The translations under genes and the position numbers were made by a program. Shown in pieces: positions 1 through 64,000 of a stretch of 64,000 nucleotides of DNA (within the stretch, counting starts at the first letter, position 1; each line of letters starts with the position of its first letter). Under the pieces are notes generated by a model. That model had not been told where the DNA came from. It was given only the letters and a program-made list of their open reading frames with translations, and ran no database searches. Source of the stretch: a bacterium. GTDB taxonomy: Bacteria; Zhuqueibacterota; Zhuqueibacteria; Residuimicrobiales; Krinioviventaceae. The stretch covers positions 2,304,001 to 2,368,000 of the forward strand of contig OY843751.1 of assembly GCA_963693055.1 (NCBI GenBank). The letters run 5' to 3'.

Positions 1-699
1 GAACACCTGGCAACTTTTCTGCAAAAAGCACGCGATTATGGCCGTGAAATTGGTTTTAAAGGTACTTTTTTGATTGAACCCAAACCCATGGAACCCACCA
101 AACACCAATATGATTTTGATACTGCAACTGTTTTGGGCTTTTTACAAAAATACGGTCTGGATAAGGATTTTAAAGTAAATATTGAAAACAACCATGGGAC
201 TCTTGCTGGTCATACCTTTGCACATGAAATTCAAACCGCTGTTGATGCAGGATTGTTTGGAAGTTTGGATATTAACCAGGGTGATCCCTACAATGGTTGG
301 GATACGGATGAATTCCTTAGAAATTTGTATGATGCTGTAGAGATTATGCTTGTTCTGCTGCAAACCAAAGAAGGTATGGGCAAAGGCGGAATGAATTTTG
401 ATGCCAAGACACGTCGTTCTTCTACCGATCTGGATGACATTTTTATCGCACATATCAGCTCAATGGATACATTGGCTCGCGGATTGATAATTGCTGATAA
501 TATTCTGCAAAATTCAAATTACCTGGAATTGCGTAAAAACAGATACGCATCTTTTGATAGCGGAAAAGGCGCTGATTTTGAAGCTGGAAAAATGGGTCTG
601 GCTGAAATGGCAAAACTTGCAGTTGAATGGGGTGAACCCAAAATGATCAGTGGTAAACAAGAGATGTATGAAAGTTTGTTAAATAAATATATTCGATAA
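1..699 (+). CDS. xylA: Xylose isomerase (class II), 5'-truncated by the window edge
   Basis: Frame open from base 1 ([14 protein letters not shown]...). Motifs [39 protein letters not shown]. Confidence 0.95.
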
Positions 700-710
700 C
701 AGTTACAGAT

Positions 711-743
711 AAAGCCCGTTTCAAAAGAGACGGGCTTTTTTTT
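711..743. terminator. Intrinsic terminator, probably bidirectional
   Basis: AAAGCCCGTTTC-AAAA-GAGACGGGCTTT plus T-run, between convergent genes. Confidence 0.85.
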
Positions 744-1647
744 ATCGTAAAAATAATAATGCAATACCTGCTACAGTAATTACAGTACCGATAAATGCAC
801 GCAAGGTTGGTTTTTCTTTATATACCAAATAGAGTATTGGAATTATTATTATTGGGACGGTTGCCATTAGTGTGGATGCAATACCGGTTTTGGTATATTT
901 GATTGCTACAACAGATAACCAAACCCCCAGATATGGACCAAATACTGCTCCACCAAATGCTGCCCACATCCCTTTATTGTCTTTAATTGCTAATAATATC
1001 TTTTTGGTTCTTCCGGCAGCAATACCCATAATCATTAAAATCAATGCAGAGGGTACCATTCTCAGAATTGTTGCAGACAATGGATCGATATCATTTTGTA
1101 GTCCATATTTAGCCAATACCAATCCAACGGCTTGGCCGGTTGCTCCAATTAACCCAAAGATGATCCCTTTGAGCTTTGAGCCATGGATTTTTTCCTCTCC
1201 GTCTTTATGTTCGCTCACTACCCAGAATATTCCCCAGATGGTAACTGTAATACCAATTAAAGCAATTAATCCAAGAGTTTCACCCAAAAACACCCATGCA
1301 ATAACAGTAGTTATAGGTGGGGCTAGTGATAAAATCAGGGTGGTTCTGTGTGAGCCTAAAATCACCAGGCTTTTAAATAAAGCACCGTCTCCTAAAACAA
1401 GACCAATAAATCCACTGAGACCCAGCCAGAATATATTCTGCATATTGGCATGAGTGGGGAAAAACATGCCTTTGGTTGCGAAAAGCGTAAAACATAACAG
1501 TATACAAGCCATTACAAGACGAACAAGATTGGTGTTATAAGTTCCAATCCGTTTGCCGGCAATTTCAAACATGATGGCGCATATTCCCCAAAAAAAAGCA
1601 CCGGCTAAAGCAGCAATTTCTCCAATATATGGCAATTCAAACTCCAA
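742..1647 (-). CDS. DMT/EamA family transporter
   Basis: About 10 hydrophobic helices in two repeats, with LGE and YKEKP loop motifs. Confidence 0.85.
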   Translation of the reverse strand: MEFELPYIGEIAALAGAFFWGICAIMFEIAGKRIGTYNTNLVRLVMACILLCFTLFATKGMFFPTHANMQNIFWLGLSGFIGLVLGDGALFKSLVILGSHRTTLILSLAPPITTVIAWVFLGETLGLIALIGITVTIWGIFWVVSEHKDGEEKIHGSKLKGIIFGLIGATGQAVGLVLAKYGLQNDIDPLSATILRMVPSALILMIMGIAAGRTKKILLAIKDNKGMWAAFGGAVFGPYLGVWLSVVAIKYTKTGIASTLMATVPIIIIPILYLVYKEKPTLRAFIGTVITVAGIALLFLR

Positions 1648-1692
1648 AATATTAAGCTGTCAATATAGGGCTTTATTTCCTTTAATAAAATA

Positions 1693-1733
1693 AAAAAAGG
1701 CCGCAGCTATAACAATTGCATACGGCCCTTTTT
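1693..1733 (-). terminator. Probable terminator downstream of the giant gene
   Basis: Imperfect hairpin AAAAAAAGGCCG...CGGCCCTTTTT; U-tract on the minus strand. Confidence 0.55.
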
Positions 1734-1763
1734 GGGGTGAGTTTATTTAATAACGGGTCAGCG

Positions 1764-4700
1764 TTATTTTACAAATGCCATTTTTTTAATCTCTTTATAT
1801 TCACCGGCCATAATGCGATAGTAATATACACCGGAACTTACTATTGTACCCTGATCATTTCTACCATTCCATTCAATTTCATGATAGCCAGGGTCCATTT
1901 TGTTATTGACAAGGGTTGCAACTTGTTGTCCCATAACGTTGAATATTTCAATCCGGGTTTGCATGACTTTGGGAAGATCAAAACGTATACGTGTTACCGG
2001 ATTAAAGGGATTCGGAAAATTTTGATGTACCTGGAACGTTTTGGGGAAAGCAGTTTCCAGTGAAACCGGTCCGTGCTCACCAGACCAGCCGGAAACACTC
2101 ATGTCAACAAGTTTATAATAATAGGTTCTGCCGGGTACAGTTGTTGTATCTGAATAACTGTATTGCCCGTCTTTACGCGTGGGTATTAATTTGTTATTGA
2201 GCTGTGCGTATTCACCTTCTTTGGTCAATGAGCGATAGATAAAGAATCCAAGATTATCTACCTCATTGGCAGTTTCCCAATCCAGAATTACACCTTTATA
2301 GGGCTCATGAATTGCGCTAAAGCTTTGCAGCTCAACTTTGGTAACCTGGCCCCAGGTTACCTCATCCGTATATTCACCATCTGATACAACACATTTAAGG
2401 GAATACGAACCGGGGTGCTCTGCTGCAACAAAGAGGAATTCAGAACCTGTCCCAACTTCGGTATCATCCAGATACCATGTAAATGTTAATGGATCAGAGT
2501 CATCGTCTTTAGCCAGTATTGTAAATTTTTGGCTGCCACCTTGGGGTACGTCAAGGACGGATTGTGGCGGATCTTTGTAAACAATCTGTGGTGCAGAGTT
2601 ACCTGTAACAACTATGGTGAGAGAATCTATATCAAATCCCTGTTCCGACACGGGTTTGATATCATAGACTTCAAATACAATATCCCATGTTTTTTTCTGA
2701 TTTGCTTTTGGCATCCAAGTAAATACACCTGTCAGGGGATCAAATGAAGAGTTTGCCGGGAGATTTTTAACGGAAAATGTTAATGGATCATTATCATCAT
2801 CTGAAGCAATTATTTGATATTGATACTGACCCTCGGTATAATCAACAGAGTCTTTGTGTGTAAGGTTTGTAAATACCGGAAAAGCATTGTTAACGCCGGT
2901 TGCGGTAAATTCCAAAAAGTCAGGATTTGTACCAGGTTTTGATGCCCATAAAACATTTTCAGCCTGATCACCCAACTGCCAGAAACAGGAAGCAAGCCCC
3001 ATACTATCTGTTGTATCTTTGGTGCTCGAAACCGATCCTATGAAATCTTTGGGTTGAAAATAGACCAGTTCATCGCTAACGATATTGCCATAACTATCAG
3101 TCAGTTTCACAATATTGGGATAAACAAGAAACCGGTTTTTGGTCATTACCTGATTATTGCCGGAAACCATGTTCAATCTTGAAGGTCTGCCATGTACTGC
3201 CTGTATATTAAAGATTAACTGAATTTCATCTAGATCCGGAGATTTTACGGTAATAGTATATTCACCAACGATTTGACCTAGTTTAAGAATACCCTTTGCC
3301 AAACCATTCGAGTCTGTCAAGAGTGTGTCTGCATTTAAAAATTCTGCATGATGTTCATCAGCAGGTGCATCAGCAATATTGAATACTATTTCAGTGCCGG
3401 GAACCGGATTATCATGTTTATCTAAAGCTTTAATGATCAACGTATCTGCTATTACCATGCCCACAGTGTCTGAAACGGTTGTTGCTGATTGTGCAATCAG
3501 GTCGACTGCAGAATCTGATTGTGCGGTTACTGTAATCCAAATTGAGGTTTCATCGTTGGTTACATTGGCTTTGATTTGTTGCGGTCCTGATATCATACCC
3601 GGGGTGTAATAGATTTCAGAACACCCTAAAAAGTTAGAGGTAGCAGGATTGTCTCCGCCCAATTCTGCATCGTCAACGGATTTTGTGAATGTTACACTTG
3701 CTCCTGCAACAGCCAGAGAATCGCTATCGTATACTTTGATCCGTATGGGATTTTCCATCTCTTCACCAACGGTTCCTGAAAATTCTCCCGTATAGTCTGT
3801 CAATTTATAGGGGGGAACCGCATCTCTGGATGTAATTGAGAATTCTGCTACCTGACTGCTTTGCCCCAGAGATTTAATATATGCAAGTACCAGTTGCGTC
3901 CCTGTATTGGGACCCAATACCCAGCTAGCGTAGGCATTACCTGCGGAATCCGATTTGGTGGTATAGGATTGCAAACCGCTTTCTTTATGATATCCATCTC
4001 CAACCTGGGTTTGAAATACTATATCTACATTTTTTATGGGATTGCCATTCAGATCCGTGACATGTGCGCCAAATGGTTTACTCAATACAGCGCCCTTGTT
4101 ACCGGTCTGATCGGTACCTGCAATTGCATCAATTTGAGATGCATCATCCGGTACAAAACTGATATCTATACTTCCCAGAACTTTACTATTCTCTGCCAAA
4201 ACCACGTTAACAGTTACAGAATCTGCAATGATTGATTTAACCTGACCTGTAGTTTCACCATTGCCGTTGGTTGCTGTGGTCGGATTAATGATTGTAACAC
4301 CTTGATCCTCCGCATTCAACTCTACCATTTTTCCGGAAACAGGATTGTTGTATTTATCCCGTAAACGGATAGTAACCTGTGATGATTCTACTCCATCTGC
4401 AACCACATCCTGAGTTGCATTTATTTGAGTAGAGTCAGCAAAAGGAGCACTTGCACGTAAAGTAACTTTGACGGTATCAGGCGAACCGGCTAAATGAACA
4501 TCATCATTGCTGGATGATATTTCTAACCAGTTTTCTGTATTTATATCTGTACCTAAAATCCAGTTTTCTGTCGCTACACCGTTCAATGTTCCCTGAAAGC
4601 TTTTGTCAATAGTAGTGGATTCAAGACGACCACCACCTTTGATGACTTTGTAATTGACGTTATGTTTGTCAACGGGATCGCCATCCAGATCATATGCGCC

Positions 4701-7700
4701 AACATTTACTGCAAAAGTATCTGCAACTGTTAATGTGGTGTCTTGTGTGGTTAATAACCGGATTTCAGTAGCTTCCGGGGTAGAGCCAAAGATAAAAAAT
4801 GTCTGTTCGGACTGAAGTGAACTGCCATTGTTTTCTGAACTTGCTTTAACTGTATTTATATCCAATACCGGCTTGAAATAGACCTGTGCAATACCGTCAT
4901 TATTGGTTTGTTGCGTTGTTTCTTCTACCAGGCTATCATCATCCAGAATAAACTTGCCTTTGCTGCCATTATTCGGATAAGTCACAGTAAATGAAACCGG
5001 GTGCCCGATGATAGGATAATTATGCCGATCCGTAACTTGAACTTTGATTGCCTGTGATAAACGTTGATTTGCAATACCTGTATCCGTAGCTGCGGAGATC
5101 TGCTTGAGGTAAAAAGGTTCACCTGGAATGGTTATCGCTTTAAATTCAACCGGTGAATTTAAAAGAAAAGTTCCGTTATGTTTTGCACTAGCCTCAACTA
5201 TATTAGTGTCGGGATCAGTGCTCAGAACCCAGTTAACTTTGGCTATTCCATCGGCGCCACTTGTTACAGTAATACTGTCAGCTCCGTTAACTGTACCGTT
5301 ACCATCAATAACTTTAAACTTGACACTGGTATTGGGAACCGGATTGTTACGAATATCCAGTACTTTAATTTCAGGAGTCAAAGTCGTGGCATTGTTCGAC
5401 AATATCAAATTGTTCCAGAGGCTATCTTTATTGGCTTTTATCTTTTCCGGAGTACCTGAAGTTGCAGTGGCTCTGAATACAACGGGATCAATATCCGGAC
5501 GGTTTTCAATGGTAACCTCAATAGAGTCACTGTTTGTACCAGCTGTAAAGCCCAGAGTATAAAATACATGTGCTTGTCCGTTTTCATCTGTAAAACGGGT
5601 CAATTCTGTTTCTGAACCAATCTGGCCACCTGTGCTCAAAACATTATAGATTACAGCTTGTTCAGGAATTGGGTTGTTATATTGGTCTCGTACTTCAACT
5701 ACCAGAGAATCATCCAACATGGAACCTATCTGGGCCTGTTGAACCGGAGAATCACCACTGATTTTGACAACCTGACTGGCAGAATCGGGTATTACAAATC
5801 CTCTGAATGTTACCGGGCTTCCTGCTAACGCAGTTTGAGAGTTATTTCTATTTGCTGTTGCTGTTATTAAATTGGTAATATTGACATTGGTACCCATTTG
5901 ATAATCAACCTGAGCAACACCCTGGCTATTTGTAATGGCTGTAACGGGACTGGTTTTATCCGGGAATAGTCCATTGCCTTGAGTGACCTGAAATTTAACA
6001 GAGTGTCCCGGGTATGGATTGTCATATTCATCCGTTACTCTGACCTGAAGTGAAACCGGACTGTGTCCTGCACCAAAAGTGAATGGTGATGTACTGGCAA
6101 TAATCATATTTGAAGCGGGAGCAGGGGTAGCCGTAGCTGTATACTGTATCGCAGTTACGCCTGGATAATCCGGAAGGTATACACGAATGGTTTGAGTGCC
6201 TGCTACAGTTCCTAAACGATAGGTTGCTTCTGCTGTACCGTCGGCTGATGAATTTACGATAGTAGAATCCAGAGAAGAAAAACTACCGCCACCGCTAATG
6301 GTTTTAAACACAACACGAATGCCTGATGACATGTTTGTGCCAAAAGGATCAACAATTTTGACCTTGAATGGATTCGGCAATATAGTATTGACCACTGCTG
6401 ACTGGTTTGGTGTGTCACCGGATATTTTGATAATCTTGTTTGGTCGCCTTGGTAATACCGTCAAATGGAATGTATCTGGTGAACTGATCTGCAAGGCAGG
6501 AATACCTTCAACTTTTACCAAGGTTTCACCTTCTGCATTTCCAGCGGCAAAAGTTGTAAGCGCTTTACCCAAAGTGTCGGTTGTTACTGTTTTAATATCA
6601 TTTTCAACGCTGATACCTTCTTTGCCATCAAAGTTTCCATCGCCGTTAATTACTGAGAATCTAACGGTATAAGACTCTATTCCATTATTGTATTGATCAG
6701 CTATTTTAACTGTCAGACTGTCGCCAAATTGTTTTCCTGCGTTTTGTTCCTGTTCATCACCTTCAAGCATAATTAATTGATAAGGTGAGTCTGGTTTAGC
6801 TTCCGGACGAAAGTAGAGTGGAGCACCGGGCAAGTTTACATCAACCATAACCTCATTCGTATTTACTCCTGCCGAATCACCCAGTGTATAGTTGACCGAT
6901 GCTGTACCATCCGCAGATGTGTTTACAGTTTTGCTGCTTCCATTATCCTCAAAAAATCCATTACCTTTTGATACATTAAATGGGACTGGATAATTTTCAA
7001 CAGGATCACCTTTTTCATCCAGAATTTTAACTGTCAAGGGTGAATTTAATGCATGCATTACCGTTCCGGTTTGGTCTGCGCCTTCAACAACCTGAATTTC
7101 TACCGGAACACCTTCCCCTGCTATGCCCCGGAATGTTATTGGTGCAATATTGGGATAACCGGGAAGAGATGCTTGCACAACCGATTCTTCTGCATACCCC
7201 AAAGTCAGTTGAATACTTGCAGTACCATCGCTTTCTGTAGATAATCGTGTGGAATCCAAACCTGAACCGTTAAAAGTACCATCTCCTGAAATGACTTTGA
7301 AATCAACCGGTATACCCACACATGGATTAGAGTAAACATCTTGTAAGAATATAGAAAAATCAATATCTAATGGGCTTCCGGCTACACCGGGATAACTCGG
7401 TGCTGAATTGTAATCGATACCTTGCGGATCAAGTGCTTCCGCATAGACTGAAAATAATTGTGACGAACCTACAGAGACATTTGCATCGGCTTGAACCTGA
7501 ACAGCTCCTGCCTGTAAACCAAAAGTGATCTCTGTTCTGGCTAATCCTGATGCATTTGTGATAAATGAAAAGGGTTGGGTTTCTTCACCTTCATTGGTAG
7601 GTGTATAAGATTCATTGCGGGTTAACAGGATCTTGTCAATCTGTGTGCCCGATTCACGGTTATGTATAACAAAATCAACAAATCCACTGGGGAGTGAAAA

Positions 7701-9854
7701 TGTGTTACGATCTTCGTAAGACACCCACTGCCAATAGTCACGCGCATTAAAGTCCCAGCGATATTCCTGAGAGTTATTGACTGATACATAGCAGGAATTG
7801 CTGACACCAGAGGGAGCATAAACACGCAGCCAGACTTTATAAGTACCCGATACCGGTATATAGACATTATATGATGCAGTGCCTTGTTCATTGTTTCCCT
7901 GACCATATTCATCAACATAGGGGATAACAACAATATACTTGTTATCTGATGCTTCAATATCATCCTGCTGGGTCATTGGAAGATCAAGCGTGCCGCTTTC
8001 TGCTTCAACCCATACATTGTTGTTAAATTCCTGTTCAATGGAATCTGAATGGGTACTTAGATATCCAACACCTGCTGTTACTTTGAATTCTACAGGTTCG
8101 CCGGAAACAGGAAGTCCATTAATATCCAAAATTTGAACTGTCAATGAATTTGCCAGCTTTTTGGTAACTCGGCCAGATTCATTATTACCCGCGTAAGTTC
8201 TCATTTCGTGCGCGGGGAGTTGAGGGATTTTTAATGTAAAATTATCTACAGCATAATCTTTACCGCCGTAAAGCATGACACCTGAATACAATTGGTCTGC
8301 ATTACCCTGGGTTTTGTTTGTATCGTGAACGTTACCAATATAAATGGTTCCGGAAGTTGTACTGTTTAAATATACTTCGAATGAATGACCGGTGCTGGAA
8401 TTGGGATACCCTTGAACAACAAGCCTGTCTCCTGCAGATGGCACAATACTTGTGGATACAGAATATAATTCCGCTTGTTGTATGCTTCCGTTAGTAATGG
8501 GATATAGGCGTAAACGGTTTGAACGGATAAAAATAAAGTATCCGTTGGCGGTTGCAGTAGAATCATCAAGCATCATAGCTACGCCAATATCACCAGCCAT
8601 TCCGTATTCAAAGGTTGTTTCTACATAATCCGCATTTGGTGAATAGGTGACGCGTTTATAGGTTGCAAGATCGTTCCAGCCTCCAACAGAGTTAACATTC
8701 ACCAGCTGACCGTTTATAACATCATAACTGCCATCATAATCCCACCAGGTGTTTGTCAGTGTTTCATCACTAAAATCATCTGTATATTCCGGTACGACTT
8801 CGGGTTCAATATATAAATTAAATACCTCAGAAATAGGCCCTTCATTATTCAACTCATCCCAGCAGCGGATATAAAAATGATAAGTAACATCGGATACCAA
8901 ACCACTGACTACAACGGATTCGATAGAATTGGGGTCCGAAGGACCATCCACTCCAGGGACAAGAATACCGTCATTAAATTCCTGCAAGTCAAACTCTGAA
9001 TATCTCAACTCATACAGGTTAGCCCTGCCGGTATAATTGTCATCACCGGGGGCTCGCCATTGCAGCTGAATTGTACCTGTTTGATTATTTAGCACTTCAC
9101 CACGAACCCAGGTTACAGTACCGGGATCAATCGTATCTCCCGCGTTGATGCCTTTAATGACTCTGGCAAATTCATCTGCCATCTTTTCATACCCGGATTC
9201 ATTCGGGTGCCTTACTTCTGAATAATCTGCCAATTCTAATTTTGAATACATATCTACAATTGTCATCTTGTCTACTGCCAGACCGGCAGCTCTGTCGAAA
9301 AACATGTTTTCAATTTCGGAGTTAAAACTTACAACCTGTGGGTTTTCCAATGTACCATTGTCTTGCTGGGATATGATTTTACAAACAAGAATACGTTCAA
9401 CGCTTGAAAAAGCTGAAGCAAGTTTTAAAACCTGGGCAAGTTTACCGGATGAAGTGTTGGTATTTAGTGTTATTCCATTATCATCAGAATAGGGGGCTGC
9501 CTGATCAGTATAATTATTGGTCCCCAAATGGATCAATAGCATGTTGGGTCTATAGTTATTGATAGCAGCTTTAATATCTTTGGCAGCGCCTTCATAAAAC
9601 TGTTCAATTTTAGCACCACTCAGAAAAAGTCCATTATAAGGCGCAGACCCATCAGGACCAACAAATTCAAAATCAAGGCCGGTGTCGTTTAGTTGTTGGT
9701 ACAGATCGTCTCTAAATCCAGGTTCATAAGGATAGCCGTTGGTAATCGAGTTACCCACAGGCATGATTCTCCACCTTGCCGCAAATATATGACATGAAGT
9801 TAAAAGGATAATCAATAAAATCAGTTTAAAGCAATTTTTACATTGCAAAGTCAA
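1764..9854 (-). CDS. Giant secreted multidomain protein: SGNH/GDSL hydrolase, FN3, about 15 invasin-like Ig repeats, cadherin/He_PIG-like domains, FlgD-Ig/T9SS-like C-terminal domain
   Basis: Signal peptide; IMPVGNSIT, HLGTNN and ExxHPN motifs; repeated 'VxVxDxxxNPVxxxxVxF'; C-terminal QNFPNPFNP...SGVYYY...KKM. Confidence 0.85.
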   Translation of the reverse strand: MTLQCKNCFKLILLIILLTSCHIFAARWRIMPVGNSITNGYPYEPGFRDDLYQQLNDTGLDFEFVGPDGSAPYNGLFLSGAKIEQFYEGAAKDIKAAINNYRPNMLLIHLGTNNYTDQAAPYSDDNGITLNTNTSSGKLAQVLKLASAFSSVERILVCKIISQQDNGTLENPQVVSFNSEIENMFFDRAAGLAVDKMTIVDMYSKLELADYSEVRHPNESGYEKMADEFARVIKGINAGDTIDPGTVTWVRGEVLNNQTGTIQLQWRAPGDDNYTGRANLYELRYSEFDLQEFNDGILVPGVDGPSDPNSIESVVVSGLVSDVTYHFYIRCWDELNNEGPISEVFNLYIEPEVVPEYTDDFSDETLTNTWWDYDGSYDVINGQLVNVNSVGGWNDLATYKRVTYSPNADYVETTFEYGMAGDIGVAMMLDDSTATANGYFIFIRSNRLRLYPITNGSIQQAELYSVSTSIVPSAGDRLVVQGYPNSSTGHSFEVYLNSTTSGTIYIGNVHDTNKTQGNADQLYSGVMLYGGKDYAVDNFTLKIPQLPAHEMRTYAGNNESGRVTKKLANSLTVQILDINGLPVSGEPVEFKVTAGVGYLSTHSDSIEQEFNNNVWVEAESGTLDLPMTQQDDIEASDNKYIVVIPYVDEYGQGNNEQGTASYNVYIPVSGTYKVWLRVYAPSGVSNSCYVSVNNSQEYRWDFNARDYWQWVSYEDRNTFSLPSGFVDFVIHNRESGTQIDKILLTRNESYTPTNEGEETQPFSFITNASGLARTEITFGLQAGAVQVQADANVSVGSSQLFSVYAEALDPQGIDYNSAPSYPGVAGSPLDIDFSIFLQDVYSNPCVGIPVDFKVISGDGTFNGSGLDSTRLSTESDGTASIQLTLGYAEESVVQASLPGYPNIAPITFRGIAGEGVPVEIQVVEGADQTGTVMHALNSPLTVKILDEKGDPVENYPVPFNVSKGNGFFEDNGSSKTVNTSADGTASVNYTLGDSAGVNTNEVMVDVNLPGAPLYFRPEAKPDSPYQLIMLEGDEQEQNAGKQFGDSLTVKIADQYNNGIESYTVRFSVINGDGNFDGKEGISVENDIKTVTTDTLGKALTTFAAGNAEGETLVKVEGIPALQISSPDTFHLTVLPRRPNKIIKISGDTPNQSAVVNTILPNPFKVKIVDPFGTNMSSGIRVVFKTISGGGSFSSLDSTIVNSSADGTAEATYRLGTVAGTQTIRVYLPDYPGVTAIQYTATATPAPASNMIIASTSPFTFGAGHSPVSLQVRVTDEYDNPYPGHSVKFQVTQGNGLFPDKTSPVTAITNSQGVAQVDYQMGTNVNITNLITATANRNNSQTALAGSPVTFRGFVIPDSASQVVKISGDSPVQQAQIGSMLDDSLVVEVRDQYNNPIPEQAVIYNVLSTGGQIGSETELTRFTDENGQAHVFYTLGFTAGTNSDSIEVTIENRPDIDPVVFRATATSGTPEKIKANKDSLWNNLILSNNATTLTPEIKVLDIRNNPVPNTSVKFKVIDGNGTVNGADSITVTSGADGIAKVNWVLSTDPDTNIVEASAKHNGTFLLNSPVEFKAITIPGEPFYLKQISAATDTGIANQRLSQAIKVQVTDRHNYPIIGHPVSFTVTYPNNGSKGKFILDDDSLVEETTQQTNNDGIAQVYFKPVLDINTVKASSENNGSSLQSEQTFFIFGSTPEATEIRLLTTQDTTLTVADTFAVNVGAYDLDGDPVDKHNVNYKVIKGGGRLESTTIDKSFQGTLNGVATENWILGTDINTENWLEISSSNDDVHLAGSPDTVKVTLRASAPFADSTQINATQDVVADGVESSQVTIRLRDKYNNPVSGKMVELNAEDQGVTIINPTTATNGNGETTGQVKSIIADSVTVNVVLAENSKVLGSIDISFVPDDASQIDAIAGTDQTGNKGAVLSKPFGAHVTDLNGNPIKNVDIVFQTQVGDGYHKESGLQSYTTKSDSAGNAYASWVLGPNTGTQLVLAYIKSLGQSSQVAEFSITSRDAVPPYKLTDYTGEFSGTVGEEMENPIRIKVYDSDSLAVAGASVTFTKSVDDAELGGDNPATSNFLGCSEIYYTPGMISGPQQIKANVTNDETSIWITVTAQSDSAVDLIAQSATTVSDTVGMVIADTLIIKALDKHDNPVPGTEIVFNIADAPADEHHAEFLNADTLLTDSNGLAKGILKLGQIVGEYTITVKSPDLDEIQLIFNIQAVHGRPSRLNMVSGNNQVMTKNRFLVYPNIVKLTDSYGNIVSDELVYFQPKDFIGSVSSTKDTTDSMGLASCFWQLGDQAENVLWASKPGTNPDFLEFTATGVNNAFPVFTNLTHKDSVDYTEGQYQYQIIASDDDNDPLTFSVKNLPANSSFDPLTGVFTWMPKANQKKTWDIVFEVYDIKPVSEQGFDIDSLTIVVTGNSAPQIVYKDPPQSVLDVPQGGSQKFTILAKDDDSDPLTFTWYLDDTEVGTGSEFLFVAAEHPGSYSLKCVVSDGEYTDEVTWGQVTKVELQSFSAIHEPYKGVILDWETANEVDNLGFFIYRSLTKEGEYAQLNNKLIPTRKDGQYSYSDTTTVPGRTYYYKLVDMSVSGWSGEHGPVSLETAFPKTFQVHQNFPNPFNPVTRIRFDLPKVMQTRIEIFNVMGQQVATLVNNKMDPGYHEIEWNGRNDQGTIVSSGVYYYRIMAGEYKEIKKMAFVK

Positions 9855-9903
9855 GAGACCTCCGGAATTTTATTAAAATTTATGAATATTCCGACCTGTA
9901 TTT

Positions 9904-9919
9904 TGCAAAGATTATACCT
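9904..9919 (-). promoter_or_regulatory. Candidate sigma54 promoter of the giant gene
   Basis: Minus strand AGGTATAATCTTTGCA (GG-N10-GC), about 50 bp upstream of the start. Confidence 0.4.
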
Positions 9920-10148
9920 TTAATCCGGCCGGTTTTTGATATATTATTAACAATTCGTATTAACTATTAAAAAAAACTTGTGTTGGCACGTTAATACAAG
10001 CTCAATAATAACAGTATATTGCAATACAGTGATTGTCGTGTGATATATATACAAAAATTAATTTATTTATATTAATTTCTGTATAATTAATCACAATTAA
10101 AAACTGTACCAATTGAAAACGATTTATGCTTCATTGTCGTACAAATGA

Positions 10149-10754
10149 TTAAAACAAAAAATTTAGTTTGAATGACAATTTAGGTCCACTGTAATTATCG
10201 GTTTCTCCGACTTTTTGAGAAAATTTTGCATATAGGTAAGCATATTCAGCGGTTAATGCAAATCTTGAAAATAAATACAGGTTCACACCCGTCCCCACAT
10301 TAAATCCAAATCCTGCCCGGTCAAGGGGTATATTTGAATTATCAGCACCCATTGGAACTTGTCTGGACCAAATGCCGGCTATTCCATAATTAACAAATGG
10401 GCAAATACGTGATTGTGTTAAAATATAATTTTTTAATTCAATGGATAAATGTCGTAATGAGACATAATCGAGTTCAATGTCTTCAAGTTCATTTTGTTTC
10501 CAGTACATGAATGCCAAGCGAATAGCATAGCTTTTAAAAGAGGGTGTAGTAAAAGAAACACCCATATAATTGTCTGCACCTTTGATATTATCAAAGGGTT
10601 TTGAAGAATTTTGATCAAGTGCGCTGGGTTTCCATACACCATAGTCAAAAGCAATATTACCTCTGGTAAAATGTTCCTCTGCACGCACTTGAGAACATCC
10701 GAGTGTGATGGAAAATAAGATAAATAAATATGTATATATACGAAAGTAGCTCAA
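10149..10754 (-). CDS. Outer-membrane beta-barrel protein (OmpW/OmpA-like, 8-stranded)
   Basis: Signal peptide, alternating beta strands, PFVNYGIAG, C-terminal Phe. Confidence 0.7.
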   Translation of the reverse strand: MSYFRIYTYLFILFSITLGCSQVRAEEHFTRGNIAFDYGVWKPSALDQNSSKPFDNIKGADNYMGVSFTTPSFKSYAIRLAFMYWKQNELEDIELDYVSLRHLSIELKNYILTQSRICPFVNYGIAGIWSRQVPMGADNSNIPLDRAGFGFNVGTGVNLYLFSRFALTAEYAYLYAKFSQKVGETDNYSGPKLSFKLNFLF

Positions 10755-10810
10755 GAAAACCTCATAAATTCATAAGAAATTGTAAACAGTAATAGTAATG
10801 GCAGGTTTTA

Positions 10811-11134
10811 TTATTTTTCAGAATCCGGTTGAAAACCAAATTGTTTAACCTGTCCCATATCCTGTTTTACATCATTTATCTCGCCAAACTGCTCTTCATA
10901 TTTTTTTATGTTTTCCTGCATTGCTTTCAAGAATGATTTCGCATGCTGAGGTGTCATAATTATCCTTGAATATACTTTGGTTTTTGGAACACCAGGAACA
11001 ATGCGTGTAAAATCAATTATAAATTCAGCAGGAGAGTGTGAGATTAATGCTAAATTGGAATAGATTCCTTCTGCTTCTTTTTCACCCAGTTGTATATTAA
11101 TTTGATGTGGTGGTGTTGGTTGATTAGAATTCAT
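10811..11134 (-). CDS. DUF3467 family protein
   Basis: AEGIYSNLALISHSPAEFIIDF...SRIIMTPQHAK; ATG at 11134 preceded by GGAG. Confidence 0.85.
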   Translation of the reverse strand: MNSNQPTPPHQINIQLGEKEAEGIYSNLALISHSPAEFIIDFTRIVPGVPKTKVYSRIIMTPQHAKSFLKAMQENIKKYEEQFGEINDVKQDMGQVKQFGFQPDSEK

Positions 11135-11300
11135 GATTTCTCCATCTTTATTCAGTCTATAAATTAACAATTTTTTAGTTCAACACAAATATTTTTTATA
11201 TTGTTATGTTACCTTTTTTTTATCTTACAGGTTCCAGTTTTTCGTTGTATTTCGTAATGATTTTTACTACAATTCAATTTATAATAAATTCAGGTAGAGC

Positions 11301-13304
11301 ATGAAGCATTTTTTATGGCCGTTGTTAGCAACTGTATTATTTTCAATTTCCTGTGATCAAATTCCATTCTTTGGCAGCAAATCATTTTACACCCATAAAA
11401 TAGATGATAGTAATGGTGTGTATTTGCTATCCGATAATTTCCCTTTGCATATGGATGGTAAAACCGATGACTCTCAAGCAATTCAGGCAGCTATTGATCA
11501 TGTCGAAAAGTATAATGGCTTTGGAATTGTTTTTATTCCTTCCGGCAAATATGCTATTCATAATCCCGTTTATATTTGGCGGGGCATTCGTTTAATTGGA
11601 TATGGTAGAAAGCGCCCTCAATTTATTTTACCCGAAAATACACCCGAATATCAATCTCAAAAGCAGTATATGGTCCAGTTTATGGATAGAAAACCATTAC
11701 TGAATCAGGAACCTGTTGATGCAGGTAATACTACGTTCTATTCTGGTATAAGCAATATTGATTTCAAGATTGAAAAAGGCAACCCAGCGGCAGTTGCTAT
11801 ACGTTTTAATGCTGCACAGCTTTCTTCTCTCGAACACTTGGATTTCAAGCTGGAATCCGGCATTACTGCCATTGAACAGGCTGGAAGCCAGATTTTTGAT
11901 TGTAAATTCAATGGTGGTGGATTCGGCTTGACTTTGGATGGTTCATCATCCGGTGCACAGACATTGATTATGAACTGTAAATTTAGTAACCAAACTCAGG
12001 CCGGTATTTTAACCAGTGATGCCGGATTAACGGTAATAGGCTGTGGTTTTGAAAATATGTCTCATGCAATTGTGGTCAGAGAGAACCGGGTAGAGAAATT
12101 ATATATTCAGGATACCTATTGTAAAAATGTTTCTGTTAGTGCTGTGTTAACCAGCAAATATAATAGTCCTGACAATTACATCCTCATGGATACTTTTCAG
12201 TGCGCCAATACTCCCAATGTGTTATTATTCAGAGATCGTAATACTCCCGTAAGTATAGACGCTCAGTTTTTTCAGATTAATGAACTGTATCATGGTTTGT
12301 TGATAGACCGACAGGTTGCCAACAAGTATGATAAAAGTATTCGTACAAAATATGGTTATAATGTACTTGAAGATCTTGATGATCCTATTGAATTCAAGGT
12401 ACCTCAGTTACCCAAATCTAAAAATTGGTTTAATGTACAAGAATATGGGGCAATAGGAGATGCATATACAGACAATACCATTGCTTTTAAAAAAGCGATT
12501 ACCGATCACAAAACCATTTATTTACCAATGGGATTGTATGTAATTTCTGAACCTCTTGTATTGCGCAAAAATACAAAGATTGTTGGGTTGCATCCCAAAG
12601 CTACTCAGATAATATTGTTAGACAATACATCTAAATTTACCAATCCCGATTCTTTAGAGCCAATGGTTATCGCTCCGAAGAATGGAAAAAACATGATCTC
12701 CGGAATTGGTTTTAATGCCGGATTGAATCCCGGAACCGTTCAATTGAGATGGATGGCGGGACGACATTCCTATTTAAATGATATCTGGTTTGAATGGGGT
12801 GGGCAGGGAGATACTCAACTTGGTAATGAGTTTGCCTCCAGTTTGTGGATTGATAATAATGGTGGTGGTTTTTTTAAAAATATTTGGTGTGCCAATCTTT
12901 TAGCCAATACCAGTGTAATGATTCAAAATACCCAGACTCCGGGGCAGGTATATTTGATGGGTACTGAAAATAATCATCGGAATATTGCAATTCAAAATGT
13001 GAAAAACTGGAATATGACAGCCATTCAATGTGAAGAAAATATGGGGCGCCAGCAATCTTTGATGATTGATGTACGCCAGAACAGTCGTGTGAATTTAAAT
13101 AATGTGTTTGTAAAGCGTGAGGTCACGTTTAAAAAAGATAATAATTATAGTATACGTTTGGATAATAACAGTTCAGCAATTATTCGTGGAATGCATAATA
13201 GTTCATGGGGCAATGTTCCATTTGATACTGCCGTTTACTATACCGGACAATTATTGTCTATTTCTGAAAAAGATTTTTCATACACCAGGGTACCAAATCA
13301 TTAA
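11301..13304 (+). CDS. Lipoprotein with two pectate-lyase-3/GH55-like beta-helix domains
   Basis: Lipobox FSISC; two 'GDGxTDDTxA..AI'-type starts (DGKTDDSQAIQAAID and GAIGDAYTDNTIAFKKAI). Confidence 0.75.
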   Translation: MKHFLWPLLATVLFSISCDQIPFFGSKSFYTHKIDDSNGVYLLSDNFPLHMDGKTDDSQAIQAAIDHVEKYNGFGIVFIPSGKYAIHNPVYIWRGIRLIGYGRKRPQFILPENTPEYQSQKQYMVQFMDRKPLLNQEPVDAGNTTFYSGISNIDFKIEKGNPAAVAIRFNAAQLSSLEHLDFKLESGITAIEQAGSQIFDCKFNGGGFGLTLDGSSSGAQTLIMNCKFSNQTQAGILTSDAGLTVIGCGFENMSHAIVVRENRVEKLYIQDTYCKNVSVSAVLTSKYNSPDNYILMDTFQCANTPNVLLFRDRNTPVSIDAQFFQINELYHGLLIDRQVANKYDKSIRTKYGYNVLEDLDDPIEFKVPQLPKSKNWFNVQEYGAIGDAYTDNTIAFKKAITDHKTIYLPMGLYVISEPLVLRKNTKIVGLHPKATQIILLDNTSKFTNPDSLEPMVIAPKNGKNMISGIGFNAGLNPGTVQLRWMAGRHSYLNDIWFEWGGQGDTQLGNEFASSLWIDNNGGGFFKNIWCANLLANTSVMIQNTQTPGQVYLMGTENNHRNIAIQNVKNWNMTAIQCEENMGRQQSLMIDVRQNSRVNLNNVFVKREVTFKKDNNYSIRLDNNSSAIIRGMHNSSWGNVPFDTAVYYTGQLLSISEKDFSYTRVPNH

Positions 13305-13319
13305 AAAAATCATTTTTTC

Positions 13320-13349
13320 TGCAAACCATTTCCGTGTTTATCTGTCTAA
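13320..13349 (+). promoter_or_regulatory. Candidate autoregulatory ECF promoter
   Basis: TGCAAAC-N16-TGTCTAA just upstream of the ECF sigma start. Confidence 0.55.
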
Positions 13350-13372
13350 ATAGACAAGAAGCGAGAGAATGC

Positions 13373-13945
13373 ATGGAATTCAATGAAATTGAATTAATTA
13401 AAAAAGCCCAGTCAGGAGATACAACTGCATTTACCAGATTAATGGAAATGCATGATCGTAGTGTATGGCAGGTTATTTACCACATGTTGGGTAACGTGCA
13501 AGATACACAAGATCTGTATCAGGATACATTCCTCAGGGCTTTTGAAAAAATTGGTACTTTTCGTTTTGCAAGTTCGTTCAAGAGCTGGGTTGTACGGATA
13601 GGCATTAATCTATGTATTAATCATCGTAAACGGAATCGTATTGTAAAATGGATATCAATTTTTGATACTGTTGACGATGCAGATAAAACTTTACAATGGA
13701 TGGATACCAAAGTGTTGAATCCTGAAGAAAAACTGTCTCAAACGCAAATTAAAGAACATATTGTATCTGCTATGGATACATTGTCACATCGTGAGCGGGC
13801 TGTTTTTGTTTTAAAACAGATTGAAGGATACAAGATCCAGGAGATTGCAAAAACTCTAAATTGTGCTGAAGGCACGGTGAAAAATTATTTGTTTCGTGCA
13901 ACACAAAAAATGAAAAAAGGGCTTACACCTGTATTTAAAGCCTGA
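13373..13945 (+). CDS. ECF RNA polymerase sigma factor
   Basis: DLYQDTFLRAF, FKSWVVRIGIN, and region 4 EIAKTLNCAEGTVKNYLFRA. Confidence 0.92.
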   Translation: MEFNEIELIKKAQSGDTTAFTRLMEMHDRSVWQVIYHMLGNVQDTQDLYQDTFLRAFEKIGTFRFASSFKSWVVRIGINLCINHRKRNRIVKWISIFDTVDDADKTLQWMDTKVLNPEEKLSQTQIKEHIVSAMDTLSHRERAVFVLKQIEGYKIQEIAKTLNCAEGTVKNYLFRATQKMKKGLTPVFKA

Positions 13946-13954
13946 GGTAATGTT

Positions 13955-14962
13955 ATGAATAATTGTAAAAAATATCAAAAATACATTGTGCTTGATTATT
14001 ACAATGAGCTGGAAGGTTATGAAAAAGCTGACCTTGACGCCCATTTGCTTCATTGTGAATCATGTAAAAAAGAAAAGTTGGAATTGTCAAGTATGGGAGT
14101 GGTAATTCAGGAAAATTATACCACAGAACCCAAAGAGCATATTCTCAAGGCATTGAGACACCTTGTAGAAATACGATTACAGCAGTATCATAAGCCAAAT
14201 TTTGAGAAAAGAGGTGTTTTTTTACCACGCTTTGTTCTACAATTTGCAATGGTTGTGCTTTTAATTGGCGTTGGTTACTTTACTGGCAGAATGATACCAA
14301 CACAAGAAAAACAACAAGTATCTTCTATAGATCTTTTAAATGACCTTGTTAAAGCCGATCAAAACGTTGAATTCTTAAATCACACAATTGATCCTTACCT
14401 GATTGGTATTAATCGGTTAAAATTTGACCAGGAAACAGGCAAGGTAAATGTCAGCTATAATACGGTAAACGATATTGATGTTTCAGCGAGTCTTGATGAT
14501 CCCCTGGTAAAGGAATTATTGTTGTATGCATTAAATCATGGTGAAAATCCCAATGTTCGCATGCATGCTGTCAAAGCTGTAAATGCTATTGCTGCAAACA
14601 AAAATACGCTGGATGTACAATTTATCAAATCCATTGGTAAAACGCTGACCGATGAAGAGAATCCTGGTATTCGGCTATTTGCGTTACGTGTTTTGTCTTC
14701 CATGTCAATGGATGAAAATATAAAAATGATGTTGATACATGTACTGCTTTATGATGCGAATCCCGCTTTGCGAATAGAAGCATTTAAAACCCTAACTCGC
14801 GAAAATATTACAATTCCGGATATTGGGATGTATCTTGAGCCTGCTCAGGAAGATAGCAACAGCTTTATCAGCAATCAGTCAAAAATAATTATCAAAGAAA
14901 TACTTGAAAAACAAACCCAAAATAATGGCCCTTATGAACTGGCCAGAAGGAGTCAACCATGA
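13955..14962 (+). CDS. Zinc-binding anti-sigma factor with a TM helix and HEAT repeats
   Basis: HLLHCESC (HxxxCxxC), one TM helix, repeats ENPNVRMHAV / ENPGIRLFAL / ANPALRIEAF. Confidence 0.85.
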   Translation: MNNCKKYQKYIVLDYYNELEGYEKADLDAHLLHCESCKKEKLELSSMGVVIQENYTTEPKEHILKALRHLVEIRLQQYHKPNFEKRGVFLPRFVLQFAMVVLLIGVGYFTGRMIPTQEKQQVSSIDLLNDLVKADQNVEFLNHTIDPYLIGINRLKFDQETGKVNVSYNTVNDIDVSASLDDPLVKELLLYALNHGENPNVRMHAVKAVNAIAANKNTLDVQFIKSIGKTLTDEENPGIRLFALRVLSSMSMDENIKMMLIHVLLYDANPALRIEAFKTLTRENITIPDIGMYLEPAQEDSNSFISNQSKIIIKEILEKQTQNNGPYELARRSQP

Positions 14963-16203
14963 GGAAAATAACATTCTCAATAACAATATTACTGGTTTTA
15001 ATTTCTCTTGCCTTTTCTCAAGAGTTGGTGAAAAAAAATGGTTATTATGAAGCAAACATACAACAGACTTTTGATGTGAAACCCGATGGGAAGCTGGTAA
15101 TTGAAAATATAAACGCAGATATAGAAATTTATACCTGGGAAAAAAATCAGGTTGAGATCAAAGAATTCGCCAAATTTGATGTGTATACGGAGGAAGAGGC
15201 AAATGAAAGAATAAAGCATTGGAAAAAACAATATTCTCAAACCGGTAATACAATAAAGATTTCAGGTTCCGGCCATTTTGATTGTGAAAATTGCAAGTTT
15301 GTAATAAAGGTACCAACACGATTCAATATCGATACCAAAACACGCGGGGGAGATGTATTGATTAATGGGCTTGCCGGTAATGTAAACGCATCCACCTCCG
15401 GTGGTGATATGGAGATGTACGAAATATCCGGAACTGTTACCGCTAGAACATCCGGAGGCGATCTTGAATTTTACAATATCAAAGGCCAACTCGATGCTAA
15501 AACGTCTGGTGGTGATATTGAAATGGGAAATATTCTTGGAGATGCAATTATTGTAACATCTGGTGGAGATATTGAACTGGAAAACGCAACACAAAAAGTC
15601 TTGTTAAAAACTTCCGGTGGTGATATTACTGTCAAAGATCTGGCAGGCCCGACAGAAATGACTACTTCTGGTGGAGACATAAAAGTATATGATTTTACCG
15701 GACCAACTCTTGATTTCAAAACCAGTGGTGGTGATATTGAAATGTATAATATTAAAGGGGTTTTAGTTGCATCAACCAGTGGTGGTGATATTGAAGGAAA
15801 AACATTCTTGTCACCTGTTCAAGTTAAATCCTCTGGAGGCGATATTGAACTTGTAGATGTTCAAGCCGCGCTTAAGGCAAATACTTCTGGTGGTGACATT
15901 GATATCAAAATGAATATTAAAGATTATTCAATCCCTCATGAAATTGAACTCGAAACATCCGGTGGAGATATTAGTCTTGCCATTCCTGCAGATCTGCCGG
16001 CAACTATTGACGCTCAGATTAGATTGCGAGATAATAACCGCTCATGGGATCGCAATGATATTTACAGTGATTTCCCACTCACAAAATCAATGGATAAAGA
16101 CGGGAGTTATGTAATTATTAAAAGTCAGGGTGAGATTAATGGTGGAGGCGATTTAATAAAGTTACGGACTTCGGCCGGTGATATTCATATTGTTAAAAAT
16201 TAG
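14959..16203 (+). CDS. Secreted DUF4097-type beta-strand repeat protein
   Basis: Signal peptide; TSGGDI repeats at about 18-aa spacing; 4-bp overlap with the anti-sigma gene. Confidence 0.85.
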   Translation: MRKITFSITILLVLISLAFSQELVKKNGYYEANIQQTFDVKPDGKLVIENINADIEIYTWEKNQVEIKEFAKFDVYTEEEANERIKHWKKQYSQTGNTIKISGSGHFDCENCKFVIKVPTRFNIDTKTRGGDVLINGLAGNVNASTSGGDMEMYEISGTVTARTSGGDLEFYNIKGQLDAKTSGGDIEMGNILGDAIIVTSGGDIELENATQKVLLKTSGGDITVKDLAGPTEMTTSGGDIKVYDFTGPTLDFKTSGGDIEMYNIKGVLVASTSGGDIEGKTFLSPVQVKSSGGDIELVDVQAALKANTSGGDIDIKMNIKDYSIPHEIELETSGGDISLAIPADLPATIDAQIRLRDNNRSWDRNDIYSDFPLTKSMDKDGSYVIIKSQGEINGGGDLIKLRTSAGDIHIVKN

Positions 16204-16252
16204 TGTAACAAAAGAATTTATTTTACGTTTTAATATAAAAATGGAGGCAAGA

Positions 16253-17236
16253 ATGGGAAAATTAAAATTATATCTTTTATCAACAGTTCTTTTCTTCTTT
16301 GTTGCGCAAGGTGCTTTTGCCGATATAGATGCAAATTTAAAAAAGACTTTTGATGTCAATAAAGGCGGTACATTAAATATTGAATCTGATTTTGGCAGTA
16401 TAGAAGTTTCAACTCATCAAAAGAATTCAGTAGTTGTTGAAATTTTAAGAGAAGTCGATGCCTTTACCAAGAAAGAAGCTGAAAGAATACTTGAAGACCT
16501 TGAAATTTCTTTTGATCAACAGGGAAATGATGTATATGTTGAAGCTGATTATCATAAAGATGGTTTCAGATGGGGAAATCGTCGTATCAAGATGAAATTT
16601 ATTGTAACAGTACCAGATGAATATAATGTTGATCTGAGCACTTCCGGAGGCAGTATTTCTGTAGATGATCTTAAAGGTGCTGTTGCTGCAAAAACTTCAG
16701 GTGGAAGTTTATCCTTTGGTAATATTGAAGGACCTGTAAATGGTCGTACTTCAGGTGGCAGTATAAGTCTTGATGGCTGCGATGGCAATGCGGATATTAA
16801 AACCTCTGGTGGAAGTATCAAGATAGGAGATGTTAATGGAAGTGTTGATGCACATACCTCTGGTGGTTCTATAAAAATTAATCGTGCAGAGGGCAATGTT
16901 ATTGCCAAAACTTCTGGTGGTAGTATCTCTGTTGAGGAAGTTCTAGGCGAGATTGAAGCAAAAACTTCGGGCGGTTCTGTTACTGCACGTATTTTATCTC
17001 AGCCCAAAGCCGATTGTACCCTTAGCACATCCGGTGGAAGTGTGAATATATACATGGCTAATAATGTGGATGTTAATGTAGATGCGAAAACCAGTGGCGG
17101 CCGTGTAAAAACTGAATTCCCCGTTACTATAAAAGGTGAAATTAAAAAGAACGAGTTAAAAGCCAAAATCAATGAAGGTGGCCCATTGCTTTATCTTCGT
17201 ACTTCTGGCGGAAATATAACTTTAAAAGAATTATAG
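16253..17236 (+). CDS. Secreted DUF4097-type beta-strand repeat protein
   Basis: GGAGG RBS before ATG 16253; signal peptide; TSGGSI repeats. Confidence 0.85.
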   Translation: MGKLKLYLLSTVLFFFVAQGAFADIDANLKKTFDVNKGGTLNIESDFGSIEVSTHQKNSVVVEILREVDAFTKKEAERILEDLEISFDQQGNDVYVEADYHKDGFRWGNRRIKMKFIVTVPDEYNVDLSTSGGSISVDDLKGAVAAKTSGGSLSFGNIEGPVNGRTSGGSISLDGCDGNADIKTSGGSIKIGDVNGSVDAHTSGGSIKINRAEGNVIAKTSGGSISVEEVLGEIEAKTSGGSVTARILSQPKADCTLSTSGGSVNIYMANNVDVNVDAKTSGGRVKTEFPVTIKGEIKKNELKAKINEGGPLLYLRTSGGNITLKEL

Positions 17237-17258
17237 TAATAATTTTTTTTCTTTATCC

Positions 17259-17293
17259 AAAAAAGCCCTGAAATTTTTTCAGGGCTTTTTTTT
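17259..17293 (+). terminator. Intrinsic terminator of the ECF operon
   Basis: AAAAAAGCCCTGAAA-ttt-TTTCAGGGCTTTTTTTT. Confidence 0.9.
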
Positions 17294-17326
17294 GTTATAT
17301 CAGACAAAATTAATAAAGGGTAAAAT

Positions 17327-18022
17327 ATGACAAACAATTCTGGCTTTTCAGGCTTTCCCCGTGAAGGTGTAGATTTCTTGGGTGAATTAAAATTAAATAA
17401 TACAAAGCCCTGGTTTCAGGAGCACAAGAACGAATATGAAAAGTTTCTGGTAGATCCGGCAAGAGCGTTTATTTTGGAAATGGGGACCAGATTAACTATG
17501 CTTTCACCATCAGTTACCTTTGATCCCAGAATAGATAAATCTCTTTTCCGAATTTATCGGGATATCCGCTTTAGTAAAGATAAAACCCCATACAAGACAC
17601 ATCTGGCAATATGGTTTTGGGAGGGGAATCGGAAAAAGGTTGAAAACTCGGGCTACTATTTTCAACTTGATGCAGATCTTTTTTTACTGGCTGTAGGATT
17701 ATATACCTTTCCACCAGACTTGATTGATAATTATCGTCAAGCTGTTGATGATGATAAATCCGGTCAGGAATTAATCACTGCTGTTGAGCTGGTTGAAAGT
17801 AAAGGGTATGATGTGAGTGCTGAAACTTATAAACGTGTGCCGGGAGGATATGCCCAAGACCATCCACGTATGCGTTTTCTCAAGTATAAAGGTTTTGGTG
17901 CAATGAAAGCTTATCCAATAAATGAAATACTGCATTCAACTTATTTGATTGACTTCTGCTACAATGTGTATGAGGATCTTAGCCCACTTCATAACTGGTT
18001 GGTTAAATATGTAACAAAATAG
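17327..18022 (+). CDS. DUF2461 (TIGR02453) family protein
   Basis: NNTKPWFQEHK and FRIYRDIRFSKDKTPYK. Confidence 0.9.
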   Translation: MTNNSGFSGFPREGVDFLGELKLNNTKPWFQEHKNEYEKFLVDPARAFILEMGTRLTMLSPSVTFDPRIDKSLFRIYRDIRFSKDKTPYKTHLAIWFWEGNRKKVENSGYYFQLDADLFLLAVGLYTFPPDLIDNYRQAVDDDKSGQELITAVELVESKGYDVSAETYKRVPGGYAQDHPRMRFLKYKGFGAMKAYPINEILHSTYLIDFCYNVYEDLSPLHNWLVKYVTK

Positions 18023-18182
18023 TTTCCAGCTTTTTCCCCTATTCTTGTTTGACTTGTTTTCTTATTTGGCATATTTTACGTATATTTCACAATCTAATCA
18101 TAATATTGAATTAATGAATTGATTTTAAATTCAATTGTGTCTAAATTATTATCTTTTGTTTTTGAAAAAGGAGAAACGGCTT

Positions 18183-18809
18183 ATGAATGCTGTATTGGAA
18201 AAAATCGGTCAAATGAGAATTGTGCCTGTTGTTGCGATCCACAATGCAAGTGATGCACAGCCACTAGCCCTGGCTTTAATGGAAGGTGGATTACCCTGTG
18301 CTGAAATAACATTTAGAACAGATGCTGCAGAAGACGCGATTAAGGCAATGGCAACAATTGATAATATGCTTGTAGGTGCCGGTACAGTATTAAAAGTTGA
18401 TCAGGTAAAAACAGCAGTAGATGCCGGTGCATCTTTTATTGTTTCACCTGGCTTTAACCCCAAAGTAGTTGAATATTGTGTTAAAAACAATATTCCTGTA
18501 ACACCGGGTATCAGTAATCCAACAGATATTGAAATGGCTTTGGATTTTGATCTTGAGGTTGTTAAATTTTTTCCTGCTGAGGCTTTTGGCGGATTAAAAA
18601 CGCTTAAAGCTATGAGCGCCCCGTATCATATGGTAAAATTCATACCCACGGGTGGAATTAACGCTGACAATCTTGTATCCTATTTGGAATTCCCCAAGGT
18701 ACTGGCCTGTGGTGGTAGCTGGATGGTTAAAGCAGATCTCATTAATGAAGGTAAATTTGAAGAGATATCCTGCCTTACCAGAAAGGCCATGGATATCGCA
18801 ATGTCTTGA
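18183..18809 (+). CDS. eda: KDPG/KHG aldolase
   Basis: EITFRT, VGAGTVL, FIVSPG, KFFPAE, PTGGI; AGGAG RBS before ATG 18183. Confidence 0.95.
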   Translation: MNAVLEKIGQMRIVPVVAIHNASDAQPLALALMEGGLPCAEITFRTDAAEDAIKAMATIDNMLVGAGTVLKVDQVKTAVDAGASFIVSPGFNPKVVEYCVKNNIPVTPGISNPTDIEMALDFDLEVVKFFPAEAFGGLKTLKAMSAPYHMVKFIPTGGINADNLVSYLEFPKVLACGGSWMVKADLINEGKFEEISCLTRKAMDIAMS

Positions 18810-18828
18810 CATAATTGAGGATATCATA

Positions 18829-20220
18829 ATGACCCAACCTGTTTTAACAAAAATAATTTGTTCAATATCCGACCGGAACGCGGGTAATGAATTTCTAACT
18901 GATCTTTTCAACAGTGGTACAAAAATCCTGAGATTAAATACCGCACATCAATCTGTTGAATCGACCAAAGAAGTGATTGATAATATTCGCAAAGTATCAG
19001 AGCGTATCAGCATTATGCTTGATACCAAAGGTGCTGAAATGCGTACAGCAAATGTTGCCGAGCCTATCACAGTTAAAAATGATGGAATGATCAAAATTGT
19101 TAACAGTCTGTCAGCAAAGCAATCTGATATTCCCGAATTTCTAATTAATTACAGTAATTTCGTCAAAGATGTACCCGTTGATTCAATGGTACTTGTTAAT
19201 GATGGAAGCATACGGTTAAGAGTAATTGAAAAAACAAAATCTTATTTACTTTGCCGTGCAGAGCAGGGTGGGACCATAGGAGATAAGCGTTCAGTAAACG
19301 TGCCTGATGTTCATATCAATCTTCCTGCAATTAATGTTAGGGATGATGATTATATTAGGCTGGCTGCTGACGAAAATGTTGAATATATTGCACATTCATT
19401 TGTGCGTTCAAAACAGGATGTTGAGGCGGTTCGTAGTCGTATTCAGCATTATGGCGGCAATTCACAATTGATTGCAAAAATTGAAAATTATGAGGGTATC
19501 AATAATCTTGATGAGATTATTGGTGCTGCTGATGCAATCATGATTGCACGAGGAGATCTTGGTGTTGAGGTCCCTTTTGAAAAAGTTGCCAAAATTCAAA
19601 AGCATATAATAAATCAGTGCCGGATAAATGAAAAACCGGTAATTCTTGCTACTCACTTGTTAGAAAGTATGCGGGAAAATATGCGTCCAACTCAGGCAGA
19701 AGTCAGTGATATTGCTAATGCGGTTTTTGACGGCATAGATGCATTAACCCTAACTGGTGAAACAGCTGCCGGAGCTTATCCTGTTGAGGCAGCACAAACT
19801 CTTGTTAGAATCGTGCAATATAATGAAAAATTGCACCCATTGCTGCCTGTAGATTCGAATCCGCCATTATCCGAACAAAATATTTATGAATGTCGTAAAG
19901 CAATGGAAGCTGCCAATTACCGACTTGCTAAAGCTATTGTAATTTCTTCAAAAGAGGAAAATACTATAAGATATTTAACTACATTTAGAAGCAGGGTTCC
20001 TTTGATTGTAGTTTGTTCTTCACAAAAACAAAGCAAGCGTTTTGCACTGTATTACAGTGTAACTCCTATAGTTTTGGAACATGAAAATTCTTTGTCTGAT
20101 CTGTTTAAACAATGGGATTTCACAGAATCTGACCATATTATTTATTTAACACCTCGCGATAATCATTTGCATTCTGAATTGTTAATTTTAAGAGAGGTGT
20201 GCCAGCACTTGAAAAAATAA
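18829..20220 (+). CDS. pyk: Pyruvate kinase (divergent)
   Basis: TKIIC, LDTKG, IAKIEN, MIARGDLGVE, DIANAVFDG; ATG 18829 follows GAGG. Confidence 0.88.
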   Translation: MTQPVLTKIICSISDRNAGNEFLTDLFNSGTKILRLNTAHQSVESTKEVIDNIRKVSERISIMLDTKGAEMRTANVAEPITVKNDGMIKIVNSLSAKQSDIPEFLINYSNFVKDVPVDSMVLVNDGSIRLRVIEKTKSYLLCRAEQGGTIGDKRSVNVPDVHINLPAINVRDDDYIRLAADENVEYIAHSFVRSKQDVEAVRSRIQHYGGNSQLIAKIENYEGINNLDEIIGAADAIMIARGDLGVEVPFEKVAKIQKHIINQCRINEKPVILATHLLESMRENMRPTQAEVSDIANAVFDGIDALTLTGETAAGAYPVEAAQTLVRIVQYNEKLHPLLPVDSNPPLSEQNIYECRKAMEAANYRLAKAIVISSKEENTIRYLTTFRSRVPLIVVCSSQKQSKRFALYYSVTPIVLEHENSLSDLFKQWDFTESDHIIYLTPRDNHLHSELLILREVCQHLKK

Positions 20221-20238
20221 CTGTTTACTTGGGTATAC

Positions 20239-20272
20239 AATAAAGCCGAATTGAAAAAGGTTCGGCTTTATT
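20239..20272 (+). terminator. Intrinsic terminator
   Basis: AATAAAGCCGAA...TTCGGCTTTATT. Confidence 0.75.
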
Positions 20273-20428
20273 TATTTAGTTGTTTTTCAATAAAAGCTAA
20301 ACTCCTGTTTTTATGTTGTTATTGTAAAAAATTTTATTTTAAATTCGTATTTTTTGTCTAAAATTGGTATATTAATTGTTACGTAATATTTGAATTCATA
20401 CAAATTGATTTTTTTTAGATTGGTAGTT

Positions 20429-22000
20429 ATGGCCTCACCCAATAATCGGTTGCTGGATAATTTTTTTATAAGGATGCTGTTAGGCCTTTTACTTGGTGCT
20501 TTGGCATTGAGTGTTGAACTTTTTTTTCAACAGGCTGTAATGGGACAAAATCCGTTTTTATTCCGTGCATATATAATTCCAATTGTATATGGGGGGCTTA
20601 GTGGTATATTATTGTCATATTTTTACACCAAAAATCAAACGGCCATTAAAAAAAAGCTGCGTTTTGAAACTACTCAAAAAAGCAGATACCAGCGTGAAAA
20701 TGAAAAAAATAATAAAATTTTAAAACATCTCAAGTCAAAACTCGATCATGAAATTTTTGAAAATAAAAACACTACATCTGCACTGCGTAAAGCAAAGCTG
20801 GAAATCAATAAAATCAATGATAGTTCCAATAGTATTGGCCGGGTATTGATTGTTGATGACGAGTATAATTTTTTGAAATTTTTACAAGACCAGATGTTCC
20901 AGGCTGAATTTGACGTTATTACTGCAACAAGCGGCAAAGAAGGTCTCATGAAGCTTACAGCTAATAATGTTGATCTGGTAATCAGTGATTATAAAATGCC
21001 AGAAATGTCAGGTGCTGATTTTTTAAAAAATGTTAAATTTGATTTTCCACAAGTTAGTCGTGCAGTTATGAGTGATTTTGAGTTTCAACCCTCAGTAGTT
21101 AAGATTCTTACTGAAGGACTTGCCACCACTGCTTTTGCTAAACCCCAGGGAAACGATGTCTCTCCTCTGACGCAGCAGATTACGAGAATGCTTAAAATGA
21201 GAAGGCAGTTGAATGATCAAAAAATATTGGAATTAATGGAAAGTATTGATCATTTACCCAAATTGCCATTTATTTTTAATGAATTTAATGACGCTGTAAG
21301 AAGAGAAGCCAATTTTCAAATGCTTTCTGAAATCATTAGTAAAGATGCTGGCATTTCTACAAAGTTGATGCAAATTGCCAATTCAGCGTTTCTAGCTACA
21401 GAAAAAACATCATCTCTTGAACAATCTATCATGATGTTAGGTGTTAATGCTACCCGTGATATTGTATTGACTGTTTCTTTGATGGAGCAGGGAACAGAGA
21501 AAAAAGAACATTTGGATTATTTCCAAAAAATCATGAAGCATTCTACTGTAGTTAACAAGTACATGGATCCCATTAGCAAAATTGTTTTAGGCAAAGGAAT
21601 TGATAGAAATTTTAAATCTATAGGCCTTACACATGATATTGGTAAAATCATGTTGTTGCAGCACTTTCCTGACCGTTTTGAAAAAATCATTTCATACCAG
21701 TTTTCTCATCCTAATACCAGTTTCTATGAAAGTGAAATAGCCTTGGGATATGAGAATTGCACCCATTCTGAAATTGGTGCTTATCTGCTCGATCTGTGGA
21801 ATTTTCCGGATGCAACTGTAGAAGTCTCTTTATTTCATCATAAACCCTCCGATGCCAGAGATATAAAAAATGTTGACGTTTTAAAAGCAGTAACCATTAC
21901 TAATGAATTGGTCAATTATTTAACCCGCCCGGTAAATATTGAAAATGTTAATTTTAGCAACATGTTTAAAGCTATTCGAGCTGATCTCCTTAAAAACTAG
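20429..22000 (+). CDS. Membrane-anchored REC-HDOD signalling protein
   Basis: Two N-terminal TM helices, coiled coil, VLIVDDE...VISDYKMP, then LMQIANSAF and GLTHDIGK. Confidence 0.85.
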   Translation: MASPNNRLLDNFFIRMLLGLLLGALALSVELFFQQAVMGQNPFLFRAYIIPIVYGGLSGILLSYFYTKNQTAIKKKLRFETTQKSRYQRENEKNNKILKHLKSKLDHEIFENKNTTSALRKAKLEINKINDSSNSIGRVLIVDDEYNFLKFLQDQMFQAEFDVITATSGKEGLMKLTANNVDLVISDYKMPEMSGADFLKNVKFDFPQVSRAVMSDFEFQPSVVKILTEGLATTAFAKPQGNDVSPLTQQITRMLKMRRQLNDQKILELMESIDHLPKLPFIFNEFNDAVRREANFQMLSEIISKDAGISTKLMQIANSAFLATEKTSSLEQSIMMLGVNATRDIVLTVSLMEQGTEKKEHLDYFQKIMKHSTVVNKYMDPISKIVLGKGIDRNFKSIGLTHDIGKIMLLQHFPDRFEKIISYQFSHPNTSFYESEIALGYENCTHSEIGAYLLDLWNFPDATVEVSLFHHKPSDARDIKNVDVLKAVTITNELVNYLTRPVNIENVNFSNMFKAIRADLLKN

Positions 22001-22016
22001 CCTCTTGACTCACTGT

Positions 22017-22043
22017 TGAAACCTTTTTTTCTATTTCCCCGTA
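22017..22043 (+). promoter_or_regulatory. Candidate ECF (SigW-like) promoter
   Basis: TGAAAC-N17-CGTA, about 35 bp upstream of ATG 22079. Confidence 0.5.
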
Positions 22044-22078
22044 TGTTAGATTATACTAAACATAAAAGGAGAGCGGGT

Positions 22079-22666
22079 ATGATAAAGTTTTATCTACTAT
22101 TATTTCTATTTCCATTCTATTTATGCACCGGGGCCGAGATTGAAGAGGATTGCGATGAAATTACCCTGAACTTTAATGACGGAATATACATGGGTGAATT
22201 CAGCACGGATAATTTTAATCTCGATATTGAGGATGATGAAATTATATTCAAATCTAACGAAACTCGTGATGTTGTGGTCATGACCAAAGATTGCGGACTG
22301 TTGATTAACAACGAGTCTATCGATTTAAATGGCTATCAAACGGATATGGTTTGTGAATATCGTGAATTAATGTATGGGATTGTTGACGAAGCTAAAGATC
22401 TGGGATTAGCCGGAGCCAAAGTTGGTTTAAAAGGGGCTGCAATTGGTTTAACCGCTGCTGCAAGTGTGGTTAAGCTTTTATTACCAGGATATGATGAGGA
22501 AGATCTTGAACGCGATATTGAATTTAAAACTGAAAAATTAGAGCTTGAAGCAGAAAAACTGGAAAAAAAGGGGGAAGAGATTGAAGTCATGGGTGATCAT
22601 TTGGATGATTTGCATGATGAATTAAAAGATAGTATTCCTGAATTAAAGGAATTGGGCTGGTTTTAA
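22079..22666 (+). CDS. Secreted acidic protein, YggN/DUF2884-like
   Basis: Signal peptide; 'LLINNESIDLNGYQ' followed by helical segments; ends SIPELKEL. Confidence 0.55.
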   Translation: MIKFYLLLFLFPFYLCTGAEIEEDCDEITLNFNDGIYMGEFSTDNFNLDIEDDEIIFKSNETRDVVVMTKDCGLLINNESIDLNGYQTDMVCEYRELMYGIVDEAKDLGLAGAKVGLKGAAIGLTAAASVVKLLLPGYDEEDLERDIEFKTEKLELEAEKLEKKGEEIEVMGDHLDDLHDELKDSIPELKELGWF

Positions 22667-22681
22667 ACCAGCCCTTTTCTA

Positions 22682-25501
22682 TTAATTTTTCTTTGATAAC
22701 AATCCGATAATACCAGCCAATATAAACAAAGTCGTCAGAAAACACATTGCAACTCCAATAAACAAAGCGCTGCCCAGTTGTCCGAATCCTCTCCATATTG
22801 AAAATACCAGAGATCCAAATCCCATCATGGTTGTTAATGACGTGAGAAGTATCGCTTTACCGGTACTGGAATAGACAAGTTGTAAATTACTCTTTCCTTC
22901 GCTGATCCATCGATGTATAACATGCACGCCATCATCTATTCCAATACCAATGATGAGCGGCAAGCCCATAACATTCATTACGGTTAATTGTAATCCCAAC
23001 AAGTGCATAGCGCCCACCATCCAGAACACACCGGCAATCAATGGTATCATGGCAATTAATGCATAACCCGGTTTTTTAAAGTCATACCACAATACAAAAA
23101 ACATCAGAATAATTGTCAATAATGCTGCGTTTCGTCCATCCTGGCCTATCACGTCTATCAAAGCTCTAAATACCGGCGGCATTCCGGTTGCGTTGGGGCT
23201 TATTCTTTCTAAATCATTTGAGAATTGTTCAAGAAATTTAGCATCTTGCCAGATATTTCCGGATGGAAAAACGGTAACCATGAACTGATCTCTTGTTTTG
23301 TTACTGTAACGGTCTTTGATAGATTCAGGTAAATCTTTAAATGTAATTTGGTCAACATTGCACATGTTTAATACTGAACTTTTAAAATAAGGGGCTGCCT
23401 GTTTTTGATAATCAGCCAGTTTAATTTTCGCAGTCGGATTTGATGCCAATTCATCTTTAATCAGTGATATATAGCTGGTTGGATTGTCGGCAGAAGGATC
23501 GCCCACAAGTTCTTTGCATTTTTTGTCTACCTTGTCTTGTCCGCCCAGATAAGCCATATCCTGCATTTCCATTATATTCATCTCAAGACGTTCAAGTTCG
23601 GTTATCAATTTGTCCATGTCTTTGGAAGAGATTTTGGATTGAATTACAGATTTTTCCAGTCTGTTTTGAATTTCATGTATGTGTGGTTTTCTTGCTTGCT
23701 GCTGTTTTACAGAAGGAAGATACATCGAGATATCATCCACTATGGCTACTGTTCCGGTCTTGCGATATTCTTCAGCGATCCTTCTTGATTCATCAATTGT
23801 TTCAGACAATACCATTCCATAATCCATGCTTAAATCAAATTTGTCCAGAATTGAATCCTGAAGTGCAATTGATGTAAGACCTTCCGGTTCAATATTCATG
23901 TAATTATGGTCAAAATTTATTCTAAAGGCGGCAATTGTTAATATGATTGTAAATAAAAATGCAATAGTGAGTGTAATTACCGGATGTTTGCCTAATTTTC
24001 CTGCAGTTTTACCCAAAAATATGAATGAAAGATCTCTCTTTTGAGTTACAATACCTTTTTGTTCTTTTTTCTTTTCACGTAAAACCAAAAGTGCAGGCAG
24101 GAATAAGAATGTAGAAATCATTATAGCAATCAACCCAAATCCACTTACCAATCCCATTTCTTTCATACCGCGAGAGCTGCTTATAACCAATGCAAGAAAT
24201 GCAATTGATGTTGTAATACCACCAGTCAATATGCCTCTGCCTATTTTGGAGAGGGTAAGCTCCAAGGATTCCTTGATGGATAAATGTTTGGCCCGGTATT
24301 CTGTAAAACCTGTTATAATATGGATTGAGAAATCAATACCTAAACCAATAAGAATAACCGTAAACATGTAGGTCATCATGTTGAGTTGACCCACTGTTAT
24401 AGCAGCTACACCCATTGCCCAAATGATTCCAATGATCAGATTTATGATTGCGTAAAATGGGGCCATCAACATTCTGAACGCAATAATAAGCATTACCAGA
24501 ATTGCTATAAATGCTATAACACTGGTAATCCCAAGGCTTTGTTCAGAATAAACCATTTCATCATGCGAAACTGCAATCATTCCAGTTAATCCGGCTTGTA
24601 CTCCGGGATATGCTTTTACATGATTGTCTACCAACTCTTGAACAACATCAGTTAAAAGAATGGTTTTATCCATTTCCATTAAACTAAATGTGGGTATTAT
24701 GTTCATAATAATAGCATCTTCGTCATACGACAACATAAAGGGATCGCCGTATAATAATTTGTCAATGACCTGTTTTGCCCGGGTTTCATCCACATTGCCC
24801 TTATTGTAATTTTGCAACAAAGTTATTAAATCTTTAATACCATTGAGAAATACAACCGCATTATCTTCTTTTTGACGTGTACTGATTGATTCTTTTTGTC
24901 CCACATATTCTTTTTCCATACTATTGTTCATATTTTCAATCAATGAGACAAGATTAGCATCGTAATACATATCTTTAATGTTTTTTAAATCATCTTCTTT
25001 AACCAGTAAAAGACCATTTTTTTTCAAAAAATCTATTTCGTTTTTATAATCAATTCGTTTAACCAGTTTTCTGGATATCAATGATTTTTGGGATGTAATT
25101 TCCTGTTCCAGTTCTTGAATGTCTTGGCTATTTTGCTCTTGCTTTGCTTGCAAGAGTTTTTGTTCTAATGTAGCAATTTCATCTTTTAACTCTGCGTTCT
25201 GGGTGGAATCAACAAGTGCCAGTATTTTCGGGGAAACTGATTCCGCAAATGATTTAATCTTTTTTTCATCTCCCTGTACCATGATGACCAAGCTGGTAGC
25301 TGTTGAAAATTCATCAAGGATTTTGTTAAATTGCAGTGTACGGATATCCTTTTCCGGTAAAAGATCTGACCATCGCATTGTAATATCGAGCTGTGAAGAA
25401 AATGCCATAAATATCACTGTCATTACGAGTACAAATGTGATCATCCTCCATGGATGTTCCGCATGCACATCAGCAAGCCTGGATAATAATTTCTCTCTCA
25501 T
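22682..25501 (-). CDS. MMPL/RND family transporter
   Basis: Duplicated TM blocks with IGLGIDFSIH and IGIGIDDGVH; large periplasmic loops. Confidence 0.9.
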   Translation of the reverse strand: MREKLLSRLADVHAEHPWRMITFVLVMTVIFMAFSSQLDITMRWSDLLPEKDIRTLQFNKILDEFSTATSLVIMVQGDEKKIKSFAESVSPKILALVDSTQNAELKDEIATLEQKLLQAKQEQNSQDIQELEQEITSQKSLISRKLVKRIDYKNEIDFLKKNGLLLVKEDDLKNIKDMYYDANLVSLIENMNNSMEKEYVGQKESISTRQKEDNAVVFLNGIKDLITLLQNYNKGNVDETRAKQVIDKLLYGDPFMLSYDEDAIIMNIIPTFSLMEMDKTILLTDVVQELVDNHVKAYPGVQAGLTGMIAVSHDEMVYSEQSLGITSVIAFIAILVMLIIAFRMLMAPFYAIINLIIGIIWAMGVAAITVGQLNMMTYMFTVILIGLGIDFSIHIITGFTEYRAKHLSIKESLELTLSKIGRGILTGGITTSIAFLALVISSSRGMKEMGLVSGFGLIAIMISTFLFLPALLVLREKKKEQKGIVTQKRDLSFIFLGKTAGKLGKHPVITLTIAFLFTIILTIAAFRINFDHNYMNIEPEGLTSIALQDSILDKFDLSMDYGMVLSETIDESRRIAEEYRKTGTVAIVDDISMYLPSVKQQQARKPHIHEIQNRLEKSVIQSKISSKDMDKLITELERLEMNIMEMQDMAYLGGQDKVDKKCKELVGDPSADNPTSYISLIKDELASNPTAKIKLADYQKQAAPYFKSSVLNMCNVDQITFKDLPESIKDRYSNKTRDQFMVTVFPSGNIWQDAKFLEQFSNDLERISPNATGMPPVFRALIDVIGQDGRNAALLTIILMFFVLWYDFKKPGYALIAMIPLIAGVFWMVGAMHLLGLQLTVMNVMGLPLIIGIGIDDGVHVIHRWISEGKSNLQLVYSSTGKAILLTSLTTMMGFGSLVFSIWRGFGQLGSALFIGVAMCFLTTLFILAGIIGLLSKKN

Positions 25502-25522
25502 TTTTACAAATGTCCTTTATGA

Positions 25523-26641
25523 TTAGATTTTTTTGATTTCGGTTTTGATACCCATCGTATCTATATCACGAATAAACTGTACAGGATCTACTATATTGGC
25601 TTGATACCATAAACCGGTTTGCTTAATTGTTCCTTCGTTGTATTGTTTTAAACATGCAACCACAGGTACGGCTGTTAAAAAGTAACCATCTGTGTGCATC
25701 AAGTTGATTTGAATTTTAGATTTTTTATCGTTTGTGAACCCATCCGCTTCCAGATTTAACATGGTAATAAATGGAGGTTTACTGAATTTTTGCAAACTCC
25801 ATTGAAACAGTTTGCCCATTTTCTTTTCAGATTTGGGAAACCATTTTAATCCCAGCATTACAATTGGGGTAATGAGATAATCTGTAACCCCATTAAAGCC
25901 GGCAATATAGAAACCGGTTTCCTGTAAAGAGGGCACAAGATATAACAATTCTTCAAATTCATTCATAACCATTGCAATACAATTTGTTTTACCAACAGGA
26001 TACCCAAAGTCGTATTTGGGCATGTTTTTATAAGCGAGGGTTACCCATTCTCTGTTTTTAATTATCTGAGGTTTGTAATCTTTAAATTCATTGACCATTT
26101 CAAGAACGGTTGATTCTGAAAATGAATAAGCATTCCAGTCCAGACGAATTGTGCTATAAATATTACCTGTAACCAACTCATTCATCTCTTTGGCTGCATA
26201 TCGGACCAACGCTGCAGGAACGCCCGGATGAAATCCTGCATCTGTAATAAAGAGCCGCTCATTCCTGAGTATTTCGGTTTTAAAGGATTTTAATGTATTC
26301 AGCTTTTGATGATTAGATAATTGCGTGTCCAAATAATCGGTTCCGGTGGTCAATGCTGCTTTTACCGCACTTTCAACATATTCCATCGTGCTTGATGCCA
26401 TTACAGCCATATCTGCAAGGTTAAATGCAGTTTCAAGACTCTTTTGATTTGCTGCATCTACTTTTAAAGAATGTACCCGATTACCCGAAAACATTTTGTT
26501 CAACTCGTCGGATGTTTCCTGAGCACGAATTTTGTTCCTTCCCGCAATGATGACATTTGAATCTGTGTGTAATAACAGTAATTCAGCTATCTGGAAACCT
26601 GTGTTTCCATAACCACCAACAATCAGGAATGTTTTGCTCAT
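25523..26641 (-). CDS. Saccharopine dehydrogenase-like NAD(P)-binding oxidoreductase
   Basis: IVGGYGNTG, IAGRN, DYLD, AGFHPG. Confidence 0.8.
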   Translation of the reverse strand: MSKTFLIVGGYGNTGFQIAELLLLHTDSNVIIAGRNKIRAQETSDELNKMFSGNRVHSLKVDAANQKSLETAFNLADMAVMASSTMEYVESAVKAALTTGTDYLDTQLSNHQKLNTLKSFKTEILRNERLFITDAGFHPGVPAALVRYAAKEMNELVTGNIYSTIRLDWNAYSFSESTVLEMVNEFKDYKPQIIKNREWVTLAYKNMPKYDFGYPVGKTNCIAMVMNEFEELLYLVPSLQETGFYIAGFNGVTDYLITPIVMLGLKWFPKSEKKMGKLFQWSLQKFSKPPFITMLNLEADGFTNDKKSKIQINLMHTDGYFLTAVPVVACLKQYNEGTIKQTGLWYQANIVDPVQFIRDIDTMGIKTEIKKI

Positions 26642-26653
26642 ATATTCCTCGAA

Positions 26654-27880
26654 TTAAAAGTAAACCCTTAATCTGGCAAGTCCACCATTGCCCATGTTTT
26701 GAGCATAGCATCTGCCATTTTCACCGGTATAATAATTACCAAAAACAGTCAATTCTACATCCTGGAATACACTGTATACTATTATTGGAACAAGTGCTGC
26801 TGAACCATCACTAATGCTGTATATTGTCGATAATCCGGCTGAGATGAGATCTGTAACCGGATATTGGACCAAGCCGGAGAACTGGTCTCTTGATAGTGTT
26901 TTCATTTCCGCTGAAAACATCCACATCCAATCATTCAAGTCATAATTCTGCCAATCAGATTTTGCCATTGAATTGTGATAATATTCACCCATGATATACA
27001 AACCCGATTCAAATGTATAATCAACACCTGCAATCCATTCCCAATGGCCTTTTATTGATTCAATCTCAATTTCGGATTTATTGTCCACTTTATTATAGGC
27101 ACCTTCTGCCCATACACCCAGACCCAATAATTCTCCAACCAGATCTCCACCAATCAAGTCTCTTTTATAATTCACTGTTTGAAAGGAATAATAATCTGTA
27201 ATGTTCCAGTACCTGCTTGTTCCCATAACAGACACGTCAAAATGCCCCAGCCTGCTTTTGAGTTTAAGCATTTTTGCAGTATCTTTCCATTCTTCTCCTG
27301 CGGCAAGAATTGAGACCAATCCAAACCTGTCACCCAATGGCATTTCAAGCTTGATGGCATTTTGTCCGGGTTGTTCATAAGTGGGATCAAGAATATCTTT
27401 GTGATTGAATATATCTGTGGGATTCCAGGTATAACCTGTACCCATGGGTAACTGTTGTTTACCGATTGTAAGGTCAAATTTGTCAAATGCCAATCTTACA
27501 TATGCATTGTCTAAAAATATTTTATCTGGTCTGTCAACATACATGGGACCCATATTTGAAACCATATCCCCAAAGTTGAAAACAAAGTAAGGCTTAATCA
27601 TTGCCGGCACCTGAGCGGAAATATGAGAGGGAAGATAGTCCAGCATGTCCCATTCGGTTTTGCCATGATAGGTGATATAATCAAAATTAGCGCCAAAAGA
27701 AACTCTGTCTGAAAGATCTTTGGCAATGTCTACACGGAGTTTATTTGAACTGATATTGTAATAATTGTCTTTAAAGTTTAGCACAGTGTATTGGGGCTCA
27801 AAATATCCAAATATATCCAATTCCTGAGCTGAGAGGAAGGAGGTTAGCAATAACAGAACTATTAATAAATGTTTTGTCAT
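26654..27880 (-). CDS. Outer-membrane beta-barrel protein
   Basis: Signal peptide, DLTIGKQQLPMGTG..WNPTD, C-terminal RLRVYF. Confidence 0.7.
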   Translation of the reverse strand: MTKHLLIVLLLLTSFLSAQELDIFGYFEPQYTVLNFKDNYYNISSNKLRVDIAKDLSDRVSFGANFDYITYHGKTEWDMLDYLPSHISAQVPAMIKPYFVFNFGDMVSNMGPMYVDRPDKIFLDNAYVRLAFDKFDLTIGKQQLPMGTGYTWNPTDIFNHKDILDPTYEQPGQNAIKLEMPLGDRFGLVSILAAGEEWKDTAKMLKLKSRLGHFDVSVMGTSRYWNITDYYSFQTVNYKRDLIGGDLVGELLGLGVWAEGAYNKVDNKSEIEIESIKGHWEWIAGVDYTFESGLYIMGEYYHNSMAKSDWQNYDLNDWMWMFSAEMKTLSRDQFSGLVQYPVTDLISAGLSTIYSISDGSAALVPIIVYSVFQDVELTVFGNYYTGENGRCYAQNMGNGGLARLRVYF

Positions 27881-28635
27881 TTTTTCAACTCTCTTTCGGT
27901 AAACATTTCATCATCCAAATCAATATTATATTGAATGTCTTTGATTTTCATTATTGTATTTGTATTGTCATTATGGTTTACCATTTCCATAAAGGTACCT
28001 GTGGGAATGTTATCAATGACTTTGATTTCTTTTTGGTACAAAGATTTTTCAACCCGGTTAGCATCGTCTTTATAATAATCAATTACAACCGGTACAAAGT
28101 TTTCTTTGACTACCCACATGACCATTTTAATATAAGCCGAGCTAGCATCCGGTTTGCGGTTTAATTCTAATTTAAAGCAATTGTAACCTTCTTTTTCTTC
28201 GTTACCGGTTATGGTAGTTGTAAAATCGGTTAAAAAGGCGTTTGATGCACCCATATCTTCGTACGAAAAATCACTGCCTTCCATTTTTTGTTTTTTTGCA
28301 TGTGTTGCCAGTTTTCTAACACGCTTTGTCCGTACAAAATAGGACCATATATCATCTGCATTGTTGAGCATTAATATTTTTTGTCCTTTAACTCGCTGCG
28401 GAGATTGATAGATCATCAGGTTTTTTTCGCCCTTGTCTTTTGAATAGGTAAGGTATTCAAAAGTGCGCTTGTCCCCACTGGATGTGGTAATTGTCATTTC
28501 CATTGTTGCTTTGCTTGACGGTTGATTCATCAAATCATTTACTTTGGTTATAATTTCATTTGCTGTGGGTTCAGCAGCAAATGATGATATAGTTAAGAGT
28601 AAACCTAAAAATAAGGGGATTGTTTTAAACTTCAT
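27877..28635 (-). CDS. LolA-like outer-membrane lipoprotein-sorting protein
   Basis: SPQRVKG, DDIWSY...RVRKLA, GSDFSYEDM, FTERELK. Confidence 0.88.
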   Translation of the reverse strand: MKFKTIPLFLGLLLTISSFAAEPTANEIITKVNDLMNQPSSKATMEMTITTSSGDKRTFEYLTYSKDKGEKNLMIYQSPQRVKGQKILMLNNADDIWSYFVRTKRVRKLATHAKKQKMEGSDFSYEDMGASNAFLTDFTTTITGNEEKEGYNCFKLELNRKPDASSAYIKMVMWVVKENFVPVVIDYYKDDANRVEKSLYQKEIKVIDNIPTGTFMEMVNHNDNTNTIMKIKDIQYNIDLDDEMFTERELKK

Positions 28636-29228
28636 TCTTTTGCTCCTTTTTTAGGGTGAACAATCAAGAGAAATATACCAATTAGAAGGGCCCCAAATCC
28701 AAAGACCCAGGTGAATATTTCAAGCCCATATTCCAGGAAAATGGAAACTGCTAAAATGCCGCTGATAACCTGTATTTCACAAAAAAATAATAATATTTTG
28801 CGGATGCTAAATATGACCATTGAAAACATTGCTATACCTGTAGAAATTAACCAGAGTCCCGGAATATATATAGCTTGATCAATCTGTATAAATACAGTAG
28901 TAAATATGATAGGGAATAGGAAAATACTAAATGCAATTCCCCACATTTTCATCAAAAATGGATTAAAAGGTTCAATACCCCGGGATTTAGCTTCTCTAAA
29001 CCAAAAGAATGTTTCCAGTGTACCGCCTATAATAAAAATTATGATCCATAAATTGAGAATAAAAGAAAACTGACTGGTTTTAATTAACCATTCTGTGATT
29101 AATCCACCAATCAATCCCAGAATTCCCCATTCAATCCATTGCCATGGGGAGAAAAACATACGATCTGTTGCCTTATCCATCAAATCACGGATATATTTGA
29201 TCTGGTCAAGTGCTTCTTCCTGTTTCAT
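28632..29228 (-). CDS. Hypothetical membrane protein (about 6 TM helices)
   Basis: 'ALDQIKYIRDLM' N-terminus followed by hydrophobic helices; lies in the operon after the wHTH gene. Confidence 0.7.
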   Translation of the reverse strand: MKQEEALDQIKYIRDLMDKATDRMFFSPWQWIEWGILGLIGGLITEWLIKTSQFSFILNLWIIIFIIGGTLETFFWFREAKSRGIEPFNPFLMKMWGIAFSIFLFPIIFTTVFIQIDQAIYIPGLWLISTGIAMFSMVIFSIRKILLFFCEIQVISGILAVSIFLEYGLEIFTWVFGFGALLIGIFLLIVHPKKGAKE

Positions 29229-29240
29229 TGTCCCACCATT

Positions 29241-29546
29241 TTATTTGTTAATACCTTTAATGATTTGCTCCAGCATTTCTAAATAATTCTCGAATGCTTT
29301 TTTGCCTTTTTCTGTAATGCTGAACGTAGTGCGTGGTTTATTTTCTACAAATTCTTTTGTAACCGTAATATACTCGTTTTGTTCAAGGACCTTCATGTGT
29401 ACGCTTGTATTACCTCGTGTTAGATTTAACTCATTTACAAGTTCAGTAAATGTTACCTGCTTTCTGGCAATAAGGATCGTCATTATTCCCAATCGCACTC
29501 TGTCATGAAAAATTTTGTCTAGTTTGTTTGTTAGTTCTGTAACCAT
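29241..29546 (-). CDS. Winged-helix transcriptional regulator (HTH_34/ArsR-like)
   Basis: FHDRVRLGIMTIL, LTRGNTSVHMKVLE, KPRTTFSITEKGKKAF; GAGG RBS before ATG 29546. Confidence 0.88.
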   Translation of the reverse strand: MVTELTNKLDKIFHDRVRLGIMTILIARKQVTFTELVNELNLTRGNTSVHMKVLEQNEYITVTKEFVENKPRTTFSITEKGKKAFENYLEMLEQIIKGINK

Positions 29547-29570
29547 AAATCTATATTCCTCGACGTGAAC

Positions 29571-29597
29571 AAACTTGTTTGTATCACAAACATGTTT
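29571..29597. promoter_or_regulatory. Palindromic operator candidate
   Basis: AAACTTGTTTGT-ATC-ACAAACATGTTT, an 11/12 inverted repeat 25 bp upstream of the wHTH gene. Confidence 0.6.
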
Positions 29598-29709
29598 ACG
29601 TAAAGATAGGAATAATTGTTTCATAATCAAGAATTTTTTTTTATTTTATTTATGAAATATTAAGGCTTGAAGACTGTTATATTATTCTCATATGAACAGG
29701 AGTATTTTT

Positions 29710-29931
29710 ATGTCTGATGATTCTCACAATGCGGGTGTTTCAACATCACAAATTAAGTTTTGTGATTTGCGCTGCGAGCATGCAGAGTTTCCCAAGCTTC
29801 ACAGTGTAGATGGTTCAAACAGTTGCAGAACTTTTGCAGCATTATACTGTAAAGAACTGGATCAATTGGTTACAAAAAACGCACCTTGTGCTGTCATTTT
29901 TGGCAAGCGTCGTCCGAAATCAAATATTTAA
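29710..29931 (+). CDS. Small Cys-rich hypothetical protein
   Basis: GGAG RBS; FCDLRC...SCRTF..LYC...NAPC. Confidence 0.6.
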   Translation: MSDDSHNAGVSTSQIKFCDLRCEHAEFPKLHSVDGSNSCRTFAALYCKELDQLVTKNAPCAVIFGKRRPKSNI

Positions 29932-29946
29932 AGAGGGAATAGGGGT

Positions 29947-30825
29947 TTGAAGAAAATCTTGATTACCGGTGCAAGTGGATTTCTAGGCGGACATGTCTAT
30001 AAACTTGCAAGGGAGCGGTTTGAAACGTATGCCGGTTTCCATGATCATGTAATTAATGAAAAAGGAGAGTGGGTTCAGCTTGATCTGACTGATGCTGAAA
30101 ATCTATCTCTGGTCATTTACAAGATTAAACCCGATGTGGTTGTACATTCCGCTGCTATTAGCAATCTGGATTTATGTGAAAAAGATCCCGAATTTGCTTT
30201 TAAAGTAAATACCAAAAGTACAATACATTTGGCCCAACTTGCCAAAGAAATGAAATTCAGATTGATCTTTATCTCCACGGATATGGCCTTTAATGGCCAA
30301 TCCGGGATGTACAAGGTTTCTGATAATGTTTCTCCCATTTCCATTTATGGTAGATCCAAAGTTAATGCTGAAAAAGCAATTCTTGATAAACAGATTGATA
30401 CTGTCATCATTCGATCAGCATTGATCTATGGGCATCCTGCAACCGGGGGGAGTTCTTTTTCCATGTGGATAGAAAACCAGCTTGTTGAAAAAAAACCGGT
30501 TGCATTGTATCATGATCAGTTCAGAACCCCCATTCTGGTGAATAACCTTGCACGGTTGATCATAGAGCTTACCGAATCAAATGTAACGGGAATTATACAT
30601 GGCGGGGGAAGTGAGCGAATTGATAGATATCATTTTGGACTGAAAATGTGTGAATTGGGCGGATTTGATTCATCATTATTATCAACAATATCCATGCATC
30701 AACATAATCCACCAGCGCCAAGGCCAAAGGATGTTTCTTTGGATATTTCAAATACACTGCAACAATGCAATACACCCATTCTGGATGTTGAAGCGGGGTT
30801 GGCTGAAATGTTTAAAGCGAATTAA
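29947..30825 (+). CDS. RmlD-like SDR oxidoreductase (dTDP-4-dehydrorhamnose reductase family)
   Basis: ITGASGFLG, FISTD, YGRSK, DQFRTP, APRP. Confidence 0.85.
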   Translation: MKKILITGASGFLGGHVYKLARERFETYAGFHDHVINEKGEWVQLDLTDAENLSLVIYKIKPDVVVHSAAISNLDLCEKDPEFAFKVNTKSTIHLAQLAKEMKFRLIFISTDMAFNGQSGMYKVSDNVSPISIYGRSKVNAEKAILDKQIDTVIIRSALIYGHPATGGSSFSMWIENQLVEKKPVALYHDQFRTPILVNNLARLIIELTESNVTGIIHGGGSERIDRYHFGLKMCELGGFDSSLLSTISMHQHNPPAPRPKDVSLDISNTLQQCNTPILDVEAGLAEMFKAN

Positions 30826-30895
30826 TTCATTGGGAATATACCTTTTATGAGTTTAGTTACATAAAACTCGATTGTAGTGTAGAAAGGATAAAAGA

Positions 30896-31435
30896 ATGAA
30901 CACGATAGGTTTTAAAGAGAGCATGGAGCTATGGAGAACCCCGGAAAGGGTTGTTCTGGTTACCAGTATAGATAAGCAGCAGGTACCACACGTGATAACT
31001 GTTAGTTGGTTTAGTAGGGTGTCATTTGATCCGCCCATGTTTGCGGTAGCTATAGGAAATAACAGAACCATGTATGATTTGATAAATGAATCAAAGGAGT
31101 TGGTCATTGCTATACCTGGTCCTGAACTTGCGGAGGCTGTTTTAGGTTGTGGTAAAAGTGGTCAAGAACTGGAAGATCGTTTTGAAAAGTATGGTATTGA
31201 AACCAAAGCCGGAAAAGAAGTTAAAAGCCCACTATTGGCAAATTGTTTGGTCAATTACGAGTGCCTGGTTAAAGAACAAGTAGTTGCTGGTGACCATACT
31301 GTTTTTATTGTCAAAGTTAAGCAAAGTTGGGCTTCTGACAATCCATCCCAAAACCTGATATTAATTGGAGATGACTCTGGTTATAATTTACTTGCTGAAA
31401 GCGGCCCCTATAAAGTTGGCACTGTTATGAAATAG
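30896..31435 (+). CDS. Flavin reductase family protein
   Basis: VSFDPPMFAVAI, YEC, GDHTVF. Confidence 0.85.
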   Translation: MNTIGFKESMELWRTPERVVLVTSIDKQQVPHVITVSWFSRVSFDPPMFAVAIGNNRTMYDLINESKELVIAIPGPELAEAVLGCGKSGQELEDRFEKYGIETKAGKEVKSPLLANCLVNYECLVKEQVVAGDHTVFIVKVKQSWASDNPSQNLILIGDDSGYNLLAESGPYKVGTVMK

Positions 31436-31445
31436 TTGTTAGTTC

Positions 31446-31474
31446 AAACCGCTGTTAATCACAGCGGTTTTTTT
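31446..31474 (+). terminator. Intrinsic terminator
   Basis: AAACCGCTG...CAGCGGTTTTTTT. Confidence 0.85.
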
Positions 31475-31532
31475 ATTATGATTATCCCTCAAATTTACTT
31501 AATTTCTCTTTTATACAAGATCGGATTTATTA

Positions 31533-32420
31533 ATGAATAAAGGTGTTATATACGCGGCACTTGCCTATTTGTTGTGGGGTGTTTTTCCTGTATTTTGGAA
31601 AGCTGTTCAACATGTACCCGCATATGAGAGTTTGGGACATCGTATGTTTTGGACTTTTATAATTGCCGCGTTATTATTGATCATACGTAAAGACAAGTTA
31701 TTTTTTATTAAAATCAGGCAACCTAGAACTCTACTTGCTTTTATCGGTTCAAGTTTTCTTATTGTTCTCAACTGGTTCACTTTTATCTGGTCGGTGAATA
31801 ATAATTATATTCTTGAAGTCAGTTTGGGATATTTTATTAATCCATTGGTCCATGTATTGTTTGGTATCATCTTTTTAAAAGAGAGGTTGCGCAAAATACA
31901 GTTGGTTGGTATTCTGATAGCTGCCCTGGGTGTCTTATATTTGACTTTTAATTATGGAAGATTCCCCTGGATAGCTATGGTTTTGGCCATATCTTTTGCA
32001 TTTTATGCTCTGTTGCGAAAAACTGCCAAACTTGATTCGCTTGAGGCATTAACACTCGAAACCGGTATTGCTTTTATTCCGGCTCTTTTTTATCTGATCT
32101 GGTTTGAAACAGCTCACCAGGGTTCATTTTTTCATACAAATTATATTACTCCCATACTCTTGATGGCTACCGGAATTATTACAGCTTTACCCCTGCTATT
32201 GTTTGGAGCGGGCGCACAAAAAATTAAACTGGTGACATTGGGAATTCTTCAGTATATTGCCCCTACATTACAATTTTTATTAGGATTGTTTATATATCAT
32301 GAACATTTTCCACGTGAACGATTTGTTGGTTTTGTGATTATATGGATTGCTGTAGCGATATATACATTTGATAGTATTTATGTATTTAAAACAAATCGAC
32401 AGCGGATTGCGCAAGCATGA
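31533..32420 (+). CDS. rarD: EamA family transporter RarD
   Basis: AYLLWG, SLGYFINPL, LKERL, LGILQYIAPTLQF. Confidence 0.92.
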   Translation: MNKGVIYAALAYLLWGVFPVFWKAVQHVPAYESLGHRMFWTFIIAALLLIIRKDKLFFIKIRQPRTLLAFIGSSFLIVLNWFTFIWSVNNNYILEVSLGYFINPLVHVLFGIIFLKERLRKIQLVGILIAALGVLYLTFNYGRFPWIAMVLAISFAFYALLRKTAKLDSLEALTLETGIAFIPALFYLIWFETAHQGSFFHTNYITPILLMATGIITALPLLLFGAGAQKIKLVTLGILQYIAPTLQFLLGLFIYHEHFPRERFVGFVIIWIAVAIYTFDSIYVFKTNRQRIAQA

Positions 32421-32625
32421 TAATTTTAACTGATTAAGAAAAAAACTTGACTATCTGCAAAAAATTCTTAATTTCAATATTGCTAACCTGCCATAGCTAT
32501 TTTTTGTCTCACTTTAAGAGATTGATTTTTAATCTCTTCATCAATAATAAGACCGGTCTTTTCCGGGAAAAATGAGGTTGGGTAATCCAAAATATATCAT
32601 ATAACTTAACAAGGGAGTGTAATCC

Positions 32626-33783
32626 ATGAAGAAAATGACAGCTGTTGTTGCACTAATGGCAGTATTTACGCTGGCTATGTGTTTTGTAGTTATTGGTGCA
32701 ATTTCTGTGGAATTGATGGCAAAATTGGGTGTAGGGCCTGCGGAGATTGGAAGTATGATTTTTGCCCTGTATCTGACAGCTGTGGTTGTACAAATTTTGA
32801 TCGGCCCGTTGGTTGACAAATTTGGCCACAAACCTATCGCAATTGTAGGATTTATTGTAACCAGTGCAAGTATGTTTTTGCTCGCTCTTTCTCCCAGCTT
32901 TGCAATGGCCATGGTTGCATCCATCTTTTTGGGTGTAGGTGCCATGTGTTTGAATACAGTAGGAAACACACTGATTCCTGTAGTATTGTTTGATGGACAG
33001 GATCCTGCACGTGCCGGTAACTTTGGTAATGGTTTTTTTGGTTTAGGTCTTGTTGTTGCTCCCTGGATAGTTTCTGCAGGTAGTGCAATAGGACTCGCAA
33101 CCAGTACTTCTATTATTATTTTAGGTGTTCTTGTACTCGTATTTTTAGTTTTTTCTTTACTGGCAAGCTATCCACAAGCCAGCACTGGTTTTAAAATGTC
33201 AATGGCATTTAAAGTATTGGCTGAAGGTCCGGTTATTGTTGCAGCGCTTGCATTGTTCTGTTATGTTTCTTTGGAAAGTACAATGAATACCTGGTTGAAA
33301 CCTTATTTGACTGAGGTGTTTAGTGGTAATGCTGCAACCGCAGGTTGGATTTTGGGCCTGTTTGGTTTGTTTATGATGATTGGCCGTTTTATTGTTTCTG
33401 CTATTAAAAACCTTACTGCTATTGGTACCAAAATTATTGCAATTATGGCTGTTGTTTCCATCGCAACAATCCTGTTGATGATCTGGACCCCAAATCCTGC
33501 AACAGCAGTTATTGCTGTTATTTTTACAGGACTTGCTTTTGCACCCATTTTCCCGACAGTTGTTGGTGTTACTTTTGCAAAATATGAACCCCATTTATAT
33601 GGCAGTATTTTTGGGATGATTTTTTCAATTGGATTGTTGGGTGGTACTTTTGTACCCAAGATTATCGGTGATTTGGCTGTAGGAAAAACAGTTCAACAAA
33701 GTCTGCCTATTGCCGCAGTAATGGCTGCTATTCTGGTTGTTATTGCTTTGGTTATGTCCAAAGTCGGTAAAAAAGCTGAATAA
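32626..33783 (+). CDS. MFS transporter
   Basis: GPLVDKFGHK motif A; about 12 TM helices. Confidence 0.85.
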   Translation: MKKMTAVVALMAVFTLAMCFVVIGAISVELMAKLGVGPAEIGSMIFALYLTAVVVQILIGPLVDKFGHKPIAIVGFIVTSASMFLLALSPSFAMAMVASIFLGVGAMCLNTVGNTLIPVVLFDGQDPARAGNFGNGFFGLGLVVAPWIVSAGSAIGLATSTSIIILGVLVLVFLVFSLLASYPQASTGFKMSMAFKVLAEGPVIVAALALFCYVSLESTMNTWLKPYLTEVFSGNAATAGWILGLFGLFMMIGRFIVSAIKNLTAIGTKIIAIMAVVSIATILLMIWTPNPATAVIAVIFTGLAFAPIFPTVVGVTFAKYEPHLYGSIFGMIFSIGLLGGTFVPKIIGDLAVGKTVQQSLPIAAVMAAILVVIALVMSKVGKKAE

Positions 33784-33796
33784 ATTGTTTTGTTTT

Positions 33797-33833
33797 AAAA
33801 GAGCGGCGGGTATTTACTCTCCGCTTTTTTTTT
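33797..33833 (+). terminator. Intrinsic terminator
   Basis: AAAAGAGCGG...CCGCTTTTTTTTT. Confidence 0.7.
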
Positions 33834-33863
33834 ATCTGAATATTAATAAATACGGAGCATGAT

Positions 33864-35087
33864 GTGAACAAAAAAGTTAGTCTCGGCATTATGATGTTTC
33901 TGGAATATGCCATATGGGGTTCCTGGTACCCGGTATTGTCTGCTTATATGCAAAATACCCTGGGTTTCAATGGAACTCAGGTTGGTGTTATTTACAGTCT
34001 TTTGCCACTTTCAACAATTGTTGCACCGTTTTTTTTCGGTCAGCTCGCAGATCGTTATTTTCCTACACAAAAAGTGATTGCATATGCACAACTCATTGGT
34101 GGTGTTATATTATTATGGTTAGCAACCGTTGATTCCTACACTCCAATGGTCTGGGGAATGTTTATATATACTTTATTGTATGCACCTACCATGGCTCTTA
34201 CCAATTCCATTACCTTTACGCACTTGTCTGATTCCGAACGTGAGTTTGGATGGATCCGGGTTGGAGGAACCATTGGCTGGATTGCCGTTGGATTTACCTT
34301 GACGGGTTGGAGAATTCTTGCGGATAATGGAATACTCCCTGGCACCCCGGGCGATGCTCTAATACTGGGTGGTGTTTTGTCTTTGATTATGGGTGTTTTT
34401 TCTTTTTATTTACCCCATACACCTCCAAACAAAGAAGCCAAAAATCCATGGGCTTTTCTTGAAGCTTTTAAAATGTTCAAGAATTTTAATTTTGCAGTAT
34501 TTATGGGTATAGCATTTATTGTATCCACTGAATTAATGTTTTATTATGTACTTACAGGCCCTTTTTTAACATCTGAAAAAATTGGTGTAACCCAATCCGG
34601 TTTAGCTGGTGTTATGGCAATTGCCCAAATTGCAGAAGTATTTGTTTTAGCGCTGTTACTGCCATACTTTTTACCCAAACATGGTATGCGTAAAACCTTG
34701 ACTTTGGGTATTCTTGCTTGGCCTATTCGCTATATCATTTTTTCAATTGGTTCACCGGCATGGCTGGTTATTGCATCTCTTGCATTGCATGGATTTTGTT
34801 TTGTCTTCTTTTTTGCGGCATCTCAAATCTATGTTGATACAGTTGCACCACGAGATATTCGTGCTTCTGCGCAGAGTATGTATTCGTTTATTACATATGG
34901 AGTTGGTTTATATTTGGGTAGCCGTTTTTCCGGATGGATTCAGAATATATTTTCCGAATTGGGTCCGCAGGGGCAGATTATTCAAACCAACTGGACCTAT
35001 GTATTTATTGTACCCACAATTATGACCATTGTCTGTGCTGTTTTGTTCTTGTTTACATTTAGAGAAAAACCCAAGATGGCAGAATAA
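33864..35087 (+). CDS. MFS nucleoside:H+ symporter family (NupG/YegT-like)
   Basis: MMFLEYAIWGSW, GQLADRYF, IRVGGTIGWI, LHGFCF, RASAQ. Confidence 0.85.
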   Translation: MNKKVSLGIMMFLEYAIWGSWYPVLSAYMQNTLGFNGTQVGVIYSLLPLSTIVAPFFFGQLADRYFPTQKVIAYAQLIGGVILLWLATVDSYTPMVWGMFIYTLLYAPTMALTNSITFTHLSDSEREFGWIRVGGTIGWIAVGFTLTGWRILADNGILPGTPGDALILGGVLSLIMGVFSFYLPHTPPNKEAKNPWAFLEAFKMFKNFNFAVFMGIAFIVSTELMFYYVLTGPFLTSEKIGVTQSGLAGVMAIAQIAEVFVLALLLPYFLPKHGMRKTLTLGILAWPIRYIIFSIGSPAWLVIASLALHGFCFVFFFAASQIYVDTVAPRDIRASAQSMYSFITYGVGLYLGSRFSGWIQNIFSELGPQGQIIQTNWTYVFIVPTIMTIVCAVLFLFTFREKPKMAE

Positions 35088-35090
35088 GAT

Positions 35091-35116
35091 AAGCCGGTGT
35101 AAACACCGGCTTTTTT
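35091..35116 (+). terminator. Intrinsic terminator
   Basis: AAGCCGGTG-TAAA-CACCGGCTTTTTT. Confidence 0.88.
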
Positions 35117-35174
35117 GTTTCATATTTTATTTTTTTTTGCAATATTCCATTTGATTTTTTATCTGAAAAAATAA

Positions 35175-36419
35175 ATGGAGTATTTAATGTCTTCACCTTC
35201 TCTGGATTCTACAGATTCAAAACATTTATTGCTCAACCGAAATTTGCATATAATATTTGCCATTACTTTAATGGCTGTACTGGGTGTTTCCAGCATAACT
35301 CCGGCCTTTCCCCGAATAACACAAGCTTTAAATATATCGCCCCAGTCTATTGGGTTATTGATTACAGTGTTTACTTTGCCGGGTATTTTTTTAACACCGG
35401 TATTGGGTGTTTTTGCAGACCGATATGGAAGAAAGAAAATTCTCATTCCGTCAATGTTTCTTTTTGGTATTGCTGGTGGATTGTGTGCCTTTACCCGCTC
35501 ATTTGAAACGTTATTGATTATGCGCTTTTTTCAAGGCATCGGTGCCGCGTCTCTGGGAGCTATTAATCTTACGTTGATTGGTGATTTGTTTCCTGGAAAA
35601 CAACGCACCATAGCTATGGGATACAATTCAAGTGTGCTAAGTGTGGGGACGGCATCGTATCCTGCAATTGGTGGCGCTGTTGCTGCTATAGCATGGTATT
35701 ATCCTTTTTTGCTGGCTTTTTTAGCAATACCCATTGGATTGTGGGTTTTGCTGGGCTTAAATAATCCTGAGCCTAGAAACAATCAATCTTTGGGGCAATA
35801 TCTCAAATATGCATTAAAAAGTATGAACAAGAAAAATGTATATGTTTATTTTACTGCCAACCTGGTTACTTTTATCATTTTATATGGCATTTTCTTAACA
35901 TATATCCCTATTTTTTTGCATGAACATTTTCAGTCATCTACAGTTGTTATTGGTCTTGTTATGTCTTCTACATCAGTAGTTACTGCTATTACGGCTTCTC
36001 AACTGGGTCGCCTGGTACGTCGATTTAGTGAGATTGATTTGTTAAGAGTTTCCTATTTATTGTACAGTTTGGGTTTGTTATTAATTCCGTTTATTCATAG
36101 TCTTTATATATTTATAATTCCAGTTGTTATTTTTGGAATAGGGCACGGTTTAAACATCCCTGTGGTTCAATCATTACTCGCGGGTGAAGCCCCGCTCGAA
36201 CATCGAGCTGCATTTATGTCCCTTAACGGTATGGTGCTTCGTCTGGGTCAGACTTTGGGTCCCATTATTATGGCTGGAATATTTTTATTGTTGGGATTGG
36301 ATTGGATCTTTTTTGCCGGTTGTATGCTGGCTGTTTTATTTGTGATTTTTCTTTTCATATTTACAAAAAAAAACAAGGGATTAATATCATTGTTATCTCT
36401 GTTAACTTTTGAAAAATGA
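35175..36419 (+). CDS. MFS transporter (DHA1-like)
   Basis: GVFADRYGRK, RFFQGIG, about 12 TM helices. Confidence 0.88.
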   Translation: MEYLMSSPSLDSTDSKHLLLNRNLHIIFAITLMAVLGVSSITPAFPRITQALNISPQSIGLLITVFTLPGIFLTPVLGVFADRYGRKKILIPSMFLFGIAGGLCAFTRSFETLLIMRFFQGIGAASLGAINLTLIGDLFPGKQRTIAMGYNSSVLSVGTASYPAIGGAVAAIAWYYPFLLAFLAIPIGLWVLLGLNNPEPRNNQSLGQYLKYALKSMNKKNVYVYFTANLVTFIILYGIFLTYIPIFLHEHFQSSTVVIGLVMSSTSVVTAITASQLGRLVRRFSEIDLLRVSYLLYSLGLLLIPFIHSLYIFIIPVVIFGIGHGLNIPVVQSLLAGEAPLEHRAAFMSLNGMVLRLGQTLGPIIMAGIFLLLGLDWIFFAGCMLAVLFVIFLFIFTKKNKGLISLLSLLTFEK

Positions 36420-36426
36420 GGTGCTA

Positions 36427-37461
36427 ATGAAAAGAAGATATTTTATAAAAACAACTTTATTGACTCCTGTTTCACTTGGTTTTATGAACCAGGCAGTTTT
36501 TGGCAAGATTGAAGACTATTATATTCAAGCCAAAGGAAAGATCGTTACCGTTACAGGATTAATGGAACCAAAGCAAGTTGGTAATATCTTGCCGCATGAA
36601 CATGTAATGTCTATCTTTGGTGGTGATGCTGCTGAAAAAGCAGAATATGATAGAGATAAACTATTCAATGCAGTTATTCCTTATCTTGAAAAGGTAAAAG
36701 CAACTGGCAGCAATGCATTGGCAGATTGTACTACTGCTTATTTTGGCCGTGATCCTGAACTATTAAAACAAATCTCTGAACGTGCCGGTTTTTATTTACT
36801 AACCAATACCGGTTATTATGGAGCGGCTGATGATCGATATGTCCCTGAACATGCTTTTAAAGCAAGTGCAGACGAGCTTGCTGATCGCTGGCTGATGGAA
36901 TGGGAACATGGTATTGCCAATACTGGTATACATCCGGGATTTATAAAGATAGGGGTAGATAATGGACCCTTGTCTGAAATTGATACAAAGTTGGTTGCTG
37001 CTGCCGCAAAAACTCATGTGAAAAGTGGTTTGACTCTGGCAATCCATACTGGCGATAATCCTCAGGCAGCGCTTGAGCAGATAGATATTTTAAAACAAGA
37101 AGGTGTTCATCCTTCAGCCTGGATCTGGGTGCATGCTCATAGTGTTAAAGACAAGCAAGCTGTTTTGGATGCAGCAAAAGCCGGTGCCTGGATTGAATTT
37201 GACAGCTTGCAGCCTAATAATGTAGAGTTGCATATGGAATGGATTCAATTTATGATCAACAATGGATATCTGAATCAGATTATGCTATCACATGATGGAA
37301 ATTCATTCAAGTATGGTGACAGACCCATGAAGACCTATCACCATTTACATGAATTACTCGTCCCCATGATGAAACAGACAGGATTGGGGAAAGAAGAAAT
37401 TAATAGGATTGTTACACAGAACCCACAAAGAGCGTTTACCATTCATAAACGGTTGATATAA
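36427..37461 (+). CDS. Phosphotriesterase-family amidohydrolase with a Tat-like signal
   Basis: KRRYFIK; LPHEH, GFIKIG, IHTG, WVHA, LSHD. Confidence 0.88.
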   Translation: MKRRYFIKTTLLTPVSLGFMNQAVFGKIEDYYIQAKGKIVTVTGLMEPKQVGNILPHEHVMSIFGGDAAEKAEYDRDKLFNAVIPYLEKVKATGSNALADCTTAYFGRDPELLKQISERAGFYLLTNTGYYGAADDRYVPEHAFKASADELADRWLMEWEHGIANTGIHPGFIKIGVDNGPLSEIDTKLVAAAAKTHVKSGLTLAIHTGDNPQAALEQIDILKQEGVHPSAWIWVHAHSVKDKQAVLDAAKAGAWIEFDSLQPNNVELHMEWIQFMINNGYLNQIMLSHDGNSFKYGDRPMKTYHHLHELLVPMMKQTGLGKEEINRIVTQNPQRAFTIHKRLI

Positions 37462-37490
37462 TAAAGCCCGGTTTAACCGGGCTTTATTAT
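37458..37490. terminator. Bidirectional terminator
   Basis: ATAATAAAGCCCGGTT-T-AACCGGGCTTTATTAT between convergent genes. Confidence 0.85.
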
Positions 37491-40084
37491 TATATTGTTA
37501 CTTTTTCAATTGTTATTTTTTCCGGTTTTTCTATTATTAATTCTATTACCGTATCACCATTCTCCGTCTGTAGACTTCCCGATTCAGCAGCTCCTGTTAT
37601 TTTGTATGCTCCCAGTGATTGCGGCCAATAGATGTTAATTGTACCAGGAGCACCACTTTCTATCATCATTGTCGTATCATCCAGGATCTGAATGTCTTTT
37701 AACCAGCAAGTCGAACGACCAATGTATGCTCCAAAGTTATTATTACCCAACACAAAAACGTTTCTAGCTACATCCGGTTCTGTGAAATCAAATGTAAATT
37801 CAAGGTTGCTGTTTCCTGTCTGTGTTTCACCAAAAATTCCGGGAACATGATAAGCATGACCAATAACACCCAAAAAACTTTTAGTTTTAAAATATTGCGT
37901 TTGATAAGTTTCTGAGGTTATGCTGCCGCTAAAAGCAATGACCTGACCCTGAGCTGAGAGAGAGTCTATCTGTTCATAAACTTCAGGAGATGAGCCAATG
38001 GAGCCGGTTTCTGTCGGTCTTACCGAAGAAGCTGTTTTGGCAATTCTTTTATAATTATTAAAATGAAGCTTGCAGAAATCACGTTCTTCCGGTGAAAGTT
38101 CAGAAAGATCTCCCCAGATACCATGACCACCCAGTATAGCTGTTGATAAATTGTAATGTTGTGCTTTATAGGGTGAATTGTTGTGTGGGTATACAGCATA
38201 TGTCTGTAAAACAGGAGGGACGATGCTGTTATATTCATAAGGAATTGTTCGCATGGATTTGGATCTAAACTGACTCAGATCATCATATCCTGAAGCACCA
38301 TTGTTCATCCAGAAATATCTACCCTCATTGAAGAATTCCAGTCCAATATTACGGCCTTTTTCTGTAACGTCATATACAATGATTAATCCCGGTTTGTAAT
38401 CTGTTAGTGCCTTTGCAATTCGTGTTACACTATTAATAAGCTCAAATCCATAACGTTCTGCACGTTCTTGTGGAGAATCATTAGGGCCGCCATGATGATG
38501 ATTGTCTGCATAGCAAAGTTGGCCGTCTATTCCATCCCATTTAAAGTACGAACAACCCATATCAATCAGCTTTTTGGATTTTTCAATGAAATAAGGTTCA
38601 AAATCACTAACAAGGCAGGCCATGTCTCGTCCCCAGCTTGCTCTTGGGATTGCACCGGTACTGTCTTTTGCCATAAATTCGGGGTGTTTTTCAAATGTTT
38701 CGGATTCTTTGTGAACGCAAAAGGGTGCCATCCATAATCCCAGACGCATTCCATATCCATCCAGTTTTTCTTTAATGGGCCCCAGTTTTTTATCATAATG
38801 ACGTTTATCTACATTCCAGTCACCCATCCAGTCAAACCAGCCATCATCGATAACAAATACGTCCACACCACATTCATGTGCAAAATCTATCTCTTTGAGT
38901 AAACGATTTTCATCACGTAATACATCACGCGGTGAAAAGTACTTTCTTGAACCACCACTGCCTTTGATATTGTAATAGTTTGCAGGATCATAAACTGTAG
39001 CGTCTCCATAAATGTCTGTACCAATTTTCTTTTCCCGCAAATCGGCAAAATTAATAAACTCGCGTTGATCATCACGCTGCCAACCCCATGTGTTATAGTA
39101 GATCATGGGAGTTCGGGTAGCTGATTTTTCACTTTGCCAATTGTAGAGATAATCCCAAATGAGTTTTTTACCCGTTTCGTAATCCGAATTGCTATAACAT
39201 CCTGTCAAGACCCATACTGTTTGCAACGGGTGTTGGGGAGAAAATGTTTCATGTTCGGTAAACGTTCCCCGAATGGCTGTCAAGCCAGTTTGTGTTGCAT
39301 TATTTAATAACAAACCTGTAGAAATTTTGATAAAATCTCGTGTTGTATCGTTATCTGGTGATCCATGTTCATAAGCCATTAACCAGCCAGAGTTGTTTTC
39401 GTTCCTTGCAAGTAAAATAGGTCCTTTAAAAGATCCTGCTCCTGATTGTTCATGTACCAATTCTGCCGGATGATACATATGGCATTGTGACAGGTTGGCA
39501 CCTGATACATCACCAGAATTCCATTCTCTGTCAAGAGGAAATGCATCAATATTTGCGCCCTGTAATTGTTCGCGATTCCACGAAGCCAAACGGATTTCGA
39601 GCAATTCTGTCGCTTTCTCTAAATTATATATGGGAAAAATGTATTGAATGTTATCTGCCACAGATTGCATTGTAAAGGGTACTTTGCGCGGTCTGACAAC
39701 AAAACGTTCCCGGGTTAAAGAGTTGCCTGGAAAAATTTGAACCAGATAATGGATGATAATATCATTATTTTCCAAACGTATATCAACTTCTTTACCACCA
39801 TGTCCCAATTCACGAATTGCATGGGACTGGTAACCGGCTGAATTCAAAGTGTCATTGTTTATGACAAATTTAAACCAGGTATTGTTTGGTGCGGTTATCA
39901 AATTCTGCTCAATATCTTTATGATAAAATGATGTTGGGTAAAATGTGTCTAATGTATTATAATCCCGTTTTATAATATCATTTTCAATAGAGAGTACATT
40001 GTTTTCGAATGTGATTTGAATGTCTTCCGCAGCACTCATGGATGCAATTAACATAATACAAAAGAGTAAGACCAGATTTTTCAT
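37490..40084 (-). CDS. Secreted glycoside hydrolase, GH36/alpha-galactosidase-like
   Basis: YYNTW, FVIDDGWF, GLWMAP, YFKWD. Confidence 0.75.
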   Translation of the reverse strand: MKNLVLLFCIMLIASMSAAEDIQITFENNVLSIENDIIKRDYNTLDTFYPTSFYHKDIEQNLITAPNNTWFKFVINNDTLNSAGYQSHAIRELGHGGKEVDIRLENNDIIIHYLVQIFPGNSLTRERFVVRPRKVPFTMQSVADNIQYIFPIYNLEKATELLEIRLASWNREQLQGANIDAFPLDREWNSGDVSGANLSQCHMYHPAELVHEQSGAGSFKGPILLARNENNSGWLMAYEHGSPDNDTTRDFIKISTGLLLNNATQTGLTAIRGTFTEHETFSPQHPLQTVWVLTGCYSNSDYETGKKLIWDYLYNWQSEKSATRTPMIYYNTWGWQRDDQREFINFADLREKKIGTDIYGDATVYDPANYYNIKGSGGSRKYFSPRDVLRDENRLLKEIDFAHECGVDVFVIDDGWFDWMGDWNVDKRHYDKKLGPIKEKLDGYGMRLGLWMAPFCVHKESETFEKHPEFMAKDSTGAIPRASWGRDMACLVSDFEPYFIEKSKKLIDMGCSYFKWDGIDGQLCYADNHHHGGPNDSPQERAERYGFELINSVTRIAKALTDYKPGLIIVYDVTEKGRNIGLEFFNEGRYFWMNNGASGYDDLSQFRSKSMRTIPYEYNSIVPPVLQTYAVYPHNNSPYKAQHYNLSTAILGGHGIWGDLSELSPEERDFCKLHFNNYKRIAKTASSVRPTETGSIGSSPEVYEQIDSLSAQGQVIAFSGSITSETYQTQYFKTKSFLGVIGHAYHVPGIFGETQTGNSNLEFTFDFTEPDVARNVFVLGNNNFGAYIGRSTCWLKDIQILDDTTMMIESGAPGTINIYWPQSLGAYKITGAAESGSLQTENGDTVIELIIEKPEKITIEKVTI

Positions 40085-40096
40085 ATTTCCTCTTTA

Positions 40097-41893
40097 CTAT
40101 TTGATCAGTAACATTTTTCGCTTAAAATTAAAAGTGTCTGTTTTTAATTGATAATAATAAATTCCGCTTGGCCAGGCTTGGGTGTGCAAAGTTGTATTGT
40201 ATACACCTGCTGCTTGAAATTGATTGACAGGAGTAGCTAAAAGCTCTCCTCGTATATTATAAATTGACAGTGTGACCGTTGATGATTGGGCCAAAGTGTA
40301 CCGAATTGTGGTTACAGGATTAAATGGATTGGGATAATTTTGATACAATTGAAAATTATCAGGTGCTTGATCTTGATTGTTGATAGATACAGGAAATGTT
40401 GTAATGATTGCATTGTAAAGTGTTTTAGTTTTTTCGCCACCGGGTCCTATGACTGTCAGGGATACATCAAAGGAATCTGATTTTGTATAAATATGTGAAG
40501 GATTTTGATTGGTACTTTGAGTGCCATCTCCAAAATCCCAATTCCAACTCTTAATATTTCCGGTAGACAAATCCGTAAATTGTACGGTTAGTGGAACCAC
40601 ACCCATTGCAGGAGTAAATTCGAAATCTGTTACAGGAGGTGCAATAACTGTGGTGATAAGATCTGTTTTGGTTATGGTGTTAATTCCTGCTGGACCTGCA
40701 ACCGTAAGAGAAACCGTAAATGTATCTACTTTATCATATACATGTTCAGGATGTTGCTCTTTGCTTGTTGAGCCATCTCCAAAATCCCAAAGCCATGCAT
40801 TGATATTGCCATTTGACTGATCTGTAAATTGTACAGAAAGGGGGGCAACTCCCGTTGTTGGAAAAGCGTCAAAATCTGCAACGGGTATAGGATCTTGAAC
40901 GATAATATAATTTTTTCGTATCAGCGTATCAGTTCCCAGTTCACCTTTTACTGCTAGTCGAACAGAATAGGTGTCGGGCTGGGTATATGTATGTACTGGA
41001 CTTTTCTTAATTCCGGCTTCTTCATCACCAAAATCCCAGGAATATTCGTCTATATCACCTGACGATTGATTTATAAATTGTACTGCAAGTGGCGCAAAGC
41101 CGGTCCGGGGTTCAGCAACAAAAAAGGCTACAGGAGGGCCATTGGTGACTGTGATGTAGCTATATTTAATATTCTGCTTGTTACCTCCCGGTCCTGTAGC
41201 ATCTAGCGAAACGGTAAATGTACCTGTTTCTCTAAAAGTATGGACAGGATTAGGTTCTGAACTGGTACTATCATCACCAAAATTCCAAAGTAAATTGGTA
41301 ACGATGCCGGATAATTGACTGGTAAAGTGAACTGTTAAAGGTGCGCTGCCGTTTAACGTATCTGCACTAAATTCAACTATCGGTTGCATAAATGGCAATA
41401 CATCTATTAATATTACATAATGGCTTTTGGCGTTTACTGCTCCCGCAGCACGATTTCCACCCAAAATTAATGTATCTGGAAGGCTGGACATTTTCCATAC
41501 ATTCAAAGTTATTGCATCATCAGAAACGCCTAGTGTCAAGTCGGTTAATGAAAACGAATCAGCTAACCAGTTGGGAACAGAGGTAGCTCTGCTATCAAAA
41601 CCAATATAGATATCTGCATCATCCAACAAAACCAGCTGAATGAAATCGTTTGTTTGATTGTCAGCATTATCATTTGAAGCAACAATCCAGATCAGGCTGT
41701 CGAGCTCGCCAGGTATTTCAGTTATCGTATAATCACGATCGTTATAATACATATCACCTGTTTCCAGGAGGGATGTATTATAATTTTCCGGTGTTAATAT
41801 TTGAACAGCCTGCTCAATTGGGTACTGGGCATAAAGATAGAAAGGCATTGCTGCAAATATTAAAGTAGAAATTATCAGTAACCGGTTTTTCAT
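40097..41893 (-). CDS. Secreted protein with four PKD domains and a T9SS-like C-terminal tail
   Basis: Four 'G.APL.V.F...W(D/N)FGD...P.H.(Y/F)' repeats; QNYPNPFNP. Confidence 0.9.
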   Translation of the reverse strand: MKNRLLIISTLIFAAMPFYLYAQYPIEQAVQILTPENYNTSLLETGDMYYNDRDYTITEIPGELDSLIWIVASNDNADNQTNDFIQLVLLDDADIYIGFDSRATSVPNWLADSFSLTDLTLGVSDDAITLNVWKMSSLPDTLILGGNRAAGAVNAKSHYVILIDVLPFMQPIVEFSADTLNGSAPLTVHFTSQLSGIVTNLLWNFGDDSTSSEPNPVHTFRETGTFTVSLDATGPGGNKQNIKYSYITVTNGPPVAFFVAEPRTGFAPLAVQFINQSSGDIDEYSWDFGDEEAGIKKSPVHTYTQPDTYSVRLAVKGELGTDTLIRKNYIIVQDPIPVADFDAFPTTGVAPLSVQFTDQSNGNINAWLWDFGDGSTSKEQHPEHVYDKVDTFTVSLTVAGPAGINTITKTDLITTVIAPPVTDFEFTPAMGVVPLTVQFTDLSTGNIKSWNWDFGDGTQSTNQNPSHIYTKSDSFDVSLTVIGPGGEKTKTLYNAIITTFPVSINNQDQAPDNFQLYQNYPNPFNPVTTIRYTLAQSSTVTLSIYNIRGELLATPVNQFQAAGVYNTTLHTQAWPSGIYYYQLKTDTFNFKRKMLLIK

Positions 41894-41997
41894 AAATACA
41901 AGATAAATGTTAGATTTTAAACATACTTAATAATAGTTATCCTAATCGATCAATTCAAGTACTTAATTGTAAACTGATTGAATCTGTATGTATATTG

Positions 41998-43275
41998 TTA
42001 ATAGGTTGCCAGGACGTCCAGCATAAACTTGATGATGGTTATGTTTTGCACGGCCATAAAAATAATGAAAATCGAAGAGATTACAATTGAAGCGATTCTA
42101 AATTTGGATTTTAATCTCAAAATACCTGAAAACATGATGATCTCTGACAAAATCCAATGTTGGGAATACAGGAACAATTCTTTGCCATAAAAAGAATGGA
42201 ATATCCAGTTGAAAATTAACACAAGCAATGCTGCCAGTAATAGAAATTGAGAATTGGGGTCCCGAAACAATATTAGCATACCAAGCATCATGATTAATAA
42301 TAAAATAACCCGAATTATAATCAAAGGATTAATATTGTCTTGCATTGAAAATGTAATATCATATTTAGCATCAGGATTGTATGCAACAGCGCCGCTGTTA
42401 TAGTCGATATCCGGTTCCGGAGTTACAAACGCATTGGTCAATGTTTGGGTGAATTCCTGAAATTTGTTACTTGCTTCTGAGAATGAATGTGCTATAAATA
42501 ATTCATGTTTTGTACCATCCAGAACTGATTTTTCTTTGGGAAGTATAAAGGTATTCACCAATAGTGCAAAGCCAACATTAAAAACTAGGATAAATGCGGT
42601 TAAATAGGTTGTAAATTTAACTGCTGTTTTAAAACTGTATCGGATTTGATAAACAACCAATCCCCATAATATCATTACGACAACTATATTAGACAAGGTT
42701 ATTCCTGCAATCAGGATACCTAATAAGAACCATAGTGGCGTATAGAGCTTTTCTTTTTGCAGACTTGTTAATGCCAACAGGAATAATAGTGCCAACAAAA
42801 AACCGGTGATAGCAAAATGTTCAGGCATACTGTTAAAGATTAGCCTGCTAAAACTCAACATTTCAAGCAGACAGAGTATAACTGTTGAAAGAATATCGAA
42901 TCCCCATTTATAGAAAAAGATAAAGAGGATGAGGGTCTTGAATGCACCTAAAACCGGTAAAAGAAAAATGATAATATTTCTTCTGATTTCATTGGGGTGT
43001 GTTTTTATCAATCCACTATGATAAAGAACAGAAGCCAATGCTCTTATAGGTGGATGTACAAAATTTGACAAGTTGGGATGTACCCATTCATGACCACCTG
43101 GTCCCAAACCATATTGAAAGTTTTTAAGTCTAAAACTTGGGTCTGCATCAAATAAAACATTATGTTGCGAAAAAACTTGTAAATGGTCTAATTTTTTTTC
43201 AAGATAATAATTGATGAAAAAACTACAAACAAAAAGTATTGTGATGTTTGCAAAAATAAGCCATTTATCTTTCAT
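41998..43275 (-). CDS. Polytopic membrane protein, possibly a GT-C-like glycosyltransferase
   Basis: FDAD, HP and PEHF motifs in loops between many TM helices; very AT-rich. Confidence 0.5.
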   Translation of the reverse strand: MKDKWLIFANITILFVCSFFINYYLEKKLDHLQVFSQHNVLFDADPSFRLKNFQYGLGPGGHEWVHPNLSNFVHPPIRALASVLYHSGLIKTHPNEIRRNIIIFLLPVLGAFKTLILFIFFYKWGFDILSTVILCLLEMLSFSRLIFNSMPEHFAITGFLLALLFLLALTSLQKEKLYTPLWFLLGILIAGITLSNIVVVMILWGLVVYQIRYSFKTAVKFTTYLTAFILVFNVGFALLVNTFILPKEKSVLDGTKHELFIAHSFSEASNKFQEFTQTLTNAFVTPEPDIDYNSGAVAYNPDAKYDITFSMQDNINPLIIIRVILLLIMMLGMLILFRDPNSQFLLLAALLVLIFNWIFHSFYGKELFLYSQHWILSEIIMFSGILRLKSKFRIASIVISSIFIIFMAVQNITIIKFMLDVLATY

Positions 43276-43503
43276 TTATTCAACCTGATAATTTTTAGTT
43301 AGAATTATTATATTATATGAAAAAAAAATTAATATGCATAGTAAAATAATATTGAAATTTATACCCGAAATGATTTAAAGGCAGGTTTTGTTCTAGTAAC
43401 ATACAAAAAATGCCCCTGAACTTTTATTAATTTTCTGCTTTACTTTTTTTATTCATAATAAATGATTACATTTATTGTTTGGTAAAAATGGAAAGGATTT
43501 TTT

Positions 43504-46350
43504 TTGTTACAACCAATTAAAACAGGACAGCGCTGGATTAGTGAAATGGAACCCGAATTGGGTTTAGGACTTGTAGTAAAGCTGGAACATAGAAGAGCTT
43601 ATATTGAGTTTGAAGCAGGTGAATGCGTAAGGATCTATGCAATTGAAACAGCACCCATCAAGCGCGTAGAGTTTACCGTTGGAGACACTCTAAAAACCCG
43701 CGATGACGAGGAATTTACTGTTGAAAAAGTTGACGATCAGGATGGATTACTGATTTATAGCGGTAATGGATTTGAGATTATTGAATCTGATCTGAGTCCT
43801 CATATCAGTTTTACCACACCTGAAAATCGAATGTCTGCCGGGCATGTTGATCCGAATGGACTGTTTAACCTGCGCTGGGAAGCTCTACAAACCCGTTATA
43901 ATATCCTCAAATCTCCGGTTAGGGGATTTGTTGGTGGTCGTATAGATTTAATACCACATCAGCTCTATATTGCTCACGAAATTTCTGAGCGCAAAATACC
44001 TCGTGCACTATTGGCTGATGAAGTTGGTTTGGGAAAAACCATTGAAGCTTGTTTAATTATGCATCGTTTATTGGTTAGTGGTCGCATAAACCGTGTGTTG
44101 ATACTTGTACCTGAGGTTTTGATATATCAATGGTTTGTTGAATTACTTCGTCGATTTAATTTAATGTTTAGAATTATCGATGAAGATTTTATGATGGATC
44201 TGGAAGAGGAACATCCCGATGCAAATCCATTTGAGAATGAAGCTTTGGTATTATGCAGTAGTGACTTTTTTGAATATGAACCGGATAGATTTGAACAGGC
44301 AATGCAAGCGGGTTGGGACCTGTTGATTGTGGATGAAGCCCATCATTTGAAAGAAGGTACGCACGAGTATGAACTGGTTCAGGGTTTATCTTTACAAACT
44401 CCGGGATTGTTATTATTGACTGCTACTCCAGAGCAATTGGGTTTGCATGGCCATTTTGAAAGATTAAGGCTGCTTGATCCTGCTCGTTATTCGGATTATG
44501 ATGCATTTCTTAAAGAATCTGAAACATATCACAAAGTTGCCGAGTTGGGGCATGTTATACTGGGTGACAAAAAAGTCCCTGAAAAGTCAATCAAAGACAT
44601 TGAAATGATTTTTAGTGATGACAGTTCTTTGATTCAACTGATTCAGGATGCAATCAGTGGTGATGATAAATCTAAAAAGCGGTTAATGGGACATATGCTG
44701 GACCGTCATGGAATAGGCAGAGTCATGTTCCGCAATACGCGATCTGCAATGCCTGACTTTCCTAAAAGAGAAATTCATCCTGTTGAGTTAAAGGGAGAGA
44801 ACGATCCTGTTTTACTTGCAAGAATTGATAACGAGTTTTCTGGCGATACCGGTAGAATGAAATTCAAAATTTCTTATGATTTTCAAGATGATCCGCGAAT
44901 AGATTGGCTTGCAGAGTTTTTGAAAAAAAATCCCGATGAAAAGGTCCTGTTAATCTGCAGAACCCGTAGAAAAGCTCAAGCCATACATGATGCTTTGAAA
45001 AAAAAGATTGAAATAAAATCCACATTGTTTCATGAAAATATGTCAATTGTGCAAAGAGACAGGAATGCCGCATGGTTTTCAGAACCAGATGGTGCGCGGT
45101 TATTGATCAGTTCAGAGATTGGTAGTGAGGGACGTAATTTTCAGTTTTCTCACCACCTGGTTTTTGTTGATCTTCCTGTTAACCCTGAATTGCTTGAACA
45201 GCGTATTGGACGTTTAGACCGTATAGGGCAAACTTCAACAATCCATATACATGTTTTGTTTATACCCAATACGGCTTATGGAATGTTGTTTGATTGGTAC
45301 CGTAATGGTATAAATGCATTTGAAAAACATGTTCCCGGAGCAAGACAGGTTTATGAAGAATTTAAAGAGCCATTGTGGGAAATGTTAGGACAGGCAAACA
45401 GTTCACCGAACCAAAAAAAATATGAAAAACTGATCAAAGATACCCGTGATTTTAGTGAGAAGCTTGAGCAAAAGCTGGAGGAAGGTAGAGACCGTTTGTT
45501 AGAGCTCCATTCATTTCGTCCCGAAGCTGCTGCTGCGCTTGTAGATTTAATAGAATCAGAAGGGAAAAACACCCGTCTTGATCAATTGATGCATTTGATT
45601 TGGGAGTTTTATGGCATCAATTCAGATGATATTGATATTGAAAAACGTACATTTCGATTGACTCCCGGTGATTTAAAAATTGACGCCTTTCCAGGTTTTA
45701 ATCCCAAGGGAATGATTGTATCCTTTGATCGTGAAAAAGCTATTGAAAGGGAAGATATTATATTCCTCAGTAATGATCATCCTATGGTTCATGGCGCGCT
45801 TGATCTGGTATTGGGAAGCGAATTGGGTAATAGTACCTTGGCTATTTTGCAAAATAACCACGAGTCTGGTATTTTACTTGAAACAATTTATGTTCTGGAA
45901 TGTCTTGCTCCTCTTCGTTTGCAGGTTGATCGTTTTCTTGCTCCCACACCTTTAAGAGTTTTAGTTGAACCCGGTGGTAAGGAAAAATCTGAAGAGTTTA
46001 GTGAAATCCAATTGAAAAAACGTTTAAAAACTCCTGTTCAAGCAGGACAATTGCTTGATTCTATGCCTATTAAAACAGAATTATTACCGGATCTTTTAAA
46101 ACAAAGCAAGCTGATTGCACAGGAAAAAGCTTCTCAAATAATCAAATCTGCTCTTGAACAAACGGAACAATCTCTGGGTGATGAAATTAAAAGATTAAAG
46201 GCACTAAAGCAGGTTAATGATCATGTAAGTGATGAAGAAATCAAACTTGCCGAACAAGAAAAGCAGGAGATTGTTGCAAATATTAAAACCGCACGAATTC
46301 GTTTGGATGCTTTGCGTTTGATTATTGTTGGAGATTTTTCAAATGATTGA
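43504..46350 (+). CDS. rapA: RNA polymerase-associated SNF2 ATPase RapA
   Basis: GQRWISEMEPELGLG, LADEVGLGKTIEA, DEAHH, SEIGSEGRNFQF, EQRIGRLDRIGQ, RLDALRLI. Confidence 0.93.
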   Translation: MLQPIKTGQRWISEMEPELGLGLVVKLEHRRAYIEFEAGECVRIYAIETAPIKRVEFTVGDTLKTRDDEEFTVEKVDDQDGLLIYSGNGFEIIESDLSPHISFTTPENRMSAGHVDPNGLFNLRWEALQTRYNILKSPVRGFVGGRIDLIPHQLYIAHEISERKIPRALLADEVGLGKTIEACLIMHRLLVSGRINRVLILVPEVLIYQWFVELLRRFNLMFRIIDEDFMMDLEEEHPDANPFENEALVLCSSDFFEYEPDRFEQAMQAGWDLLIVDEAHHLKEGTHEYELVQGLSLQTPGLLLLTATPEQLGLHGHFERLRLLDPARYSDYDAFLKESETYHKVAELGHVILGDKKVPEKSIKDIEMIFSDDSSLIQLIQDAISGDDKSKKRLMGHMLDRHGIGRVMFRNTRSAMPDFPKREIHPVELKGENDPVLLARIDNEFSGDTGRMKFKISYDFQDDPRIDWLAEFLKKNPDEKVLLICRTRRKAQAIHDALKKKIEIKSTLFHENMSIVQRDRNAAWFSEPDGARLLISSEIGSEGRNFQFSHHLVFVDLPVNPELLEQRIGRLDRIGQTSTIHIHVLFIPNTAYGMLFDWYRNGINAFEKHVPGARQVYEEFKEPLWEMLGQANSSPNQKKYEKLIKDTRDFSEKLEQKLEEGRDRLLELHSFRPEAAAALVDLIESEGKNTRLDQLMHLIWEFYGINSDDIDIEKRTFRLTPGDLKIDAFPGFNPKGMIVSFDREKAIEREDIIFLSNDHPMVHGALDLVLGSELGNSTLAILQNNHESGILLETIYVLECLAPLRLQVDRFLAPTPLRVLVEPGGKEKSEEFSEIQLKKRLKTPVQAGQLLDSMPIKTELLPDLLKQSKLIAQEKASQIIKSALEQTEQSLGDEIKRLKALKQVNDHVSDEEIKLAEQEKQEIVANIKTARIRLDALRLIIVGDFSND

Positions 46351-46987
46351 TGATTTAAATACTGGTAAAGGCATACCCAAGTGGTTAGACTGGGCCAGAA
46401 GAATACAGTCTATAGCCCAAACCGGACTGGCTTTTAATCAATCAGAATATGATATAGAACGTTTTAACCAGTTGCAAAATATTGCGGCAGAGATTATAGA
46501 AGAACATACTGAACTCAAAAAAACAGGCTTGTTTGAAAATTTTAATCTACAAAAAGGTTATGCTACACCCAAAATTGATGTAAGGGGGGCTGTAGTTAAA
46601 GATGGACAAATTCTACTTGTGCAGGAAAAATCAGATGAGCATTGGTGTATGCCCGGAGGATGGGCTGATGTGGGGGAAGGTCCGGCAGATTCAGTGGTTC
46701 GTGAGATACGTGAAGAAAGCGGCTTTGAAACTAAAGTTGTTAAGATAGTGGGTGTGTATGATGCCAATAGAAGCGGTAGACAATTGGAATTGTACCATGC
46801 TTTTAAAGTTGTTTTTATGTGTGAACTGCTAGGTGGAAAAGCCACACCCAGCAATGAAACGCTTGCTGTAGAATTTTATGATTTCGATTCTTTGCCGGAA
46901 CTCTCTCAAAACCGTACCAACACATATCATCTTGAACATGTTTTTAGGCATGTCCAAAATCCTAACGAATTAACGTTTTTTGATTAA
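46343..46987 (+). CDS. NUDIX hydrolase with a Nudix_N domain (YjhB-like)
   Basis: IAQTGLAF, GYATPKIDVR, Nudix box GG.ADVGE......REIREESG. Confidence 0.9.
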   Translation: MIDDLNTGKGIPKWLDWARRIQSIAQTGLAFNQSEYDIERFNQLQNIAAEIIEEHTELKKTGLFENFNLQKGYATPKIDVRGAVVKDGQILLVQEKSDEHWCMPGGWADVGEGPADSVVREIREESGFETKVVKIVGVYDANRSGRQLELYHAFKVVFMCELLGGKATPSNETLAVEFYDFDSLPELSQNRTNTYHLEHVFRHVQNPNELTFFD

Positions 46988-47741
46988 AATGATAAAGTCG
47001 GTTATAACCATAGGTACAGGGGCAGGTTATGCCTCACCTGAAAGAGGTGGAGCTGCCAATTTGGTGTTTATAGATGGCGAATCCATCTTGTTTGATTGTG
47101 GTGAAGGAACTGCCGGCTGGATGAATAAATTGCATATAACGAATGATCTGTCTGTTATTTTTATATCTCATTTACATGCAGATCACATAGCTGGCTTGTT
47201 TGTCTTGTTGCAAAATATGAAGATTCTAAAAAGAAAGAAATTACTCGAGATTTTTTTACCCGGCCCCGGAATAAATGACCTGTCAAACTTTATATCTGCA
47301 GTTTATCTTGATCCTGAAATTGATAACATGCCGTTTCCCATTCAATTAAAACCCATATCTGTTGGCACTCTGTATGCAAATCCTTTTTATTATGTGAATG
47401 CATGGGAATCTGATCATTTTTCTCAAGATATCCTAAAGAATAGAGAACAACGCCCTGTTTTTGGATTTACATTAATCACCTCAGAAACTGATACACTAGT
47501 CTATACGGGAGATATTACGAGTATCGAGTGTATAATTTCTGAATTAAATAAAAAAGCCACACTTGTTTGCGAATCTACACATACCAGCCCAAGTGAGATA
47601 GTTGACATTGCAAAACAAAAGCATATCAAACGTGTTATTTTTACTCATATTGCACCCGATTTTGATGGAAATCAACAAGAGCTAGTTGAGCAGAATGATT
47701 TTGTATCTTTTGCAAAAGATGGACAACGATATATTTGGTAA
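46980..47741 (+). CDS. MBL-fold hydrolase, RNase Z-like
   Basis: FDCGEG, SHLHADH, YTGD, FTHI; start could also be ATG 46989. Confidence 0.8.
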   Translation: MIKMIKSVITIGTGAGYASPERGGAANLVFIDGESILFDCGEGTAGWMNKLHITNDLSVIFISHLHADHIAGLFVLLQNMKILKRKKLLEIFLPGPGINDLSNFISAVYLDPEIDNMPFPIQLKPISVGTLYANPFYYVNAWESDHFSQDILKNREQRPVFGFTLITSETDTLVYTGDITSIECIISELNKKATLVCESTHTSPSEIVDIAKQKHIKRVIFTHIAPDFDGNQQELVEQNDFVSFAKDGQRYIW

Positions 47742-47753
47742 AAAAGCTCTTTT

Positions 47754-47770
47754 TTGGCAAAAAAATTGCA
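47754..47770 (+). promoter_or_regulatory. Candidate sigma54 promoter
   Basis: TTGGCAAAAAAATTGCA (GG-N10-GC). Confidence 0.5.
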
Positions 47771-47851
47771 ATATGATTTTATGTAAGGTATATTGTGTAG
47801 AATTACACAAGGTGACTTGGTGGGGGGGTAAAAAATATAGGATAAATTGAC

Positions 47852-48724
47852 ATGATACTTGTGGTTGAAGATGACCAGATTACCCAAACCATTGTTGCGA
47901 AAATTTTGAGCAAAGCTCAGTTTGAACTTGATATAACATCAGATGCATATCAGGCAATTACCAACATTCGTCAAAATCAATACCTGGTTGCAGTTGTTGA
48001 CCTGGTTTTACCTGGTCCCATGAATGGTATTAATTTAATCAAACAAATCAAAAAATATTCTCCAGCAACGCAAATTATCGCTTGTTCAGCATATGGTTCA
48101 CAACAACAAAGCCGATTGGCAGCACGTGCCGGTGCGGATCTTTTTCTATTAAAACCCTTTAAACCCAATGAACTTGTTGCTGCTGTAACTAAATTATCAG
48201 GTGGAGCATCAAATACAATCTCTATTCGAAATAAAAATGCCCGCAAAGACATTAATCAACTTCGGCCTTTGTTGTTTAATCAATTCCCCGAAGTTGTTGT
48301 TGAAGATATTATGAAACTCGGTAAATTAACCCAACTGGGTTTCAAAGAAATGCATGTTATCAATTTTACCGAAGAAATTGCCATTGTACTTGAAGGATCA
48401 TGCAGGTGTTTGTTTTCCAATAGGGATTTGGGTGTTTTGAAAGCTTTTGAATCCATTGGTCAGGAATTTATTGCTGAGGGATTTGATCCTGATTCAACTT
48501 TAAATATTCAGGCATTAATGCCAACAGAGCTGTTTGTTATTAGAAGTGTTGAACTGGTTAAATTTCTTCACAGTCAGCAAAGTGATTTGTTACAAAAATT
48601 GAAAAATAACATAAGATTTATGCATACAAAAAGCCTGTTCACTTTGGCTCTCAAGAGCAATGCCAGTGCTGCAACAGGAGCTGATGCAGTAAATTTTGAC
48701 GATACCAGTCTATTAGGATTATAA
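47852..48724 (+). CDS. Response regulator with a C-terminal degenerate cNMP-binding-like domain
   Basis: ILVVEDD, VVDLVLP, FLLKPF; later IVLEGSC...ESIGQ...IQALMPTELF. Confidence 0.75.
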   Translation: MILVVEDDQITQTIVAKILSKAQFELDITSDAYQAITNIRQNQYLVAVVDLVLPGPMNGINLIKQIKKYSPATQIIACSAYGSQQQSRLAARAGADLFLLKPFKPNELVAAVTKLSGGASNTISIRNKNARKDINQLRPLLFNQFPEVVVEDIMKLGKLTQLGFKEMHVINFTEEIAIVLEGSCRCLFSNRDLGVLKAFESIGQEFIAEGFDPDSTLNIQALMPTELFVIRSVELVKFLHSQQSDLLQKLKNNIRFMHTKSLFTLALKSNASAATGADAVNFDDTSLLGL

Positions 48725-48737
48725 TTTAGGAATTTGA

Positions 48738-49355
48738 GTGAATCAATACCTTTATTTATCTATTCTTTGGATGCTTTGGTGCTTTTTGCATAGTCTTTTT
48801 ATTGCTTCCGCTTTTGTCAAAAAGGCCGAAAATAAAATGGGGGATTCATTTCGATATTATCGGTTGATTTATAATCTTTTTGCATTCATTTCCCTGGTTC
48901 CAATCTATCTGTATACCCGTTCCTTATATATCAGACCCTTTTGGGTTTGGGATGGTACACTTTTAATTGTTAAATATTTATTATTATTTACCGGATTTGC
49001 TCTGTTATGGCTTGGGGCAAAAAGTTTTAGTATGAAACAGTTTATTGGTATTTCACAGGTTTTGAAAGGGAATTCTTTCCGCACCTTGAATAAAAAAGGC
49101 GATATCAGTTCAAGCGGAGTATTGAGATATATTAGGCACCCTTGGTATACCAGTGGAATTTTATTAATTTGGTCTCAGGATTTTGATATTACCAGGTTAA
49201 TCGTTGCATTTATTTTAACGATTTATCTTTTGCTGGGCGCTTTTATTGAAGAACGTAAGCTTTTGAATGAATTTGGAGATTCTTATAAAAATTACCGGAA
49301 AAATGTGTCCATGTTTTTCCCGGTAAAATTTATTCGAAAAAAGTTTAATATATAG
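48738..49355 (+). CDS. Isoprenylcysteine carboxylmethyltransferase/NnrU-like membrane methyltransferase
   Basis: LHS, YIRHPWY, EERKL...FGDSYKNYRKNV. Confidence 0.8.
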   Translation: MNQYLYLSILWMLWCFLHSLFIASAFVKKAENKMGDSFRYYRLIYNLFAFISLVPIYLYTRSLYIRPFWVWDGTLLIVKYLLLFTGFALLWLGAKSFSMKQFIGISQVLKGNSFRTLNKKGDISSSGVLRYIRHPWYTSGILLIWSQDFDITRLIVAFILTIYLLLGAFIEERKLLNEFGDSYKNYRKNVSMFFPVKFIRKKFNI

Positions 49356-49362
49356 TATTGTA

Positions 49363-49596
49363 TTATTTACTTAACCATTCTAATATCTGGTTTTCATCAG
49401 GTAATTTCCCTGAACTCATAACCTGACCATCAACAACAAGTGCCGGAGTCATCATGATTCCATATGAAAGGATGTCATTAATTTCAGTCACTTTTTCAAG
49501 TTCAATATTAATATTGTTTGTTGATGCTACTTGTTTAACACGATCTTCCAGCATATTACATTTGGGGCATCCGGTGCCCAGTACTTTAACATTCAT
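49363..49596 (-). CDS. Small thioredoxin-like redox-active disulfide protein
   Basis: VKVLGTGCPKC, YGIMMTPALVVDG. Confidence 0.9.
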   Translation of the reverse strand: MNVKVLGTGCPKCNMLEDRVKQVASTNNINIELEKVTEINDILSYGIMMTPALVVDGQVMSSGKLPDENQILEWLSK

Positions 49597-49607
49597 TTGA
49601 ATTCCTT

Positions 49608-50387
49608 TTATTTTGTTTTTATTTTATTAAATAATTCAGGTAATTTTGTGTTGTAAAAATCTATAATTTTTTCTTGAGTATCTCCCAGGGGTTTTACCGG
49701 AACGAGATCCTGGACTTGTTCATATAAAAGTCCCGAATTAAACAATGTTTTAAGTGATGTATCTGTCATGACTTTGACCGCAGAAACGGCTTCATCCGCA
49801 TCCATACCAAATTGTTCTGCCAATTGGTGCAGTGTATGCCATTGAAACCACATATATGTTGGACCCATTGCAACTATCATTGCATATGCTTCCAGTTTTG
49901 CTTCGGCTACCAATGGAACTTGTCCCAAATATTTAAAAGCCGAAAATACTTTTTCCTGCTCTTGCGTGGTAACAGATGTTGAAAAACAAATTGGATTTAA
50001 CCCTTCATTAATGATAGATGCCGCGCTGGGAATTGTACGAACAATCTTTTTATGTTTGTTCAGCCCTTCTGAAATAACCTGAATTGTGAACTTGGGTGCC
50101 AGTGAAATGATTAAAGTGTTTTCATCAACATAATCTTTAATCGAATCCAATACTGATTTTATAACTGGTGGGTGTACAGCAATCACTATTGTGCTAAATT
50201 CTTTAATATTTGAGTCTATTGATCCCGCTGTTTGAATGCCGAATTTTCTTTTCAGTTCTGCGTTAACATTAGCATCAGGATCAAATACCGTAATATTGTC
50301 GAGTGGTATATTGCTGTTTGCCCAACCTTGAAGCATAAAGTTTACAACTCTTCCACCACCAATAAATAAAATTTTTGAATTTAACAT
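49608..50387 (-). CDS. Pyrroline-5-carboxylate reductase-like oxidoreductase
   Basis: FIGGGR, IAVHP, ISLAP, VRTIP, AMGPTY; GGAGG RBS. Confidence 0.7.
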   Translation of the reverse strand: MLNSKILFIGGGRVVNFMLQGWANSNIPLDNITVFDPDANVNAELKRKFGIQTAGSIDSNIKEFSTIVIAVHPPVIKSVLDSIKDYVDENTLIISLAPKFTIQVISEGLNKHKKIVRTIPSAASIINEGLNPICFSTSVTTQEQEKVFSAFKYLGQVPLVAEAKLEAYAMIVAMGPTYMWFQWHTLHQLAEQFGMDADEAVSAVKVMTDTSLKTLFNSGLLYEQVQDLVPVKPLGDTQEKIIDFYNTKLPELFNKIKTK

Positions 50388-50423
50388 TGTCCCTCCAATT
50401 GTAATATTATTTAAAGTTTAGTG

Positions 50424-50438
50424 CATATGACCATAGGA
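50424..50438 (+). repeat. Left inverted repeat CATATGACCATAGGA
   Basis: 14/15 match to the reverse complement of 52241-52255. Confidence 0.85.
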
Positions 50439-50476
50439 ATCATTGTTTTAATAAAAACAGAAATAAGGAGATTCTT

Positions 50477-51316
50477 ATGGCAGATGTTAAAAATAATTAT
50501 GGTTTAAAAAGACTCGAATCCAAGACAGCTAAAAACGCTATTGTCCAAAAACTGTCTCAGGATTTCAATTTGACTCCTATTATTGCCGAAGCTTACTATC
50601 AACAATTTGACCAATACTTTCAGGAACATTCCAACATTTCATTATCAGGAGGTGAAGTCGCTTATGAAGCTGTTGCCGCTGAAGAACCAGCCGGCAAACA
50701 TATCAGATTAACCCGAAAGCTTACGGTCCGTCTCAAACTAATTGACTTTAATACAGATCTGCAAGCCCTGGCTAATTATGGCCTTGCCGGACTTAGACGA
50801 CACCGGATCGCCCGTCTGACTCGACAAGCCTATGATCAGGGTGCTTTACTCAGCTATGAAGACCTGGCAATGCTTTTAACCACCAGTCCGGCCACTGTTA
50901 AACGTGACATTTATCATCTCCGTCATCACGGTATGTTTATCATGACACGAGGTATGAAACATGACATGGGTCCCGGACTGTCTCATAAAACCATCATTAT
51001 TGATCTGTATCTTAAAGGTTATACCTTTTCAGAAATAGAACAAAAAACCAATCATTCTGAAACCAGCATCAAACGTTACCTCGCTGACTTTATGCAGATC
51101 GCCCTTTTATACAAGGAAAATTTCTCTCCGAACCAGATTCGACTCATTGCAAAGAAATCCGACCGCCTGGTGCGCGAGTATATCCAACTCTACCAAACCT
51201 ATCTTCAACAAAACAATACGCGATTAAACGATCTGTTATCTCCTGCGGAACCTGGTGGCGACGCGAAAAAAAAATCCATTCCTCAACATCTATCAGGAGG
51301 CAAAGAAAATGAGTAA
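50477..51316 (+). CDS. DUF1670-like protein A
   Basis: AAGGAG RBS; QAYDQGALLSYEDLAMLL, TRG..HDMGPGLSHK, HSETSIKRY; two HTH-like regions. Confidence 0.8.
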   Translation: MADVKNNYGLKRLESKTAKNAIVQKLSQDFNLTPIIAEAYYQQFDQYFQEHSNISLSGGEVAYEAVAAEEPAGKHIRLTRKLTVRLKLIDFNTDLQALANYGLAGLRRHRIARLTRQAYDQGALLSYEDLAMLLTTSPATVKRDIYHLRHHGMFIMTRGMKHDMGPGLSHKTIIIDLYLKGYTFSEIEQKTNHSETSIKRYLADFMQIALLYKENFSPNQIRLIAKKSDRLVREYIQLYQTYLQQNNTRLNDLLSPAEPGGDAKKKSIPQHLSGGKENE

Positions 51317-52133
51317 ACCTTTGACTAAAGAACAAATTCAACTCAAAAAAATGAGACGACTTAAAGATAAAGATCTCAAGCAGTTACTACTGTACAACTT
51401 TTTGAATAGCTATGGCTATGACAAAGGAGCCATCACTGCCAATGCCATCATTGATGATATCCTTAAAATCATTGATGACTATTTCCTTGTCTCCTCTATT
51501 GATGATGACTTGCACCATATTCACTATGGGCAACTCGTCTGGATGGCTGTTCCTGTCGATGAATACCCCAAACGCGGAAAAAGTATTGCCGCTACCCGAA
51601 TGAAACCCGTTGTCCTCTCTTTCATTACTGATCAGGATACTTCTCATATCGCGCATGGTTTTGATTCCAAAACTTTAAGGAAAAGACGCCTCAAACGTTG
51701 GGTTGATGAAGCTTTTGATCAAGGTGCTCTGCTTACTCAACTTGACCTGGCTATGTTACTCGGTGTCTGTGATGCCGTTGTCAGTAAATATGTAAATGAA
51801 ATCCAAAAAGAAGGGCATCTCTTACCAACGCGTGGCAACATCCATGATCTTTCCGGCGCTATTACTCATAAACGCGAAATTATCACTCTGTATCTTGAGG
51901 GATATCTCACTCCCGAAATCGCTTTGAAAACCAAACACAGCAACGAAGCGGTTGACAGGTATATCAAAGATTACCATCGTGTTGAATTACTTTGGAAGCA
52001 TGACATTAAAAACCTTGATCAAATCAGCCAGCTGGCAAGACTTTCCAAACGTGTCATACAACAATATGTTGATCTTTTGCCTGATAAAATTAAAAATCAA
52101 AGGAGTCAGTTGAATCTTTCAAAGAACAATTAG
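51309..52133 (+). CDS. DUF1670-like protein B (paralog of A)
   Basis: AGGAGG RBS, 8-bp overlap with A; EAFDQGALLTQLDLAMLL, PTRG..HDLSGAITHK, HSNEAVDRY. Confidence 0.8.
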   Translation: MSKPLTKEQIQLKKMRRLKDKDLKQLLLYNFLNSYGYDKGAITANAIIDDILKIIDDYFLVSSIDDDLHHIHYGQLVWMAVPVDEYPKRGKSIAATRMKPVVLSFITDQDTSHIAHGFDSKTLRKRRLKRWVDEAFDQGALLTQLDLAMLLGVCDAVVSKYVNEIQKEGHLLPTRGNIHDLSGAITHKREIITLYLEGYLTPEIALKTKHSNEAVDRYIKDYHRVELLWKHDIKNLDQISQLARLSKRVIQQYVDLLPDKIKNQRSQLNLSKNN

Positions 52134-52240
52134 TTGCTTTTATATTTCCCTTTTATTACTTTCAGAATGACAGATCACCAAATTTATTAATGATCTGACG
52201 CTCCGTTGTATTTTTAGGGGGTTTTATAAATTTCTTTTTC

Positions 52241-52255
52241 TCCTCTGGTCATATG
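52241..52255 (-). repeat. Right inverted repeat (reverse complement CATATGACCAGAGGA)
   Basis: TCCTCTGGTCATATG on the plus strand. Confidence 0.85.
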
Positions 52256-52258
52256 ATA

Positions 52259-53080
52259 CTATTTTAACAAACTTAATTTTTGGGTTTTAGAAAATTGATC
52301 TCCTATGACAGTGACAAAGTAAATACCCGAAGCGCAACTGTTTCCCAGGTCATTAGTACCATTCCAATTCAATTCAAATGATTGATTTATATAGTTTTCT
52401 ACTAATAGTGTTTTTATTTTTTTTCCTGTAATATCATAAATGTAAACTGATATATTTTGAGGTTTTAAAAGTTCTGCTCTGATTTTTGTACCGGCATTAA
52501 AGGGATTGGGGTAAGCACTTAATAATGATAACGTTTCCGGCTGTCTGGATTTGTTGATTCCACTGACAACGTCTGATACAGTTATTTTGATGAGTACGTC
52601 TCTGTCATTATAAGGCTGCCAGCCACAACAATCATGAAAAAATAGCCTGTCTGTTATAGGTTCATTAAATTCGCAACCAAAAGAAACAAAAAAAGTACTT
52701 TCTATTTCAAAAGAAACCGCAATATCACAATCTAAGATAATGTTTTTATCACTTAAAACTATTTCATTCCAGCCGGTCTGTGAAGCAGTTACAGATAACG
52801 GTCCAAAAAATTCTACACTTGGCATTTTTTCATTTATATCATACAAATACAAGTTGAAGGTATTTCCTTCATCCAGTGATTCTACATAGTATTCAATCTT
52901 TTGCAACTGGCATTCACCGGTTATATCAAATCGTGTAGCTAATTTCTGAAGAAACGGGATATTGAATTTGGCTTCAATATTTGGATTACCATTGTAATAT
53001 GAAATTACCTGTTCAACTTGTGTAAATGCCAATTGTGTCGCTAATAAAATTAAACCTGCTACTAATTTCCAGTTTTGCAT
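52259..53080 (-). CDS. Secreted protein with a FlgD-Ig/T9SS-like C-terminal domain
   Basis: Signal peptide; AYPNPFN...WNGTND...ASGIYF...KLSLLK; HDCCGW motif. Confidence 0.8.
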   Translation of the reverse strand: MQNWKLVAGLILLATQLAFTQVEQVISYYNGNPNIEAKFNIPFLQKLATRFDITGECQLQKIEYYVESLDEGNTFNLYLYDINEKMPSVEFFGPLSVTASQTGWNEIVLSDKNIILDCDIAVSFEIESTFFVSFGCEFNEPITDRLFFHDCCGWQPYNDRDVLIKITVSDVVSGINKSRQPETLSLLSAYPNPFNAGTKIRAELLKPQNISVYIYDITGKKIKTLLVENYINQSFELNWNGTNDLGNSCASGIYFVTVIGDQFSKTQKLSLLK

Positions 53081-53098
53081 AATCAGATCCTTTTCGAT

Positions 53099-54400
53099 TC
53101 AATATGAGAACCACATACCAAACAGCATTCCTGTTAATGTTGACATGATTACTACCAGTGAAATAAAAACAACCGTCTTTTTTAATCCCATAATTTTATT
53201 TATAACAAGCATATTGGGTAATGACAATGCCGGTCCTGCAAGAAGCAACGCTAAAGCAGGCCCTTTTGCCATTCCGCCGGCAATTAATCCTTGTAATATG
53301 GGTATTTCAGTTAATGTAGCGAAATACATAAATGCGCCCACAACTGAAGCAAAAAAGTTTGCAAAAAATGAATTATCACCCACAAACATGATGATCCATT
53401 TACTACTAATTAAACCTTCACTGCCAGGAGACCCTAATAAAAATCCAGCAACGAGTACTCCCATTGCAAGCAGGGGGAGGATCTGTTTCGCAAATCCCCA
53501 ACTAGATTCCATCCATTCCGCAGCATCGCCTTTGTTAATTGATAATATGATTGTCAAGCCGATGACAGCAATTAAAAATGGAACAAGTGGTTGTGAAACC
53601 AACAAAGCTGTTACAATTGTTATGATTGATAAAAGGAGTACATGAAATATTTTAATATTTAAAACGTATACAAGAGAAAAAGCAAAGAGAACTCCGAATC
53701 CTGCAGTAATAAACCATTTATTGCTCCAGATAAAGTTCCACAAGCCTGTCGATTCTGCCGGTTTGCCCCAGTTTACAAAGATCAAAATGGCAACCAAGAT
53801 AAAGAAATGAAAAGCTGTTTTCCACAAGGGACGTTCATTTCCGCTATCATGCAAAATAACCTGGCTTTTTTCTTTTTCCCGCTCTTCTTTAATAAAAAAG
53901 AGATGCATAAGTAATCCAATTACAATACTAAAAACTATTGCACCGATAATTCGGGCAATGCCCAGTTCAAAACCCAGAATCCTGGCAGTTAGTATAATGG
54001 CAAGAATATTAATAGCCGGGCCTGAATAAAGAAATGCAACTGCTGGTCCTAAACCGGCACCACGTTGATATATGCTTGCAAAAAGGGGGAGGATTGTACA
54101 AGAACAAACAGCAAGAATAGATCCCGAAAGAGAAGCTACTAAATAGGCAATCCATTTTTTTGCCTGGACTCCCAGATATTTTATAACAGCAGACTGGCTG
54201 ATAAATACACTAATTACACCCGCTATAAAAAAGGCGGGTACAAGGCATAAAAGGACATGCTCACGGGCATACCATTTGAGTAAAACAAGTGATTCATTTA
54301 CAGCATTCAATAGCTGTGGTTTTTCCACAGGCAAGAAATATGCTGAAATAAAAAGTATTATAATCCATAAAAGTGGTTTTTTTTCATTTTTCCAGTTCAA
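53099..54400 (-). CDS. ArsP-like (DUF318) permease
   Basis: EHVLLCLVPAFFIAG, AVCSCTILPLF, MYFATLTEIP, AGPALSLP. Confidence 0.88.
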   Translation of the reverse strand: MNWKNEKKPLLWIIILFISAYFLPVEKPQLLNAVNESLVLLKWYAREHVLLCLVPAFFIAGVISVFISQSAVIKYLGVQAKKWIAYLVASLSGSILAVCSCTILPLFASIYQRGAGLGPAVAFLYSGPAINILAIILTARILGFELGIARIIGAIVFSIVIGLLMHLFFIKEEREKEKSQVILHDSGNERPLWKTAFHFFILVAILIFVNWGKPAESTGLWNFIWSNKWFITAGFGVLFAFSLVYVLNIKIFHVLLLSIITIVTALLVSQPLVPFLIAVIGLTIILSINKGDAAEWMESSWGFAKQILPLLAMGVLVAGFLLGSPGSEGLISSKWIIMFVGDNSFFANFFASVVGAFMYFATLTEIPILQGLIAGGMAKGPALALLLAGPALSLPNMLVINKIMGLKKTVVFISLVVIMSTLTGMLFGMWFSY

Positions 54401-54752
54401 TTTTATCTCCTAAACTACATAATTGGTTGCGATCCAGAGTTTCCGCAAGTTTTAAATCCATTTCAACAGTATGTGTATCTGATACTTTTTCATGCACAAG
54501 TGACAAAAGGGATGAAATTATAGGATCTTCCGTTTTGTCATTTATATAATAATTCACCCATTTTTGTTCTTTAATATCATAAATAAACCCTGCATTCCTT
54601 AATATTTGCAGATGTTTGGATACAGTTGAAGTTGCCAGTTGTAATACTGCTTGCATTTCACAAACACACATGGAACGTTTCTGCAACATTTTGAGAATAC
54701 GTATGCGGTTAGGATCGGAAAGTGCTTTAAATTTTTCTGTGATTTCTCTCAT
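54384..54752 (-). CDS. arsR: ArsR/SmtB family repressor
   Basis: FKALSDPNRIRIL, MCVCE, STVSKHL, KWVNY. Confidence 0.88.
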   Translation of the reverse strand: MREITEKFKALSDPNRIRILKMLQKRSMCVCEMQAVLQLATSTVSKHLQILRNAGFIYDIKEQKWVNYYINDKTEDPIISSLLSLVHEKVSDTHTVEMDLKLAETLDRNQLCSLGDKIELEK

Positions 54753-54760
54753 AGTCTTCC

Positions 54761-54806
54761 ATTTCGTTATTTGACGAAATATAGTAATATGATGTCAAAA
54801 AATCAA
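54761..54806 (-). promoter_or_regulatory. arsR promoter and operator
   Basis: Minus strand TTGATT-N17-TATATT overlapping the palindrome ATTTCGT-N6-ACGAAAT (54761-54780). Confidence 0.7.
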
Positions 54807-54845
54807 TAAAAAATTTAAGCAAGAGAATATATTAAGGGGGGGGAT

Positions 54846-54877
54846 AAAAAAAGCTACCCTTATTCAGGGCAGCTTTT
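54846..54877 (-). terminator. Intrinsic terminator
   Basis: AAAAGCTACCCT-tattc-AGGGCAGCTTTT; U-tract on the minus strand. Confidence 0.75.
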
Positions 54878-54888
54878 AGAATTGGATA

Positions 54889-55857
54889 TTACTGGATATA
54901 TTTTTCGTACATTGCTTCAAGTTCTTCCTGGGTTTTGGTGCCTTCGTACACAATCAATTTAAAGTGAAAAGTAGCACTTTGTCCCGGCTCCAATGTAAGA
55001 TTGTATGGAACAGGTTCCTGATCGCGACCTTTTTGGAAAACTGACTGACCCAATGGATTAGCAGCAAACAGACCATAATCACGTGCATGCCAGTAGGTCG
55101 GGTAATTATTGCTTTCAGGATGGTTGAAAATTGCAATACCATAAACTTTGTTGTCTTTTTTACCTTCCAGAGTAACCCATTTTGCACGAGTTGCCCAGAT
55201 GTTTTTTGCAGTGCGGTCACCATTTGAGCTCAGGTATTCACTGTTTCCACTTTTTTCTTTTAACCAGTGAGCAACACGAATTGCAAACATGCCTTCTTTG
55301 GTGTCATTAAAAACAACTTTATCATCCTGAGCTGTCAGAGTCATTTTCATGTCTACACAGTTTGCTGTACCATTGCTGCTGAAAACCATAGTGCGGTCTT
55401 CTTTTAAAATAGGTTTTTCATCCTTGTCAACCCATTGCATTACGGTACCCAAAGTACCGGTTTTTGCATCCATTTTGGTGGTTTCAAGATGTTGAATTTG
55501 TGGCGGAAAAGTAGTATTGTTCCAAAAACCATTTTCATTAACTTCATCATAGGTGAAAAAGATACCGGTATGATGAGGATGGTCATGACTTTCACCTTCA
55601 ACTTCTTCAAATGGGTACATGCGTGTTACAATTGTACCTGAAACAGATTCTACCGGAAAAAGAACCGGTTTAGTCAAGGTTGTTTTATCATATTTGTAGG
55701 ATGTGAAAAAGTTACCATCTACCAATACATCAATCTGATTTTCGCCCTCTACAAAAGAAATAGCGCGACCTGTTTTTTTCTGTGCCTCTTGAGTACTGCA
55801 GGCAACAAACATCATAGATACTGAAAATAGTACCATGACTAGCAGTGCTTTTTTCAT
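54889..55857 (-). CDS. Lipoprotein of the 'PmoA'-named (PF14100/DUF6807-like) beta-sandwich family
   Basis: Lipobox FVAC; DHPHHTG, DTKEG.FAIR, WHARDYGLFAANP. Not a true methane monooxygenase subunit. Confidence 0.75.
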   Translation of the reverse strand: MKKALLVMVLFSVSMMFVACSTQEAQKKTGRAISFVEGENQIDVLVDGNFFTSYKYDKTTLTKPVLFPVESVSGTIVTRMYPFEEVEGESHDHPHHTGIFFTYDEVNENGFWNNTTFPPQIQHLETTKMDAKTGTLGTVMQWVDKDEKPILKEDRTMVFSSNGTANCVDMKMTLTAQDDKVVFNDTKEGMFAIRVAHWLKEKSGNSEYLSSNGDRTAKNIWATRAKWVTLEGKKDNKVYGIAIFNHPESNNYPTYWHARDYGLFAANPLGQSVFQKGRDQEPVPYNLTLEPGQSATFHFKLIVYEGTKTQEELEAMYEKYIQ

Positions 55858-55858
55858 G

Positions 55859-56383
55859 TTAACTCCTCCTTAGGATTGTATAGGTATTTTGAAAAATAGT
55901 AAATGAATTATTATCATATAAACTAAAGATTACATTATTTAAACTACTTTTTTTTTCTGAATAATCCAATACTGTTTTAAACATTATTTTTGCACATTTT
56001 TCAATTGGGTAGCCAAATATGCCCGTGCTGATTGCGGGAAACGCAATGGATTTAATCTCATACTTGTTTGCAAGTTCTAATGCTGAAAGGGTAGCAGATC
56101 TTAACTTGTTGTCTTCATCTCCAGAGCCCATGACTGGTCCCACCGCGTGTATAACATATTTTGCTTTTAATAAACCGCCTGATGTCATTGCAGCAGTGCC
56201 CGTTTTAACAATACCTTGGGTTTTGATCCATTCATTACTTTGCTTCTGTATCTCTGGACCGCCTTTGCGGGAGATTGCGCCCGCAACACCACCACCATGA
56301 GCTAGATGTTCATTGGCAGCGTTCACAATTGCATCTACATCTTGATCTGTAATATCAGCTTGAATTATATCTATTTTAATCAT
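55859..56383 (-). CDS. Macro domain protein (O-acetyl-ADP-ribose deacetylase-like)
   Basis: DAIVNAAN, GGGVAGAI, VIHAVGP, FPAISTGIFGYP. Confidence 0.92.
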   Translation of the reverse strand: MIKIDIIQADITDQDVDAIVNAANEHLAHGGGVAGAISRKGGPEIQKQSNEWIKTQGIVKTGTAAMTSGGLLKAKYVIHAVGPVMGSGDEDNKLRSATLSALELANKYEIKSIAFPAISTGIFGYPIEKCAKIMFKTVLDYSEKKSSLNNVIFSLYDNNSFTIFQNTYTILRRS

Positions 56384-56393
56384 AAATGACGTC

Positions 56394-57704
56394 TTAATAA
56401 ATATAAATATTATTTGAATAAATCCATGGGTACCATTGGTCATCAAATTCCAGGTACGCGGTTATTCGGTAATTACCTGGAGTAATATTGTTTTTAAATT
56501 GATACGAGTACTTGTTTACCATAAAATCTAAAAGTGATCCGTTTTTATACAATTCAAACTTGACCGGAAAAGGAGAGACCGCCTGAATTGTGTTAACCTG
56601 CTCCAGTTTAACAGAATCCCCCAGGATCGCTGATAGTGAATTCTCGGCATTCAGGGTGAAAAATTGAAATCCTGTAGCATCTGCCAAATGATCAAACGAT
56701 ACAAATGAATGCGCCGCAACCAGGTTATTTTTAATTGCTCTGGTTGTTAATGTATCGCTGAATACATGGTCGTTCACAAAATGGAAGGAGCATTCATATG
56801 GATCTACGTCCCAACGAAAGGCCCAGCCGGTAACATCTGTCTTTTTTAACAGTATCTTTTCCAACAGTCCTGGTGATTTAACTGTAATTGTATGAGCATT
56901 CGGCCCCACCCATTCCACACTATCATCTGCAGTATATCTGGCTCTTATATTTTGATTGTTATGAGCATCTGGCGCGCCTATACCCGTAATGCGTCTGGTT
57001 TGGTTCAAGTGGTCCCAGTTTTTTAGAATTTCTGTTTGTATATCAAAGAATTCTCTAAAAGCCCAATGTCTGTATTTTTTACCTGTAATTGCTGCGTTAA
57101 TCAGAATTGGAACCAGGCTTTCTTCATCTTTAATGTCTGTATGGATATTATAAATTTCCATTCCCTGGTAATCTGTATTTTCCCAGTCGTGAGGTTCTTC
57201 CGTATGTATATAATAAACAAATCCACCATTCGTGATAACATTTTTAATTAACGAATCGGTATCTGTTTTCCAATCCAAAATAACTGTATCTAATGGATTA
57301 ATTCCCAAGCCGCTTTTTTCTGAGCCAGGTTCAATCAAGATGCCGTCATAGTTACCATAATAGCTGCGGGGAAAAGAGTCTTGATCGCAATGTGGATGAT
57401 CTGAGAAAAAGAGGAAATCCAGGTTTGCTTTCTTGGCAGCGGGTAGTATTTCATTGATATTGCCATGGCTGTCATGTGACCAAAAAGTATGTGAATGCAG
57501 AATTCCATTGAATGCTTTTAAGGGTATATATTGTTTGGGTGTTTTATATTTTAGCTGTAAAGCATGTTTTTGTTTTTCCAGACGGGGATAAGTAACCAGG
57601 CGACGCCATATTGAAGGGGCTGTGAAATAGAGGCCGATCAATAATATCAATATAACCAGTATAGAAAAAGCAAAACCAACAGTTTTTAAGATTTTTTTTA
57701 GCAA
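56394..57704 (-). CDS. Membrane-anchored PHP-domain metallohydrolase
   Basis: LHSHT.WSHD, FSDH, MEIYN, DAH. Confidence 0.75.
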   Translation of the reverse strand: MLKKILKTVGFAFSILVILILLIGLYFTAPSIWRRLVTYPRLEKQKHALQLKYKTPKQYIPLKAFNGILHSHTFWSHDSHGNINEILPAAKKANLDFLFFSDHPHCDQDSFPRSYYGNYDGILIEPGSEKSGLGINPLDTVILDWKTDTDSLIKNVITNGGFVYYIHTEEPHDWENTDYQGMEIYNIHTDIKDEESLVPILINAAITGKKYRHWAFREFFDIQTEILKNWDHLNQTRRITGIGAPDAHNNQNIRARYTADDSVEWVGPNAHTITVKSPGLLEKILLKKTDVTGWAFRWDVDPYECSFHFVNDHVFSDTLTTRAIKNNLVAAHSFVSFDHLADATGFQFFTLNAENSLSAILGDSVKLEQVNTIQAVSPFPVKFELYKNGSLLDFMVNKYSYQFKNNITPGNYRITAYLEFDDQWYPWIYSNNIYIY

Positions 57705-57953
57705 GACTATCCTGAATTATTTGGTATCAATGTTTTTAGAAAAAGTTGGAAAAGGTGTGATCTGAACTAACATATAACAAGTTACGAAATGTATGGATAT
57801 ATTAAAAGTGATTTATTTTAAATCCTTGAATAGTGATTATTTTTCAAAATTATACCAGATAATAAAGATTTAATATTTGTATTTTCTTTTATTTATTACC
57901 CCAATTCATTAATTTATCAAGATTATTTAACAATTTCAAATTGAGGAAAGCAT

Positions 57954-60245
57954 ATGAAACGCATTATTGGGCTATTCATGATTTTCATGTTGATCGTAAA
58001 CAGCTTTTCTGCCGATCATTGTATGTATAATGATCTGACAAGTTTTGTTAATCCATTAATTGGTACGGATTCTGAATTCAAATTATCAAATGGAAATACT
58101 TATCCTGCAATAGCTTTACCCTGGGGGATGAATTTTTGGACTCCCTACACTGCGGATATGGGAAATGGATGGCAGTATGCTTATAACGCTTACAAGATAA
58201 AAGGATTCAAGCAGACTCATCAACCTTCACCCTGGATTGGAGATTATGCTGCTTTCGCTTTAATGCCCTTAACCGGTGAATTGAAAATTGATCAGCAAGA
58301 GAGGGCTTCGTGGTTTAGTCACAAGCGGGAAACGGTTTTGCCTCATTATTATAAAGTATATTTGGGTGATTATGACATTTGGACAGAAATTGCTCCAACA
58401 GATCGCTCTGCTTGCTTTCGTTTCACTTTTCCGGAAGCAAATGAAGCTTATATATTAGTAGATGCTTTTTTTCAAGGTTCGTCAGTTACCGTAATGCCCA
58501 AAGAAAAAAAGATAATAGGTTACTGTTCAAATAACAGGGGCGGCGTACCTGATAATTTTAAAAATTATTTTGTGTTAACATTTGACAAAGAATTTGAAAT
58601 GGCTTCCACATGGGAAGATTCTACTGTTTATCCCAATACCTTGTCCCGAACGGGGGAGCATGTAGGAGCTGTTTTAAAATTCAAGACAAAACGTAATGAG
58701 CAGATCATTGCAAGAGTATCTTCTTCGTTTATTAGTGTTGAACAGGCTGAATTGAACCTAAAACGTGAACTAGGACTACAATCTTTTGATAAAGTGAAAA
58801 ATACAGCTCATAAAATTTGGAATAAAGAGCTCAACCGTATTCGTGTAACTGGTGGTAGTGATGACCAAAAGACAGTATTTTATACGGCATTGTACCGGAC
58901 CCTGCTTTTCCCGCGTAAATTTTGGGAACTGGATAAAGACGGTAATATAATGCACTATAGTCCATACAATGGTAAGGTTTTGCCAGGTTATATGTATACA
59001 GATAATGGATTTTGGGATACGTTTCGAGCTGTTTTTCCATTTTTTACGCTAATGTACCCCGAATTAAACAGCCAGATTATGCAGGGTTTGGTTAATACCT
59101 ATAAAGAAAGTGGTTGGCTGCCGGAATGGGCGAGTCCTGGACATCGGAATTGTATGATAGGATCTAATTCTGCCTCTTTGATAGCAGATTCATATCTAAA
59201 AGGAATACGGGGATATGATATTGAGACGTTGTACGAAGCTATTCTCAAGAATTCTGAGAATGAAGGGCCGTTAAAATCTGTTGGGCGTTTTGGTGTGAAA
59301 TATTATAATGAAATGGGGTATATACCCTATGATGTGGACATTAATGAAAATGTTGCACGCACTTTGGAATACAGCTATGATGATTTTGCAATCTGGAAAT
59401 TAGCTCAGTCTTTAAACAAGCCCCAAACTGAAATTGATCGTTTTGCTAAAAGAGCCCAATTTTATAACAATGTTTTTGACAAATCTACCAATTTTATGCG
59501 GGGTAAAAATAAAGATGGCTCGTGGCAAAGCCCCTTTGTGCCCGAAAAGTGGGGAGACGCGTTTACAGAAGGATGTGCGTGGCATTATACTTGGTCTGTT
59601 TTTCATGATCCGCAAGGTCTAATTGATCTTATGGGAGGTAAGGAGACTTTTGTCACAAAGCTCGATTCGGTTTTTACTGCGCCTCCGGATTTTGATTATT
59701 CTTATTATGGTATTCAAATACATGAAATTACGGAAATGGTTATTGCTGGTATGGGCCAATATGCACATGGCAATCAACCCATTCAACATGGAATTTATTT
59801 GTACAATTATGCCGGTGAACCCTGGAAAGCACAAAAAAAAGTGCGTGAGGTGATGGATCTGTTATACACACCTAAGCCGGATGGCCTATGCGGCGATGAA
59901 GACAATGGTCAAACATCTGCGTGGTATGTATTTTCTGCAATGGGATTTTATCCTGTATGCCCGGGCACAGATCAATATGTATTGGGTTCTCCATTATTTA
60001 ATAAAGTTGAAATGACACTTGAAAACGGTAATGTCTTTACAATAGATGCTGAGAATAATTGTAATTGCAATGTTTATATCCAAAATGCGGAATTGAATGG
60101 GAAATTGTATACCAAAAATTACCTCACTCATAAAACCATCCATGATGGTGGCGTATTAAATTTAGAAATGAGTAAAGAACCCAATATAAATCGAGGAATT
60201 GAAAACGAGGATCTACCATATTCTATGAGCAATGAACAAAAATAA
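57954..60245 (+). CDS. GH92 alpha-1,2-mannosidase
   Basis: VNPLIGT, GNTYP, THQPSPWIGDY, WDTFR, RTLEYSYDD, HGNQP, GDEDNGQTSAWY. Confidence 0.93.
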   Translation: MKRIIGLFMIFMLIVNSFSADHCMYNDLTSFVNPLIGTDSEFKLSNGNTYPAIALPWGMNFWTPYTADMGNGWQYAYNAYKIKGFKQTHQPSPWIGDYAAFALMPLTGELKIDQQERASWFSHKRETVLPHYYKVYLGDYDIWTEIAPTDRSACFRFTFPEANEAYILVDAFFQGSSVTVMPKEKKIIGYCSNNRGGVPDNFKNYFVLTFDKEFEMASTWEDSTVYPNTLSRTGEHVGAVLKFKTKRNEQIIARVSSSFISVEQAELNLKRELGLQSFDKVKNTAHKIWNKELNRIRVTGGSDDQKTVFYTALYRTLLFPRKFWELDKDGNIMHYSPYNGKVLPGYMYTDNGFWDTFRAVFPFFTLMYPELNSQIMQGLVNTYKESGWLPEWASPGHRNCMIGSNSASLIADSYLKGIRGYDIETLYEAILKNSENEGPLKSVGRFGVKYYNEMGYIPYDVDINENVARTLEYSYDDFAIWKLAQSLNKPQTEIDRFAKRAQFYNNVFDKSTNFMRGKNKDGSWQSPFVPEKWGDAFTEGCAWHYTWSVFHDPQGLIDLMGGKETFVTKLDSVFTAPPDFDYSYYGIQIHEITEMVIAGMGQYAHGNQPIQHGIYLYNYAGEPWKAQKKVREVMDLLYTPKPDGLCGDEDNGQTSAWYVFSAMGFYPVCPGTDQYVLGSPLFNKVEMTLENGNVFTIDAENNCNCNVYIQNAELNGKLYTKNYLTHKTIHDGGVLNLEMSKEPNINRGIENEDLPYSMSNEQK

Positions 60246-60285
60246 ACTCATAGGTTTCACAATTTAACAAGCTGCCAATAGATAC

Positions 60286-60316
60286 AAAAAAAGCCTCTTT
60301 TTAAGAGGCTTTTTTT
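60286..60316. terminator. Bidirectional terminator between the GH92 gene and the tRNA
   Basis: AAAAAAAGCCTCTT...AAGAGGCTTTTTTT. Confidence 0.88.
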
Positions 60317-60327
60317 GTTGATGATTG

Positions 60328-60401
<74 letters not shown>

Positions 60402-60545
60402 TAGATTTGGAAATTTACTAAATTAGATGCAATTTGTAAAGGAATTAATTCTTTTTATTTAATTCATTTTAAAAAAATATTGTAACGTTGAGAAATATTC
60501 AAGTTTTTATTTTGTTTTTACATCTATAATTGGAAAAGGAGTAAT

Positions 60546-61454
60546 ATGGATTTTCAACCGGCTTATATTGAAGCTTATAAACGCGGTGATTTAGAACGAA
60601 AAATAGAGCAAGCTTTTAATGCGTTACATAGTTGTACATTATGTCCCCGTCAATGCAAAGTTGACAGATCTTCACGACAACGTGGTATTTGCAAAACCGG
60701 TATTCAGGCTAAAGTTGCCAGCTATCAACCTCATTTTGGTGAGGAAAAAGTATTGGTAGGGAGCGGAGGTTCCGGTACCATATTTTTTTCAAATTGTAAC
60801 TTGATGTGTAATTTTTGCCAGAATTTTGATATCAGCCATTCCGGGCAGGGTGAAGAAGTTACTGATACACAATTAGCCAATATGATGATCTGGCTACAGA
60901 ATTATGGCTGCCATAATATCAATCTGGTTACCCCTTCTCATATAGTTCCTCAAATATTATCTGCTTTAAAAATTTCAATTGAAAATGGATTGTCTATTCC
61001 CCTGGTATACAACACTAGCTCTTATGACTCGGTATTTACTATAAAATTATTAGATGGAATCATTGATATTTACATGCCTGATTTTAAATTTATGGATCCC
61101 ATCCAATCAGAGTTGAATATGAATGCATCTGATTATCCTGAAATTGCTAAACGAGCTATTCTTGAAATGTATCGTCAGGTTGGCGATCTGGTAGTAGATT
61201 CCAAAGGTATTGCTCAACGTGGATTAATAGTACGTCATTTGTTAATGCCAGGCAACACCAACGGTGCTAAAGAAATATTTGAGTTTATTTCAAATTCGGT
61301 TTCCAGGAATACATTTACTAATATTTTGAAGCAATACCAGCCTCTGGGAACTGCATCACAAATACCTCAAATTAATAAAAGAATCACTGATATTGAATTC
61401 AACCAGTCACTAGAATTGGCCCGTTTGTCTGGCTTGCATCGAATTATTTATTAA
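60546..61454 (+). CDS. Radical SAM protein, PflX-like
   Basis: CTLCPRQC, HFGEE, CNLMCNFCQN (CxxxCxxC), YMPDFK, VRHL. Confidence 0.9.
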   Translation: MDFQPAYIEAYKRGDLERKIEQAFNALHSCTLCPRQCKVDRSSRQRGICKTGIQAKVASYQPHFGEEKVLVGSGGSGTIFFSNCNLMCNFCQNFDISHSGQGEEVTDTQLANMMIWLQNYGCHNINLVTPSHIVPQILSALKISIENGLSIPLVYNTSSYDSVFTIKLLDGIIDIYMPDFKFMDPIQSELNMNASDYPEIAKRAILEMYRQVGDLVVDSKGIAQRGLIVRHLLMPGNTNGAKEIFEFISNSVSRNTFTNILKQYQPLGTASQIPQINKRITDIEFNQSLELARLSGLHRIIY

Positions 61455-61480
61455 TATTGTAATTGTAATTTTTTTGTCGT

Positions 61481-61497
61481 TTGGAATAATTGTTGCT
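61481..61497 (+). promoter_or_regulatory. Candidate sigma54 promoter
   Basis: TTGGAATAATTGTTGCT (GG-N10-GC). Confidence 0.35.
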
Positions 61498-61581
61498 ATT
61501 AATATATTTAATTTATTAAACCTTGGTTTTTTTTTGCATAATTCATTAGTTATTATGGCATTATAACCTTTAAATAGAGAA

Positions 61582-61956
61582 TTGAATTTTTTGAGTAGTA
61601 ATCACGATTTCAAAAAGTGTCCTATGTGTGAACATATTTGGGCAGATCGTATTGAATTGATGAGTGACACTAATGTTACAATCACCGGGTATATGGCAAA
61701 TTTTGAGGTTTTGGATTTGGGAATATTTGTATTTAATCATGCAACTTGCAATGGAACATTTTCTGTTAAAGGAAAATATTTTCTGGATTTGTATGAAGGT
61801 GAAATTTATGATGCATGCAAAATTGGTTCGGATGAGTGTTTGGGATATTGTCTGGATCATAATGTTCTTAAACCATGTTCTGCTGAATGTGAATGTGCCT
61901 ATGTTCGTGAGGTGATTCAGATAATTAAGCGTTGGCCAAAAGCAGTTTACAAATAG
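61582..61956 (+). CDS. Small Cys-rich hypothetical protein
   Basis: FKKCPMC, FNHATC, C..ECLGYC, CSAECECAYVRE; start uncertain. Confidence 0.7.
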   Translation: MNFLSSNHDFKKCPMCEHIWADRIELMSDTNVTITGYMANFEVLDLGIFVFNHATCNGTFSVKGKYFLDLYEGEIYDACKIGSDECLGYCLDHNVLKPCSAECECAYVREVIQIIKRWPKAVYK

Positions 61957-61986
61957 GCACAGGATATTTTAAAAGGGTTGTAACTG

Positions 61987-62706
61987 GTGGATGATATAAC
62001 TAAAAATGAACCTATCTTGATTCGTTATACTTTTACTATGGAAGACGGATTTAAAGAGGTATTTAACATACGTTTGGATCCAGTAACTTTGGATTTGATT
62101 GCCCAACGTCCCAAGGTGTTACCTGAATGGACGGAGCTAAGTTTTCACAAGTGTCCTCATTGTCCGCTTGAAAATGAAAAGAATTGCCCTTTGGCAGCCA
62201 GTTTGGTAAATATTGTAAAGCGTTTTAACAGATTGATTTCTTATGAAAGAATACATCTTGATGTAGAAACCAAAGAACGTTTTATTTCTCAACATACAAC
62301 TGCCCAAAAGGGGATCAGTGCATTAATGGGTTTGGTCTTTGCTTCGAGTGGGTGTCCGCATACCTGGTTTTTGCGCCCAATGGCAAGGTATCATTTGCCA
62401 CTTGCAAGCAGAGAAGAAACAATATATAGAGCAACATCAATGTATTTGTTGGCTCAGTATTTTATGAATAAACATAAAAAGCCTGTAGATCTGGATTTTG
62501 AAGGATTGACTCAACTATATAAAAACCTTGAAGATGTAAGCCTTTCAGTTGCCGAACGTTTAAATGTAGCAAGTAAGACCGATTCTACAATAAATGCGCT
62601 AATTTTGCTGGATGTATACAATAAAACCCTGCCAATGGCAATTGATACTTCTTTGGAACAACTGGAATATCTTTTCGATTTTTATATCAATAAAAAAAAT
62701 AATTGA
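61987..62706 (+). CDS. Conserved hypothetical protein (DUF6901-like)
   Basis: PEWTELSFHKCPHCPL, SGCP, LRPMARYHLPLA. Confidence 0.7.
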   Translation: MDDITKNEPILIRYTFTMEDGFKEVFNIRLDPVTLDLIAQRPKVLPEWTELSFHKCPHCPLENEKNCPLAASLVNIVKRFNRLISYERIHLDVETKERFISQHTTAQKGISALMGLVFASSGCPHTWFLRPMARYHLPLASREETIYRATSMYLLAQYFMNKHKKPVDLDFEGLTQLYKNLEDVSLSVAERLNVASKTDSTINALILLDVYNKTLPMAIDTSLEQLEYLFDFYINKKNN

Positions 62707-63081
62707 AACAATATTTAATTGAATTTGCATTAGAGCTTGTTCTATTTATTGTTTTTTGATGCAAAAATTTAACAAAATGAATAAATATTAATGGCTAACT
62801 GTGCTGTTTATATACATATAAAGATCCATAGTAAAATGTTCATTAATTGATGATAATTTTTTCTTTTTGATTAAAAAACAGGATTTAAATTTTAAACACA
62901 GCAATATTGTACTTTTAATACTAGTTTTTTCTTGCAATTTTAACTATTTATTCGTTTATTTTTTAAAATAGCGGTAAATATTTTTACTTTAGTGACTTGT
63001 TTTGCTTTTTTATAGTTGATTTGTATGGTACAAATTTTGCACTCAGGTAATTTGAATCGTCCGAATTTTCCGGGAGAATTG

Positions 63082-64000
63082 ATGGCCCAAAAGTCTGAAA
63101 ATCAGTTACAGTATTCAATTGATAAAGTGATTGAGGAAAATGAAAGACTAAAGAAACGCCTTGAATTAATTGAATCAAATTATGAAGAATTACTTTCAAA
63201 GGAAATTCGTTTTCATTCTTTGATTGAAAATCTTTCTGCCGGTTTTATTATTAATGATATTTTAGGCAATTGTATTTATGCTAATGATCATTTGGTTAAT
63301 CTTTTTGGATACAATTTACATGAAATTTTAAAAAGACCGTTAAAGCGATTAATTGATTCAAAGAGTTTTTATGTATATGAAACTGAATTAGCTAAAGTCA
63401 AAAATGGTGAATCATGTAGATTTGAACTTGAAATGATCCACCACAACAGGTCAATTATTTCTGTCCTGGTTACTTTGAGTCCACTCATAGACCAGAATGG
63501 AAATTATAATGGTAATTATGGACTTTTATCAGATGTTACCAAAAGAAAACAGGCACAAAAGGCATTATTAGAGAATGAAGAGAAATATCGAAACCTTGTG
63601 GAAAGAGCTCACGATGGTATTGGAATCATTCAGGATGATTATTTTAAATATGTCAATAATCAATTAGCTCTCTTGACGGAATCTTCAGTTGAAGAATTGA
63701 TGAATAAACCCTTTTTGAATATTTTTTCTAAAGATGATCAGGAAAAATTGTCTAAAGAATATTCACGGCATTTAAATGGAGAGGTTTCTGACAAAATTTA
63801 TCAGGCAAAACTGTGTACAAAGTTTGGAAATATAAAATATGTTGAGATAAATGGTGGTTTTATACATTACCAGGGACAAAATGCCGATTTAATCATCATT
63901 CGAGATATCTCTGATAGAAAAAAAATTAATGCTGAGCTTATTGAGAGCCGAAAAAAATATAAAGTACTTGAAGCTAATATTCCATTGGGAATTTACCGAT
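63082..64000 (+). CDS. Multi-PAS sensor protein, 3'-truncated by the window edge
   Basis: Not in the ORF track. GGGAG RBS and ATG 63082; frame reads MAQKSENQ...RFHSLIENLS...DVTKRKQAQKALLENEEKYRNLVE...RDISDRKK to the edge. Confidence 0.85.
   Translation, partial: MAQKSENQLQYSIDKVIEENERLKKRLELIESNYEELLSKEIRFHSLIENLSAGFIINDILGNCIYANDHLVNLFGYNLHEILKRPLKRLIDSKSFYVYETELAKVKNGESCRFELEMIHHNRSIISVLVTLSPLIDQNGNYNGNYGLLSDVTKRKQAQKALLENEEKYRNLVERAHDGIGIIQDDYFKYVNNQLALLTESSVEELMNKPFLNIFSKDDQEKLSKEYSRHLNGEVSDKIYQAKLCTKFGNIKYVEINGGFIHYQGQNADLIIIRDISDRKKINAELIESRKKYKVLEANIPLGIYR

Follow-up and report, generated by a model that had tools for sequence, protein, structure and literature searches.

The transposases and recombinases of prokaryotes belong to a small set of catalytic classes (DDE, HUH, serine, tyrosine, and DEDD), and elements that borrow XerC/D are also known. 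IS110/IS1111 elements combine a sequence-specific target with a short core, sub-terminal inverted repeats, a conservative product, and targets that are specific to each subfamily. IS3 elements encode a DDE OrfB and leave 3–4-bp duplications. TnsD of Tn7, acting at attTn7, and the integrases that rebuild the 3′ ends of tRNA genes recognize a gene by its conserved 3′ coding end and do not disrupt it.

The window (the whole stretch of DNA that was analyzed, 64,000 nucleotides in length) contains at 50412..52262 a real, recently mobile IS-like element, and a pair of DUF1670 proteins is its sole gene content. An earlier note on this DNA, made from the sequence, had proposed such an element; it is multicopy, has empty alleles, and its ends are conserved in other genomes. 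We refer to it as element A, and its features and those of its target are the following.

50407..50410, minus strand: displaced original end of gene X (third codon base plus TAA), from the sequence and by analogy with 7 verified empty sites
50411, no strand: downstream copy of the shared base as read along the host gene; base two of the host's final Lys codon
50412..52262, no strand: element A, 1851 bp, from copy comparison, the junctions of 100 unique loci, and empty alleles of other copies in the same-genus genome G001
50412..50420, no strand: left 9-bp terminal spacer, identical at all six copies and absent from the G001 empty sites
50421..50432, no strand: left 12-bp imperfect palindrome GTGCATATGACC, predicted binding box, from the sequence and similar boxes in relatives
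50477..51316, plus strand: ORF1, DUF1670 subtype 1, 279 aa (Pfam E 9.8e-59; AlphaFold2 pLDDT 91.4)
51266..51274, plus strand: A9 run, likely slippage site joining ORF1 to ORF2, from junction counts and natural fusions
51295..51300, plus strand: putative Shine-Dalgarno-like AGGAGG before ORF2, read from the sequence
51309..52133, plus strand: ORF2, DUF1670 subtype 2, 274 aa (Pfam E 2.1e-62; AlphaFold2 pLDDT 85.3)
52247..52258, no strand: right 12-bp imperfect palindrome GGTCATATGATA, predicted binding box, from the sequence
52259..52262, minus strand: element-supplied third base of the last Lys codon and replacement TAG stop; same four bases at six copies
52259..53080, minus strand: target gene X, 273 aa, carrying a T9SS-type sorting domain at its C-terminus (Por_Secre_tail E 4.1e-8, residues 190–269)
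52263, no strand: shared base, upstream copy in host-gene direction; insertion point within the last codon of gene X
52264..52282, minus strand: likely target motif in the last codons of gene X (A-rich at −15/−14; T at −11, −8, −5, and −2)

Whole-genome comparison showed an 1839-bp stretch of the element at 6 loci of the 6.5-Mb genome. Because this stretch recurs six times without a single difference and with differing flanks, element A stands far above chance expectation. A sister element, B, also encodes a DUF1670 pair and is present in 7 copies, six of them within 4 differences and one at 93%. The B proteins are about 30–42% identical to the A proteins, and both B genes are under purifying selection (pN/pS 0.06–0.09). 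A and B together account for 13 elements at 12 sites in the closed genome. In contigs assembled from three runs of one sample, A is collapsed to a 1854-bp piece whose loose ends match other loci; this may be the source sample, so the piece is not independent evidence. No joint or circular form was found among the matches listed for these contigs, which drop rare forms. No RNA data set containing the element was among those listed. With ORF1 alone as the query, viral contigs, PLSDB plasmids, and INPHARED phages gave no match. A candidate mini-element at C1:1730447 was set aside as unproven, G001 having the same hairpin without the B start.

To define the ends of the element, we used 160 loci of relatives; 104 had both ends and flanks, 100 of them unique, and about 45 of the 160, being Poribacteria copies, cannot be counted as independent. 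Two loci (L062 and L077) were mis-parsed or rearranged and were dropped, leaving 98 parsed loci. Read in host-gene direction, opposite to the element ORFs, both junctions of all 13 elements show a five-base AAATA-like core. The upstream core is AAATA in 13 of 13, and the downstream core in this genome is AAATA in 10, AAGTA in 2, and AAAAA in 1. Across the 100 loci, 98 have A as the third core base upstream, but the downstream counts at this position are 51 A, 44 G, 3 C, and 2 T. At the first and second core bases, the two junctions agree in 89 of the 98 parsed loci and only the first differs in 9, while the second agrees in 98 of 98, being G in 11. Where the first base differs informatively, it is that of the target upstream and that of the element downstream; the reading frames of L200 and L209 make it host-derived upstream and element-derived downstream. 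These junction counts, together with the L200/L209 frame, indicate that the element runs from the third core base upstream to the first core base downstream and that one base is shared. The single shared base fits a 1-bp duplication and a 1-bp recombination core equally well. A 5-bp AAATA duplication was rejected, as about half of the loci have different third bases at the two junctions. One locus, L131, has a 32-bp duplication, beyond what the model proposed below explains.

Empty orthologous alleles provide a second view of the junctions. In G001, they align gap-free to the predicted junction at 7 of 7 sites, representing 8 of the 13 elements. The AAAAA site and one AAGTA site are among them; the second AAG site has AAA in G001 where AAG was predicted. 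This comparison covers 7 of the 12 sites, with four B sites and the window site left out; at the window locus, both gene X and the element are missing from G001.

These results support some of the earlier note and revise the rest. That note had suggested looking for further copies with the same ends and different flanks, and five more identical copies are present in the genome. It had placed the ends at 50421–52259 between duplicated TA dinucleotides. TA does stand at 50419–50420 and 52260–52261, but the junction counts and empty alleles speak against a duplication: the downstream stop is TGA in at least 13 of the 100 loci, and the empty off-target site has no TA. The ends also lie further out, since 50412–50420 is identical beside six copies and is absent from the G001 sites of the five other A copies. 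Empty alleles exist, as anticipated, but the junction predicted for them was wrong, retaining 11 bases too many. Correct removal puts the TAA of gene X (50409–50407) 19 bp before the proC-like start, instead of about 30 bp before the next gene. Alignment of flanks across genomes confirmed conserved ends, with TA downstream replaced in part of the loci.

Because the element opens with a third codon base followed by a stop, insertion does not alter the host protein. The last Lys codon of a Por_Secre_tail-type gene directly precedes four A copies and all seven B copies, and a fifth A copy sits behind a B copy at one gene end. The G001 empty allele shows a single site there, so these A and B copies share one site; in the simplest order, A inserted first, and B then used the site that A had regenerated. 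The remaining A copy lies off target, at a position with neither a gene end nor a stop, and its empty allele in G001 was confirmed. Tail-gene ends are thus occupied by 12 of 13 elements at 11 of 12 sites. A motif scan identified 218 tail-type ORFs in the genome, and tail-type ORFs make up about 23% (144/618) of gene ends with the core (enrichment p 9e-7). In other genomes, the host ORF ends in this tail at 86 of the 91 loci where it can be scored. Hosts of named target loci include KSB1, Calditrichota, Cloacimonadota, Marinimicrobiota, Ignavibacteriota, Bacteroidota, Poribacteria, Fibrobacteraceae, and Eisenbacteria, among others.

We constructed a weight matrix spanning positions −18 to +6 from 50 non-Poribacteria targets of other genomes (16.6 bits), on which the gene X site scores 11.0 bits. 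At its lowest on-target score, the matrix finds 1126 sites in the genome, among them 158 tail-gene ends and 151 other sites where no gene would be broken, and a score-weighted expectation places 62–84% of surviving insertions at tail genes. DNA recognition and selection are therefore enough for the targeting, as the matrix predicts most of the bias, with a fit that is partly circular because the matrix was trained on tail-gene targets. The off-target site scores −10.1, about the 90th percentile of random AA sites. At L195, L209, and L220, the insertion is on the stop codon and the T-spacing register is retained. Two loci of another subfamily, L052 and L057, are located in a hairpin loop, with one shared base by our reading of the flanks. 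A fixed spacing (21 residues) of the G-x-Y codons upstream was also considered as a second target element. It is present at nearly all occupied sites and does not discriminate, since 171 of 203 free tail genes have it too.

At the element ends, the 14/15 inverted repeat described in the earlier note is present, with arms at 50424–50438 and 52241–52255. The left arm extends past the palindrome to 50438, and the right arm begins at 52241. Boxes resembling the 12-bp palindromes occur at both ends in relatives. The distances from palindrome to shared base are 4 and 9 in A, 4 and 8 in B, and 7 and 5 in the hairpin type. Joining the ends would therefore bring the two boxes to 13–14 bp from each other. 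There was no Rfam match, and promoter-like sites were at chance level.

Both ORFs had been called DUF1670-like at the outset, and the Pfam check agrees, with DUF1670 (PF07900) scores of 198.8 and 210.8 bits versus a curated cut-off of 25. The Pfam description attaches no function to the family, as the earlier note had stated. ORF2 overlaps the end of ORF1 by 8 nt, and the two proteins are paralogues, 34% identical. In the AlphaFold2 models, which are confident for both proteins, an N-terminal helical part with a two-strand hairpin is followed by a winged helix and two helix-turn-helix units. The models contain just two or three short strands, and their fold lists are filled by HTH modules; for ORF2, structural matches are to a winged helix at 119–182 and an HTH at 184–258. 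The matches of a wide structure search with these models are to winged-helix/HTH DNA-binding modules, and the proteins may still contain a catalytic fold. The 111 single-unit representatives (240–300 residues) comprise 63 of the ORF1 type and 48 of the ORF2 type, and two-unit fusions and multi-unit proteins of 930–950 residues also occur in DUF1670. Arg, Arg, His-Lys, His, Arg-Tyr, and Tyr positions are common to both types, in 76–100% of sequences. The conserved His and Arg-Tyr fall inside a predicted helix-turn-helix, where they could be structural or contact phosphates.

The DUF1670 family comprises 2901 clusters at 50% identity. Within the window's phylum, 27 of 133 genomes have it; in another phylum, 2 of 401 scored over the cut-off, and among 14 control genomes it occurs in one, Methanosarcina acetivorans. 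Neither protein of element A matched a transposase profile in Pfam or NCBIfam, in line with the earlier failure to recognize a transposase family. Among the matches listed for 137 DUF1670 members, 25 of 56 families, there was no transposase, DDE, or DEDD family.

A run of seven or more A residues near the end of ORF1 is found at 92 of 121 unique junctions versus 221 of 4217 (5.2%) ordinary gene ends. At 92 of these 92 junctions, no stop interrupts the ORF2 frame between the A-run and ORF2. Little weight falls on the third-frame control (open in 31 of 92), because the stop within the overlapping start confounds it. Natural fused DUF1670 proteins join at the A-run. ORF2 is in the +1 frame relative to ORF1 at 68 and in the −1 frame at 50 of the 121 junctions. 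For IS1447 (IS3 family), PMC6211511 reports overlapping ORFs joined on nine A, with slippage both ways at ~16% each and seven A sufficing. The mix of +1 and −1 frames fits transcriptional slippage by analogy with IS1447, and the conserved A-run likely fuses ORF1 and ORF2. Some A-runs directly precede a ribosome-binding site and may serve that instead.

We compared these features with those of described systems. The element resembles IS630 and Tc1-mariner elements in its size, its terminal inverted repeats, the TA at its flanks, and the likely joining of its two ORFs by slippage, which those elements sometimes show. In contrast to them, its TA is unduplicated, with TG downstream in at least 13 of 100 loci and AA at the off-target site, and its proteins did not match a DDE profile. 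As in IS3 (IS1447), an A-run lies where the ORFs overlap, and the second frame stays open as far back as this run; unlike in IS3, both ORFs encode paralogues from a single HTH-built family, and the junctions share one base. The likeness to IS110/IS1111 extends to target specificity, a short core, sub-terminal inverted repeats, a conservative product, and a target for each subfamily, whereas a DEDD domain profile and a conserved guide-sized non-coding region are both missing. Like TnsD of Tn7 and the tRNA-gene integrases, the element targets a conserved gene 3′ end and leaves the gene intact, but it does so as a 1.85-kb IS with about 200 paralogous gene ends, and no TnsABC or integrase profile was found in it. 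Serine recombinases of the IS607 type differ in that the first core base here differs in 9 of 98 loci, which does not fit a 2-bp matched core. No serine recombinase catalytic-domain profile was found in Pfam for the two proteins or among the 25 families listed for 137 members. Unlike IS200/IS605 and IS91 (HUH), the element has inverted repeats, and its proteins have no His-hydrophobic-His in their conserved columns. By the features tested at the level of sequence and junctions, the element falls outside the DDE, tyrosine, serine, DEDD, and HUH classes.

Mobility, the exact ends, the target, the intact host proteins, and the re-use of a regenerated site by a second element are directly supported. 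We consider it probable that the element is an autonomous site-specific IS, inserting at one base within the final codon of genes with a secretion tail, and that its recombinase is the DUF1670 pair. The gene content and conservation suggest, with a little more assurance, that the pair catalyzes its own move. We also lean, by a narrower preference, toward DUF1670 as a new HTH-built recombinase class that cleaves and joins DNA unaided at a single shared base, works as two subunits or a slippage-made fusion of them, and has undergone evolutionary retargeting to short motifs. The motifs concerned are tail-gene ends and hairpin loops, with DNA added behind the gene and the protein unaltered.

In the mechanism we propose, ORF1 and ORF2 would act together, in part as a single protein fused through slippage at the A-run. 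Their HTH modules would bind both the target motif of roughly 24 bp and the 12-bp palindromes of the two ends, and the element would be copied or excised to a putative circle whose junction would hold the palindromes 13–14 bp apart. Strand exchange would take place at the single shared base, with the first codon base usually, but not always, matching, and insertion would supply the rest of the last codon and a new stop. The least certain step is the chemistry: Arg, Arg, His-Lys, His, and Arg-Tyr might form an active site that cuts via a covalent phosphotyrosine, a tentative assignment that we would sooner doubt than accept.

The main rival to catalysis by the DUF1670 pair is that the pair does no more than bind the ends and target, leaving the cutting and joining to a recruited host enzyme, such as a Xer-type recombinase, a topoisomerase, or another transposase. 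The modelled proteins do resemble strings of DNA-binding modules, and the genome has 7 tyrosine-recombinase matches. We nevertheless judge recruitment unlikely, because the one-base geometry and the 13–14-bp spacer recur with different palindromes and targets in many phyla, and the near-invariant His, Arg, and Tyr in both paralogues (~30% identity) would exceed the conservation usual for an adaptor. Our initial idea of a tyrosine-recombinase motif gained no support from profile comparison. DUF1670 as a very diverged tyrosine recombinase, in a Tn554- or RIT-like unit with two integrases, would explain the two paralogues, as in XerC/XerD, and the conservative product that carries its own core; the H170...H193...Y201 spacing also resembles the R-x(23)-H-x(9)-Y end of Xer. 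Yet HHalign against a profile built from five of this genome's tyrosine recombinases gave probabilities of 0.4% and 4%, and the weak profile alignments are on the N-terminal part, outside the catalytic box. The HxxR of the box R-K-HxxR-H/W-Y is absent from the DUF1670 alignments, PF00589 is not among the 25 families listed for 137 members, and the overlap is 1 base versus 6–8. Together these make such an origin very improbable.

Two further explanations concern the choice of target rather than the enzyme. Insertion nearly always at the last codon of one protein family could suggest that the target is picked at the level of the protein or ribosome, through the nascent secretion tail or a terminating ribosome. 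This is hard to reconcile with the confirmed off-target insertion away from any gene end or stop, with the three stop-codon insertions (L195, L209, and L220) in the T-spacing register, and with the L052/L057 subfamily in its hairpin loops; as a DNA motif plus selection predicts most of the bias, we give the idea scant credence. An RNA from the non-coding end, guiding insertion in IS110/IS1111 style, might be considered in view of the very precise targeting, the short core, and the 126 non-coding bases behind ORF2 in the window copy. The region behind ORF2, however, is only 68 bases in L051 and about 20 in L052/L057, it is unconserved among relatives with the same target, and no DEDD profile matched the two proteins in Pfam or NCBIfam or stands among the 25 families listed for 137 members, making RNA guidance the least credible of the alternatives and close to negligible.

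A full-text literature search, with subscription journals, supplements, and ISfinder outside its scope, returned no paper on DUF1670 or PF07900. Our verdict is a real, undescribed IS family with unexplained chemistry, for which an unclassified ISfinder entry is possible. The present analysis contributes a closed genome carrying 13 copies, the verification of seven empty alleles, and a one-base overlap fixed by junction counts, and our data show that the DUF1670 family is the gene content of mobile elements. The element is precise and recently active, and its sole proteins match no known catalytic-class profile among those searched. Should these proteins be catalytic, two polypeptides of 270 residues would hold new chemistry and DUF1670 would gain a function. 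The coding ends of a large paralogous family also provide a safe-site strategy, with about 200 harmless landing sites per genome.

The last-codon targeting of secretion-tail genes, the sister element, and the conserved A-run had all been missed in the first reading of this DNA. That reading had correctly observed that the two genes run opposite to the arsR-permease-X-proC-like-thioredoxin genes. It had also described them as richer in C-ending codons, and their C3 is 0.25 versus 0.09–0.15 in five neighboring genes.

The copy of element A (the DUF1670-pair element) in the window is hosted by gene X (window 52259-53080), which encodes a secretion-tail protein and lies within an arsR–ArsP-type permease–proC-like–thioredoxin cluster. 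The same-genus genome G001 contains this cluster without gene X. A motif scan of the whole window genome, G000, identified 218 ORFs with a T9SS-type tail; 200 of these have Lys or Arg as the C-terminal residue, and most carry a G-x-Y motif 21 residues before the C-terminus.

A sister DUF1670-pair element of ~1.89 kb, B, is present at seven loci on G000:C1 (e.g., 987149-989039), with its genes in the same orientation as the host gene. All seven copies are located at tail-gene ends. The end palindromes of B, imperfect 12-bp repeats predicted to be binding boxes, differ from those of A; the target is common to both elements. We also detected solitary B-like ends. At G000:C1:333437-333460, an orphan B right end is joined to a truncated tail gene, with the fusion point in the codons of that gene's S-T-G-I motif, which themselves resemble the B palindrome. 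B-like left ends lie downstream of four further tail genes (G000:C1:5975648, 3844075, 5684749, and 1730447), the last of which is probably an ordinary hairpin, as the same hairpin occurs in G001 without a B start.

At four loci (G000:C1:507846-511584 and, in relatives, L109, L160, and L169), a single gene end is followed by one element and then directly by a second element or element end, an arrangement expected if the regenerated site is re-used.

In two further loci of relatives, L052 (genome G103) and L057 (G130), a DUF1670-pair subfamily occupies the loops of short palindromic hairpins in place of tail genes, and the junctions of L044, L047, L048, L053, and L056 likewise lack a tail gene. 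The end palindrome is split in L091, L103, and L105 by one and the same foreign sequence, which resembles group II introns at their 3' end. The DUF1670 element copy L131 is frameshifted and occupies a non-tail site, with a direct duplication of 32 bp on its flanks. Finally, larger proteins, 500-950 residues long (P0127-P0130, P0169, and others like them), contain two to four DUF1670-like units each, with strong divergence in some of them.
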